This document shows, piece by piece, positions 1-51,373 of a DNA stretch of 51,373 bases. The stretch is taken from NCBI GenBank assembly GCA_036507075.1, contig DASXQR010000013.1, positions 1-51,373 of the forward strand, read 5' to 3'. The notes beneath the pieces were generated by a model. That model did no database searches. It saw only the letters and a list, made by a program, of their open reading frames with translations, and was not told the DNA's origin. The stretch's first letter is position 1. Every line of letters starts with the position of its first letter. The translations under genes and the position numbers were made by a program. Source of the stretch: Acidobacteriota bacterium. Lineage in GTDB: Bacteria; Acidobacteriota; UBA6911; JACQSX01.

Positions 1-366
1 GAGGATTGTGCCGGTTTGCACCACCGTTCCATAGACGCCCGCGTTGTTCTTGTTCAGTCGCACGACTGTCTTCAGCACCCGCGCGTCTTGTGTGCCCGTG
101 TCCGGATCGAGGTTGATCATCATACATCGCACGTCGCGCACCGTCACGCTCACGGCTGGCCTTGGCTCCCTGTCGCCGAACACCAGTGTCCCGCCAACCC
201 ACCCATCCTCGAGAAACGGCTCGGGATTGCCAGTCTCAAGCACAATGTTGGCTCGGAACCGCCGGCGATCGAGATCCACTCCCGCCTCGCGACCGATGCC
301 AGCAATTGTCGCCAGGCTAATCACCGATACAGACGCGTCATCGAAGATCCCGTGCTTGAGCTTCAT
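1..366 (-). pseudogene. MOSC-domain protein, C-terminal part only (5' truncated; runs off the window edge)
   Basis: Not in the ORF track. Manual translation gives MKLKHGIFDDASVSVISLATI...LDRRRFRANIVLET...FLEDGWVG...RDVRCMMINLDPDTG...NAGVYGTVVQTGTI, with the MOSC motifs RFRxN, ED.W and RC. There is an in-frame TGA at 379-381, so the N-terminal region is absent. Confidence 0.8.
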
Positions 367-368
367 CA

Positions 369-653
369 ATTGATGACTTCATTCTCTGGTATTGTTCCGA
401 GCCCCGTCTGTCCTTCAACAAGACCGTGGTAACCCGTCCGAATTCATCTCGAGGAACGCCAGCTCGCTGCTGGAACCATTAATGTCAGACTTGCGGCCGT
501 GCGCAGGCTCGCTTATGCAGCCGACTCCGGCCTACTGAGTCCTGAACTTGCGGTCGCGTGAAGGGAGCGAAGAGGTTGGGAGTGCGCCTTGGCAACTGGC
601 TTACGCCAGAAGAAGCTCGTTCGCTGTGGCAGCTTCCGAGCATTGAGACTTTG
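369..653 (+). pseudogene. Tyrosine recombinase/integrase fragment with frameshifts
   Basis: Joining frames gives IDDFILWYCSEPRLSFNKTVVTR / RIHLEERQLAAGTINVRLAAVRRLAYAADSGLLSPELA / RVKGAKRLGVRLGNWLTPEEARSLWQLP. This resembles the core-binding region of a tyrosine-integrase family. Frame breaks lie near 438 and 553, and no catalytic C-terminus is seen. Confidence 0.75.
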
Positions 654-876
654 TCATCTGTTGCGGCGGCACAACGGCGCGACTTTCGTGCGCCACTGGA
701 AGAGTAGATACCCTCAACAAAATCCACCATCACACCCTGGGCCAGGGTGGCGAGACGATCGCATCTTCTGCGGATGGCCGGATCTCAATTGTTCAGAACT
801 GGCCCGCCTTTCTGGCCCACAAGCGTAACCAATCCCTAATTCGAACTGGGGCCCCTAGTCCCCGAATCAAGTCCCC

Positions 877-2280
877 TCACACTTCCTCCCGAATGACATA
901 CGGGCGACGGTAGGCTCGGGAGAGTAGGGTATCCGCTTCGGGATCGTTGGCAAACTTCTCATAGTCACCCATGAAATTCAAGGAGCGGCCGAGGCGATAC
1001 GAGATATTGGCCAGCAGAGGAAGGGAGGATGAATAGAAACCTTCATTGATGTCGCAGTGCAGGTTTTCATTTCTTCCCGAGCGCACCGCATCCAGGAAAT
1101 TGGCCCAATGATCGCCATCCCGACCTGTTGCACGTTCCTTCGAACCGGCAAAAGGCTCTTGTTCCCGTTCACGGAAAGCTTTCCAGGCAGACCCGCTGAT
1201 TTCGAGCCACCCTTCGGAACCGTAGAAGAGATTCCCTACCTCCTGACCACGGCTTCCTTCATGGTTGGTGTATCGGCCGCGCACTTCAAACTCGAGCATC
1301 CTCCCGTCGCGGTATTTGAACACCGCGGTCTGCGTGTTGGGCGTCTCCTGGAAGGTTCTGTCGCGGCCATATGTCTCCACTCCGCCGTACACCATCCTCC
1401 CGGGGGTCCGGGTCTTACGTTCCTCCTGGTGAAATCCGTAAAGACCACCCGCACTATGGATCGAAACCGGGTGTTCGTTCAGGTTCATTCCCCAGCGGGC
1501 AAGATCGAGCTGGTGCGGCCCCGTGTTTCCGGTGTCTCCGTTTCCGGTATCCCAGTACCAGTGCCAGTTGTAGTGACTGCGTTTTTCGTTGTACGGGCGA
1601 TAAGGCGCTGGCCCCAGCCAACGGTCATAGTGGAAAGTGGCGGGCGGCAGACTGTCCTTGGAAATTCCATACGAATCGCGAGCCTTGAAACAAAGAGCTC
1701 GGGCCATGAAAACCTCTCCGATGCCGCCTTCATGCAGGAATTTGATGGCCTCGATCACATTTGCTGAGGAGCGGTTATTCAACCCGACCTGAACTCTTAC
1801 GTCGTACTTGCGCGCCGCTTCGATCATCTTCCGACCTTCCCAGACATTGTGGGAGGCCGGCTTCTCAACGTAAACATGTTTGCCGGCCTGACAAGCCCAA
1901 ATGGTCGCCAGTGCATGCCAGTGATTCGGCGTGACGATGGATACAGCTTGGATTTCCTTATCGTCCAGTACTCTCTTGAGGTCCCATTGAGTGAGAGGCT
2001 GATTGCCCGTCTTTTGATTGACAATCGCAACCGCGGGCGGGAATAGCCGCTCGTCCGTATCGCAGAGCGTCTTGATAATCACATTCTTGCTGTCTTTGAG
2101 ATCGCAATAACTGTTGATGTGCACGGTGCCCTGGTTCCGGATGCCGATGACTGCCAGGTTGATGCGGTCATTTGCACCCACGATCGCGGCATAGGACTTT
2201 GCGTTGAATCCGATGCTTCCGATTGCCAATCCAGCAGCCCCGGCTACACTCGTCTTGATGAAGTCGCGTCTCTTTGTCAT
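877..2280 (-). CDS. Gfo/Idh/MocA family oxidoreductase, Tat signal
   Basis: Motifs TKRRDFIK (twin-arginine), INLAVIG, TPNHWH, GKHVYVEKP and HYNWHW. Start moved from 2442 to ATG 2280, which is preceded by AAGGGG. Confidence 0.92.
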   Translation of the reverse strand: MTKRRDFIKTSVAGAAGLAIGSIGFNAKSYAAIVGANDRINLAVIGIRNQGTVHINSYCDLKDSKNVIIKTLCDTDERLFPPAVAIVNQKTGNQPLTQWDLKRVLDDKEIQAVSIVTPNHWHALATIWACQAGKHVYVEKPASHNVWEGRKMIEAARKYDVRVQVGLNNRSSANVIEAIKFLHEGGIGEVFMARALCFKARDSYGISKDSLPPATFHYDRWLGPAPYRPYNEKRSHYNWHWYWDTGNGDTGNTGPHQLDLARWGMNLNEHPVSIHSAGGLYGFHQEERKTRTPGRMVYGGVETYGRDRTFQETPNTQTAVFKYRDGRMLEFEVRGRYTNHEGSRGQEVGNLFYGSEGWLEISGSAWKAFREREQEPFAGSKERATGRDGDHWANFLDAVRSGRNENLHCDINEGFYSSSLPLLANISYRLGRSLNFMGDYEKFANDPEADTLLSRAYRRPYVIREEV

Positions 2281-2710
2281 GTTTACAGCCCCTTGAAGAG
2301 CATGCTGGTCGGATCCAAAGGCCGACCCAGCGGTTGAATCCTTCGAATGAGAAATGAGAGAAAGCTCACTCGAGAGATGCGGAACTCGATAATGAGCCAA
2401 TTGTGCAGGATTGGCATGTGAATTCTCCAGTCCTTTTCGCAACTCAAGGCGCAGGAGTACAGTGGGAAGTCGCAGGCGGCAGAACGGCTTTCGAGGTCAG
2501 CCACCGCGGGCCGGAATGCCGCTCCGGTTGGTTTAGCTCGAGTCAAAGCGATTGTGCCAAGTAAACGGCGTTCTGGGAAGTGGCGTCTCTCTGCGGACCG
2601 GTAACATTCGAAGCTGTTGCCCCTTTTTAAGTCCTGTGCGTCTGCCAGGTCCTCTCTGATCTTGCAGATCCTCAAACTACGATGGTAATTCGAGGCCCGT
2701 TTTGCGATCC

Positions 2711-2955
2711 TCATTTGGGAACGTAGTAAAGGTGATAGTGGATTCGGCTTAGGCGGATGCGCCGAACACCGGCCAGAGTCTTGGTGAGCGCCCTTGCGCC
2801 GATATTTGGATGGGCGGCGATCAGTGAGAAGGCCTTGCGAAGCTCTTCTTCGAAAGCTTCAGGCGCGGATGGGCGATTTTCAATCCACCACTTCACCGCT
2901 TCAGCATTTCCCGAGCTGCCCGTCCGGTGACTCGAATGGGAACGTTACGGGTCAA
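2711..2955 (-). pseudogene. RelE/ParE-family toxin, frameshifted and apparently 3' truncated
   Basis: TTG at 2955 overlaps the upstream TGA. MTRNVPIRVTGRAARE then shifts frame near 2906 to AEAVKWWIENRPSAPEAFEEELRKAFSLIAAHPNIG...GVRRIRLSRIHYHLYY. It stops before the usual final strand. Confidence 0.7.
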
Positions 2956-3173
2956 TCGTGCCAGCCAAGATCACGAAAGAGGTCATCCTGCGTGACAACC
3001 TCGCCGCGCTCTGCCTCGGCAATCGATTCCAGAAGGGCCTTTTCTTCGCTTTGCGATAGATGAAATGTTTCATCCCCCTCCGGCGCCAGGACGGTGACTT
3101 TCGCGCCCTCGGCAAGAGGCGGCCCTTCGACCACGATCTTTCCGGCCTTGACCTTCCCCGTAGTCACTCTCAC
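2952..3173 (-). CDS. Putative antitoxin (73 aa)
   Basis: Small protein with acidic C-terminus LLESIAEAERGEVV, translationally coupled to the ParE-like gene. Confidence 0.7.
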   Translation of the reverse strand: MRVTTGKVKAGKIVVEGPPLAEGAKVTVLAPEGDETFHLSQSEEKALLESIAEAERGEVVTQDDLFRDLGWHD

Positions 3174-3448
3174 TGTGTGAAAATTACCTCATCGTTAGTC
3201 TTGACTGGCACAAATCCGCTGGCCCACGAGATTGAGATGAGTCTTCATTTCCAAAGGTCTGGACCTGCGTTACGATGCCAGCCCATGAGATCTACACGAT
3301 ACTTGTAATTATAGTCGCGATTCTGCGAAAGTTTTTTGGAGGGCAGCCACAAACGCCTCAACCAAAAAGGCCCAAGACACCAGGAGCATGTGTTGATGCC
3401 TGAAAGCCGGTGCTGCGGGATCAGGTGCTGTTCGAGGGATTCAACCTG

Positions 3449-4573
3449 ATGTTAATGCACAGACGACGGTTTCTTAGATTGGCCGGACCGCTGGTGTTCG
3501 CTGACACTGCGTGGAGCGGTTTCAGTTGGGGAGCACGGGGCGGGCGGCGACGGACGGTCGTTTCGATTCGAAACGATCGGTTTTTTATTAATGGACGGCC
3601 CACCTATCAGGGACGGCGTCATGAAGGGGTGAAGATCGAAGGCTTATTAATGAACTCGCGCATGGTCCAGGGAATCTTTGATGATCTGAATCCCGAGACA
3701 CGGGCGCGCTGGAGATATCCGGATACGGGAGCATGGGATCCGGAGCGGAACACCCGAGAGTTCTGTGCGGCCATGGCCGGGTGGCGCCAGGCCGGACTGC
3801 TGAGCTTTACGATCAATCTACAGGGCGGAAGCCCGGAAGGATACTCGAACGAACAGCCCTGGCACAACAGCGCCTTTCTCGCCGACGGCTCGCTGCGATC
3901 CGATTACATGCGGCGCCTGGAACGGATATTCAATCGCGCAGATGAATTGGGAATGGCGCCCATCCTCGGCTATTTTTATTTCGGCCAAGACCAGAGGTTG
4001 CGGAACGAAACGGCCGTGAAGCGCGGCGCGACGGAAGCAACGCTATGGCTGTTTCAAAAAAGTTACCGCAACATACTGGTCGAAGTATGCAATGAATGCG
4101 ACAACCGCAAATATGACCACGATATTTTGAAACCGTCGCGGGTTGCTGAATTGATCAATCTGGTCAAATCAATGCGCAGCCGGGGACGGCGCCTGCTGGT
4201 TGGAGTCAGTTTCAATGGTGGCAGTATCCCGCATCGCTCGGTGATTGCCGCTTCCGACTTTCTGCTGCTCCACGGCAACGGCGTGAGCAATCCGCGGCGT
4301 ATCGCACGGATGGTGGAACTCACGCGCCGCGACCCCAGCTACCGTCCGATGCCGATCCTGTTTAATGAGGATGACCATTTTGATTTTGACAAGTCTAGCA
4401 ACAACATGATGGAAGCTTTACGCAGCTATGCCTCGTGGGGCTTCTTTGATCCCGGAAAGAACAACTACTGGGACGGCTATCAATCGCCACCGGTGAACTG
4501 GGGGATCAACGCGGAGCGGAAGAAGGCATTTTTTGCTCTGCTGAGGCGGGTAACCGGAGGCGCCAAAACATGA
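3449..4573 (+). CDS. Exported TIM-barrel protein, glycoside hydrolase clan A-like, substrate unknown
   Basis: HRRRFLRL Tat-like motif; DRFFINGRPTY; RADELGM; EVCNEC (acid/base-like NE); PILFNEDD (nucleophile-like). ATG 3449 follows GAGGG; ATG 3455 is an alternative start. Confidence 0.65.
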   Translation: MLMHRRRFLRLAGPLVFADTAWSGFSWGARGGRRRTVVSIRNDRFFINGRPTYQGRRHEGVKIEGLLMNSRMVQGIFDDLNPETRARWRYPDTGAWDPERNTREFCAAMAGWRQAGLLSFTINLQGGSPEGYSNEQPWHNSAFLADGSLRSDYMRRLERIFNRADELGMAPILGYFYFGQDQRLRNETAVKRGATEATLWLFQKSYRNILVEVCNECDNRKYDHDILKPSRVAELINLVKSMRSRGRRLLVGVSFNGGSIPHRSVIAASDFLLLHGNGVSNPRRIARMVELTRRDPSYRPMPILFNEDDHFDFDKSSNNMMEALRSYASWGFFDPGKNNYWDGYQSPPVNWGINAERKKAFFALLRRVTGGAKT

Positions 4574-5343
4574 AAGTAGCGGCGGCGCTGGTGACGACCT
4601 GGATATTCCTGACTGTTGTGACAGGGCTGTCGGTGGGTTTCTCCTGGCTCACCGCGCTCTCCTGCCTGCTTACCGTCGGTGTGTTGCTCGCGGCTATGCA
4701 GGCCGTCGAGGCTCGCGGTTGGGCGCTGGTCTGGGTACTGTTTGCTTTGTACGGAGGGATTGGCACTGTGAACATCGAAATTGAGGCCGTGGTTTTCCAG
4801 ATCCTTTCCGTCACAACGTCGCTGCACATGTTAGGCACCGGGTTGGCAGTAGCTTTTGCGGTCTGCCTCCTCATGGTGTACATGGCTGGCCGAATACGGT
4901 CGCAGGGCAGCGCGGAAGGACGAACTCCTGCTCATCGACTGGCGGATAACTGGCAATTGCGTGTGCCGATGGCGGCTTTTTGCTACGTGGTGCTGTACTT
5001 CGCTGCCGGCATAACCATTTTTCCCTACGTCCGGCATTTCTATGCCGGAAGGCCGATACCGTCGGGCGGTGTGGTGATTCTCACGCAGTTCGTTCGAGGT
5101 CTGGTCTATGCGGCAGTGATGCTGCCGTTCACGCGCTGGATGTCAGGCCAGCGATGGCGCGCGGGTTGGATGCTGGGTCTCTGTCTGTCGGTGCTGGGAG
5201 GAATCGCCCCGCTGCTGCCGCCCAACGAATACCTGCCTGCCGACCTTCGGCTGGTTCATGCCGTGGAAATCGGCGTTTCCAATTTTTTGTTCGGCGTCAT
5301 CACGGCGCTGTTACTGGTGCGACGCAAAGAGCCCACCGCCTGA
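4570..5343 (+). CDS. Hypothetical multi-pass membrane protein
   Basis: 257 aa with about 8 hydrophobic segments; ATGA overlap with the upstream gene. Confidence 0.75.
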   Translation: MKVAAALVTTWIFLTVVTGLSVGFSWLTALSCLLTVGVLLAAMQAVEARGWALVWVLFALYGGIGTVNIEIEAVVFQILSVTTSLHMLGTGLAVAFAVCLLMVYMAGRIRSQGSAEGRTPAHRLADNWQLRVPMAAFCYVVLYFAAGITIFPYVRHFYAGRPIPSGGVVILTQFVRGLVYAAVMLPFTRWMSGQRWRAGWMLGLCLSVLGGIAPLLPPNEYLPADLRLVHAVEIGVSNFLFGVITALLLVRRKEPTA

Positions 5344-5370
5344 AATTGCGGGCCAGGCGGAGAACTCCTT

Positions 5371-5603
5371 ATGAAAAAGCGGAACTCTGAAACCCAATTT
5401 GGGTTTGTGTGAACAACGAAGACTATAATGCCTCGTTGGAGCTGCGAAAGATCTACCAAGTCGTCCCGGACGCGGGCGCTGCTGCTCACAATTTGCTGCG
5501 AGTGATCGACGAATCCGGTGAGGATTACCTTTACCCTCGACAGTATTTCCGCGTGATTGAATTACCCAAGGATGTGCAAAAGGCTTTGCTGCTGGCATCC
5601 TAA
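5371..5603 (+). pseudogene. Small conserved hypothetical protein (RVIDESGEDYLYP family), 1-nt frameshift
   Basis: ATG 5371 follows GGAG and gives MKKRNSETQF. The frame shifts at about 5401 to VCVNNEDYNASLELRKIYQVVPD...LLRVIDESGEDYLYP. Confidence 0.65.
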
Positions 5604-5656
5604 TCGTATCCCTCTTGTCACCTTTCGGTGCATGGCCGGTGATCCGACAAGTTGAT

Positions 5657-5685
5657 GCGCCACGACCTGACGGATCGCGGTACTG
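5657..5685. repeat. Single REP-like unit, same family as 9623-9740
   Basis: CCTGACGGATCGCGGTACTG is identical to the right arm at 9718-9737. Confidence 0.8.
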
Positions 5686-5805
5686 CGCGCTGCTTCGCAG
5701 CGCTTCCGCACGCCTGAGGCTCTGCCTCACGGTAGTCGCGAGGCGAACGTAGTGAGCGGCACGCCGAATTGGCCAGTAAGCCTGATGCCGCCCGGTTTCG
5801 CCGGC

Positions 5806-8800
5806 TCAGAAAATGAACTTCACGGCCAGTTGGGCCTGGCGGGGGAAGTTGGATTGGAAGACGGTTGCTTTGTTGATCGAGCCGAATTCTGAATTCGTCG
5901 GGGTGCGCTGATAATCTATCCGGTCGTACATCGGTGAATTCAGGACGTTGAAAGCTTCCAGGCGCAGTTGCAGCCGTGTCTTTTCCGTCAGGCGCATGTT
6001 CTTGGCAAAGTTGATGTCAAACAACCGCGCTGACACACGCCGCAGGCCCCAGGCACGCGTCGGGGTGGGATTGGTCTGGTAAGTCTCGACAATCCGGAAA
6101 TTAGCATCGGTGCATCCATACGCCACCGAGTAGGACAACAGCCGGTACTGCCCGAACGTCGGACTGGCTGTGTTTGTGTCCAGTTGCTCCACGCAGGGGC
6201 GCGCACCCTGGATGTACTCGATGCCCGAAATCCAGCGCTTCCGCTCCGCGTCGCTGAGCGACGCATCTTTCAGGTACAGCACATTGTCGGGCAGCGTCCA
6301 GGGCGCTCCGGATTGGACGATGAAAGCGGACGCCATTTCCCAGCCGCCGAAGACACGGTCCAGCACACCGTTCGTGTTTGAAAGGAAGCGGCGCCCCTTC
6401 CCGAACGGCAGATTGTACACGCCGGAAAGCGTCACGCGATGCGGTCGATGAACAGAGGACGGTCCGCGATCGATGATCCGCGCGACGTTATCGGCAAAAC
6501 CAGGCTGATCAATACTCTTGGAGAAGGTGTACGTGCCGTTGAGCGCCAAGCCATGACTGAATCTCTTTCGGGCCGTAACCTGCAGCGAGTCGTACCAGAT
6601 GCGCCGGTCATTGCGCTCGCTTTCCTGAATGTCTTCAAAATGCGGAAACGGCCGCGATAGCTGGAACCGCGATAGCGTGGTACTGGTGAAGAATGTCGTT
6701 CCCTCAAACCCGGGCATCCTGAAGAATGGATTGGGCAAGCGCTCGTCACAGTAGGCGCGATTGCCGCCCTGCCCGATGTCGCACAGGTTGCGGAATGCCA
6801 GAGGAGGTTCGTTGATCGCGCCAAAGGTGGCCTGTCCTTTATAGGTTCGACTGCCGACATAGCTGGCTTCCAGAACCGTATTCCATGGAAGTTTTCTTTG
6901 AATGCCCAAAGAGAAGTTGTGAACGTACGGCAAGTCGAAGTTCGGATTGGCGTAGCCGATATCTCGACCGAGGAAGGTCGCCAGGCCGGCCGACTGAGCC
7001 TGCGGAACTATGATTCCGTTCGGGAAGAGATCGCCAAAAGCGGTTTGAGGCGTGCGGCCGCCATCGATGGAGTTGGTGATGTTGGTTCTGACACTGAAGC
7101 CCTGGTTCCAACCGGTGCCGGTCGGATTCATGTAGTACATGCCGAATCCGCCGCGCAGCACTGTATCGTTGCCCAGGCGATAGGCGAATCCAAAGCGCGG
7201 CTGGAGGTTGTTCTTATCCAGTTTCCACGGCGTGTCGGGGGCGCCATCTACTCCCGTAAACAGCAGCCCTCCGCGGATCTGCGCCAGTTCCGGGAATCTG
7301 GTTTTATCGACGAGCTGCGCGACGGGATTAATCACGCCGGGATCGAACTTGTAATTCTGCCGGCGGTGTCTTTCTTTGATGGGTGTGTTGAGGTCCCAGC
7401 GCACGCCGAAATTCAGCGTCAGGCGTTTGGTCACTTTCCAGTCATCCTGGAACCAGGGCGCGTAGTACTTCCACATAAAGATCGGAAAAACGTTGTAGTC
7501 GACAAACCCTCCGCCGATCGCGCCGAGCAAAAACGAGGCGATCGAGTTTCCGGCCAGAGTCTCGCCGCGGTTGTATTGACGCTGTGTAAAACCGCGGTTG
7601 AAATCCAGTCGCATGCCGCCCGCGCCGCTGGCTTGACGGGAATACTGCGACAGACGCATGTCAAGTCCGTAGCGGATCGTGTGGGAGCGCTGCGTCCATG
7701 CAACATTGGGCTGGAACGTGAAGAAGTTGGAAGGTTCCACGTCGAAGTTGCCGCGGCCCGTCGTGATATAGTCGGTGGCCCTGATTTCCGGGAAGATCTT
7801 GACGGGAAGCTGATCGACCAGCGACTTGGGAAATCCGAGAAGTGTCGCATCGAACCCGATTCCCACCTGCGCCTTCTCCACTTCCACAAAACGATTGGCC
7901 GAAGCGCGCAGATTCAGAATCCGATTACGGCCAAAGGTGTGGACCCAATCAACGACGCCGCTGTAATTGGTGCGGATCAAAGGCAACTGCCCGGCCTGGC
8001 CGGGTCCATCATGAATGCCGTTGGTCCAGCGCATTTCGGTTCGCGTGTTGTAGCCGTAGCGGACAAACATTCGATCCTTCTCACTCACGACCTCGTCAAA
8101 TTTGAATACCCAGTTATAAAACCGATCGCGCGCAATGTTGGGGATGTCGCCGTAGTTGTTGCGCCACGGGTCGACGCCCGGAGTGACCACATTCGGCTTG
8201 GGATAAAACGGAATGAGTTTCTGCGCCAGGACATGAATTCGCTGAGACGGGATGATGTTGTTGGGGAAGGGGTCCCGAATCCACTGGCCGCTGACGTCGC
8301 GACCCGTCGCCGGGTCGTAGATGACGATCTGTTCTCCCCGCGCAGTCTTCAGCTCCCTGAAGTCACCGCGGAGAAAGGCGTCCATCGGAACGGTCCGGAC
8401 CGCGGGGTTAGGACTCCCTTCGCGGTAACCTTCGAAATTGAAAAGAAAGAACGTTCGATTGCGGCCGTTGTAGAGCTTGGGAATCCAAACCGGCCCGTCG
8501 AGCTGGATTCCATACTGGTCGAGAAAATGTTCCGCTTTGACCAGCGTTCCGTCGGGCGCGGGAGCGCGGCCGGCCGGGATGCCCCGGGTGTTTGCAATCA
8601 GGTTATTGGCATCCAGGAAATTGCGGCGTGCGAATTCGTACACAGAACCATGCAGGTGCTTGGTGCCTGACTTCAGCGAAACGTTGATCACGCCTCCGGC
8701 GGTTCGCCCGTACTGGGCGTCATAGGAATTCGTCATGATTTTGAATTCCTGCACCGAATCCACGGGCGGCACAAAGGCGATGTTATTTCCACCTGCAATC

Positions 8801-9417
8801 GCGTTGTTGGGAGCGCCATCCAGCAGGAATTCGTTGTTCTTCACCTGGCCGCCATTGACGGACCACTCCGCAATCGCGCCGTTATCGAACGGGCGCTGGT
8901 AAATGGTCGCGCCTTCGTAGGTCACCCCGGCGGCGAGCATGGAGAGCATGAAAGGGTTGCGGGCGTTCAGCGGCAGTTCAGTGACATGCTGGTTGTCGAT
9001 CACCGTGCCGCGGTCGCCTTTGCTGTCGTCCATCAGCGGCTCGTCGGAAGTAACGACGACCGCGTCGATCACTTCACCCACCTGAAGCTGAATGTCGATG
9101 GTGGCCGTCTGGCTGACCGAAAGCTCCAGCTTGTCGCGTTTTACAGTCTTGAATCCGGGTATTTCGGCGGTGATGGAATAGAGACCGGGCTTCAAGAAGG
9201 GAATGCTGTAATCGCCTGAGTCGGTCGTGACGGCTGTCGCCGTTTCATTGCTTTGCAGGTTTCGCGCCGTAACACTGACGCCCGGCACAGCCAAACCGGT
9301 CGGATCGGTCACCCGTCCCGTTACCGTGGCGCGAAACTCCTGAGCCGACGCCGTTGCGGCCAGGGCTCCCAGTATCAAGGGGACAGCACTTATCCGGAAG
9401 CTATACCAATTGAACAT
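5806..9417 (-). CDS. TonB-dependent receptor with N-terminal carboxypeptidase-regulatory-like domain (Oar type)
   Basis: Signal peptide ending ASA-Q; VTGRVTDPTG; LPLNARN; EFLLDGAPN; DSVQEFKI; AQYGRTAGGVIN; C-terminal PRQAQLAVKFIF. ATG 9417 follows GGAGGTG. Confidence 0.95.
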   Translation of the reverse strand: MFNWYSFRISAVPLILGALAATASAQEFRATVTGRVTDPTGLAVPGVSVTARNLQSNETATAVTTDSGDYSIPFLKPGLYSITAEIPGFKTVKRDKLELSVSQTATIDIQLQVGEVIDAVVVTSDEPLMDDSKGDRGTVIDNQHVTELPLNARNPFMLSMLAAGVTYEGATIYQRPFDNGAIAEWSVNGGQVKNNEFLLDGAPNNAIAGGNNIAFVPPVDSVQEFKIMTNSYDAQYGRTAGGVINVSLKSGTKHLHGSVYEFARRNFLDANNLIANTRGIPAGRAPAPDGTLVKAEHFLDQYGIQLDGPVWIPKLYNGRNRTFFLFNFEGYREGSPNPAVRTVPMDAFLRGDFRELKTARGEQIVIYDPATGRDVSGQWIRDPFPNNIIPSQRIHVLAQKLIPFYPKPNVVTPGVDPWRNNYGDIPNIARDRFYNWVFKFDEVVSEKDRMFVRYGYNTRTEMRWTNGIHDGPGQAGQLPLIRTNYSGVVDWVHTFGRNRILNLRASANRFVEVEKAQVGIGFDATLLGFPKSLVDQLPVKIFPEIRATDYITTGRGNFDVEPSNFFTFQPNVAWTQRSHTIRYGLDMRLSQYSRQASGAGGMRLDFNRGFTQRQYNRGETLAGNSIASFLLGAIGGGFVDYNVFPIFMWKYYAPWFQDDWKVTKRLTLNFGVRWDLNTPIKERHRRQNYKFDPGVINPVAQLVDKTRFPELAQIRGGLLFTGVDGAPDTPWKLDKNNLQPRFGFAYRLGNDTVLRGGFGMYYMNPTGTGWNQGFSVRTNITNSIDGGRTPQTAFGDLFPNGIIVPQAQSAGLATFLGRDIGYANPNFDLPYVHNFSLGIQRKLPWNTVLEASYVGSRTYKGQATFGAINEPPLAFRNLCDIGQGGNRAYCDERLPNPFFRMPGFEGTTFFTSTTLSRFQLSRPFPHFEDIQESERNDRRIWYDSLQVTARKRFSHGLALNGTYTFSKSIDQPGFADNVARIIDRGPSSVHRPHRVTLSGVYNLPFGKGRRFLSNTNGVLDRVFGGWEMASAFIVQSGAPWTLPDNVLYLKDASLSDAERKRWISGIEYIQGARPCVEQLDTNTASPTFGQYRLLSYSVAYGCTDANFRIVETYQTNPTPTRAWGLRRVSARLFDINFAKNMRLTEKTRLQLRLEAFNVLNSPMYDRIDYQRTPTNSEFGSINKATVFQSNFPRQAQLAVKFIF

Positions 9418-9450
9418 CCCCACCTCCCGTTATTGATTGCGGTGAAGGTA

Positions 9451-9479
9451 ATGTTAGCGAGAAGTGGTGGCATTCACAA
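9451..9479 (-). promoter_or_regulatory. Sigma70-type promoter of the TonB-dependent receptor
   Basis: TTGTGA (9479-9474), 17-nt spacer, TAACAT (9456-9451); conserved in the duplicate at 11757-11785. Confidence 0.6.
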
Positions 9480-9510
9480 TATGGCAATGAGCGTCCGGGG
9501 CGCCAGTGCC

Positions 9511-9590
9511 GGGAAAGCGGGAGAGTGGGAGAGCGGGAGAGCGGGAGAGTGGGAGAGCGGGAGAGTGGGAGAGTGGGAGAGCGGGAGAGT
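9511..9590. repeat. Octamer tandem repeat (GGGAGAGY) x10
   Basis: Read directly; the first unit is GGGAAAGC. Confidence 0.95.
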
Positions 9591-9622
9591 GGAGTACTGC
9601 AGAGCCCTGTCACGACACTCAT

Positions 9623-9740
9623 CAACAGTACCGCGATCCGTCAGGTCGCGGCGCGCCAGAGGCGGTCAGTCACAGCGCTCCACAGCAGAGCAGGCGACTA
9701 CATCTGGTGCGCCGGGTCCTGACGGATCGCGGTACTGTTG
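9623..9740. repeat. REP-doublet (REPIN-like) inverted repeat, 38-bp arms
   Basis: CAACAGTACCGCGATCCGTCAGGTCGCGGCGCGCCAGA pairs with 9703-9740 with 3 mismatches. Confidence 0.9.
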
Positions 9741-9884
9741 TCCAGGGACGTGGAATCTGGCTGCAACTGCATCTGATTCGCAGGTATGATCCAAATCCCT
9801 GGGCCGGGCGCTTCCGCGCCCCGCTTCCGATGTGGGTATTCAGCAGCCTGCTTGACGCAAACCCACCACGCTCGGAACACACAG

Positions 9885-9937
9885 GCTTTGTCGCTCCAAA
9901 AACCAGGGTAGCGGCACTAGTTTCGGAGCGACAAAGC
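9885..9937. repeat. Hairpin repeat related to 26718-26773
   Basis: GCTTTGTCGCTCCAAAAACCAG...CTAGTTTCGGAGCGACAAAGC shares CTAGTTTCGGAGCGAC with the second copy. Confidence 0.8.
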
Positions 9938-10013
9938 TGGAATGATTCCGGCAAAATGACCTGTCCAGGCTGGCCCGACCGGCCTTCTGACAGTCGGTCT
10001 TTCTTCTCAACGA

Positions 10014-11666
10014 ATGAACCCACAGCAAAGAAACAAGGTCGCGAACAGGAAGGCTGATCGCCGAAGCGAAAAATATCGTCGAGGCGCAAAGACGAATGGT
10101 GGCGACGGAACCAATCCTGTTGCCAAAGCCGGCCGTCTGCTGCATGCCACAGCGCATTGGCGGTATTTTCCGGCAGTCGCGGGAATGTTCTACCTCCTGG
10201 TGGCGGGAGCGGTCACTGTTCGCTATCACCGGCTTTTGGACTACGGGATGGAATCGGACTTTCTATTCGAATACGTCCCGGCGGCAAGAGAAATTGCCAG
10301 TGGCACCCTTCCCATTCCTCTTTATCGGGGACCGGTCTACCCCCTGCTGCTCGCCGGGCTGGGCGCCGTCACGCGCGATTATTTTCGGGCGGGTCTTCTG
10401 ATCAGCATTGTCGCCGCAGCGGTCACCGTGGCTCTTTCCTGCACGCTGATCCGAAAATTATTCAACGCAGAAATCGCCCTGGCGGTCGCGCCGCTGATGA
10501 TTGCCAATCCGGCCTTCTTTCTGTACACCTATCAGGTCGGCACGGACATGCTCTTTGCAGCACTTGTGTCCGGCTGCATGTACCTGCTGTTGACAAGCGA
10601 GACACTGCCTTGCACGCGCCTGGCTCTTTCGGCCATGCTCGCGGCACTGGCATACCTGACCCGATACAACGGGATTTTTATCCTGGCTGTGCCATTCATT
10701 CTGGTGCTGCCTGGGTTTTTAAGTCGCGACTGGCTGCGCCGAGCGATGGCGGGTGCATTGTTCGCAGGAGTTTTCTTTGCCTGCATCACCCCCTGGGGCC
10801 TGTATTGCTTCAAGCAAAAGGGTCGATTCTTCTACAGCGAAAACCAAATGAATATCGCCTTTGAAGTCTATGGCCGCAAAGAGAGCACCCGCGAGGAATT
10901 CTTCTGGCGCGAGGAAAACCCATTCCGCCGGATGTCGCTGCCGCGCCTGCTTCTCCATGATCCCCCGGTTTTCCTGCGCGCGCTGGCGCGAAACTTCTGG
11001 AGCCACGGGCTGAACATCCTGAAATATGTTGTGGGATGGCCGATGGCTTTGCTGGCTGGAGTGGGACTGTTGTTGATCCTGAGGGGCGGCCCGACATTCG
11101 CGCAGTCGGCTTACCTGCTCTTGAACTTTGCGTTTTTCCTGGTCCTCCTGCCCATACATTTTGAAATTCGCTACCCTCTGTTTCTTCTGGCAGCGCTGCT
11201 GGCGCTTGCCATGTGCGGCCTGTTTCTTTGGAACCGGCCGGCTGCGAAGCGATGGCGCCCGGTCTCATCGGTTGTTCTGGCAGGGCTGGTCGCGTATGCC
11301 GGCGTGAGTTCTTATCGGTTCAATCGATGGCAAATCGACGCCGGGCCAAAAGAGGTGCTCGACATCGCAGCGTGGCTCAAGGCGCATGCCGCTTCTGAAA
11401 AATCGGGAATGACGATAGCAGCCCGAAAACCGCATATCGCCTACTATTCCGGTTTGGAGTACGCGATCTTGCCGCTCGCCGGCTCGCCGGAGGAGCTGAT
11501 TCGAATACTCAAGCGGCAAAAGGTGAGATACCTCTATTTCGGCCCGATTGAGGATGCCTTCCGGCCGGAGCTTGGAGCGCTGCGCGATCCGAACTCTTCC
11601 TGGCCAGGACTCAAAAGACTGGTCGCAACGAACGATCCTGCTTCGGTGCTGTACGAGGTTGAGTAA
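10014..11666 (+). CDS. GT-C membrane glycosyltransferase (ArnT/PMT_2-like)
   Basis: Many TM helices; ESD...Y in the first loop, YRGPVYPLLLA, GTDMLF, LAYLTRYNG, EIRYPLFL; soluble C-terminal domain. Confidence 0.85.
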   Translation: MNPQQRNKVANRKADRRSEKYRRGAKTNGGDGTNPVAKAGRLLHATAHWRYFPAVAGMFYLLVAGAVTVRYHRLLDYGMESDFLFEYVPAAREIASGTLPIPLYRGPVYPLLLAGLGAVTRDYFRAGLLISIVAAAVTVALSCTLIRKLFNAEIALAVAPLMIANPAFFLYTYQVGTDMLFAALVSGCMYLLLTSETLPCTRLALSAMLAALAYLTRYNGIFILAVPFILVLPGFLSRDWLRRAMAGALFAGVFFACITPWGLYCFKQKGRFFYSENQMNIAFEVYGRKESTREEFFWREENPFRRMSLPRLLLHDPPVFLRALARNFWSHGLNILKYVVGWPMALLAGVGLLLILRGGPTFAQSAYLLLNFAFFLVLLPIHFEIRYPLFLLAALLALAMCGLFLWNRPAAKRWRPVSSVVLAGLVAYAGVSSYRFNRWQIDAGPKEVLDIAAWLKAHAASEKSGMTIAARKPHIAYYSGLEYAILPLAGSPEELIRILKRQKVRYLYFGPIEDAFRPELGALRDPNSSWPGLKRLVATNDPASVLYEVE

Positions 11667-11712
11667 CAGAATTATCCGGGCGCATGGCAGGCCGGCTTAC
11701 TGCTTCACCAGC

Positions 11713-11853
11713 GTGAACATTCCTTCGCCTCCCCAACAATGATTGCGATGGAGGTAATGCTAGCGAGAAGAGGTGGCATTCACAATATGGCAATGAGCCG
11801 GGGAAGCCAGTGCCGGAAGAGCGGGGGAGTGGGAGAGCCGGGGAGCGGGGGAG
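11713..11853 (-). promoter_or_regulatory. Diverged duplicate of the TonB-receptor leader (promoter, RBS, ATG and octamer tail)
   Basis: Aligns with 9411-9550. TTGTGA (11785-11780), 17 nt, TAGCAT (11762-11757), GGAGG, then ATG 11720 opening only MFTLVKQ*. Confidence 0.8.
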
Positions 11854-11861
11854 TGTCGCCC

Positions 11862-12002
11862 ACATCGGAACCGCGCGCGTAGGCAAGCGGACCCTCCATT
11901 TGGCTATCTCTGTGAATGCCGAATACAACGGCGTAGATTTCTAGCGGGGTGCAGAAGAGCTCAATCGAGCCGTCCGCTTGCTTCCGCGCGCGGTTCCGAT
12001 GT
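11862..12002. repeat. REP-doublet inverted repeat flanked by inverted octamer arrays
   Basis: ACATCGGAACCGCGCGCGTAGGCAAGCGGA pairs with TCCGCTTGCTTCCGCGCGCGGTTCCGATGT (2 mismatches). GGGAGAGY units lie at about 11815-11853 and their complement at about 12013-12058. Confidence 0.88.
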
Positions 12003-12154
12003 CAACAACACTTCCCCGCTCCCTCACTCCCCCGCTCTCCCACTCTCCCGCTCTCCCGGGTTGACGTATGGATGGAATGTTGCAAAACTAATAGGTATCC
12101 TGCCAGGGAGGAGGGGTCCTCCCTGATACGAATCCTGGTCCAGGACTAAGGGGT

Positions 12155-14572
12155 ATGTCAGACCATCAAAGAGCATGGATCTTTTGCTGCTTGGCGAGTT
12201 TGCTGGCGGCCGGCGGTTTTGTTTGCATGTTGGAAGCGCAGCAGCCGTTTGCCGGCAAACCCTCGTCGTCAGTTGGCAAACCCTCGTCGTCCCCCGCGTA
12301 TCTTGACGCTATTGATCAGTACTGCGTTTCCTGCCACAGCGACACCCTGAAAACGGCCGGACTCGCGCTCGACACGGTCGCCGCCCACCCGGTGGATCAA
12401 CACCCGGAGGTGTGGGAGAAAGTTGTCCGCAAACTCCGCGCTCGTCAAATGCCGCCGGCTAAAGCGCCGCGGCCGGATGAGAGCACCTACGACGCGACAG
12501 TATCCTCGCTGGAGGCATCACTTGACCGCCTGGCCGCGGCCCACCCGAATCCTGGTCGCACGGATACCTTCCGACGGCTCAATCGAACCGAATATCAGAA
12601 CGCTATCCGCGACCTTCTTGCGCTCGATGTCGATGTTGATTCGCTGCTGCCGGGCGACGAGTCCAGTTATGGCTTCGACAATGTGACGGTCGGAGATCTC
12701 TCGCCGACATTATTGGACCGCTACATATCAGCGGCCGAGAAGATCAGCCGGCTGGCGGTCGGGCGTCCTGGCCGTTCCCCGGGCGGCGATACCATCAGGA
12801 TTCAGCCGGACCTCACCCAGGAAGAGCACCTGGATGGGCTTCCGCTCGGCACCCGCGGCGGAGCAGTGGTCCGTTATACTTTCCCTCTCGACGGAGAGTA
12901 CGACATCCAGATTCGGCTGGCACGGGACCGCAACGAGCACGTCGAGGGCTTGAGCGAGCCCCACGAGCTGGAGCTGCTGTTGGACAGGGCGCGCATGCAG
13001 TTGTTCACGGTGAAGCCGCCCCCGCGAGATGGAAGGAATTCTGAAGATTATCAGCCATCTCACGACAACATAGACCAGCATCTCAAGATCCGCGTTCCGG
13101 TAAAAGCCGGTCCGCACACGCTCGGCGTGGCGTTTCTCAAGAATCCTTCAATGCTGCTCGAAACCGCGCGCCAGCCCTACCAGGCACACTTCAATTTCTA
13201 CCGGCATCCCCGAATCCAGCCGGCAATTTACTCGATCTCAATCATCGGCCCTTATTCGGCAAAGAGTCCCGGGAACACGCCCAGCCGCAGCCGGATTTTT
13301 GTATGCCGGCCGGCCAAACCGGGGCAGGAAGAAGGCTGCGCCAAACGCATCCTGGCCACGCTGATGCGGAGGGCCTATCGGCGGCCCGTTACCGATGCGG
13401 ATCTTCAAGGGCCGCTTGAGCTTTACCGGAAAGCGCGGGCGGAGGGGGACTTCGACGGTGGGATCGAAATGGCTATGTCCGCCATTCTGGTGAGTCCCCG
13501 GTTTCTGTTCCGCGTCGAACAGGACCCTGCCGGCGTTGCGCCCGGTTCGGTCTATCCGATCAGCGATCTGGAGCTGGCGTCCCGCCTCTCCTTTTTCCTA
13601 TGGAGCAGCATTCCCGACGACGAGCTGCTGGACGCGGCCATTGCAGGGAAACTCAAAGAGCCGGCGGTGCTCGAACATCAAGTGCGGCGAATGCTCGCGG
13701 ACTCCCGTTCGCGGACCCTGGTGACCAACTTTGCCTCGCAATGGCTGCGCTTGCGCAATCTGGCATCGATCACTCCGGACATGCGCTTGTTCCCGGACTT
13801 CGATGACAATCTTCGGCAGGCCTTTCGGCAGGAAACAGAACTCTTTTTCGAGAGCGTCCTGCGCGAGGATCGGAGCGTGCTCGACCTGCTGAGCGCGAAT
13901 TACACCTTCGTCAACGAACGGCTGGCCAAGCATTACGGCATCCCGCATGTGTACGGCAGCCGCTTCCGGCGCATCACGCTTGGCGACGACAACAGGCGAG
14001 GCGGGCTGCTGCGTCACGCAAGTATTCTGACGGTTACTTCTTACGCCACCCGGACCTCGCCGGTGATTCGCGGCAAGTGGGTCCTAGACAACATTATCGG
14101 GATGCCTCCACCACCGCCGCTGCCGGATGTGCCGGCGCTCAAGGACAACACGGTGGACGGGAATCTTTCCGTTCGCAAGCGACTGGCCGAGCACCGCACC
14201 AGCCCGGCTTGCGCCAACTGCCACAACCTGATGGATCCGGTGGGATTGTCGCTGGAGAAGTTTGATGCGATCGGCCGCTGGCGAACGTCTGAGGGAGGGA
14301 TACCCATCGACGCCTCCGGAGGCCTTCCCGACGGCAGCAAGTTCGCGGATGTGCACGGACTCGAGCAGGCTTTGCTGAGCCGTCCCGAGATGTTTGTCGG
14401 CACCCTTGCTGAAAAGCTTCTCACATACGCTTTAGGACGAGGAGTAGCGTCCTACGATGCGCCGGCGATCCGCGCGATCGTGCGGAAGGCGCGGGCGGAG
14501 AATTTCCGCGTGTCTTCGGTTATTCTGGGTATAGTTAACAGTACACCGTTCCAGATGAGGAGATCACAATGA
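12155..14572 (+). CDS. DUF1592/DUF1588/DUF1587/DUF1595/DUF1585 (PSD) c-type cytochrome protein
   Basis: Signal peptide; two CxxCH motifs (CVSCH, CANCH); RRLNRTEYQNAIRDLL, GFDN, ELASRLSFFLWSSIPDDELL, RTSPVIRGKWV, LLTYALGR. Confidence 0.93.
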   Translation: MSDHQRAWIFCCLASLLAAGGFVCMLEAQQPFAGKPSSSVGKPSSSPAYLDAIDQYCVSCHSDTLKTAGLALDTVAAHPVDQHPEVWEKVVRKLRARQMPPAKAPRPDESTYDATVSSLEASLDRLAAAHPNPGRTDTFRRLNRTEYQNAIRDLLALDVDVDSLLPGDESSYGFDNVTVGDLSPTLLDRYISAAEKISRLAVGRPGRSPGGDTIRIQPDLTQEEHLDGLPLGTRGGAVVRYTFPLDGEYDIQIRLARDRNEHVEGLSEPHELELLLDRARMQLFTVKPPPRDGRNSEDYQPSHDNIDQHLKIRVPVKAGPHTLGVAFLKNPSMLLETARQPYQAHFNFYRHPRIQPAIYSISIIGPYSAKSPGNTPSRSRIFVCRPAKPGQEEGCAKRILATLMRRAYRRPVTDADLQGPLELYRKARAEGDFDGGIEMAMSAILVSPRFLFRVEQDPAGVAPGSVYPISDLELASRLSFFLWSSIPDDELLDAAIAGKLKEPAVLEHQVRRMLADSRSRTLVTNFASQWLRLRNLASITPDMRLFPDFDDNLRQAFRQETELFFESVLREDRSVLDLLSANYTFVNERLAKHYGIPHVYGSRFRRITLGDDNRRGGLLRHASILTVTSYATRTSPVIRGKWVLDNIIGMPPPPPLPDVPALKDNTVDGNLSVRKRLAEHRTSPACANCHNLMDPVGLSLEKFDAIGRWRTSEGGIPIDASGGLPDGSKFADVHGLEQALLSRPEMFVGTLAEKLLTYALGRGVASYDAPAIRAIVRKARAENFRVSSVILGIVNSTPFQMRRSQ

Positions 14573-15903
14573 TTATCATGAAGAAGGCTCTGCCGCGGCG
14601 GACGTTCCTGCGGGGCATGGGAGCCACACTGGCGTTGCCGCTGCTGGATGCCATGGTTCCATCCATGACCGCCCTGGCCAACACGCCCGCCAATCCAGTC
14701 CGTCGCCTCGGTTTTGTATACATGCCGATGGGATCCGACATTACCCGGTGGACTCCTCCAGGTGAAGGGAAGCTGCTCGAACTTTCCCCGACGCTCCAAT
14801 CGCTCGCCCCGGTGATGGATCAACTCACGGTCATCACCAACCTGGAACTGAAGAACGCCTATCCCGGCACCCATGCGACTTCCAACGCCGCCTTCCTGAG
14901 CGCCGCCAAAGCGAAGTGGACCGAAAGTACTGACTACCACTTGGGCACGACGGTCGATCAAATCGCGGCAAAACACATCGGCCAGGAAACACAACTGCCG
15001 TCGCTGGAGCTGGCAATGGATTTGCTGCAGATGGTCGGTCAGTGCGACAACGGCTATGCGTGCGTTTACCAGAACAATCTTTCCTGGTCGTCGCCTACGA
15101 CACCGCTACCGGCTGAGGCTCACCCGCGGATTGTTTTTGAGCGCCTTTTCGGCGAAGGAGGGAGCGCGTCGGAGCGGCGCGCCGCATTGCGCAAACGGGC
15201 CAGCCTTCTCGATTGGGTGAGTGAAGATATGTCTCGTCTTCAGAGGATGCTCGGCCCCGGCGATCGCACCAAGGTCAGCCAGTATCTCGACACCGTCCGC
15301 GAGGTCGAGCGACGCATTCAGAAGGCCGAGACCGAGACGGCGGACAACCGTCTGCCGGACCTCGATCGCCCGGTCGGCGTACCCGCCTCTTACGCCGACC
15401 ACGCACGGTTGATGTTCGACTTGCAGGTACTGGCTCTTCAGGGGGATGTCACCAGAGTCATTACCTTCCAGCTTGCTCGCGAAACAAGCACGCGAACGTA
15501 TACCGAGATCGGCGTTCCCGATCCACATCATCCCCTTTCGCATCACGGGAACGATCCGGAGAAGATTGCAAGAATGGCCAAGATCAATGCATTCCACGTT
15601 TCGCTTTTCGCCTATTTTCTCCAGAAGTTGAAGTCCACCCCTGAAGGCGACGGTTCCCTGCTCGACCATTCGCTCTACCTGTATGGCAGCGGGATGGGCA
15701 ATCCCAACGTGCATGACCATGTGAACCTGCCGATTCTCGTCGCCGGCGGCGCGGCAGGCAAGATCAAGGGCGGGCGTCACATCAAGTACGCCGAACCGAA
15801 GCCGCTTGCCAACCTTCACCTGACGCTGCTCGAAAAAGTTGGTGTCCGTCTCGACGCGTTCGCCGACAGCCAGGGCAAGGTCGAGGAACTGCTTTCTGTC
15901 TGA
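14569..15903 (+). CDS. DUF1552 (HXXSHH) family protein
   Basis: LPRRTFLRGMGATLALPLLDAM twin-arginine leader; HHPLSHH; GSLLDHSL; ATGA overlap with the DUF1592 gene. Confidence 0.93.
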   Translation: MIIMKKALPRRTFLRGMGATLALPLLDAMVPSMTALANTPANPVRRLGFVYMPMGSDITRWTPPGEGKLLELSPTLQSLAPVMDQLTVITNLELKNAYPGTHATSNAAFLSAAKAKWTESTDYHLGTTVDQIAAKHIGQETQLPSLELAMDLLQMVGQCDNGYACVYQNNLSWSSPTTPLPAEAHPRIVFERLFGEGGSASERRAALRKRASLLDWVSEDMSRLQRMLGPGDRTKVSQYLDTVREVERRIQKAETETADNRLPDLDRPVGVPASYADHARLMFDLQVLALQGDVTRVITFQLARETSTRTYTEIGVPDPHHPLSHHGNDPEKIARMAKINAFHVSLFAYFLQKLKSTPEGDGSLLDHSLYLYGSGMGNPNVHDHVNLPILVAGGAAGKIKGGRHIKYAEPKPLANLHLTLLEKVGVRLDAFADSQGKVEELLSV

Positions 15904-15910
15904 TTCATAA

Positions 15911-16169
15911 CCCGCAAAGCGGGTGAAAAGAATTGTAGCCGGGGTGCGTAAGCCCCCGGATAGCCGGATTCAGTTATCCGCAAGCCGCGTAGCGGCGCCA
16001 GAATCCAGGCCGCCAATGATCCTTTACATCGCAAACATAGATCCATTCAAGACAGGGGCTATGTACCGGACTCCGAGCTCTGTCGCCGCTTTGCGGCTTC
16101 GTCGTCGTAATCTCAGCTATCCAGGAGCTTACGCACCCCGGCTACAATTCTTCGCGCCCGCTTTGCGGG
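15911..16169. repeat. Palindromic REP/MITE-like element with about 59-bp arms and an inner inverted pair
   Basis: CCCGCAAAGCGGG...AAGAATTGTAGCCGGGGTGCGTAAGC pairs with GCTTACGCACCCCGGCTACAATTCTT...CCCGCTTTGCGGG. The inner pair is AGCCGCGTAGCGGCG / CGCCGCTTTGCGGCT. Confidence 0.9.
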
Positions 16170-16219
16170 CTTTCTCGAATGACTTTGGTCCGATACGAAC
16201 CGTCTGTTTCGCCAGGAAA

Positions 16220-17764
16220 TTGAATTTGCTCTCTCGGAAGGCCGGAGGCTTTCCGCACGATAGGCGACAAAGCCGCTCCAGCTTTCCTTCAATTTCTCTC
16301 CCGTTCTTGGCTTTGCTGCTATTCGCTGCCAGCCTGTTGGGCGCCGGCTATGACGCACCACTGGCGAATGCTGTCGAAAAGATGGACAGGGCGAGAATTC
16401 GCGCACTGCTGCAACAGCGCGTCGATGTGAACGCGGCCCAGATCGATGGGATGACGGCGCTCCACTGGGCGGCCTACCAGGATGATCTGGAAACCGCGCA
16501 AATGCTGGTCCGGGCCGGCGCCGGCGTGAAGGCTGCGAACCGCTATGGCGTGACCCCACTGTCGCTGGCCTGCACGAATGGAAGCGGCGCGATGGTCGAG
16601 CTGCTCCTGAATGCCGGCGCAGACCCCAACGTGGCGCTTCGCGGAGGGGAAACCGCTTTGATGACCGCCGCGCGTACGGGCAAGCTCGGGCCCGTGAAGG
16701 CCCTTCTGTCCCGTGGAGCCGACGTTCACAGCAAAGATAGCCAGCACGGACAGACAGCTCTCATGTGGGCGGCCGCGGAAGGTCACGCGGAAGTAGTGGA
16801 AGAACTCATCAAGGCCGGAGCGGATTTTCGCGCCCGTTTGGACTCCGGATTTACGCCTCTGCTGTTTGCCGTGCGCGAAGGCCGGATAGGCGTCGTACGG
16901 GTCTTGCTGAAGGCGGGGGCCGACGTGAATGAGACCGTACAGGCCGGGGCCGGACGGAGGCGCGGCTACGGCGGGCGCCTGCCTCCGGTCGGCGCGAGCG
17001 CGTTGCTCCTGGCTGTCACGAATGCTCATTACGAATTGGCAGCATATCTTCTGGATGCCGGCGCGGATCCGAATGCCGCGCTGCCGGGTTACACGGTCCT
17101 GCATGCCATTACGTCGGTCCGCAAGCCTGGCGTCGGCGATAACGATCCGGCTCCCGAGGGATCGGGAAACATGAGCAGCATCGCGCTTGTCAAAAAGCTT
17201 GCGTCTCTGGGAGCAAACTTGAACGCGAGAATGACGAAGCGGGCGAATCTGGCCAATACACGGTTGAATGAGCTCGGGGCAACACCCTTCCTGCTGGCGG
17301 CCCTCACCGCGGACGCCGAGTTGATGAGGACGCTGGCCGCGTTAGGCGCCGATCCGCTGTTGCCGAATGCAGACCACAGCACGCCTCTGATGGCGGCGGC
17401 CGGACTCGCAACGCGATCCCCTGGCGAGGACGCCGGAACTGAGAGTGAAGTGTTGGAGGCCGTGCAAGCGGCACTGGATCTCGGCGCCGACGTCAATGCT
17501 GTCGACGACAACGGTGAGACCGCCATGCATAGCGCAGCCTACAAGAATCTCCCCAGGGTTGTGCAGCTTCTCGCCGACAAGGGCGCCAGGATCGAAATCT
17601 GGAATCGGAAAAACAAGTACGGATGGACGCCTTTGTTGATCGCCGAGGGTTACCGGCACGGCAACTTCAAGCCATCAGCCGAAACAGTGACCGCGCTTCA
17701 TCGCGTAATGAACGCCGCAGGCGTATCTCCCCCGACAGGACAGAAGTCACGGAATCTGCCCTAG
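16220..17764 (+). CDS. Exported ankyrin-repeat protein (start uncertain)
   Basis: Repeated G.TALHWAA / G.TPL motifs; hydrophobic signal FLALLLFAASLLGA. TTG 16220 after AGGA is preferred because the longer ORF (15923) translates the repeat element. Confidence 0.88.
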   Translation: MNLLSRKAGGFPHDRRQSRSSFPSISLPFLALLLFAASLLGAGYDAPLANAVEKMDRARIRALLQQRVDVNAAQIDGMTALHWAAYQDDLETAQMLVRAGAGVKAANRYGVTPLSLACTNGSGAMVELLLNAGADPNVALRGGETALMTAARTGKLGPVKALLSRGADVHSKDSQHGQTALMWAAAEGHAEVVEELIKAGADFRARLDSGFTPLLFAVREGRIGVVRVLLKAGADVNETVQAGAGRRRGYGGRLPPVGASALLLAVTNAHYELAAYLLDAGADPNAALPGYTVLHAITSVRKPGVGDNDPAPEGSGNMSSIALVKKLASLGANLNARMTKRANLANTRLNELGATPFLLAALTADAELMRTLAALGADPLLPNADHSTPLMAAAGLATRSPGEDAGTESEVLEAVQAALDLGADVNAVDDNGETAMHSAAYKNLPRVVQLLADKGARIEIWNRKNKYGWTPLLIAEGYRHGNFKPSAETVTALHRVMNAAGVSPPTGQKSRNLP

Positions 17765-17868
17765 TAGGCCCCGGGCTTACGCGCCCTTTCTCCCGCAATG
17801 GCCGAATGTTCCAATTTGAGGATTGGGGAGCGGCGGAGAAGTGTCCTTCATGAAAAAGGAGAATTACC

Positions 17869-19044
17869 TCAACGTGGCTCCGGCGCAGACCCGGTTGCTT
17901 CAAGCAGCTCGGGTTCCACCTCGCCGCCGACCGCCTCGAAGGCGTGATGAGGATGGAAGAACTGCTGTGCGATGAAAGTGGGTAACAGGGCACTAGCCAC
18001 CACGACTGCCACCAAAACCGAAAGCTGTGCCTGGTTAATGATGCCTGCTTCGTAGCCAAAGAGTGAACTGATGGTGCCCATCGTCAGCCCCGTGCTCATC
18101 AGCAGCGTCGTGTAGGTCGCTTCTCGCGGCATAAATGCTCTAGTCGCCGGATACACACCGACAAATTTCGTCACAAGCTTTACGCTCAGTAACAGAAGAA
18201 ACAGTCCCATATTGGCCCACAACAGTCGCAGAGAGATATTCATTCCGCCGTTCATGAAAAAGATCGGTGTGATGAAGGCAAAGGAAACAACGCGCAGCTT
18301 GCGCTGGAGCGCCCGGTTAGCGTGGAAAGTGGAAGAGAGGACCAGCCCCAGTACGAATGCCGGAAGGATTGCATGGCTCGCTCCAAGCCGGGCGAAATAC
18401 ATCAGCACCAGCAATAGCAAGAAAAGCAGCTTTATCTCGGGTTCAATGACACGTTCACCATAGCGCCGGAAAAAGAGCGGCACAATCCATGGTACAGCCA
18501 GGATTATGGCGGCGGAGATGAGCGCGAACCAGAGCGTGCGGTTATTCATCGTCGCGAAGAGGACCGACAGCCCGGCGGCCGTGCCGAAATCAGTGACGAA
18601 TGTGCTCGACATGATTATTTTCCCGATCACTGTGTGTGTGAGGCCCGTCTCGATCAGCACCGCGTAAACGACTGCGAGCGAGGTGGTGCTCAGCGCGATG
18701 CCCGCCAGTTTTGAAGCTTCGCTCTGCCACGCCAAGACGTAACGGCAGAAGAGCATCGTACCCGCGAAAGGAGCGGCAAAGGAAAGTGCGCCGATGAAGA
18801 CACTTTCCTTGACTTTCGCTCGCATGACGTGCAGGTCTACTTCGGCGCCGGCCAGAAAGGTAAGCAGAATGCCGCCGAAGCCGGCAATGTAGCGGACCCA
18901 TTCAACCTGCTTCACACCCAGGAAGTTGCCGACAATCACACCCAATGTGATTTCGATAATCGCTGCCGAGATTCCAAATTCGACCGAGATAACGCTGGCA
19001 AGAAAAATACAAGCGGCGAGAACCACCCCTACATACAAATCCAT
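17869..19044 (-). CDS. Cation:proton antiporter (Na+/H+ exchanger family)
   Basis: About 12 TM segments; LTFLAGAEVD, LSTTSLAVV, FVTD, FITPIFF, KLVTKFVG. Confidence 0.9.
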   Translation of the reverse strand: MDLYVGVVLAACIFLASVISVEFGISAAIIEITLGVIVGNFLGVKQVEWVRYIAGFGGILLTFLAGAEVDLHVMRAKVKESVFIGALSFAAPFAGTMLFCRYVLAWQSEASKLAGIALSTTSLAVVYAVLIETGLTHTVIGKIIMSSTFVTDFGTAAGLSVLFATMNNRTLWFALISAAIILAVPWIVPLFFRRYGERVIEPEIKLLFLLLLVLMYFARLGASHAILPAFVLGLVLSSTFHANRALQRKLRVVSFAFITPIFFMNGGMNISLRLLWANMGLFLLLLSVKLVTKFVGVYPATRAFMPREATYTTLLMSTGLTMGTISSLFGYEAGIINQAQLSVLVAVVVASALLPTFIAQQFFHPHHAFEAVGGEVEPELLEATGSAPEPR

Positions 19045-19077
19045 GTTGACTCCCCCTGTTCGTTAGAAAGATTTCAG

Positions 19078-19142
19078 GTAGGAGCCATCAGTCCGCAGGG
19101 ACGGTTTGGGAGCAATGCTGCTCCCCGGCGGACCCCATCACC
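19078..19142 (-). ncRNA. Fluoride (crcB) riboswitch with an inserted hairpin
   Basis: The minus strand reads GGUGAUGGGGUCCGCC-g-GGGAGCAGCAUUGCUCCC-AAACCGUCCCUGCGGACUGAUGGCUCCUAC. This fits the GGYGAUGG...CGCC / AAACCG / CUGAUGRCUCCUAC pattern of fluoride riboswitches. It ends 33 nt before the antiporter ATG. Confidence 0.9.
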
Positions 19143-19151
19143 AAGCAGCGG

Positions 19152-19181
19152 AGTGTATAGGGACGAGTCGGAACATGTCAA
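19152..19181 (-). promoter_or_regulatory. Sigma70 promoter feeding the riboswitch
   Basis: TTGACA (19181-19176), 18 nt, TACACT (19157-19152); the predicted start site falls a few nt before the aptamer. Confidence 0.75.
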
Positions 19182-19364
19182 CCAACGCTTTACATGCATT
19201 AGAAAATTGATTCGGCTGCACATCCGCAGGCAGAGGGAGCATCATGCAAAAAGAACATTGATTGAGCGTCTGGAACGAGTCAGCCCGCCCGAGGCTGAAG
19301 CCAAAGAGGAAAGGCCGCTGAAGCGGCCTAAGGAAGATTAGAATTATCGGTCACCCCGGCTTAA

Positions 19365-19750
19365 CAAGGCGAGAAATGGAGCACCGAACAGGTATGGCAA
19401 AACCGGGATGTTTCCATGTACATGAGCTCCCCGGTACTGGACGGGGATTTCATCTACGGTTTCTCTCACCGCAATAAGGGCCAGTTTTTTGCCTGGACGG
19501 GCGCACCGGCAAGACTCTCTGGCTCAGCGACGGGCGCAACGGCGAAAACGCCGCGCTCGTTCACACCACCAGTGTGCCTTTTTTGCTCACCAATAATGCT
19601 GAACTGATCATCGCCCGCAAGAACCCGAAGGCTTATACGGAAATCCGACGCTACCGCGTGGCCGAGAGCCCAACCTGGGCGCATCCGATAGTGGCAGCCC
19701 GCCAGATCCTGATCAAGGACGCAACCACACTTGCATCGTGGAGTCTGGAC
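19365..19750 (+). pseudogene. PQQ-binding-like/BamB-type beta-propeller, C-terminal fragment with frameshift
   Basis: QGEKWSTEQVWQNRDVSMYMSSPVLDGDFIYGFSHRNKGQFF / CLDGRTGKTLWLSDGRNGENAALV...YRVAESPTWAHPIV...ILIKDATTLASW. One T is missing in the run at about 19485-19490, and there is no 5' part. Confidence 0.8.
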
Positions 19751-19859
19751 AGATGTATGCCGCGGCGACGAATCCGCGCTTGCAGTCTGTTTGCTGATTG
19801 GATAGTCTTTTGGAAATTTTCATCATTTAGGCGCGGCCGCAGGCAAATCCGGGTGTGCG

Positions 19860-21335
19860 ATGGGTTTCTGCAAAACAGGGCGTGGTATGTTTTGTGTTCG
19901 TTTTCGCGTCGTGTGCATGTGGGTCTGTCGCATCATCTGCGGGTGGAGTGGAATTCTTTTGCTCGTGGGCAGTTCGGCTTGCAGCCGCGGTTGCGGGCGG
20001 CAACAGGCGGGGGTTGCCTTTGAGCCGGCGACGGTCGAGGCGTCTATCCAGCGCGATTATGACCAGACGGTCAAGCTTGGGCTGCGGAACAATTCGGACA
20101 AAAATGTGGTCGTCGCGGCCAAGGCGCTGGGGCAGTTTGACGATCTGCCCGCAGATATCGTCGGACCCGGCTCGGTGGATGAACCGGTGCAGGTGCCGCC
20201 GGGCGGAAGACTCGAGCTTCGCCTCGCGATAACGGCGCCTGATGCGACGCGCGAAGCGTACGACATTCCGGTTGAAGCCGCCGGCGCGTCCGCAACGGCA
20301 AGAGTGCGCATCACGAAGATTGACTTCAGGCTCTCCTTCAGGATTATTTCAGAGGATCCTCACACACTGGCCAAAACCATCGAGGTCCGCAACGACGGCA
20401 GTACGCTGGCCGACCTGGCCCTGCACATCGCCGCGCCCAATGAGTCCGAGGTGCGCCTGGAACCGAGCGCAAAACATGCCTATCTGCCCGCAGGCAAGAC
20501 GCTGCAGTTGGTCGCCGCACCGGTCCTTTATCTGGAGTTCCAATCGCTGAAAGCGGTGCTGGAAGGCCGCGCCGGGGGACAAAGCGCGAGGTTTTCGCTT
20601 GATTTCCAGGCGCCGGCAGACAAGCGATTGATCGGCGTGCGTACGGCTACAAAAGAATACAGCTCCGCCTCGGATTGGTACTGCACAAACAAGCCGGACA
20701 CCTGCACCGAGGTACCCGGCCCGCAGGGTAACGGCCTGTCGGGGCAAAACGGAGGGCCGTCACTGGCAAGCGTCGGCAGCGTGTTCTTTCCGTCACCGGG
20801 CATATGCGGGCTGAAACCTCCAACAGGCAAGGAAGATGACTGCCCCCCGATCTGCCGCGACCCGCAGCCCTGTACCGGCGTCGGTTGGGGCGGGACTGGC
20901 AAAAAAGGCTTCCATTCCGAGGAAGAGGCGGCCATCGACGCCCTTAAGACCATAAATCCAATCTCTGTTTGCAACAGCAGGGAGTATTCCGGCTTGATCA
21001 TCCACGACCCGGAAACCGACACGTGGTACTGGACGGTCGAATGCGAGGGCGACAGTGACTGTGTCGCAGCCTCCGATTGCAAACCCAGATTTGAATGCAC
21101 CGGCGCGTGGCACACACACGGCAGCCCTTCACCGGGCGCCGAGGGATTCAGCCGGAAAGACCTGGAAGATAACGGCTGGACTCACAAGGAGTACGTTGCC
21201 ATGCCAACCGGCAAAATCCTGGTTTATCCGATCGTAAAAGATGGAAAACCGAAAACCACTCCCGGATATGGCCCGGCGAGTGAATCGAAGGAGACGGCTC
21301 CGGCGCCGAAGAAGTGTCCCAAGAAGTGCTCTTGA
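19860..21335 (+). CDS. Probable lipoprotein: beta-rich N-terminal domains, DWYCTNKP motif, Cys-rich DUF4329 (JAB-like) C-terminal domain
   Basis: Lipobox-like LLLVGSSAC (alternative ATGs at 19887 and 19917). The C-terminus F.SEEEAAIDALKTINPIS...REYSGLI...WHTHG...FSRKD matches the DUF4329 pattern as I recognise it. Confidence 0.72.
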   Translation: MGFCKTGRGMFCVRFRVVCMWVCRIICGWSGILLLVGSSACSRGCGRQQAGVAFEPATVEASIQRDYDQTVKLGLRNNSDKNVVVAAKALGQFDDLPADIVGPGSVDEPVQVPPGGRLELRLAITAPDATREAYDIPVEAAGASATARVRITKIDFRLSFRIISEDPHTLAKTIEVRNDGSTLADLALHIAAPNESEVRLEPSAKHAYLPAGKTLQLVAAPVLYLEFQSLKAVLEGRAGGQSARFSLDFQAPADKRLIGVRTATKEYSSASDWYCTNKPDTCTEVPGPQGNGLSGQNGGPSLASVGSVFFPSPGICGLKPPTGKEDDCPPICRDPQPCTGVGWGGTGKKGFHSEEEAAIDALKTINPISVCNSREYSGLIIHDPETDTWYWTVECEGDSDCVAASDCKPRFECTGAWHTHGSPSPGAEGFSRKDLEDNGWTHKEYVAMPTGKILVYPIVKDGKPKTTPGYGPASESKETAPAPKKCPKKCS

Positions 21336-21367
21336 TCAGGATCGGGATTGTGATTTTGGGTATCGTC

Positions 21368-21430
21368 CAGTACTTACTTGCAAAAGTTCGCGCATGAAAC
21401 GTTCACCGCAAAGATACGAAGGACACAAAG
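21368..21430 (+). repeat. Third, diverged copy of the AGTACTTAATTCC...CACCACAAAGACACAAAGGACACAAAG element
   Basis: AGTACTTACTTGCAAAAGTTCG...TTCACCGCAAAGATACGAAGGACACAAAG aligns with 28107-28169. Confidence 0.75.
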
Positions 21431-24264
21431 GGAAGACGCTGGCGTGCTGTTTGGCGCTGTGCGGTTTGTTGTGCTTCGGAGTGGAACTTGAAGCGGCTGT
21501 GCAAGCGACGGAAACATCCAGAGAAACAAATTCACTGGAACCGCGGCTCCGCTGGGGGTTGCTGGAAGCGCTGCAGCGGCGCGCAGGCTTCACGCGTTCC
21601 CATCGCGGTCCGTTCGCCGCACCTGCCGAAGGCAATTCCACCGATTCGAGTGCCATGGCGTCCGGCTGGCACGCAGGCGATCGGGTCTATTTCGCCTGGC
21701 ATCAACAGAAGGATGACATCATCTGCGCCGCCTTCGGCCTGCGCGGGGAAGTCCTTGCGGCGCCACGGATCATCGGCAAGGGCCGATGGCCCCGCCTGGC
21801 CGCTGACGGCAAGCGCGTGGCCGCCGCCTGGAGTCACAGCAACGATTTCATCGTCCGGCTCTACGACGGCAAACAGTGGGGCGAACAGATCCCGCTTAAC
21901 GGCCGGGAAGCTTCGCTGGCATTGGCTCCCAATGGTCCGCTCTATGCCGCCACTTCAACAGGGCTGTGGAAACTGGCCGGTAATCACTTCGAGCGCGTCG
22001 AGCAAAAGGCGTACTCTCAGCCTGCCGTTGCCATCGACCCTCAAGGCCGGCCGCAGGTAGCGTGGCAGCGGAACGGACGCATTGTCTATGCGAATGCCGA
22101 AATTGATCCGGGCGAACGGCCTTCACTCACCTTTGCACCTGATGGCACGGTTCACCTCGCTTATTTGTCGAAGGGCGTGCTCGTTCTGCGCTCGGAAAAG
22201 CAGGGCAGCCAGCCTTCCCGCGAAACCATTCAGGCCAAGAATCCATCCTGGCCGGCGGTGGCGATGGGAACAGACGGCGTGCGACTGACGTACCTCGGTG
22301 GCGCTGAACATGGCCCTCAGGCGCTATGGCTTGTCCGCCGGGCTGAGAAGGAGCCGGTACTTCTGCCCTCGCTGGCCGGCAATGTGACCGACGCCTGGCT
22401 GATGCTCAACTTTGGATTGCGGTATCGCCGTTCCAGCTACCGGCCCCATGATGTGTCAATCAGCGTCAATGACGTGCCGATCCATCGATTCGAAAAGACT
22501 GTTCCCGACGGCCGCTTCCTCTTCCGCTTGAAGCCCTATCAGGTATTCACTTCTTCCGGAGGTCCGGCGCCAAATCGCGTTGCGCTCTCCAGCCGGCATA
22601 TGAATGGCGGTCATTATGCCACCAACAGCGATTACCGGATAATCGTGCGGACGTCCTGGAACGAGCGCTACGCGTTTGGTTCCAGCGAAGAAGAGGTCCT
22701 GCGCTCAACGCAAAGCGCCCGGCTCAATCACAACCAGCCGGACCTGGCGGTGCTGGCCAACGGCCTTGACCTTCCGGTCGAAGCGCCCAAACCAGGCAGA
22801 ATTGAATTGGCCGTCACCATCGCCAACCTTGGCGAAGCCCCTTCCCGGCCGGCTCGAGTCGCCATGCTTGACAATCAGAAGATGCTGGCAGAAGCGCCGC
22901 TGCCATCTCTCAGGCCGGACGAACAGCAGACCGTGACGCTGCCTCTCGACTATGACGGGCGGCTGGGGAGCGTCACCTTCCGGATTCATCAGGACCCGCC
23001 CGATTTCGACCCGCGGGATGACGTGCTTACCCTGATGCTCTGGGGAACGGAAGCCAGGGCGATGGCGGCGGGGACGGGCGTCGGTTCCGGCGTCGCGGGG
23101 GCAGGTGCAGCGGGCGGAAAAGGGGGAAGTCTGGTTGTGTCAGGCCTGGGGCAGTATTACTACTCGGTATTTGACTCAGCCGGGACCAGAAAACTGGTGG
23201 ATGCAAAGACCAACGGAGAAGTCGAGTTGCCGCCCGGCAGCTACAGGGTTTCGCTGAATAATTCATCGCAGGTGACCAACATCCAGGCCGGCCGCAAAAC
23301 GGTGGTGCCGGCCGGGAGCGTGTTGATTTCGGGAACCGGACAGTATTACTACTCGGTGCTGGACGCAGCCGGAACGAGAAAGCTGGCGGATGCAAAGACC
23401 AACGGCGAGATCGAATTGCTGCCGGGTACCTACAGAGTATCGCTTAACAATTCTTCCCAGGAGACCAGCATCCAGGCAGGTCGCAAAACCGTGGTGCCGG
23501 CGGGAAGGGTGACGGTTTCGGGAACGGGACAATATTACTACTCGATGCTGGACGCAGCCGGAACCAGAAAGCTGGCGGATGCAAAAACCAACGAAGAGAT
23601 CGAATTGCTGCCTGGCAGCTACACAGTGTCGCTGAATAACTCTTCCCAAACCGGCAGCGTCCAGGCGGAGCGTAAAACGGTCGTGCAGGCTGGAAGCGTG
23701 GTGGTTTCGGGAACCGGACAATATTACTACTCGGTGCTGGACGCAGCCGGGACTAAAAAGCTGGCGGATACCAAGACCAACGGAGAGATCGAATTGCTGC
23801 CGGGAAGCTACAGGGTATCGCTGAATAATTCCTCCCAGGAGACCAGCATCCAGGCGGGTCGCAAAACGGTGGTGCCGGCGGGAAGCGTCGCGGTTTCGGG
23901 AACCGGACAATACTACTACTCGGTGCTGGACGCAGCCGGGACTAAAAAGCTGGCGGATACGAAGACCAACGGAGAGATCGAATTGCTGCCGGGGAGCTAC
24001 AGAGTCTCGCTGAATACTACGTCGCAGGCGACCAGCGTCCAGGCGGGGCGCAAAACCGTGGTGCCGGCCGGGAGCGTAGTGGTTTCGGGAACCGGGCAAA
24101 ATTATTACTCGGTGCATGACGCAGCCGGGACCAAAAGGCTGGCGGATGCAAAGACCAACCAGGAGATCGAATTGCTGCCCGGCAGCTACATCGTCAAAGT
24201 CAACAATCGCCAATTCCCTGCACAGATTCGAGCCGGGCAAAAAACGGCTATCAGCCCTCAATAA
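21394..24264 (+). CDS. Large exported multidomain protein: propeller-like region, HDV...HMNGGHY domain, CARDB-like domain, Gly linker, six 63-aa repeats
   Basis: Blade-like motifs (WPRLAADG, QPAVAIDPQGRPQVAW, RPSLTFAPDGTVHLAY); PDLAV...VTIANLGEAPS...LPSLRPDEQQTVTL (CARDB-like). ATG 21394 is preferred over 21241, which overlaps the upstream gene. Confidence 0.8.
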   Translation: MKRSPQRYEGHKGKTLACCLALCGLLCFGVELEAAVQATETSRETNSLEPRLRWGLLEALQRRAGFTRSHRGPFAAPAEGNSTDSSAMASGWHAGDRVYFAWHQQKDDIICAAFGLRGEVLAAPRIIGKGRWPRLAADGKRVAAAWSHSNDFIVRLYDGKQWGEQIPLNGREASLALAPNGPLYAATSTGLWKLAGNHFERVEQKAYSQPAVAIDPQGRPQVAWQRNGRIVYANAEIDPGERPSLTFAPDGTVHLAYLSKGVLVLRSEKQGSQPSRETIQAKNPSWPAVAMGTDGVRLTYLGGAEHGPQALWLVRRAEKEPVLLPSLAGNVTDAWLMLNFGLRYRRSSYRPHDVSISVNDVPIHRFEKTVPDGRFLFRLKPYQVFTSSGGPAPNRVALSSRHMNGGHYATNSDYRIIVRTSWNERYAFGSSEEEVLRSTQSARLNHNQPDLAVLANGLDLPVEAPKPGRIELAVTIANLGEAPSRPARVAMLDNQKMLAEAPLPSLRPDEQQTVTLPLDYDGRLGSVTFRIHQDPPDFDPRDDVLTLMLWGTEARAMAAGTGVGSGVAGAGAAGGKGGSLVVSGLGQYYYSVFDSAGTRKLVDAKTNGEVELPPGSYRVSLNNSSQVTNIQAGRKTVVPAGSVLISGTGQYYYSVLDAAGTRKLADAKTNGEIELLPGTYRVSLNNSSQETSIQAGRKTVVPAGRVTVSGTGQYYYSMLDAAGTRKLADAKTNEEIELLPGSYTVSLNNSSQTGSVQAERKTVVQAGSVVVSGTGQYYYSVLDAAGTKKLADTKTNGEIELLPGSYRVSLNNSSQETSIQAGRKTVVPAGSVAVSGTGQYYYSVLDAAGTKKLADTKTNGEIELLPGSYRVSLNTTSQATSVQAGRKTVVPAGSVVVSGTGQNYYSVHDAAGTKRLADAKTNQEIELLPGSYIVKVNNRQFPAQIRAGQKTAISPQ
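23125..24258 (+). repeat. Six intragenic tandem repeats of 189 nt (63 aa)
   Basis: Unit GSVVVSGTGQYYYSVLDAAGTKKLADxKTNGEIELLPGSYRVSLNNSSQxTSIQAGRKTVVPA; units start at 23125, 23314 and so on. Confidence 0.95.
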
Positions 24265-24373
24265 ATTTTCGCAGAAAACAGTCCACTGTTCCCCCTGCGT
24301 GAAATCAAGAAGCGTTTGAAGTGAATAGAATCCGTTCGAACCGCAGCCTTCGAGCGGCCAGATGGTGGCTCTA

Positions 24374-24769
24374 TCAATGCAGGCGTGTGACGCCCGGCAG
24401 CGCATCGAAGCCCTCATCGAACGTCATCACTTGATGGATTCCCTCCTGCTCCATGACAGCGGCATGCAGGGCGTCACGCGCCGAGAGTCGTCGCTTGCCC
24501 AGCACGATGGTCTTGGCACGCTCCACACACTCGGCGGTCACTGGAAATACCTCGTCAATCACTCCCAGAAGGGCATCAAAGGCGGGTTGGATCGCATCGC
24601 GGCGGTCAATGGCGACATAGCGGTGGAGTATCTCCTGCAGAACCTCGGCATCGGTCACCAGTCGCTCGGCGGCGGCAATGGCGCTCTCCAGAAGCCGCTG
24701 CGCGTCGGCCTTGTGCGGATGCGCCGCGCCCACAAGATACATGGGGATGTTCGAGTCCACAAAGATCAT
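24374..24769 (-). CDS. vapC: VapC-family PIN-domain toxin
   Basis: [27 protein letters not shown] and MTFDEGFD supply the PIN acidic residues. Confidence 0.92.
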
Positions 24770-24776
24770 GGCGAAG

Positions 24777-25034
24777 TTATCTCGGCGCCGAGCCGAGATA
24801 TCCTCGCTCGATCTCCCCCAGCATTTGATCGATATCGGCCGTCGGGAACGCGTTTCGTGCCGCGGCTCGCACTACTTCAAGTTTCTTCCTGACATCCCGG
24901 CCAGGCTCGGACCGGCGCGCCGCTCGAAGGACTTGGCGGACCCACTCGGCCGTCGTCATCCCGTGCCGGTGAGCAATCTTCTGGATTTCGCCCAATTCCG
25001 CCTCGTCCAAAAGAACCTGCAGTCGCTTACTCAT
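24777..25034 (-). CDS. Ribbon-helix-helix antitoxin
   Basis: [14 protein letters not shown]...[11 protein letters not shown]; directly upstream of the PIN toxin. Confidence 0.88.
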
Positions 25035-25037
25035 ATC

Positions 25038-25068
25038 ATGAGTCTACTTGACTCATTTAGAAAGTCAA
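25038..25068 (-). promoter_or_regulatory. TA promoter with palindromic operator
   Basis: TTGACT (25068-25063), 16 nt, TAGACT (25046-25041), 6 nt, ATG. Perfect inverted repeat ATGAGTC-N5-GACTCAT at 25038-25056 covers the -10. Confidence 0.78.
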
Positions 25069-25089
25069 GTTGGCGGAGTCGGGCGTGTT

Positions 25090-25224
25090 GCGGCCGTCGC
25101 CGAACCATACAGGACCTTCGCACCAGCGCATGCCCGAAGCGATTTTCTCGACCTTGGCCAGCGGCAGGCGGTACTTGGCGAAGTCGGGGTCGATGATCTT
25201 GATGAGCGGGTCCGGGTAGCGCTG
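25090..25224 (-). pseudogene. SMP-30/gluconolactonase N-terminal fragment
   Basis: Not in the ORF track. Manual translation QRYPDPLIKIIDPDFAKYRLPLAKVEKIASGMRWCEGPVWFGDGR contains the EGPVW motif and ends at the TA promoter. Confidence 0.8.
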
Positions 25225-25289
25225 GTCGCATCAAAATGTCAAAAGTACCATAGTCGCCCGCACCACAACATCGAATCAAAAAGCCCGGA

Positions 25290-25314
25290 ACCGCGAAGGC
25301 GCGAAAGCGCGAAG
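25290..25314. repeat. Solo ACCGCGAAGGCGCGAA unit, same family as 32734-32870
   Basis: Direct sequence match to the left arm at 32734. Confidence 0.7.
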
Positions 25315-25418
25315 TGAATGAGAACCCGAGAATCCCAATTTACATTGCTGATTAAGGTGCGTCAGAGCCGTATAATTTCACGACGCGACAGGTATCATGC
25401 GCAACCTTGAGGTGGACC

Positions 25419-25910
25419 GTGTCGATATTCGGAAAGACTCTTGCCGAATACGCAAGATTCGTTCGTGTTGGAATCATCCTGATATTGCTGATGGGCGTGG
25501 CGCGGTTCATCGTGGGAGTGTCAGGAGTCCCCTATGAAAAGGCAACGCATTTCGTCAGCATCACCTTACTGACGCTGCTTCTCGCTCTGGTGTATGGTCA
25601 CAAGGCGGCTGCTTCAAAGTTTGGAAGCTACCGCCAGTTATTGCCGGCCACAGCCCTGCTGGCCGTGACAATGTATGGCTTCATTATCCTTGCCATCCTG
25701 GTCGAAAGTCTCTGGGGAATTCACGGATATTTCCATAGCGAAACGACAAGAGCGGTCGCTTCCCGCTTGCCTTCCGGAATTCTCCGGGCTCCCGCGCAGA
25801 TGAGCGTTGCCTTCCACATAACAGGTCAGCTCATCGCAATGCCGATCACCACCGCTATTCTATGGGGCATAGCCAGCCTCGGCTTCCGATTTTCCAGACG
25901 GCATAATTGA
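25419..25910 (+). CDS. Hypothetical membrane protein (about 4 TM)
   Basis: Hydrophobic segments; GTG 25419 after GAGGTG (ORF-track start 25407). Confidence 0.75.
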   Translation: MSIFGKTLAEYARFVRVGIILILLMGVARFIVGVSGVPYEKATHFVSITLLTLLLALVYGHKAAASKFGSYRQLLPATALLAVTMYGFIILAILVESLWGIHGYFHSETTRAVASRLPSGILRAPAQMSVAFHITGQLIAMPITTAILWGIASLGFRFSRRHN

Positions 25911-25914
25911 CATC

Positions 25915-25951
25915 TGACCACTTGACTAGTCATTTGGTCCACATCTATACT
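25915..25951 (+). promoter_or_regulatory. TA promoter with palindromic operator
   Basis: TTGACT (25922-25927), 18 nt, TATACT (25946-25951), 6 nt, ATG 25958. Palindrome TGACCA-CT-TGACTAGTCA-TT-TGGTCC covers the -35. Confidence 0.78.
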
Positions 25952-25957
25952 TTCCGC

Positions 25958-26224
25958 ATGGCGAAGCGACCGGGAGCGAAAAAACATCAGGGACTCGAAG
26001 TCTCCATCAGCGATTTCAAAGCCCGCTGCCTCGAGTTCATTAATCGCGCCTATTCAGAAGGGCGCGAGTACGTCATCACCAAGCGTGGAGAGCCGATCGC
26101 GCGACTGGGGCCGCTGAGCGGGACGGGGCGGTCGGCGCGCGGCAGTTGGAAAGGGTTGATCCAAATCCGCGGCGACATTGTTCGGACTGACTGGACCGAA
26201 GAATTCGAGGTGACAAAAGAGTGA
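25958..26224 (+). CDS. Phd/YefM-family antitoxin
   Basis: VSISDFKARCLEFI...EYVITKRGEPIARL. Confidence 0.9.
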   Translation: MAKRPGAKKHQGLEVSISDFKARCLEFINRAYSEGREYVITKRGEPIARLGPLSGTGRSARGSWKGLIQIRGDIVRTDWTEEFEVTKE

Positions 26225-26619
26225 CCTATCTGCTCGATACCCACGTGGTGATCTGGTGGTGGACGGATGCCCCTGAACTCCCCGCCAGATTCGCTGTACT
26301 TCTCGATCGTTTGGCGGCAGCCTCCGAGATGATCGGAATCAGCACGATCAGCCTTTGGGAAATCGCCATGCTGGTGGAGCGCCGGCGCCTCGAGCTGTTT
26401 GCTTCAGTGGATACGTTTCTGGCGGAGATCGAAAGCCACGCTCATGTTCGCATGCTGCCCATCACTGCCTGCGTTGCCGCAGAAAGCACGCGAATGGGGC
26501 CATCGTACCCGCGTGATCCTGTGGATCGGATCATAGGAGCCACCGCTCGGTGCCACCACCTGCGTTTGGTCACTGCCGATCAGGCTATTCGTGATTCCGG
26601 CGCTGTGGCATTTGCTTGA
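26221..26619 (+). CDS. vapC: VapC-family PIN-domain toxin
   Basis: YLLDTHVVIWW, STISLWEIA, DPVDRIIGATA, LVTAD; GTGA overlap with the antitoxin. Confidence 0.92.
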   Translation: MTYLLDTHVVIWWWTDAPELPARFAVLLDRLAAASEMIGISTISLWEIAMLVERRRLELFASVDTFLAEIESHAHVRMLPITACVAAESTRMGPSYPRDPVDRIIGATARCHHLRLVTADQAIRDSGAVAFA

Positions 26620-26632
26620 GGTGGGGGGGCCG

Positions 26633-26856
26633 AGAACGTGTGAAAAAATCGACGCCACCGGGCTTGTCCCGGTGGTGAACGCGATTCTTCACTAGACTGC
26701 AGACCGGCCAGCTACACTGGATTCGTCGCTCCGAAATTAGCGCCGCGGCGCTAGTTTCGGAGCGACGAATCCAAAGTGGGTGCGTTGTGCTTCTAGTGAA
26801 GAATCGTCCTCACCACCGGGACAAGCCCGGTGGCGTCGTTTTTTTTCACACGTTCT
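26633..26856. repeat. Palindromic MITE/REP-like element with about 64-bp arms and a central hairpin
   Basis: AGAACGTGTGAAAAAA..GACGCCACCGGGCTTGTCCCGGTGGTGA..CGATTCTTCACTAGA is inverted at 26792-26856. The central hairpin is 26718-26773. Confidence 0.92.
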
Positions 26857-26902
26857 GATACCCCGGGGTTCCTGCACCCCTCCGGCATATAATCAGTCTG
26901 CG

Positions 26903-28108
26903 ATGCCTCCCACAAACAGCTACAACGCGCACAAGCCGCCGTCGCCCGGCGGTGAACGGATCGGTGGCCCTTCCGAGTGGATTCATCAATGTGTCGGCCG
27001 TGTGGAAGCCTTCTGGCAGCGCGTAACAGAAGGCTTGGAGCTGCAGGAACTGTGGAGGCGTTTCAAGGCGGAGGCGCATGCCAGCTATGCGTTGTACTCC
27101 AAAGAGGTGGATTGGGAATCCTTCAAGAAGGAGTCTCGTGCAAGACGGCTGTTAAAGATCGGACGCGCTCTGTTCTGGGCGATGATCTTGAAGCTGTCAC
27201 CGGCTCGACGTGTTTTTCTCCTTTTGGGACTCGCGCTGCTGGCCCTGGCACTGGCCGGAGGCTGGTCGTCTCGCGGGTCTTCAGGACCTGCGATCCTTCT
27301 CTCGGCTGGATCGCTGTTGCTGCTGTTGGCCCTCGAACTTGCCGATCGCGTCACGATGAAGCGGGACCTGGAAATCGCCCGCGAGATCCAGCATTGGCTC
27401 GTGCCCGAAGTTCCTCCCGAGGCGCCGGGTGTCGATATTGCTTTTGCAACGCGTCCAGCCAATACAGTTGCCGGCGATTACTATGATGCCTTTCTTCGCA
27501 CTGCCGACACGGGCACCTCCACGCCTGGCCGCCTGCTGCTGGCGGTGGCCGATGTGGCCGGCAAAGGCGTCCCTGCCGCGTTGCTTATGGCTACGTTCCA
27601 GGCCAGTCTGCACACTCTTGCCGGAGCGCCGACATCGCTGCTCGATCTGGTAGCCGGGCTGAATCGCTACGCTTGCGCGCATAGTCTGGGCGGGCAGCGC
27701 TTTACCACGGCCTTCCTTGCGGAATTGGATCCGGTCACCCGCACGCTCAGTTACATCAACGCCGGTCACAACGCGCCTGTTCTGCGCCGGGTGTCCGGCG
27801 GAATTGAGCGGCTGGAAGCGGGCGGGTTGCCGCTGGGAATCAGGTCACAGACGCGCTACGACTCGGGAACGACGACACTCGATCGTGGCGATCTGCTGGT
27901 GATTTTTACCGACGGCCTGGTCGAGGCCGAAAGCGAGAGTGGAGCTGAATATGGCGATCTGCGGCTGTTTGACGTATTGAAAGAAATACCCGATGGCAGC
28001 GCCTCACAACAGTTGCAACGCCTCATGGATTCGGTGGACAGCTTCGTTGGCCATGCACGGCAGCATGATGATATTACCTGTCTGATCTTGCTGGTGGAAT
28101 CCGGTTAG
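26903..28108 (+). CDS. Membrane-anchored PP2C/SpoIIE (RsbU-like) phosphatase
   Basis: DLEIAREIQ, VAGDYYD, VADVAGKG, YINAGH, IFTDGLVEA, QHDDIT; two TM helices. ATG 26903 is used because the longer ORF translates the repeat. Confidence 0.92.
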   Translation: MPPTNSYNAHKPPSPGGERIGGPSEWIHQCVGRVEAFWQRVTEGLELQELWRRFKAEAHASYALYSKEVDWESFKKESRARRLLKIGRALFWAMILKLSPARRVFLLLGLALLALALAGGWSSRGSSGPAILLSAGSLLLLLALELADRVTMKRDLEIAREIQHWLVPEVPPEAPGVDIAFATRPANTVAGDYYDAFLRTADTGTSTPGRLLLAVADVAGKGVPAALLMATFQASLHTLAGAPTSLLDLVAGLNRYACAHSLGGQRFTTAFLAELDPVTRTLSYINAGHNAPVLRRVSGGIERLEAGGLPLGIRSQTRYDSGTTTLDRGDLLVIFTDGLVEAESESGAEYGDLRLFDVLKEIPDGSASQQLQRLMDSVDSFVGHARQHDDITCLILLVESG

Positions 28109-28180
28109 TACTTAATTCCAAAAATCCGGGTAAGATTTCTTTCACCACAAAGACACAAAGGACACAAAGTAGTGCGCTGG
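28106..28180 (+). repeat. About 75-bp dispersed element beginning at a TAG stop codon (copy 1)
   Basis: TAGTACTTAATTCCAAAAATCCGGG...TTCACCACAAAGACACAAAGGACACAAAGTA matches the reverse complement of 35332-35406. Confidence 0.88.
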
Positions 28181-30337
28181 TCAGGGCAGCGCGAATGCGA
28201 TAAAGGCATCTCCTGAGGTTTTGTCGAGCAGGTCTCGTACCCGGTTGCCTGCGCCTCCACCGGCGGCGACAACAATATACTGTTTGCCCTTGACTGCGTA
28301 GGTGGCCGGCGTGGCCATGCCGCCGGCCGGCAAATCAGTCTCCCAGAGAATTTTGCCAGTCGCTTTGTCGAAAGCGCGGAATTTTCGATCCTTGGACGCA
28401 CCAATAAATACCAGTCCGCCGGCCGTTACGATGCAGCCTCCGAATGTCTCCGTTCCGCTGTGCCGAACGCCGCGCGCTTTCAACTGCGGAACCTCTCCCA
28501 GCGGGACGCGCCAGAGGAATTCACCGCTGTTGAGATCCACCGCGTTGAGCGTCGCCCAGGGAGGTTTAATTGCCGGATACCCTTCATCGTCGAGGAAGCG
28601 GTAATAACCGGTAAAAACGTACTTATAGGGATACGGCCGGCCGATCCTGGACTGATAACTGCGCGCCGTCTGAATCTCCTCGCCTGAAAGAAACGCGACC
28701 AGCGCTGTCTTTTCATCCGGCGTGAAGCCGAAGGCGGGCATCCTTCCGCGCCCCTTCTCAATCAACTGCAACATGGCTCGGCTGCTCAAACCGGGGCGGA
28801 TCGGCTCGAGCGAAGAACCGCGCGTCTTCTCGCGCTGGATTTGAAGGCCATGACAACTGGCGCAGTGCAATTGGTAAAGGCTCTTGCCTAGTGGAATCCG
28901 GCCTTCCGCCAGCGGCTCAATTTTTTTCATGGTCACAACGAAGGGAATCTCATTCACGTTTGCGTACAGAACGCCGGTAGTCGGGTCAAACGCGGCTCCG
29001 TGCCAATTGACGCCTCCGTGGTATCCGGGGAAGACAACGGTGCCTTCTTCGCTCGGCGGGGTAAAGATGCCGGTGGAGTGAAGCTGGCGCAGGCGCCTGC
29101 GCACATAATTGGAACCTGTTTTGGAGATGTTCGTGATTTCTTTTTCCGTGAAAGCGTTACGGGTGAGCGGCGGCGGCTTGAGCGGGAACGGTTGTGTCGG
29201 CCAGGCCTGCTCGCCTTCCAGTTGCGACGGCGGCACCGGCCGCTCTTCGACCGGGAAGAGCGGCTGCCCGGTATCTCTGTCCAAGACAAAAATCAATCCC
29301 GTTTTTGTTACCTGCGCAACGGCGTCGACCGCCTTGCCATCGTGATTGACTGTGACCAGATTAGGGGGACAGGGCAGATCATAATCCCAGATGTCGTGAT
29401 GCACCGTCTGAAAATGCCACGCGCGCGCGCCGGTGGATGCGTTGAGCGCAAGGACGCAATTTCCGAAGAGATTTTGCCCCTTGCGATCACCGCCGTAGAA
29501 ATCGAAGGTCGGCGATCCCGTGGAAACGAAGACCATTCCACGCTCCGGGTCAACTGTCATGCCTCCCCAGTTGTTTGCGCCGCCGGCCTTCTGCCATGAA
29601 TCGCTCTCCCATGTCTCATATCCAAATTCGCCCGGGTGAGGGATGGTGTGGAATGCCCAGGCGCGTTTTCCGGTGCGGATGTCATATGCCTGAATGTGGC
29701 CCGGAGCGGCAGGTTGCGGGCCTTCACCGACGCTGGAACCGAGTATGATCAGGTCGCGATAAACCACGCCGGGAGTGGTGACTTTGAAATCCGCTCCACC
29801 AATGTCGCGGTCCAGTCCAAGCCTCAAATCGACTTTTCCTTCGGCGCCAAAATCCGTGACGGGCTTTCCCGTGCGGGCATCAAGTGAGTACAGGTAAGAC
29901 CCGGCGGTAAGAAGGATTCGCTTCACCTCGCCGCTTTCCCAGTAGGTAACTCCGCGACTCACTCCTCGCGCGGCGCTTCCACTGAACGCGTCAAAGCGCC
30001 AAATCTCAGATCCTGTCGCCGCATCAAGGGCGATCACCTTGAGGGCGGGAGAGGTCAGGTACATGATGCCGTCCACCACGATGGGACTGCATTCGATCGT
30101 GGAGGGGGGGTCGATCCGGTTGTCGAGAGTGTGATACACCCATGCAACCTTAAGCCGGTTTACGTTGGTTCGATCGATTTGATCGAGAGACGAATAGCGG
30201 CTGCCGCTCGAGTCACCGCCGTACACCCGCCACCCGTCATATCCACCCGGTTTGAGGTCACGCGGAGAAACCGCGGTCATCCCGGAGAACGCGGTCAGTA
30301 GAACGCCGAAAATTGAGAGCCTCTGCAAATCAATCAT
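28181..30337 (-). CDS. PQQ-dependent glucose/quinate-type dehydrogenase with internal cytochrome c domain
   Basis: W..YGGD...SRYSSLDQI, GGANNWG, HFQTVHHDIWDYD, FPGYHGGVNW, CASCH...MP, PAIKPPW, ATPATY..GKQYIVVAAGGG. Confidence 0.92.
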   Translation of the reverse strand: MIDLQRLSIFGVLLTAFSGMTAVSPRDLKPGGYDGWRVYGGDSSGSRYSSLDQIDRTNVNRLKVAWVYHTLDNRIDPPSTIECSPIVVDGIMYLTSPALKVIALDAATGSEIWRFDAFSGSAARGVSRGVTYWESGEVKRILLTAGSYLYSLDARTGKPVTDFGAEGKVDLRLGLDRDIGGADFKVTTPGVVYRDLIILGSSVGEGPQPAAPGHIQAYDIRTGKRAWAFHTIPHPGEFGYETWESDSWQKAGGANNWGGMTVDPERGMVFVSTGSPTFDFYGGDRKGQNLFGNCVLALNASTGARAWHFQTVHHDIWDYDLPCPPNLVTVNHDGKAVDAVAQVTKTGLIFVLDRDTGQPLFPVEERPVPPSQLEGEQAWPTQPFPLKPPPLTRNAFTEKEITNISKTGSNYVRRRLRQLHSTGIFTPPSEEGTVVFPGYHGGVNWHGAAFDPTTGVLYANVNEIPFVVTMKKIEPLAEGRIPLGKSLYQLHCASCHGLQIQREKTRGSSLEPIRPGLSSRAMLQLIEKGRGRMPAFGFTPDEKTALVAFLSGEEIQTARSYQSRIGRPYPYKYVFTGYYRFLDDEGYPAIKPPWATLNAVDLNSGEFLWRVPLGEVPQLKARGVRHSGTETFGGCIVTAGGLVFIGASKDRKFRAFDKATGKILWETDLPAGGMATPATYAVKGKQYIVVAAGGGAGNRVRDLLDKTSGDAFIAFALP

Positions 30338-30417
30338 TGCCGCCTATTGTACGTCGGTCGCATTCCCAGGTTACGCCTAATATGTACCAGATCTCACAGT
30401 GATTAAAACACTGCGGA

Positions 30418-31830
30418 TCACTGCGTGGCGCGGCTCAGTTCTACGCCCTTTGTGGTGACGTAGTACTTGGCCAGCATGTTGGGCTTCTCCCAGATGGGGA
30501 GCGCTTTTCGGTTCTTCAAATACTCAAGAAACTTGCCGGTTACCTGGGCGAAATGGGCTTCGTGCCCGACTCGGTATTTGTCGGGAATGGCAAGGAGCAG
30601 GTCCCGGCCCTGGTCCTGAACGTCGATACCGGGATACTTCGACTGAAGAGATTCCACTTTCCTCTTTAGAGCCGCGAGCACACCGGCCTTTCCAGCAGCG
30701 CTGCCGGGCACAACGTAAAGCTCAGGTCGGAAGTTCTGTTCTTTGCCCTGCCGCACTTCCAGCCGTGACTTTGTTCCATTGAATGCGGCAAAGTGGGTGT
30801 CACCGCCTGCAGCGGCCTCGTAGCTCCACAGCACGTTCAACCCCGTATAAATGCCGCGCAGGGTGTAATTGACACTGTTGTTGCAATAGTATTCAAACCG
30901 ACCGTCTTTCACACCGGCCTGCAGGTAATCGGGGAAATCAGCCTCGCCCGTCACTCGTTTGAACTCCGCTTTGGTCATAACAGTCGGCCAGCGCTTCGCG
31001 GAAAGCACGCTGATATCTTTGCGGTAATCAACGGCCTGCTCCGGAAAAAGCATCCACTGCACCAGGTCAACCAGATGCGTGCCCACATCGGCCAGGGCTT
31101 CTCCCTGCTGGCTGATATCAAAGAACCATACCGGGCGCAAGTTCGGCGCACCCGCCACCATCTTCATTATGTAATGTACGCTTTCCATGCGCACGCCCGG
31201 CTCCTGTTCGGTTCCCGGCACAATCGCGCCGAAGGTACCCGGGTCATGAATCAGCTCCCTTTGAAGCATGGTCGTGATTTCGAAGCGCTCGGTCATGATG
31301 TCATAGGCAACCAGCCCTTTGCGGTCCGCTTCGTCCAGGGCCGTTTCCAACTTCGGCAGGCCGGCCGGAGTGATAATCCACGGCTTGTCTGCCAGCACAT
31401 TAAGCCCGGCGTCTACTGATGCTTTAATACGATCGATCTTCCCTTGATTGCGTCCCGATATCACCACGACGTTACCACGGCGTTCCTTCAGCATCCGATC
31501 GAGGAAGTCCGGGCCGGTATGGATATCGAGCTCCCAGGAAGTAGGATTCTCTTTTCGCGTGTTGAATCGAAAAATGCGGTTGAGATGTTCGATCAGATCC
31601 GATCCGAGCGGCGCGTAAACTGCGACCTTACTGGACACCCCTGGATACATCTCCTTTTGAACCAGCGATGCATGAAAGTGGCCGGGATCGAGCGTGATCA
31701 GTTTTACCTCTGCCATACGATTGCCTTCTTGCGGCGCTCTTGAAGTGTATGGCGCTGCGAAAGCGACCAGACCCGCCGAGACAAGCAATGCCAGCCCCAA
31801 TTGGGCACCTGGGAAAATTACGTTACGCAA
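30418..31830 (-). CDS. Putative exported oxidoreductase (Gfo/Idh/MocA-like)
   Basis: [45 protein letters not shown]; signal-like N-terminus. Confidence 0.82.
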
Positions 31831-31929
31831 AGTTGCCTCCTCTCGATGAGTCAGCCACAGAGGGCGCGGATCTGTCAGCCGCGGATCTGCGCGAGTGCCA
31901 CGGATATGCCAGCCGCGGATCGAAAGCGT

Positions 31930-32676
31930 TTATAGATCCAGGGAACCGTCCGTCATCATTTTACTGATCTTGAAGGAGGCCTTGATTCCTAATTTCTTCG
32001 CCTGGGTTACAAACTGGACTTCTTCATCCTCCAGGTCGAAGACCGGTTTTCCATTCAGGGTGCGGGGAAAGGAAAACAAGGCGATGCCGTCTTTCCGGTC
32101 TCTGGGAGCCGTGTAATTGCTTAGCTGCAGCTTCTTGCTCTTGTCCTTTTTGGATAACAGGAAGGTATTGTTCTTCAGATTCTCCAAGTTTACCTGATCA
32201 AAAGAATCCATCACAGGCGCCAGCACACAGATCAGGTAGTCCTTCATGGGTTCCTGCACAAATCTGTTGACTTCCTCTTCGGGAGCATTTCCCTGGAGTT
32301 GACCCAGCCGTCCCAAAGCCTGGCGAATCCTTCTGGAGGAGTACCACCGGACATAGACGGGGATTGAATCGCGGTCGCTGAAGTTTACCCCTGCCCGGGA
32401 AATCCCGGATCCGCTGGTCTGCCCCGGTCCCACGATTGGTGGCAGATCGCTTGCCCGGCTGCTGGGAGACCGTCCCTCAAGCAACACACTCCCCAGCACA
32501 ACCTGGGTCCGCGCCCAGGGAGATTCCGAGAGCAGCGCTAAAGCCTCTTTTTCCGACCACTGAGTGAACGGCTTTGCTTCCCAAAAATCTTTGGCCCACA
32601 AGACGGAAAGTGACATCATCCCGACGATCGAGACCAGCCAGGCTGTTTTGTGTGTTTGTCTTGTCTTTCGCATCAT
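31930..32676 (-). CDS. Hypothetical exported protein
   Basis: ATG 32676 after GAAGGAGG; signal peptide followed by FWEAKPFTQWSEKEALALLSESPWA. Confidence 0.8.
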   Translation of the reverse strand: MMRKTRQTHKTAWLVSIVGMMSLSVLWAKDFWEAKPFTQWSEKEALALLSESPWARTQVVLGSVLLEGRSPSSRASDLPPIVGPGQTSGSGISRAGVNFSDRDSIPVYVRWYSSRRIRQALGRLGQLQGNAPEEEVNRFVQEPMKDYLICVLAPVMDSFDQVNLENLKNNTFLLSKKDKSKKLQLSNYTAPRDRKDGIALFSFPRTLNGKPVFDLEDEEVQFVTQAKKLGIKASFKISKMMTDGSLDL

Positions 32677-32733
32677 CAGCCCTCCTTCAAGATAGTAGCA
32701 CCCTGCGCTGGCCTTGGAACCTGTGAAAAATCC

Positions 32734-32870
32734 ACCGCGAAGGCGCGAATACGCGAAAGGAAAAGTTACTGTAGTCTTCCGAGCGGCCAGAACCCCTGAC
32801 ATTTTCAGTACTAAGTCTATCTGGGTAGCCATGAAATCTCACTTATTTCGCGCCATCGCGCCTTCGCGGT
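32734..32870. repeat. Inverted repeat pair (25-bp arms) between divergent genes
   Basis: ACCGCGAAGGCGCGAATACGCGAAA ... TTTCGCGCCATCGCGCCTTCGCGGT. Confidence 0.8.
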
Positions 32871-32923
32871 TCCGGCTCCGAGCGCGTTTTGAGATAATGA
32901 ACGAACTCAAAGGGAGGTGCCCT

Positions 32924-34192
32924 ATGACATCCAAAATCAACCGCCGAAATTTCCTCACAGCCGCCGGAGCCACAACCCTGACCGCGCTGGGACCTGCTGC
33001 CCGGGCAGTGCGTGCCAATAACAAAGTTACCCTCGCCATCATCGGCATGGGTGGCCGCGGAAACAGCCTTGCCTCAACATTCAGCCAGCAGCCCGGCGTC
33101 GAGATTGCTTATCTGTGCGATGTCGATCGGCATCGCGCCGAGAAAGCGGCGACTGCGTTGAAGGCGACTCCTGCGCCCCGCACGGCGACCGACTTCCGGC
33201 GCGTCCTGGACGACCGGAGCGTCGACGCGGTTGTGATTGCCACCTGCAATCACTGGCATGCGCCGATATCGATCCTGGCCTGCGCCGCCGGAAAGCATGT
33301 CTATGTTGAAAAACCGTGCTGCCACAATCCGCGCGAGGGAGAAATGATGGTGGCCGCGGCGCGCAAACACCAGCGGCTCGTCCAGATGGGCAACCAGCGC
33401 CGCAGCTCGCCGCTGGTTATCGAAGCAATCGACCTGGCAAGAAGCGGGGCGATCGGGCGCGTGTATTACGCTCAAGCCTGGTACACAAACAATCGACCTT
33501 CGATTGGGCGCGGCAAATCGGTGCCGGTGCCGGAAGGCCTGGACTATGCTCTCTGGCAGGGCCCGGCTCCGCGACGGCCGTTCCACGACAATTATCTTCA
33601 TTACAACTGGCACTGGTTCTGGCACTGGGGCAATGGAGAGCTGGGAAACAATGGTGTTCATACCATCGATCTCTGCCGCTGGGCCCTGGCTGTCGATTAC
33701 CCATCGCACGTCACCTCGAGCGGAGGACGCTTTCGGTATGTGGATGATCAGGAGACGCCTGATACTAATATCGTCTCCTTCACCTTTGCCGATGGAAAAA
33801 CAATTCGGTGGGAAGGGCTGAGCTGCAATCGGATGCCGCAGGGCAGGGCGGCCGACGTCCTGCTGCATGGCGAAAACGGGATCATCGCTCTACAGGGGCG
33901 TGAGTACATCATCTATGACGCCGCCGGCAAGGAAGTAAGACGAAACAGTGGCAGCGAAAATGACGGACTTCATGCCGCCAACTTCCTTGAAGCCGTCCGC
34001 GGCAACGGCAAGCTTACAAGCGAGATTGAAGAGGGGCACAAGAGTACACTGCTGTGTCACATCGGCAATATCGCTTATCGCACCGGGCACGCCGTGCGCT
34101 GCGACCCCAAGACGGGCCGGATCGCCAACGACAAGGAAGCAATGGCTCTCTGGACACGGGAGTACGAAAAAGGCTGGGAGCCGAGGGTTTGA
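32924..34192 (+). CDS. Gfo/Idh/MocA family oxidoreductase, Tat signal
   Basis: NRRNFL, AIIGMGGRG, NHWH, GKHVYVEKP, HYNWHW; ATG 32924 after GGGAGGTG. Confidence 0.93.
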   Translation: MTSKINRRNFLTAAGATTLTALGPAARAVRANNKVTLAIIGMGGRGNSLASTFSQQPGVEIAYLCDVDRHRAEKAATALKATPAPRTATDFRRVLDDRSVDAVVIATCNHWHAPISILACAAGKHVYVEKPCCHNPREGEMMVAAARKHQRLVQMGNQRRSSPLVIEAIDLARSGAIGRVYYAQAWYTNNRPSIGRGKSVPVPEGLDYALWQGPAPRRPFHDNYLHYNWHWFWHWGNGELGNNGVHTIDLCRWALAVDYPSHVTSSGGRFRYVDDQETPDTNIVSFTFADGKTIRWEGLSCNRMPQGRAADVLLHGENGIIALQGREYIIYDAAGKEVRRNSGSENDGLHAANFLEAVRGNGKLTSEIEEGHKSTLLCHIGNIAYRTGHAVRCDPKTGRIANDKEAMALWTREYEKGWEPRV

Positions 34193-34201
34193 AGCGGAAG
34201 T

Positions 34202-34413
34202 CGGAATGCGGAATGGGGAATGCGGAATGGGGAATGACTCGAATGCGGAATGGGGAATGCGGAATGCGGAATACGTCCGGCCTGTATTTCCTAAGCTGAG
34301 ATCAAAACAAAATCCTATTCCGCATTCTGCATTCCCAATTCCGCATTCGAGTCATTCCGCATTCCCAATTCCGCATTCGAGTCATTCCGCATTCGAGTCA
34401 TTCCGCATTCGAA
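34202..34413 (+). repeat. Heptamer-armed hairpin element (GGAATGC/GGAATGG arms), copy C
   Basis: Direct heptamers at 34202-34272, a core of about 44 nt, then complementary ATTCCGC heptamers at 34317-34413. Confidence 0.9.
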
Positions 34414-35055
34414 TCACTCATATCTCAATGATGCCAGCGGGTCCACTCGAGATGCTCTTCGGGCGGGAAGGTAGCCCGCCAAAGCGGCAACCACGGCAAT
34501 CAATAACATCGCTCCTGCAAATGTAGAAGGGTCGGTGGGAGTCAGTCCAAACAGCACACTCGAAATGAGGCGAGATGCTCCCATGGCCAGCACAGCCCCT
34601 ATGATTATCCCTGTGACCGCCGTCAGCAGCGTTTCTCGCATCACCATCCAAACGACCTGGGCTGATCGCGCGCCCAGCGCCATGCGAACGGCGATCTCAC
34701 CGGTTCGATGCGCCACTGTGTACGCCAAGATTCCGTAGAGACCGACCGCCGCAAGAAGCAGTGCCACCAGGCCGAAAAAGCTGGAAAGCGTGGCAAGCAG
34801 GCGCTCCTGGATCAAGGCCGCGTCCAGCTCGGCGGCCAGCGTCCGCACTTGAAAGGCAGGCAGCTCTTTATCAACAGCCTGAATCTCATGCTGGACTTGC
34901 CGCATCACAGCGTCTGTCTGTCCTGAAACGTGAACGTGAAGAACCATCTGGCCCCGCCCGGTGTTCGCATGAAGAAAAGGTTGATACATCACGCTTGCCG
35001 CCTGTTTGCGAAAGTTTCTATACTTTGCGTCTTTGACCACGCCGATGACCTGACA
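34414..35055 (-). pseudogene. MacB/FtsX-type (ADOP-like) ABC permease, C-terminal fragment
   Basis: VIGVVKDAKY, ERLLATLS, LAAVGLYGILAY.V..RTGEIAVRMALGA, YLPARRASRVDP..SLRYE. Only about 210 aa remain, with no N-terminal TM or periplasmic region. Confidence 0.82.
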
Positions 35056-35331
35056 CAGCATTCCGCACAAAGTATTCAAAGAAGCAAGAATTTGGCCAGC
35101 AGCGGCTCCGTCTCTTAAGTTCTTGCGACAAAAGATTTATTTGGCGATTGGCGGAAGTACTTAGAGTGCCTCGGCTGTTCGAATCCGAGATTACGTCGTA
35201 CCGATTTCGAACAATCACATAAAATGACTCATAAGCGGATTAAGATCTGGCGCACTGGAACTGGCTCGAGAGAATGAAACTCGAGAAAGCTTGAGCAGAA
35301 TCCCGAATCCCGAATGCGGAACCGGACTCTG

Positions 35332-35406
35332 CCAGCACCTTACTTTGTGTCCTTTGTGTCTTTGTGGTGAAAAGATTCCTGCTCGGATTTCTGGAATTAA
35401 GTTCTA
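35332..35406 (-). repeat. About 75-bp dispersed element beginning at a TAG stop codon (copy 2)
   Basis: Minus strand reads TAGAACTTAATTCCAGAAATCCGAG...TTCACCACAAAGACACAAAGGACACAAAGTA. Confidence 0.88.
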
Positions 35407-36507
35407 GCCCTTGATGCGCTTCAAGGCCTTTTTGGCCTCCTCGTAATTGGGCTTTTGGCGCACGGCGGTTTCCACTTCGGCGATCGCTTCGGATTTTCGG
35501 CCCTGCTTTTCCATCAGCAGGCCGAGGATCAGATGCGCAACGGCCGGGGGCGGTGCGTTCGGTTCCGGCTCCTGGGAGAGGCATTTGCGAAGATAGCGTT
35601 CGGCGCGCGGAAAATCCTTGCCTTCGACGAACAGGGCGTTTCCGGCCTGCAGATAGGGATTCAAATTGTCCGGCACGGCGGCTTCGGCGCGCAAAAGCAG
35701 CTCCTCGAGTTCGGAAATCCGCTGCTGGTGCGCCAGAGCGGCGGCCAGAAGACTGTACGGCGCGCCACGGTCGGGTTCGATCTTCAAAGCATCACGCGCG
35801 TACTTCTCCGCCAGATCGTAGCGCTTGCGCGCGTCGGATCGATAAAACGAGGCAAGGCTGATCAGGGCGCGGTAATTGCGGGGATTGGCTTGAATACACC
35901 TCAGATAGTTCTGTTCCATGCCGGCCGGATCATTTTCCTCATCGGCCAGCAACGCCTTTGCGAAGTAACCCTGATCGGCGCTGCGCGCCACCAACTCATC
36001 GGCCATGGAGTGAGCTTTCTTCTTGTCGCCTCCCATGATTCCGGGCGCGTTCACATAAAACATCATCAGCCCCAGGCGCGACTCGAAGTGATTCGGATCA
36101 ATAGACAGGGCCGCCTCAATTTCCTTTTTGAATCGAGGCCCGACCCGCATTTTGGTAAACAAACCGGCGCGCTTGGCCACTTCCCCGCATGAGCGGGCAA
36201 GCTGGAAGCGGTAGTCGGCATTCCGCGGGTTCAGCGCCACGGCTCGCTCCGCCTCCTTGACTGCGGCATCGTAGTCGCCCCAGGTCATTTTGATCCGGGA
36301 AAGCAGATAGTGCGCCTCTGCATCGTTGGCGTTTGCGCGCAGCAGAAGCTCGACTGCCGCCCGCGCCCGCTTCCAGTGTCCGTCCTCGGCCAGATCCCGC
36401 GGCGAAGAATCAGCACCGACCTGACGGGTAACCAGCAGGCACAAACCGAAAGTGATAAGGACTCCGGCGGGCACCGCGATCTGCCGGTGTTTTGAAATCA
36501 ACATCAT
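35404..36507 (-). CDS. Exported tetratricopeptide-repeat protein
   Basis: Signal-like N-terminus; repeated A..LNP.NA-type TPR motifs; APGIMGGD. ATG 36507 or 36504. Confidence 0.88.
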   Translation of the reverse strand: MMLISKHRQIAVPAGVLITFGLCLLVTRQVGADSSPRDLAEDGHWKRARAAVELLLRANANDAEAHYLLSRIKMTWGDYDAAVKEAERAVALNPRNADYRFQLARSCGEVAKRAGLFTKMRVGPRFKKEIEAALSIDPNHFESRLGLMMFYVNAPGIMGGDKKKAHSMADELVARSADQGYFAKALLADEENDPAGMEQNYLRCIQANPRNYRALISLASFYRSDARKRYDLAEKYARDALKIEPDRGAPYSLLAAALAHQQRISELEELLLRAEAAVPDNLNPYLQAGNALFVEGKDFPRAERYLRKCLSQEPEPNAPPPAVAHLILGLLMEKQGRKSEAIAEVETAVRQKPNYEEAKKALKRIKG

Positions 36508-36571
36508 GCTCTCAAGACGCAAGATCTTATCGAAAAAGCAGGAAGTCACGAAAAAGAAACCAGGGCGAATA

Positions 36572-38296
36572 CTAACTCACGGGGCGTTTGCGGCGCTCCT
36601 GAAACTTGAGCGGAGGGATTGGGGTTTTCGCTGCTGCTGCGTCGGGATCGGTAGCCGCGATGACGCAATTCTTGCCGGCGCCTTTGGCGATATTGAGCGC
36701 TTCGGTGGCCAGCTCCTTCCAGCGCAACAGGTTCATCGTTCTTGGGTTCAGCATCGCCACTCCCGCACTGAACGTGGTGTGGAAAATGGCTCCGTTCTCT
36801 CCCGCCTGGTCGATTGCAGAAAATTCGCCCAGCAAGCGTGAACAAAGCCGGACTGCTTCTTCCTGGCTGAGATCTTCGACCACCAGGGCAAATTTTTCGC
36901 CGCCGAAACGGCTCACCAGATCATGATAGCGCAGGCGGCGCCGCAGCAAGCTCCCCAGTTCCAAAATCACTCGATCTCCCACCAGCGGACCATAGCGATC
37001 ATTGACAGCCTGGAAATCATCCAGATCAATCATCACCATGGCGCAGGACATGCTTGGGCGCCGATGCGCAATCGATACAATTTCATCGGCGCGTTCCAGA
37101 AACGCAGTGTGCGTGAGCAGGCGGGTCAGACCGTCGCGGTCCATCAGGCTGTGCAGGAACCGCGCGCGCTCCAGGTGTGCGGCTACTGTGGACAGCAGCA
37201 GGCCGGCCGGAACCGGTTTGACCAGATGATCATTTCCTCCGGCGCGCAGTGTTTCAATCTTCACCTGCAGCTTCCATTGTGAGCTCAAAAACAAAACAGG
37301 CAGCGTGGCGTAGGCTTCCTGCTGGCGCAGATAGCGTGCCAGATCGTAGCCGCTCATTCCGGGAAGCATGATGTCGAGAAGCACAAGATCGGGGCGAAAG
37401 GAAACCAGGTCTACGGCGAAGCGCTTTGGATCATTGCAGACGTGCACGTTGTATCCGGCCGATTCGAGGAAGGCGCGGATAAACGATGCCTGATCCGGAT
37501 CATCCTCCACGGAAAGGATGCGCGCCGATTCCTGCTTGGTCCTGCTCCAGAGGACCTGCAGCCGGCGCGCGACGGCCTCACAGTTAACCGGTCGCTCGAA
37601 ATAGCCGTCAGCGCCGCAGCGGATGGCTTCCACTTTGTCCACGAATCCGGTTTGCCCGCTTACCACCAGCACGGCCGGCATATCCCCGGACGGCTGACTT
37701 CTGACGTATTCCACCAGTTCGTAGGCCGAACCGTCCGGCAGATGAGCGTCCGTAATTACGGCATCGGGCAGGCGCTCTGCCAGCGTGCTGACGGCTTCGG
37801 CCTTGCTGTGGACGTTGCGAATCACCACGCCTTCCATCAAGGTCAGCGCCGGCGTCACAAAATCAAGATCACCATTCTGATCCACCAGCAACACTTCATA
37901 ACGCCGCGCTGGGGAGTCTCCTGCTTCGACGACCGTTTCTTCAACTACCTTGTCTTCGCGCCCTTCCGCTTTCACGAATTCGGCCCGCAGCGCCTCAAGC
38001 ACGCTGCGCCAACGCCTGATATCCGTGTTTTTAGGGAACGTTTTGTCCTGGATCAACTGGTCACATTCGCGCTCGCCCTGGTAACCCAGCACCGTAACCC
38101 TGGGAAAACCGTAGGTGGTGCCCAGGCCTGAAAGACCGTGAAATTGTCGCAGCAGGTCGGATAGAGCATCGGATTCAGTGGGGTTTTGTTCCAACTGGTC
38201 AAGGGTCGCTGAAAGGCGGATCAGTCGCGCGGCTGAACCTTCGACGAACCGGTCCTTTAGTTCCTTGAAAGTACGTTCCCATGAGCTCATGGTCAT
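36572..38296 (-). CDS. Hpt-REC-REC-GGDEF protein with degenerate active site (GGEKF)
   Basis: FHGLSGLGTTYGF (Hpt), two receiver domains, DGLTRLL, DLDDFQAVNDRYGP, RYHD...RFGGEKF. Confidence 0.9.
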   Translation of the reverse strand: MTMSSWERTFKELKDRFVEGSAARLIRLSATLDQLEQNPTESDALSDLLRQFHGLSGLGTTYGFPRVTVLGYQGERECDQLIQDKTFPKNTDIRRWRSVLEALRAEFVKAEGREDKVVEETVVEAGDSPARRYEVLLVDQNGDLDFVTPALTLMEGVVIRNVHSKAEAVSTLAERLPDAVITDAHLPDGSAYELVEYVRSQPSGDMPAVLVVSGQTGFVDKVEAIRCGADGYFERPVNCEAVARRLQVLWSRTKQESARILSVEDDPDQASFIRAFLESAGYNVHVCNDPKRFAVDLVSFRPDLVLLDIMLPGMSGYDLARYLRQQEAYATLPVLFLSSQWKLQVKIETLRAGGNDHLVKPVPAGLLLSTVAAHLERARFLHSLMDRDGLTRLLTHTAFLERADEIVSIAHRRPSMSCAMVMIDLDDFQAVNDRYGPLVGDRVILELGSLLRRRLRYHDLVSRFGGEKFALVVEDLSQEEAVRLCSRLLGEFSAIDQAGENGAIFHTTFSAGVAMLNPRTMNLLRWKELATEALNIAKGAGKNCVIAATDPDAAAAKTPIPPLKFQERRKRPVS

Positions 38297-38356
38297 TCCT
38301 CGGCCGAGATTTTACAACATTCCGGGACGCGGCACAGGGCAGTGAAACGTTCTAAT

Positions 38357-39769
38357 TCACTCATTGGCGGCGCGGACGCAATTGCGCCCGGCTGCCTTGG
38401 CGGCATAGAGCGCGTCGTCGGCCGCTTTCTTCCAGCTTTCCAGGTCCATTTTGCCGTTTTCAAACATAGCAATGCCGGCACTGAAGCTGACACTAAAGAC
38501 CGAACTGTCGGTCGCCGTATGCTTGATGGCGCTGAATTCCTCCAGCAGCCTGCGTGACAGCCGCAATGCTTCCTCCATTCGCAGGTCCTCTACAATCACC
38601 ACGAATTCTTCTCCCCCGTAGCGACCGATAATGTCGGATTGCCGCAAACGCCTTCGCAGCAGAGCCGAGAGCGACGTCAGCACGCGATCGCCCACCAGGT
38701 GTCCGAATCGATCATTGACCGATTTGAAGCAGTCCAGATCCAGCATGATCATAGCCGCCGACCGGAGCGGGTTTCGACAGTTCAACGACACGACGCCCTG
38801 CGCGCGCTGAAAGAAAGCGCTGTGGGTAAGCAGGTGAGTCAGTCCATCACGATCGACAAGGCTCTTGAGAAATCCGGCGCGCTCGATGCGGGCGGCCACT
38901 GTGGACAACAGCAGCCCGGGTTGAACCGGCTTGAGTAGATAATCATCACCGCCCGATCTTACCGCCTGAATTTTTATGTGGTCATGTTCCTCGGTCGTCA
39001 GGAAGAGAATGGGCAAAAGAGCATGGGCTTCGTCCTGGCGTATACACTTGACCAGATCGTATCCGGTCACGTTGGGAAGCATGATGTCCATCAAGACCAG
39101 GTCCGGACGAAGCGTCACCAGGTCCGTTTCGAATTTCTTCGGATCGCTGCAGATGTGTACTTCGTATCCACCCGCTTCCAGAATCGCTCTGACATAAGCG
39201 GCCTGGTCAGGGTCATCTTCCATCGAGAGCACACGGGGAGTATGTTGGCGTGTCCGCTCCAGCAACTTCCGGAACCGGCCCAGCAGCGATTCCCAATCAA
39301 GCGGCTTCTCAAAGTAGCCGTCCGCGCCGCAGTGAACCGCTTCCACTTTGTCAAGAAATCCCGCCCGTACGCTGATGACAACGACGGCAGGACGGCCACC
39401 CTGAGGAAGAGAGCGCACGTACTTGACCAGATCGTAGCCTGTTCCATCCGGCAAACCGATGTCGATGATCAGGCCGTCGGGAAAGCGCTCTTCAATGGCG
39501 CGAATCGCGTCGGCGTTAGATTGTACCGCGCGCGCGCACATTCCTTCGCGCTCCGCCATGCACTCGAGCAGCGCGCGAATGTCGGCATCGTCGTCCACAA
39601 TCAGAATGTCGAACGGCTTGGCCGTGCTCTTATGGTCCTGGAAAAAGCGCCGGTCTTCATCCTGATCCTTTGGAAACTCGTCTCGCGCGCCGAGCGTGGC
39701 TTTCCCCTGGATCAACTGCAGCGGCGAAGGCTGCACGCGCTCATTCTGATTTGCTATCGAGCCTCTCAT
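38357..39769 (-). CDS. REC-REC-GGDEF diguanylate cyclase (PleD-like)
   Basis: ILIVDDD...IDIGLPD; MEDD...MDIMLP; DLDCFKSVNDRFGH; RQSD...RYGGEEF; ADDALYAAK. Start is ATG 39769 or GTG 39811. Confidence 0.92.
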   Translation of the reverse strand: MRGSIANQNERVQPSPLQLIQGKATLGARDEFPKDQDEDRRFFQDHKSTAKPFDILIVDDDADIRALLECMAEREGMCARAVQSNADAIRAIEERFPDGLIIDIGLPDGTGYDLVKYVRSLPQGGRPAVVVISVRAGFLDKVEAVHCGADGYFEKPLDWESLLGRFRKLLERTRQHTPRVLSMEDDPDQAAYVRAILEAGGYEVHICSDPKKFETDLVTLRPDLVLMDIMLPNVTGYDLVKCIRQDEAHALLPILFLTTEEHDHIKIQAVRSGGDDYLLKPVQPGLLLSTVAARIERAGFLKSLVDRDGLTHLLTHSAFFQRAQGVVSLNCRNPLRSAAMIMLDLDCFKSVNDRFGHLVGDRVLTSLSALLRRRLRQSDIIGRYGGEEFVVIVEDLRMEEALRLSRRLLEEFSAIKHTATDSSVFSVSFSAGIAMFENGKMDLESWKKAADDALYAAKAAGRNCVRAANE

Positions 39770-39996
39770 TTTCTTCTTCGAGATCGCGCGATCACGGCCG
39801 TCAAAAGACACAACACCGCGGGCGGCGAGTTAACCGCAAGTGTAATGATTCCTTGCTCCGGTGTGTGTCAGCCGTATCACATTGTGAACGGATTTGCAGG
39901 AACGCGACCCGCGTTGCCCTCGGATCGAATCTGACGGTTGACGTCAAAGATTTGACAGTTGCTGAATTACGAAGTCAGAGCGGTAGCCTCTGCGGT

Positions 39997-40166
39997 GAAA
40001 CCCGAAGGGTTTACAGAGTGAACTAAACGGGCTTGACTTCAAATCTGCGAAAAATTCTTGGGCCCTTACAGGTCGGATTGTTGTGGATGGATGGCCTACC
40101 GGCGGCGTCGCGCGCAAAAAACGCGCGCATTGCCGCCGGCTATACTCTTTAAACCCTTCGGGTTTC
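39997..40166. repeat. REP-like inverted repeat element
   Basis: GAAACCCGAAGGGTTTACAGAGT ... ACTCTTTAAACCCTTCGGGTTTC, plus an inner hairpin CCGGCGGC...GCGCG...CGCGC...GCCGCCGG. Confidence 0.8.
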
Positions 40167-40275
40167 GAAGGGTATGTGGTCAGTACCGCAGAAGTCTTCC
40201 GGGGGCCCGAAGAAGATTATTAAGGGCGCCTGAAAAAATTTTCAGTGATCGAGAAGGAATGCGGGTTGCTGGAAT

Positions 40276-40989
40276 TTACCTTGCGCGGGCTGCGAGTTTT
40301 TGTTCCTGCTTTTCTATCAGCGAGACGACCTCGCGGCAACCCCTCTCGTCGTCTTCAGCCATCATCAGTTTCAGGCGGGCGAACCAGAGCGCGGATCGTC
40401 CGGCGAAGTTGTGCTTCAGCGTCAAATCCGGAGCTTTTTCCAGCAGTAATCTCACCACCGGTTCATAACATCCGCCGAGCAGCGGACGATCGATGTCGGA
40501 AAGCGCTCCACCCGAAACGGCCATGCTTAAGGCGGTCACTCCGCCCCCGCCCTCAGCGTATGGATCGGCGCCACTGGAAAGCAACGCCTGCACCACTCGG
40601 GCGTTGCCGTTGCCGGCAGCCATGATCAATGCCGTCGTTCCATGGTTCGCGCGCGCGTTGACGTTGGCGCCTGCCTCGATAAGCGCCAGCGCCGCTGCGT
40701 CCTGTCCCCTGTGGATGGCGTGCATCAGCGCCGTCCAGCCATTGACGGCCGTATCGGAGATATTTGGATCAGCGCCCTGGGCGAGCAATTCCCGGATGGC
40801 GGAAACGTCGCCCTCGCGGGCGGCTGACATCAACGGCGTCAGGCCTCTCGCGTTTTTAGTATTGGGCCCTTTCGGATGCGCACCGGGTTCAGCCGGACGC
40901 CCATTGGCCGAAGCGCTGGGACCATGGCCGCAAGAGATGACAAACAGAGAGAAGAAAACAGATGCGAGCAGAGCTGATTTCGTCTTCAT
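40276..40989 (-). CDS. Ankyrin-repeat lipoprotein
   Basis: MKTKSALL...FVISC lipobox; GLTPLMSAA, GWTALMHA, GTTALIMAA, GVTALSMA; ATG 40989 after GGAG. Confidence 0.88.
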   Translation of the reverse strand: MKTKSALLASVFFSLFVISCGHGPSASANGRPAEPGAHPKGPNTKNARGLTPLMSAAREGDVSAIRELLAQGADPNISDTAVNGWTALMHAIHRGQDAAALALIEAGANVNARANHGTTALIMAAGNGNARVVQALLSSGADPYAEGGGGVTALSMAVSGGALSDIDRPLLGGCYEPVVRLLLEKAPDLTLKHNFAGRSALWFARLKLMMAEDDERGCREVVSLIEKQEQKLAARAR

Positions 40990-41011
40990 GAATGCTCCAG
41001 ATGCACATTTC

Positions 41012-41182
41012 GGGATGCGGATTTCGGAATGCGGAATGCGGAATAGGTGAGTATTGTAGTTTGGCCTCAAATACGTAAGTTGGATATATTCCGCATTCCG
41101 CATTCCCCATTCCGCATTCCGCATTCCCCATTCCGCATTCCGCATTCCCCATTTCCCATTCCGCATTCCCCATTTCCCATTC
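41012..41182 (-). repeat. Heptamer-armed hairpin element, copy A
   Basis: GGAATGC units at 41012-41045, a core of about 43 nt, ATTCCGC/ATTCCCC units at 41088-41182. Confidence 0.9.
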
Positions 41183-41187
41183 GAGGA

Positions 41188-41583
41188 CTACCCGGAGCGC
41201 GTAGCGCGGATCAACGCTTCCATGTGGTTCAGATAGCGCTCCAGAGCGCGGCGGCCGAGAGCCGTCAATTTATACTCGGTCTTGGGAAGCCGGCCGTCAA
41301 AATACTTGCTGCAGGCGATGTAATCCGCATCTTCCAGCTTGCGCGCGTGCACGCTTAGATTACCGTCGGTGGTCTTCATCAGCTTCTTCAAATCGTTGAA
41401 CGTCAGGGTGTCGTTGACAGCCAGAGCGCTGACGATTCCCAGCCTCATCCGCTCATGAATGAGACGATCCAGAGCAGGCGCTACATCCGCGGCTTGACGT
41501 GTTGCCACGCGCCTCAGCGCGCCCGCGGGCGCTTCAGATTTCTTGCGCTGTTCCTGTCGAATGATGTTTCGTTTAGCCACCAT
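41188..41583 (-). CDS. Winged-helix transcriptional regulator (MarR/ArsR-like)
   Basis: [17 protein letters not shown]...LTFNDLK...[18 protein letters not shown]...[12 protein letters not shown]. Confidence 0.9.
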
Positions 41584-42187
41584 ACCTCCTGGCTATGATC
41601 AGTCCAAAAATGATGTGCAGCCCTCCAAAGCCCGCAGCCATCAGCCAGTTGGTCCAACTTGAGGGACCGACAAGCGCGATGGCCCCGGCCAGCATAAAGC
41701 AGCCCCCCATTACGGGGACGACTTTGACGGAAAAGGCTCCTCCCGTGGTAATGCCGGCGCCGTAAAGCAGCAGCCATATGCCCGGAATAAGGCTGGTTGC
41801 ACCCGCGCGATAGAGGATGAGCGTGAGCAGAGCCCCGGCGAACATTGGAGGCAGGAGCGAAAGGGCAAACTTTTGCCCCGGCCCGGACAAGACCGCCAAC
41901 TGTGCGGCGCGCGCCTTGCGGCCGATTTCCACCAGGCCGATCAGCACCGCGAGCGCCGATTCGATAATCCAGACGGCAATCCAGCCATCGGCGGTTGTCT
42001 GCCTGGCCGCGACCACGGAGGCAAAAAGTGCGGTGATTCCGATCAACACCCCGCCCCATCCGGGAACCGCCGTAAAGGAGCCGGCACGCTCCATTGTTTC
42101 GCGGATGAAGCGAAGGTTGTCCATGGCGTGCTGGTGCAGCGCCGGAGGTCCGTCGGGAGGTTGTCGAAAGGGTCGAAGGACGGCCAT
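41573..42187 (-). CDS. Hypothetical membrane protein coupled to the regulator
   Basis: [14 protein letters not shown] followed by about 6 TM segments ending [10 protein letters not shown]; overlaps the regulator start. Confidence 0.85.
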
Positions 42188-42193
42188 AGGAAA

Positions 42194-42242
42194 AGATTAG
42201 CGGGAAGTTAAAAGCAGTGTCAAGTACTTTGTGATGTAAAGC
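42194..42242 (-). promoter_or_regulatory. Promoter and candidate operator
   Basis: TTGACA (42223-42218), 18 nt, TAATCT (42199-42194), 6 nt, ATG 42187. Imperfect palindrome CTTTG-TGATG-TAAAG at about 42227-42241 abuts the -35. Confidence 0.72.
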
Positions 42243-42262
42243 ATACCAAAACGTTGCCCCAA

Positions 42263-42292
42263 TGAAAATTCGTGAAATTCGTGAAATTCGTG
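42263..42292. repeat. Short nonamer repeat (AAATTCGTG) x3
   Basis: Read directly. Confidence 0.8.
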
Positions 42293-42341
42293 CTCAACTC
42301 CGGGCTCAAGCCTCAGCCTCATGATTCAATAAATATTGAAT

Positions 42342-44012
42342 ATGAATAAGTCATGGATTGCCCTTTTTGTGTTGTTCCTGGCTGCGGGGGGGTGTGGACG
42401 CCTGCAAAAGACTTCTGCCGGGGAAGAAAATGAGGCTGCGGCTGGAGAAGCGGAAACAATCCGCCAAAAGGTGGAATCACGACAGGTACCCGCGTACGCG
42501 CACGGCGACGAGGGGGTTCATCTGTGGAAGACGGTTCGTCGTTTTTACTCGCTGCGCGACTTTCGTCCCGTGTGGGTGGTCGATTCTCACCCCACGTCTA
42601 TGTTCGACAAGCTGGTTGCGGCGCTCGGCAACGCGCCGCTGCACGGACTGGACGCACGCGCCTATGACCTCGACCAGATTCGAGCCAGAAGGAAGGAAGC
42701 CGGCGGATCATTCCTCAGGGCCGGCTCTTACGAGCGCGCCAAGGCGATAGAGACGGAAATCTGGCTGACTTACAGTTGCCTGAAGTACGCCTCTCATCTT
42801 CTGCGCGGCCGCATAGATCCCGAAGAAATCGATCCTTTGTGGTACGTGGAACCGCGGAAGGTAGACTTGGCGAATGCACTCAACAATGCCGCCCAGCAAG
42901 GAGAAATTGAGGAGACACTCGAGCAGCTCGCTCCCCAGGACGAACGTTACGGCCGGCTGATGCAGACCTTGGCGCGTTACCGCGATATTGAAGCGCGCGG
43001 CGGCTGGCCCGCATTGCCCGACGGAGCTCAACTGAAGCCGGGCCAGCGCAGTCCGAACGCCGCCTTACTGCGAAAGCGCCTGGCTCTGACCGGAGACTCC
43101 ACTGAAACGGGAGAAAACCCAGGCGATCTTTTTGACGGCAAGCTCGAAGAAGCGGTAAAGAAATTCCAGCGGCGCCATGGAATGCAGGAGAACGGCGTTG
43201 TTGATCGCAAACTGATCGGCGCGCTCAACGTGCCGGTTCAGGCTCGAATCCGGCAAATCGAGTTGAACATGGAGCGGTGGCGGTGGCTGCCGGCCGATCT
43301 GGGAAGCCGGTACATCCTGATCAATATTCCCGATTTCCACTTGGACGTGGTTGAAAAGGGAACCGCCGTGCTGCCGATGCGGGTTGTGGTTGGAAAAACC
43401 TTCAATCCGACGCCGGTGTTCAGCGACCAGATGACGCACATCATTTTCAGCCCGTACTGGAACATTCCGGAAAGCATCGTGAAGAGCGAAACTCTGCCGG
43501 CCATCCAAAGAGATCCCGGTTACCTGGAGCGCCAGAACATTGAGATTGTTCGAAACGGACAGGTGCTGGATCCCTCCGCCATTGACTGGTCTTCGTCGGC
43601 CAACAACCTTCAATTCCGGCAGAAGCCGGGAACCAAGAACGCCCTCGGTCTGGTGAAATTCATGTTCCCGAACCAGTTCAATGTCTATCTCCACGACACG
43701 CCATCGGACAGCCTGTTTGAGCGTACGCAGCGAAGCTTCAGCCACGGATGTATTCGCATAGAAAAACCCCTCGAGCTGGCCCAGTACCTTTTGAAGGACC
43801 AGCCCGAATGGTCGCGTCCGAGAATTGAAGCGGCAATGCAGTCCGGCACAGAGCAAACCGTCAATCTCAAGCAATCGATTCCTGTTCACATTGTTTACTG
43901 GACCACATGGGTGGAGAAGGATGGAACCGTGCAGTTCAGGGACGATGTGTATGGTCACGACGCAAAGCAAGGGCAGGCGTTGCAGCGGGAAATAGCGGCA
44001 GAAGCTGCTTAA
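42342..44012 (+). CDS. L,D-transpeptidase (YcbB/LdtD-like) lipoprotein with peptidoglycan-binding domain
   Basis: Lipobox AAGGC; AVKKFQRRHG; NMERWRWLP; RVVVGK; NALGLVKFMFPN; YLHDTP; SHGCIR. Confidence 0.93.
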   Translation: MNKSWIALFVLFLAAGGCGRLQKTSAGEENEAAAGEAETIRQKVESRQVPAYAHGDEGVHLWKTVRRFYSLRDFRPVWVVDSHPTSMFDKLVAALGNAPLHGLDARAYDLDQIRARRKEAGGSFLRAGSYERAKAIETEIWLTYSCLKYASHLLRGRIDPEEIDPLWYVEPRKVDLANALNNAAQQGEIEETLEQLAPQDERYGRLMQTLARYRDIEARGGWPALPDGAQLKPGQRSPNAALLRKRLALTGDSTETGENPGDLFDGKLEEAVKKFQRRHGMQENGVVDRKLIGALNVPVQARIRQIELNMERWRWLPADLGSRYILINIPDFHLDVVEKGTAVLPMRVVVGKTFNPTPVFSDQMTHIIFSPYWNIPESIVKSETLPAIQRDPGYLERQNIEIVRNGQVLDPSAIDWSSSANNLQFRQKPGTKNALGLVKFMFPNQFNVYLHDTPSDSLFERTQRSFSHGCIRIEKPLELAQYLLKDQPEWSRPRIEAAMQSGTEQTVNLKQSIPVHIVYWTTWVEKDGTVQFRDDVYGHDAKQGQALQREIAAEAA

Positions 44013-44150
44013 TGCGGAGTGCGGAATGCGGAATGCGGAATGGCGCCCAGCGCCAGAATGCGGAATGCGGAATGCGGAATATATGCAGGTTAAGTCTCCG
44101 AAGCCGACACCAAATCCGTATTCCGCATTCCGCGTTCCGCACTCCGCATT
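44011..44150 (+). repeat. Heptamer-armed hairpin element, copy B
   Basis: GGAATGC units from the L,D-transpeptidase stop codon to 44080, a core of about 39 nt, then ATTCCGC units at 44120-44150. Confidence 0.9.
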
Positions 44151-44157
44151 TGAGTGG

Positions 44158-45168
44158 ATGTTTAAAAAGGGAACAATTCACCCAGTGGCGATGGCCGTTC
44201 TCTTGTCGGCCGTGTTACTGAAGATTCCGGTTTCGACCGCAGCAGACAAGTTTGATTCAAAAACCGCGCGCTTCAGTCTGAGACTCAAAGGTGATCTGGT
44301 TCCTTACGAGACGATGAGCACGTTTGTGATGCCCGGCGAAGTGGTCGTGTTCGAGACCACGCCGCTGATCGGAGGGATGACCGAAGTCAAAGTGCCGCAG
44401 GGTCAGGCTACTCAAGTCACCGAAGTAAGAGTTCCACGCGGGCGGTCCATACCGGTTCAAAACACGCAGTGGCAATGGCGCGCCCCGCTTCAAAAGGGCT
44501 TATACAGGCTGAAGATTTCAAACTCGGCTGCGAAGGATTCGATCCATCTGAATGTCCTGGTGATGGTCCCTTACAGTGAAATGAGGAACGGCATTCTGAA
44601 CGGTTATCGGATCGGCGACTATCCCGCCCTGCCTCTTAATAACAATCCGATCTACAAGCGCCCGCGCGGCTTTGTAGAAGTCACCATAGAGAACGAAGAC
44701 ACCCATCTGACCCCGCACTTCAAGCTGAAGCAGTTCCTCTGCAAACAGGGCGGGGGCTATCCCAAGTACATCATCTCGAACGAACGCCTGCTGCTCAAAC
44801 TGGAGGCTATACTTGAGAGAGTGAATGAGCTGGGACACACCTGCAAGACATTTTATGTGATGAGTGGGTACCGCACGCCATACTACAACAAGGTGCTGGA
44901 GAACGTGACCTACAGCGAGCACGTTTACGGAAGCGCGGTAGACATCTATCCGGACAATAACGACGACAAGACGATCGACGATTTGAACCGGGATGGCCAA
45001 ATAAGCTACGAGGACGCCGTCTTTCTGAGCGGCATCGTGGATCAGATGGATCGCGATCCACGCTGGAAAATCTTCGTCGGGGGTCTTGGCGTGTACCACA
45101 GTACAGCCGCTCATGGACCCTTCGTGCATGTCGATGTCCGCGGTTGGGCCGCACGCTGGAAAAGTTAG
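44158..45168 (+). CDS. Peptidase M15 family Zn metallopeptidase, exported
   Basis: LTPHFKLKQF, VMSGYRTP.YN, SEHVYGSAVD, FVHVDVRG..ARW; ATG 44158 precedes the signal peptide. Confidence 0.88.
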   Translation: MFKKGTIHPVAMAVLLSAVLLKIPVSTAADKFDSKTARFSLRLKGDLVPYETMSTFVMPGEVVVFETTPLIGGMTEVKVPQGQATQVTEVRVPRGRSIPVQNTQWQWRAPLQKGLYRLKISNSAAKDSIHLNVLVMVPYSEMRNGILNGYRIGDYPALPLNNNPIYKRPRGFVEVTIENEDTHLTPHFKLKQFLCKQGGGYPKYIISNERLLLKLEAILERVNELGHTCKTFYVMSGYRTPYYNKVLENVTYSEHVYGSAVDIYPDNNDDKTIDDLNRDGQISYEDAVFLSGIVDQMDRDPRWKIFVGGLGVYHSTAAHGPFVHVDVRGWAARWKS

Positions 45169-45219
45169 CCACCCGCAGTCTTTGTGGCTTTGTGGCAATT
45201 TTTCTGGTAGTTTTTGCTC

Positions 45220-46638
45220 ATGCATGTGGCGCCTGTTGCCAGCAACAGTCTCACGCTTAGATTGAAAATTACCAACCGTCCCGGGATGCTGGGTCGTGTT
45301 ACTTCCGTCATCGGTAAGGCCGGCGGGGATCTGGGGGCCATCGACCTGGTTGACGTCACCGGACAGTTCACCATTCGCGACATAACCGTCAATGTGCGCG
45401 ACGAGAAGCATGGCGACCGCATTATTCAGGCCGTTTCCAGACTCAAGACGGTCAAACTTGTCAACGTCAGCGACCTGACCTTCCTGATGCATCTCGGTGG
45501 AAAAATAGAAGTGGTTTCAAAGTTCCCGTTGCGCACGCGGGCGGATCTTTCGCGGGCTTATACACCGGGCGTGGCGCGAGTGTGCCTGGCCATTGCCGAG
45601 GACAAGGCCAAAGTACATTCTCTAACGGTCAAGAAGAATACGGTGGCGGTTGTCACTGATGGATCTGCCATTCTGGGTCTGGGGAATCTCGGACCGGAAG
45701 CGGCGCTGCCTGTAATGGAAGGCAAGGCGATGTTGTTCAAGGATTTCGGCGGCGTTGACGCCTTCCCCATCGCCCTTGCCACTCAGGATACCGACCAGAT
45801 CGTGCAGGCCTGCAAGCTGATAGCTCCGGTATTTGGGGGAATCAACCTGGAGGACATCTCTGCGCCGCGGTGTTTTGAGGTGGAGGATCGTCTCAAAGCG
45901 GAGCTGGACATTCCCGTCATGCACGATGATCAGCACGGTACCGCCGTGGTGGTATTGGCGGCGCTGATCAATTCGCTTCGAATCGTCAAAAAGAAACCGG
46001 AAAAGCTGAAAGTGGTGGTTGCGGGAATCGGCGCGGCCGGCGTTGCCTGCACCAAAATCCTGATGGCCTACGGGGTGCGGCAATTCATCGGAGTCGATCG
46101 CGAAGGGGCCCTTTACAAAGGACGGACCAGCAACATGAATCCGGCCAAGGTCTGGTATGCCGAGAACACCAATGCGCGGGGATTTCGAGGTACGCTCGAG
46201 GATGCGCTGCCAGGCGCGGATGTTTTCATCGGCCTTTCCGGACCCAATACGGTCAAGCCGAAGTGGTTGAAGAAGATGGCAAAAAACGCGATTGTGTTTG
46301 CGATGGCCAATCCCGATCCCGAAATCATGCCCGAAAAGGCCGCTCCCTACGTACGCATCATGGCTACCGGACGGAGCGATTACCCGAACCAGATCAACAA
46401 CGTGCTGGCTTTTCCCGGGATCTTCCGGGGAGCTCTCGATTGCCGCGCCCGCGAGATCAACGAGCCAATGAAACTAGCCGCCGCCGAGGCGATCGCCTCC
46501 ATCATCGGCCCGACAGAGCTGAGCGAGGATTATGTGATCCCTTCTGTATTCGACAAGCGCGTAGCCAAAGCAGTGGCGCGCGAAGTGATCCGCGCCGCCC
46601 AGAAATCAGGCGCCGCCCGTCGAGAACGCAGGCGCTAG
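45220..46638 (+). CDS. NAD(P)-dependent malic enzyme with N-terminal ACT domain
   Basis: NRPGMLGRV (ACT), AYTPGVA, VMEGKA, INLEDI, HDDQHGTA, GIGAAG, FAMANPDPEI, ATGRSDYPNQINN. Confidence 0.95.
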   Translation: MHVAPVASNSLTLRLKITNRPGMLGRVTSVIGKAGGDLGAIDLVDVTGQFTIRDITVNVRDEKHGDRIIQAVSRLKTVKLVNVSDLTFLMHLGGKIEVVSKFPLRTRADLSRAYTPGVARVCLAIAEDKAKVHSLTVKKNTVAVVTDGSAILGLGNLGPEAALPVMEGKAMLFKDFGGVDAFPIALATQDTDQIVQACKLIAPVFGGINLEDISAPRCFEVEDRLKAELDIPVMHDDQHGTAVVVLAALINSLRIVKKKPEKLKVVVAGIGAAGVACTKILMAYGVRQFIGVDREGALYKGRTSNMNPAKVWYAENTNARGFRGTLEDALPGADVFIGLSGPNTVKPKWLKKMAKNAIVFAMANPDPEIMPEKAAPYVRIMATGRSDYPNQINNVLAFPGIFRGALDCRAREINEPMKLAAAEAIASIIGPTELSEDYVIPSVFDKRVAKAVAREVIRAAQKSGAARRERRR

Positions 46639-46853
46639 CCTGGATTATTCATAAAAGAACTTAACCGCTAAGAACACCAAGAACGCCAAGAGAGCGCCAA
46701 GGACGGGGACTGAAACTTGAAGCATGAAGAACAACGCAGACAGAAGAAAGGGTTAATCGCCTTCATGCTTCAAGTTTCAGCCCCCGTCCTTGGCGCTTTT
46801 CTTAGTGTTCTTAGCGTTCTTGGCGGTTAAGTTTTATGAATAATCCAGGCTAG
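46635..46853. mobile_element. Fully palindromic MITE-like element flanked by CTAG
   Basis: CTAG-CCTGGATTATTCATAAAA...TTTTATGAATAATCCAGG-CTAG. Arms pair over about 90 bp with a loop of about 30 nt, and there is no ORF. Confidence 0.8.
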
Positions 46854-46901
46854 TCGCCTGTGCTTGATTTTTGCAACGTCCCCAAGACACAATACCGCTC
46901 C

Positions 46902-47291
46902 ATGCGCAAAACTCTATTTTTATTTATTTCATCTGTGGTTTTTCTGCCTGCCTGTTCGGGGGGCGAGCAACCGAAGGAGCGAGTCAAGATCAAACAACCG
47001 GCTCCGCAAAAGGGTAAAACCGAAACGTGGCAGATCCAGCATGATTTATGGGTCACCGATTCGGACCGTGACCTGGCGCGCGAGATTCGCCAAGTCCTGA
47101 TCGATGACGCCGAAACAGTCCCCTTTGCTGAAGCCGTTGCCATCGAGGTAAACAACGGGGCGGTGGTATTGCGCGGATCGGGAGCCTACACGCTGGCCGA
47201 TGCCGAGTGGCAGTCAGTCGGCCGCCGGGCCAAGTCGGTGAAAGGCGTAAAGAGCGTGGAGGTTAAGTCACGCGTGGATGCGGCCGAGTAG
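46902..47291 (+). CDS. BON-domain lipoprotein
   Basis: Lipobox FLPAC; SDRDLAREIRQVL...IEVNNGAVVLRG...AKSVKGVKSV. Confidence 0.78.
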   Translation: MRKTLFLFISSVVFLPACSGGEQPKERVKIKQPAPQKGKTETWQIQHDLWVTDSDRDLAREIRQVLIDDAETVPFAEAVAIEVNNGAVVLRGSGAYTLADAEWQSVGRRAKSVKGVKSVEVKSRVDAAE

Positions 47292-47317
47292 GGGAGGGTT
47301 TTGGGGCGTGGGGGAGC

Positions 47318-47532
47318 GGGGGACGGAGGGATGGAGAGATTGAGGGACGGAGAGACTGAGGGATGGAGGGACGGAGAGACTGAGGGATTGGATATCCGGC
47401 GTCACGTTCACCTCAATCCGTCAATCTTTCCGTCCCTCCGTTCCTCCGTCCCTCCGTCCCTCAATCCCTCCGTCCCTCAGTCCCTCCGTCCCTCCGTCCC
47501 TCCGTCCCTCCGTCCCTCCGTCCCTCAATCTC
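47318..47532. repeat. Octamer-armed hairpin (GAGGGACG / CGTCCCTC) between convergent genes
   Basis: Purine-rich units at 47318-47390 and complementary units at about 47412-47532. Confidence 0.9.
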
Positions 47533-48997
47533 AGATAATCCGGCGGCTGCGGCCGGGATCGGTTGTAAGGAATAACTCGTTGACCGGTTCGTAGTATCCA
47601 TCCTTGGCGCTGGGAACATACTCAAACCCGCGTTTGATCGGGTCATCATAACGCACCGTCGTCCAGTCAATTCCCAGCGTCGAGTAAACCGTGGCAAAAA
47701 CGTCTTCGGCGCGGATATCGCGATTGGCCTTCCATCCATAGTCGACCGGCTTGTTCTGGCTTCCCATGGCGTCCGTCTGTCCGACGATGCCGTAGGGGCG
47801 CACATTGGCTCCGGCAAACACGACAAACTGGCGCAGATAGTGATCGCGCCCGCCGTTGTTGGTCACGCGACCGATGGTGCGTCCAAACTCACCCTGCATG
47901 ACAATCAGAGTCTCATCCAGCAGCGTCTTGCCCGGGGTTTCGGGAGAAGCAGTATTCCTCAACTCCTTGATCAACTGGCCCAGACCGGCGTCCAGGCGAT
48001 TGGCTGCCTGATAAATGCCGGTCTGCGCGTAGATGTTGTTGTGCATATCCCAGCCGCCGAACGAAATCGTGATAAAGCGCGTGCCGCGATTTACCTTCAG
48101 CAGCTTGGACGTCACCAGACAGGCGTCGCCAAAGCCGTTCAATCCATTGGGAGGGGCCCAGGCGGTACGCTCGGCGGCTGTGAAGCGGAACGCATCTCCT
48201 ACCTGGGCATTGCTCATCAGCGTAATGGCTGATTGTGTGAAATCATCCATGTCTTCGGCGGCTTTACCGATGGGAGATTCCAATCGCAGCGGAGAATCGA
48301 TTTCCTGCAGGAGCTTGTAGCGGTCAGTAAAGCGCGTGGCGCCGTCCGGATGGATCAGAGCTCCCACTCCGTTCTGATTGGCGCCTACCGAGAAAGGGGA
48401 ATACCGGGTCGGCAGATATCCGGCTCCCGGAATTTGGCCCGTGTTCAGCGCAACGAAGCCGGGGAGCACATCCGAAGGACGGCGTTTGGAGTCAAGTTCC
48501 AGCGCCACCACGGCGCCGATATGAGGGCTGATGTTGCCCAGCGGGCCGGTCGGGTTGCGTCCGATCTGCGACCAGGTGCGCGCCAACTGATGGACGGCAG
48601 CGCGGGCCAGAACAGAGCGGGCAATGGCAATGCGGTCCAACTGATCCGACAGGACCGGAAACAATCTTCGCGAAAGAGTGACGCCGTTGTAAGTTTCAGG
48701 CGCAAAATCCGCGGGAGTACTGTCGGTCTGCTTGAAGTCGAAAGTATCCACGTGACTGGGAGCACCGTCCAGGAAGATGAAAACCACGTTCTTGGCCGAT
48801 CCAATGGTCTGAACTTTGGACTGCGCCAGCACGTCGATGGAACGCGTCACGCGCGTAAAGTAATAGCCTGTGAGCGCGCTCCCCGCGATGCGGAAGAACT
48901 GGCGGCGGCTGAAGCCCTCTCCAAACAGGAATGGCAGCCGGGTGTGCTTCCCGTCGCAGCCTTTTCGATGGTCACAAACTTTCGTCTCGTCGATCAT
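47531..48997 (-). CDS. DUF1501 family protein
   Basis: SRRQFF, NVVFIFLDGAPSHVDTFD, GGWDMH, LLDETLIVMQGEFGRT...GGRDH. Confidence 0.92.
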   Translation of the reverse strand: MIDETKVCDHRKGCDGKHTRLPFLFGEGFSRRQFFRIAGSALTGYYFTRVTRSIDVLAQSKVQTIGSAKNVVFIFLDGAPSHVDTFDFKQTDSTPADFAPETYNGVTLSRRLFPVLSDQLDRIAIARSVLARAAVHQLARTWSQIGRNPTGPLGNISPHIGAVVALELDSKRRPSDVLPGFVALNTGQIPGAGYLPTRYSPFSVGANQNGVGALIHPDGATRFTDRYKLLQEIDSPLRLESPIGKAAEDMDDFTQSAITLMSNAQVGDAFRFTAAERTAWAPPNGLNGFGDACLVTSKLLKVNRGTRFITISFGGWDMHNNIYAQTGIYQAANRLDAGLGQLIKELRNTASPETPGKTLLDETLIVMQGEFGRTIGRVTNNGGRDHYLRQFVVFAGANVRPYGIVGQTDAMGSQNKPVDYGWKANRDIRAEDVFATVYSTLGIDWTTVRYDDPIKRGFEYVPSAKDGYYEPVNELFLTTDPGRSRRII

Positions 48998-49035
48998 AAT
49001 GAAACCTCAATCGAGGCGGCTTGCCGTCGCCGCGA

Positions 49036-51033
49036 TCAATAATTGAACATGAAGTCGACTTTGTTCAACAGAACGAACTGAAGGTCTTCCACGCGATTTG
49101 CCAGCGTTCCCTTGGTCATATAGGTGACGCCGGAGGCCTGCTCGGACGGAGTCGGGCGCCGGGACAGCGTGGCCAGGTACAGCTCGTTCACCAGATCTAC
49201 CGGCGCCAGATTCTTCCGAAGCAACTGCGAAACCGTGCTGGAGCCGTTGTTCTTGATGCGGCGGATCACAAACTGGTTGTTGAACATATTCAATTCCTGC
49301 AGCAGCGACGACTCCCCTGAGCGCGGAATAACGTCCCGGTCGCCCCTCAGAAACACGGTCAGAAAATTAAACGACTCTCCAACATTGTTCCCGGCCTTGG
49401 TATCCGGTAGCTGCATCGCCCAGGCCAGCTTTTCCACCCGGTACTGCCAGGTAGGCGGTGAACCCACCGGGACATTCGTGTTGTAGAAGATGTATTCCTT
49501 GTCAAACAGCGGATTGGGCGGCATACTCGTGGCCTTCACGATCGCGTCGTGAATCTGTTCCGCAGTCAGCCGCTTCGGGAACTTACGGGCAAAGTACGGG
49601 ATGTATGTATCCGACCATTCGCCGTCGTAGCGGGTTGATAACTGGTAAGTGGCCGACTTCAGGATCACTTCCACCAGGCGGAAGAAATTGTAATTGGTGT
49701 CGATAAAGTAATCGGCCAGCTTTTCCAGCAGAATCGGATGCGTCGGCTGAACGTCCCATCCTTCGGGAAGCTGAGCATTCGGATCCAGTCTTGCCGGATC
49801 AAAATTGTCGGCGGGCTCCACCAGCCCCAGGCCAAACAGATCCTTCCACACGTAATTGACCGCGGCACGCGCAAACTGCCGGTTCTTGACAACGTGTCGA
49901 GCCAACGCGACGCGATACGGCTCACCTGCCGCCGGCGCCTCCCCGCTGAGGATAAAGGAAGGCTTCACAAATTCGTTCGACTTTCCCGTGCGCGGAGTCT
50001 TGTTTCCGTTGTTGGTGTTAAGCGTGTATTCGCGCGTGGGCACCTCGTTAATGCGATAACGATAAAGTCTGTTATTGGCATTGCGGGGATCCACGACTGC
50101 TTCCTGCACGATCGCCGCTCCCACGTTTGCTGAATTATTGGCGCCGCTGATCTTGGCAAAGTAGGCTCCCATGCCCCAGAAGTCGTAGCGGCTTTTTTGG
50201 GTCAAAAACAGATTGATGGTGTTGGTGTGCCCGGCGCCGTTGTGGCAGGAAATGCAATTCAGGCTCATCCCCATGAAGTGCTTCCCCACGGCCTCGGCCA
50301 GATTGTCCCAGGTGTCGTGCACCGGCCCGTTTGCCTGCCTCCAGCGGGCGATGTAATTGGCAGGACCGTTCTCCCACGTGGTGACAGTCGGGCTGGTAGT
50401 TGCGGTAATCAGATCGGTCGCAAATTCGCTGTAGGGCTTGTTATCGGCCACCGATTGGCGAATGTAGTCGTACCAGACGTTCCGTCCCTGGTTGTAAAGA
50501 TTGACGCCCGTTTGGTTGGAATTTCCAACCTCTTCGGTCAGATCGCCCAGAAAAAGCGCCCAGCGGTCCGCGTATTCCGGAGTACGCATGAGCTGATCGA
50601 TCAAACGATTCCTCTTTTCGCTGTCGGTGCTTGCCAGGAACTCGCGCACGTCATCGGCAGAAGGGATTCGTCCCGTAACATCCAGGTAAACGCGGCGCAC
50701 GAATTCTTCATCCGAGCACTGCGGCGCCGGAGAAATTCCTGCCTGCTGCAGCTTGCCGATGATTTCCCAGTCGATGAAGCCCTTCGGCTCCATGGTGGCG
50801 GTGGCGTTCCCCGGAGCTGAGGGAAGTTTCTTCAACCGCGCGGCGATGCGCCCGTACTCGCGGTCGCGCCGCGCTTCGTTGGAGAGAAACATCTCCTTGT
50901 GCCCGGCATAAAAAGTGCAGTCGGCAAAGGCTTCGTCCTCGGACGAGCCCTTGGCCGATTGCGATGGATAGATAACGACCCCAAAAGCGGCCGCCAGTAC
51001 TCCCAGCATTAGAAGAAGGGCTTTTCTCTTCAT
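49036..51033 (-). CDS. DUF1549/DUF1553 family protein with one CxxCH
   Basis: CSDEEFVRRVYLDVTGRIP, DNKPY, CISCH, FARAAVN, GLGLVEP, PTHP.LL, RLTAEQIHDA, ELYLATLSR. ATG 51033 precedes the signal peptide (alternative 51093). Confidence 0.92.
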   Translation of the reverse strand: MKRKALLLMLGVLAAAFGVVIYPSQSAKGSSEDEAFADCTFYAGHKEMFLSNEARRDREYGRIAARLKKLPSAPGNATATMEPKGFIDWEIIGKLQQAGISPAPQCSDEEFVRRVYLDVTGRIPSADDVREFLASTDSEKRNRLIDQLMRTPEYADRWALFLGDLTEEVGNSNQTGVNLYNQGRNVWYDYIRQSVADNKPYSEFATDLITATTSPTVTTWENGPANYIARWRQANGPVHDTWDNLAEAVGKHFMGMSLNCISCHNGAGHTNTINLFLTQKSRYDFWGMGAYFAKISGANNSANVGAAIVQEAVVDPRNANNRLYRYRINEVPTREYTLNTNNGNKTPRTGKSNEFVKPSFILSGEAPAAGEPYRVALARHVVKNRQFARAAVNYVWKDLFGLGLVEPADNFDPARLDPNAQLPEGWDVQPTHPILLEKLADYFIDTNYNFFRLVEVILKSATYQLSTRYDGEWSDTYIPYFARKFPKRLTAEQIHDAIVKATSMPPNPLFDKEYIFYNTNVPVGSPPTWQYRVEKLAWAMQLPDTKAGNNVGESFNFLTVFLRGDRDVIPRSGESSLLQELNMFNNQFVIRRIKNNGSSTVSQLLRKNLAPVDLVNELYLATLSRRPTPSEQASGVTYMTKGTLANRVEDLQFVLLNKVDFMFNY

Positions 51034-51215
51034 AGGCTTTCCGTTTGCACCCCACACCCCGAAGGCAATTTTAACGCTGTGCATATTGTACATTAACTTG
51101 GAAGGGTTAAGATGTTTTTAGGAGCAAAAAGTGGGTCGGAAGGTCTTTGGGACCTTATTGTCAGGCGGGTGACTCCAGTCACCCGAATCGGGCGGGAAAA
51201 AGGGCTGTGTCGGGG

Positions 51216-51247
51216 TTGGTTAATAGTCATTAGTCATTGGTCATTAA
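51216..51247. repeat. Short heptamer array (GTCATTR)
   Basis: ...TAGTCATTAGTCATTGGTCATTAA directly before the IS end. Confidence 0.75.
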
Positions 51248-51373
51248 GGGTATTTACTTGACTCCACCTACCACAACATATAGTTATTTTGCCCGTGCGC
51301 GAAGATTACCCCCGGACGCTCCCAGAGTTGGAGGCTCGGTTCAGCACAGAAGCCGCATGCTTGGCGTATCTGT
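51248..51373 (+). mobile_element. IS1595-family insertion sequence, left end (truncated by the window)
   Basis: Candidate terminus GGGTATTTACTTGACTC followed by the transposase start at 51295. Confidence 0.75.
51295..51373 (+). CDS. IS1595-family transposase, first 26 codons
   Basis: GTG start; MREDYPRTLPELEARFSTEAACLAYL matches the DYP....F.TE..C..YL pattern that precedes the Zn ribbon. Confidence 0.78.
   Translation, partial: MREDYPRTLPELEARFSTEAACLAYL

Follow-up and report, generated by a model that had tools for sequence, protein, structure and literature searches.

A modular, probable split-clasp system, apparently undescribed, in an Acidobacteriota bacterium: a predicted JAB-fold enzyme chain and its socket partner

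Two consecutive genes of an Acidobacteriota bacterium (assembly GCA_036507075.1) raise the question of why a toxin-type enzyme domain should sit at the end of an apparently exported chain next to a large, repeat-bearing neighbor, and of whether the two products work as one system. The genes lie at 19860..24264 of contig DASXQR010000013.1, of which positions 1 to 51,373, here called the window, were analyzed. A first-pass annotation made from the letters alone had proposed a two-gene surface effector system, in which a lipoprotein with a DUF4329/JAB-like, swappable tip is displayed, held or targeted by its partner.

Gene 1 (19860..21335, + strand, 491 aa) encodes the anchor chain, made up of scaffold, latch and JAB cassette; a start at 19887 is also possible, the database copy P0003 beginning at residue 10. 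The features reported earlier for this frame (DWYCTNKP, a Gly/Pro linker and the E...HTH...S..D series) are all present in the ORF. Its hydrophobic leader, a single hydrophobic segment (19887..19982, +), ends in the non-canonical, lipobox-like LLVGSSAC41. The leader speaks only in part for the designation as a lipoprotein: the Ser at -3 is non-canonical, the lipobox is not conserved in relatives, and most of these carry a plain N-terminal hydrophobic anchor in its place. The leader hints weakly at lipidation of gene 1, and lipoprotein nature is no family trait. The conserved scaffold that follows (19992..20669, +), 46-67% identical to close relatives, probably forms two Ig-like beta domains, judging from weak Ig-type hits in relatives; in the gene 1 protein itself it matched nothing in Pfam, NCBIfam or PDB sequences. 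It leads into the latch (20673..20723, +), which comprises WYCTNKP and the next predicted strand and contains Cys275 and a second cysteine, Cys282. The DWYCTNKP motif occupies residues 272-279, ahead of the Gly/Pro linker, and Cys275 is invariant (31/31 aligned gene-1-type chains).

The DUF4329/Tox-JAB-2 cassette (20925..21221, +) had been recognized by its residue pattern, and profile search bears this out: residues 356-454 match DUF4329 (Pfam PF14220) with E 1.9e-12 and 47.6 bits against a curated cut-off of 28.6. The Tox-JAB-2 residues E375, H418-T-H420, S431 and D434 are all found here and in 4 fused relatives; the signature as tabulated in the accessible text of PMC3482391 is E, H[ST]H, S, D. 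A JAB-like fold is likewise predicted by Atlas models, in which the gene 1 protein compares with DUF4329 clusters at TM 0.78-0.81 and gives feature hits to Prok-JAB and DUF4329 at 0.93-0.94, with predicted models on both sides of each comparison. Eleven Cys lie within the 197 residues after the latch. In the portions available to us of PMC3482391 and PMC10469887, nuclease or peptidase activity of DUF4329/Tox-JAB-2 is predicted only, and the latter source presents DUF4329 solely as the predicted RNase tip of RHS effectors. An extracytoplasmic enzyme fits the missing immunity genes and the Cys-rich tip at least as well as does an "effector". The genome, which is 96% complete, holds one DUF4329, one scaffold and one socket, and no orphan DUF4329 cassette was found in it.

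Gene 2 had been given a start at 21241; a start at 21394 is more likely, yielding a socket chain of 956 aa (21394..24264, +) with its own hydrophobic, signal-peptide-like leader. A conserved N-terminal segment and a predicted beta-propeller (21547..22368, +) come first, the segment being conserved in relatives and the fold inferred; the propeller noted earlier has no Pfam hit in gene 2, and it is in distant relatives that BNR/BNR_2 hits at the corresponding site speak for it. The socket (22369..22728, +), a predicted beta-sandwich, includes His352, His402 and His407 within the motifs YRPHDV (349-354) and HMNGGHY (402-408), and its profile matched nothing among PDB sequences. Behind it lie a CARDB (Ig-like) domain (22735..22998, +; Pfam match at residues 448-535, 28.7 bits vs a cut-off of 22.7) and a variable tail of six 63-aa beta-rich repeats with a 189-bp period (23125..24261, +), so that the HDV...HMNGGHY region, the CARDB-like domain and the six repeats of the earlier description are all found. 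At the tail position, relatives of gene 2 carry TSP_C, AhpC/TSA, DUF6531-RHS or other modules in place of the repeats, which shows tail swapping behind the CARDB domain; the tail of gene 2 likely has a binding role.

What joins the two chains became apparent from the socket. A profile of the HMNGGHY region matched 400 representatives at E <= 0.001 among 1.84 billion, and we examined the best 150 of the 400. Distant giant surface proteins carry WYCTNxP 11-37 residues ahead of the HMNGGHY region, both window parts align in order on one contiguous distant relative, and the window latch aligns to the start of the intact domain with a score that 0/2000 shuffles reached. These alignments show the WYCTNxP latch and the HMNGGHY socket to be parts of one predicted domain, which we call the clasp. 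The earlier suggestion that the two motifs occur together in single giant proteins is thus confirmed in relatives, and the partner, previously taken as a separate holder, is better read as the other half of the clasp. Among 180 socket domains, a motif search placed the latch directly next to the socket in 20, ahead of it with an insert between them in 43 and behind it in 28; in the remaining 89, partner-type proteins and fragments among them, the search found no latch in the chain itself. These counts use loosened motif patterns that miss a few chains, e.g., P0183 and P0196. The clasp domain accordingly occurs in contiguous, interrupted, circularly permuted and two-gene forms. Because the contiguous forms and three chains with the latch at the extreme C-terminus have no cassette behind it, the clasp also exists apart from enzyme display.

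The three socket His are conserved in 169/178 (94%), 155/180 (86%) and 154/180 (86%) of the domains, and at least one of them is missing in 16/43 insert-type chains. No match to the clasp domain exceeded the cut-off in Pfam, NCBIfam or PDB sequences; for the intact domain the Atlas offered weak leads to DUF7383 (13% of one cluster, 0.90) and BPA_C (0.88), and the socket was not found in viral contigs or plasmids. About 20 large scaffold-socket proteins (P0109, P0115, P0119, P0121 and about 15 similar ones) have all three His with no latch found; some are truncated, and others may take their latch from another gene. The giant proteins P0101 and P0106 each contain two tandem scaffold-latch-socket units.

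A contact between latch and socket is suggested by paired residue changes. A Pro after the latch Cys goes together with an aromatic at socket column 27, 77 or 80 in 9/9 chains vs 0/83 others, a count that overstates independence, the Pro/aromatic chains forming few related groups; columns 27 and 77 alone account for 8/9, column 80 having been added after the exception P0215 was seen. The pairing spans contiguous, inserted and permuted single-chain forms, a tenth case occurs at locus L037, and we read it as a probable compensating change. In the related chains P0055 and P0080 the latch motif has disappeared along with all three His. No signal came from mutual information between latch and socket columns, in a set that had no power (83 chains, effective number 43). 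As a check on whether the second latch Cys stands in for a His, His loss was compared with that Cys (9/22 vs 14/70, p 0.09), and in the exported close group Cys275-Cys282 pairing could be an alternative.

What follows the latch is far from constant. Searching with scaffold residues 45-290 returned 35 proteins between 270 and 860 aa and 24 that exceed this length, and the cassette sample comprised 62 close rows (with a few locus/protein duplicates), 58 of which have >40 residues after the motif. These 58 chains fall into 15 helical, 9 with a pre-toxin-like helix and varied ends, 8 NlpC/P60, 8 of a second helical type, 5 DUF4329, 4 HExxH (motif assigned by eye) and 9 singles, several being truncated; the two largest helical classes matched no family and no plasmid. 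At least six unrelated cassettes thus follow WYCTNxP on scaffolds that are 46-67% identical, and scaffold pairs that are 72-79% identical can have unalignable cassettes. The extreme case is P0033 and P0053, strongly supported neighbors with 79% scaffold identity and unalignable cassettes, one of them split and the other fused. On a scaffold tree of 54 rows (8 fragments or duplicates excluded; much of the backbone unresolved) we counted 17 cassette-class changes, against a minimum of 5 and a shuffle mean of 26.8, so that the classes are still clustered. Cassette swapping is real as judged from these alignments, and the proposal of a swappable tip on a conserved scaffold held up when the parts behind WYCTN[KR]P were tabulated, several of them being of toxin type. 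Conflict-type cargo in relatives includes DUF4329, NlpC/P60, M23 and PT-TG. The identified cargo of the exported group consists mainly of hydrolase folds (JAB, NlpC/P60, M23, HExxH) and is cysteine-rich, which would suit both an extracytoplasmic site of action and the missing immunity genes. In a Riflebacteria record (L009/P0037), a teneurin TTR-like domain is joined to a scaffold fragment.

Whether two genes are the primary arrangement is a separate matter. All close long relatives (19/19) are fusions of gene 1 and gene 2 in the order cassette, propeller, HMNGGHY region, CARDB. DUF4329 is an internal insert in 4 of them. The toxin-type part, C-terminal in gene 1 of the window, is internal in 19/19 of these proteins, and a two-gene system with a C-terminal tip can no longer be regarded as the primary form, fusions being as common. 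Fusion tails vary independently (repeats, TSP_C, AhpC/TSA, DUF6531-RHS). The co-occurrence of the two genes is borne out: of 23 scaffold loci fetched, 16 were informative, that is, had the whole scaffold and enough downstream DNA, and in 16/16 the partner region comes next, adjacent or fused; the other 7 reached a contig edge or matched the scaffold only in part. Intact among the informative loci are 4 fusions and 5 splits; of the others, 3 are near-identical splits whose partner is interrupted by a stop, and 4 are fusions disrupted by frameshift or stop, meaning that a stop or frameshift breaks 7/16 (4 distinct lesions). Named records of scaffold loci belong to KSB1, Planctomycetota, Pseudomonadota and Acidobacteriota, and the family was present in 3/401, 10/401 and 1/151 genomes of the sets surveyed, with one copy each in most positives.

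The apparent splits at L006/L012, L014, L018/L020 and L026 were taken for broken fusions and left out of the true splits. Otherwise intact genes carry in-frame stops at L018:973, L020:1439, L016:11233, L017:5275 and L019:8506. The TGA of L018/L020 falls at the position of the latch's second Cys; selenocysteine was considered and rejected, the downstream RNA folding no better than shuffles (z 0.32), and the codon is taken as a nonsense change. A double AhpC/TSA redoxin is met repeatedly, either encoded upstream (L013:1048-2037, L016:7137-8126, L022:262-1236) or fused to the partner as its tail (P0043, P0083, P0084, P0086), hinting at redox handling of the latch Cys. The partner region of L003, a KSB1 genome record, is identical to that of P0056, a protein with the label Nitrososphaera, and this points to wrong binning of one of the two records.

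A hydrophobic leader of its own is present on 13 of 17 separate partners and absent from the other 4; 10 of the 17 are known as proteins without their locus, and there "separate" is judged from the protein start. The partner tree requires 7 split/fused changes, only 2 of them forced by strong branches, and a clean, independent split at the same point occurs at L034 in a distant Planctomycetota-group genome. The split between gene 1 and gene 2 looks real and recurrent. An assembly error is not evident at this site: a contig of run X1, possibly this DNA's source, covers 19500-21431 gap-free, and the same two chains occur in a slightly different database copy (P0003/P0062). Run X3 extends only 24 letters past the gene 1 stop, too few to count as a bridge, and two short RNA contigs (run X7) were not counted as evidence of expression.

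The junction itself (21369..21438) is a dispersed, imperfect genomic repeat that contains the likely ATG of gene 2; it has ~112 blastn hits in the genome, and its core pattern is present in 147 genomic copies vs 0 in 3 shuffles. Further copies lie near 28107-28169 and 35331-35405 of the window. Upstream of gene 1 is a truncated, frameshifted gene remnant (19352-19750) that resembles DNA on contig C201 and of which the piece tested had no Pfam hit. Downstream there are two toxin-antitoxin-like pairs, PIN with an RHH-like gene at 24374-25034 (-) and Phd-like with PIN at 25907-26619 (+). With the remnant and these pairs as flanks, the locus suggests a variable island. The first-pass annotation was right that no small immunity ORF follows, there being no small same-strand gene after gene 2 in the window, where the convergent PIN/RHH pair comes next. 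It was also right about the missing RHS core and VgrG/PAAR: PAAR and VgrG were unmatched in the genome, whose RHS-repeat genes lie on other contigs (G000:C167, about 51000-54100; C225, about 17700-19600). PADLOC defence models matched 0/11 proteins.

A side branch of the family departs from this layout. The pre-toxin-like cassette group is a single clade on the scaffold tree (98/91); a second latch Cys is absent from it, and its cassettes contain 0-3 Cys. Several members begin with two N-terminal helices followed by basic residues, and leaderless partners stand beside two-helix anchors at L007 and L008; with the positive-inside rule as general background, this suggests that the two-helix group is a cytoplasm-facing version. 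Both loci also encode homologous small membrane-anchored proteins (L007:14161-14715 and L008:11749-12297; 34% identity, E 1e-14), possibly a third subunit, which have no Pfam match and are absent from the other loci of the set and from this genome. The L008 gene was rejected as a cognate immunity gene, its homologue at L007 adjoining a different tip, and inspection by eye of the other loci revealed no cognate immunity genes. The link of the two-helix cassettes to PT-TG consists of weak plasmid hits only (E 8e-7 to 8e-4), and a home-made PT-TG profile had no hit in this group's cassette. In the permuted group some 400-1700 residues separate the socket from the latch behind it, and three of these chains have the latch at their extreme C-terminal end. 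Behind the permuted latch, PT-TG is above cut-off in 6/21 scanned chains, the region beyond it being mostly conserved and not polymorphic, and P0166 carries there a complete DUF6531-RHS-PT-HINT toxin.

Taken together, we think it fairly probable that two exported chains reassemble one domain outside the cytoplasm, which would give a membrane-anchored complex with a predicted JAB-fold metal hydrolase beside a repeat tail. Gene 1 would give the first two beta-strands with Cys275, and gene 2 the rest with its three His. That the latch strands complete the socket beta-sandwich, so that the window chains form a heterodimer, is the part of this proposal we regard as very probable from sequence comparison. 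We lean slightly towards Cys275 and the three His binding a shared metal ion such as zinc, which would lock the chains. The anchor chain would hold the enzyme, the partner would contribute propeller, CARDB domain and tail, and the loop after the latch would be tolerant enough for evolution to insert, swap or cut off enzyme cassettes there. The job is most likely hydrolytic and probably antagonistic, with the predicted enzyme presented at the cell surface against non-self targets; antagonism is the preferred purpose in view of patchy spread, frequent decay and the kind of cargo. A cassette so rich in cysteine would reach its folded state only once exported, and for that reason the producer would not require an immunity protein in its cytoplasm.

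A more far-reaching reading, which we consider possible and advance only tentatively, would make of this a widespread, undescribed, metal-locked clasp, a two-strand Cys peptide and a three-His socket that may be adjacent, 800 residues apart, reversed or on separate proteins. It would serve as a triggerable release point mounting interchangeable toxins, up to a whole RHS-Hint, on the cell surface without needle or immunity gene, and a sub-lineage would apparently have turned cytoplasm-facing and gained a third, membrane-bound partner. Release as the primary purpose, through Cys275/Thr276 and a socket His making a cut or through a force- or redox-driven pull-out that frees or unmasks the cassette on target contact, seems unlikely to us. 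The cargo does start directly behind the latch whatever the part order, PT-TG, PT-HINT and RHS cargo are polymorphic-toxin hallmarks, and Thr loss accompanies the socket aromatic replacements, as expected for inactive variants; the recurring AhpC/TSA redoxin, fused or upstream, would suit a redox trigger, and in-built releasing peptidases are described in the accessible text of PMC3482391. The same residues are kept, however, in contiguous and cargo-less forms, two chains with Asn after the Cys retain all three His, and neither an immunity gene nor PAAR or VgrG was found in this genome, and an 11-Cys cassette fits poorly with the cytoplasmic nuclease role proposed for Tox-JAB-2. If true, a releasable or self-cleaving latch would be a new route of toxin delivery.

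Less probable still is a non-antagonistic modular surface platform for adhesion, matrix or wall remodelling or nutrient access, with a structural, cut-tolerant clasp and toxin-like domains used as handy hydrolases. Such a platform would account for the cassette-less giant Ig, cadherin, PKD or TSP3 proteins among the distant relatives, for tails resembling binding or redox modules, for the single copy in most positive genomes, for the lack of an orphan DUF4329 here and for the cognate immunity gene not having been seen; yet patchy spread, with cassettes often swapped and genes often decayed, is more in keeping with conflict genes, and a housekeeping role is not obvious for pre-toxin and RHS-Hint cargo. 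Very improbable, finally, is a fusion gene broken not long ago, when the dispersed repeat inserted and left decaying halves that no longer cooperate: the ~112-147-copy repeat at the junction does hold the likely start codon, four other intact DUF4329 members are fused, broken relatives are common and a frameshifted remnant lies directly upstream, but both frames are intact with every latch, socket and JAB residue present, the gene 2 leader has its hydrophobic core outside the repeat, with nothing corresponding to that core in fused linkers, and splits with unrelated leaders recur, at least 2 of the 7 partner-tree changes being forced by strong branches.

The preferred reading, a surface complex held together by a split clasp, recalls donor-strand complementation in chaperone-usher pili and the strand-retaining autoproteolysis of GAIN/ZU5-type domains, in which another chain or segment supplies the strand that completes a beta-sandwich. 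Unlike these cases, there is no evident usher or polymer here, two strands with a conserved Cys and three His would be involved, and contiguous, permuted and split forms coexist. With polymorphic toxin systems bearing Tox-JAB-2/DUF4329 tips, as described in the available text of PMC3482391, the family shares signal-peptide export, a conserved body and variable toxin-type cargo (Tox-JAB-2 and NlpC/P60; PT-TG, Hint and RHS in relatives); it differs in having here no RHS core, adjacent immunity gene or orphan cassette, in cargo that is often internal and in a second variable position, the partner tail. Because the immunity and orphan-cassette tests fail, we do not file it under those systems, despite its toxin-display-like working.

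Three further systems were compared from the text accessible to us. Myxobacterial SitBAI (PMC5562445), compared by description, likewise has a lipoprotein-like chain, a variable C-terminal enzyme and an accessory protein with a type I signal, whereas the partner here is downstream and would be the other part of a shared domain, no SitI-like gene is present in the window, and the lipobox is not family-conserved. The Gram-positive S8-PTS (PMC9424270) resembles the pair in its signal peptide, conserved beta domain, variable toxin and dedicated partner gene, and differs in its S8 peptidase partner and immunity genes, neither of which occurs here. Thermococcales VARTIG proteins (PMC8416519), the function of which is not known, are secreted Ig/CARDB proteins shuffled between lineages in a PTS-like organization; their variable part is an Ig domain and not an enzyme behind a Cys latch, and their motifs differ. 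A literature search, which covered few subscription papers, brought up no account of either the motifs or the chassis; such proteins could be listed in supplementary files, notably those of PMC3482391. The modular system is real and apparently undescribed.

Its small soluble DUF4329 domain from gene 1 offers material for the question of what Tox-JAB-2 cuts, and a natural peptide/socket pair that survives insertion, permutation and fission could serve as a metal-switchable protein coupling tool. For the biology of the family, the system means that uncultured bacteria of soil and groundwater have a further, so far unannotated chassis for polymorphic enzyme cargo, one that breaks two rules by which such systems are searched for, namely that the toxin comes last and that its immunity gene is next door.
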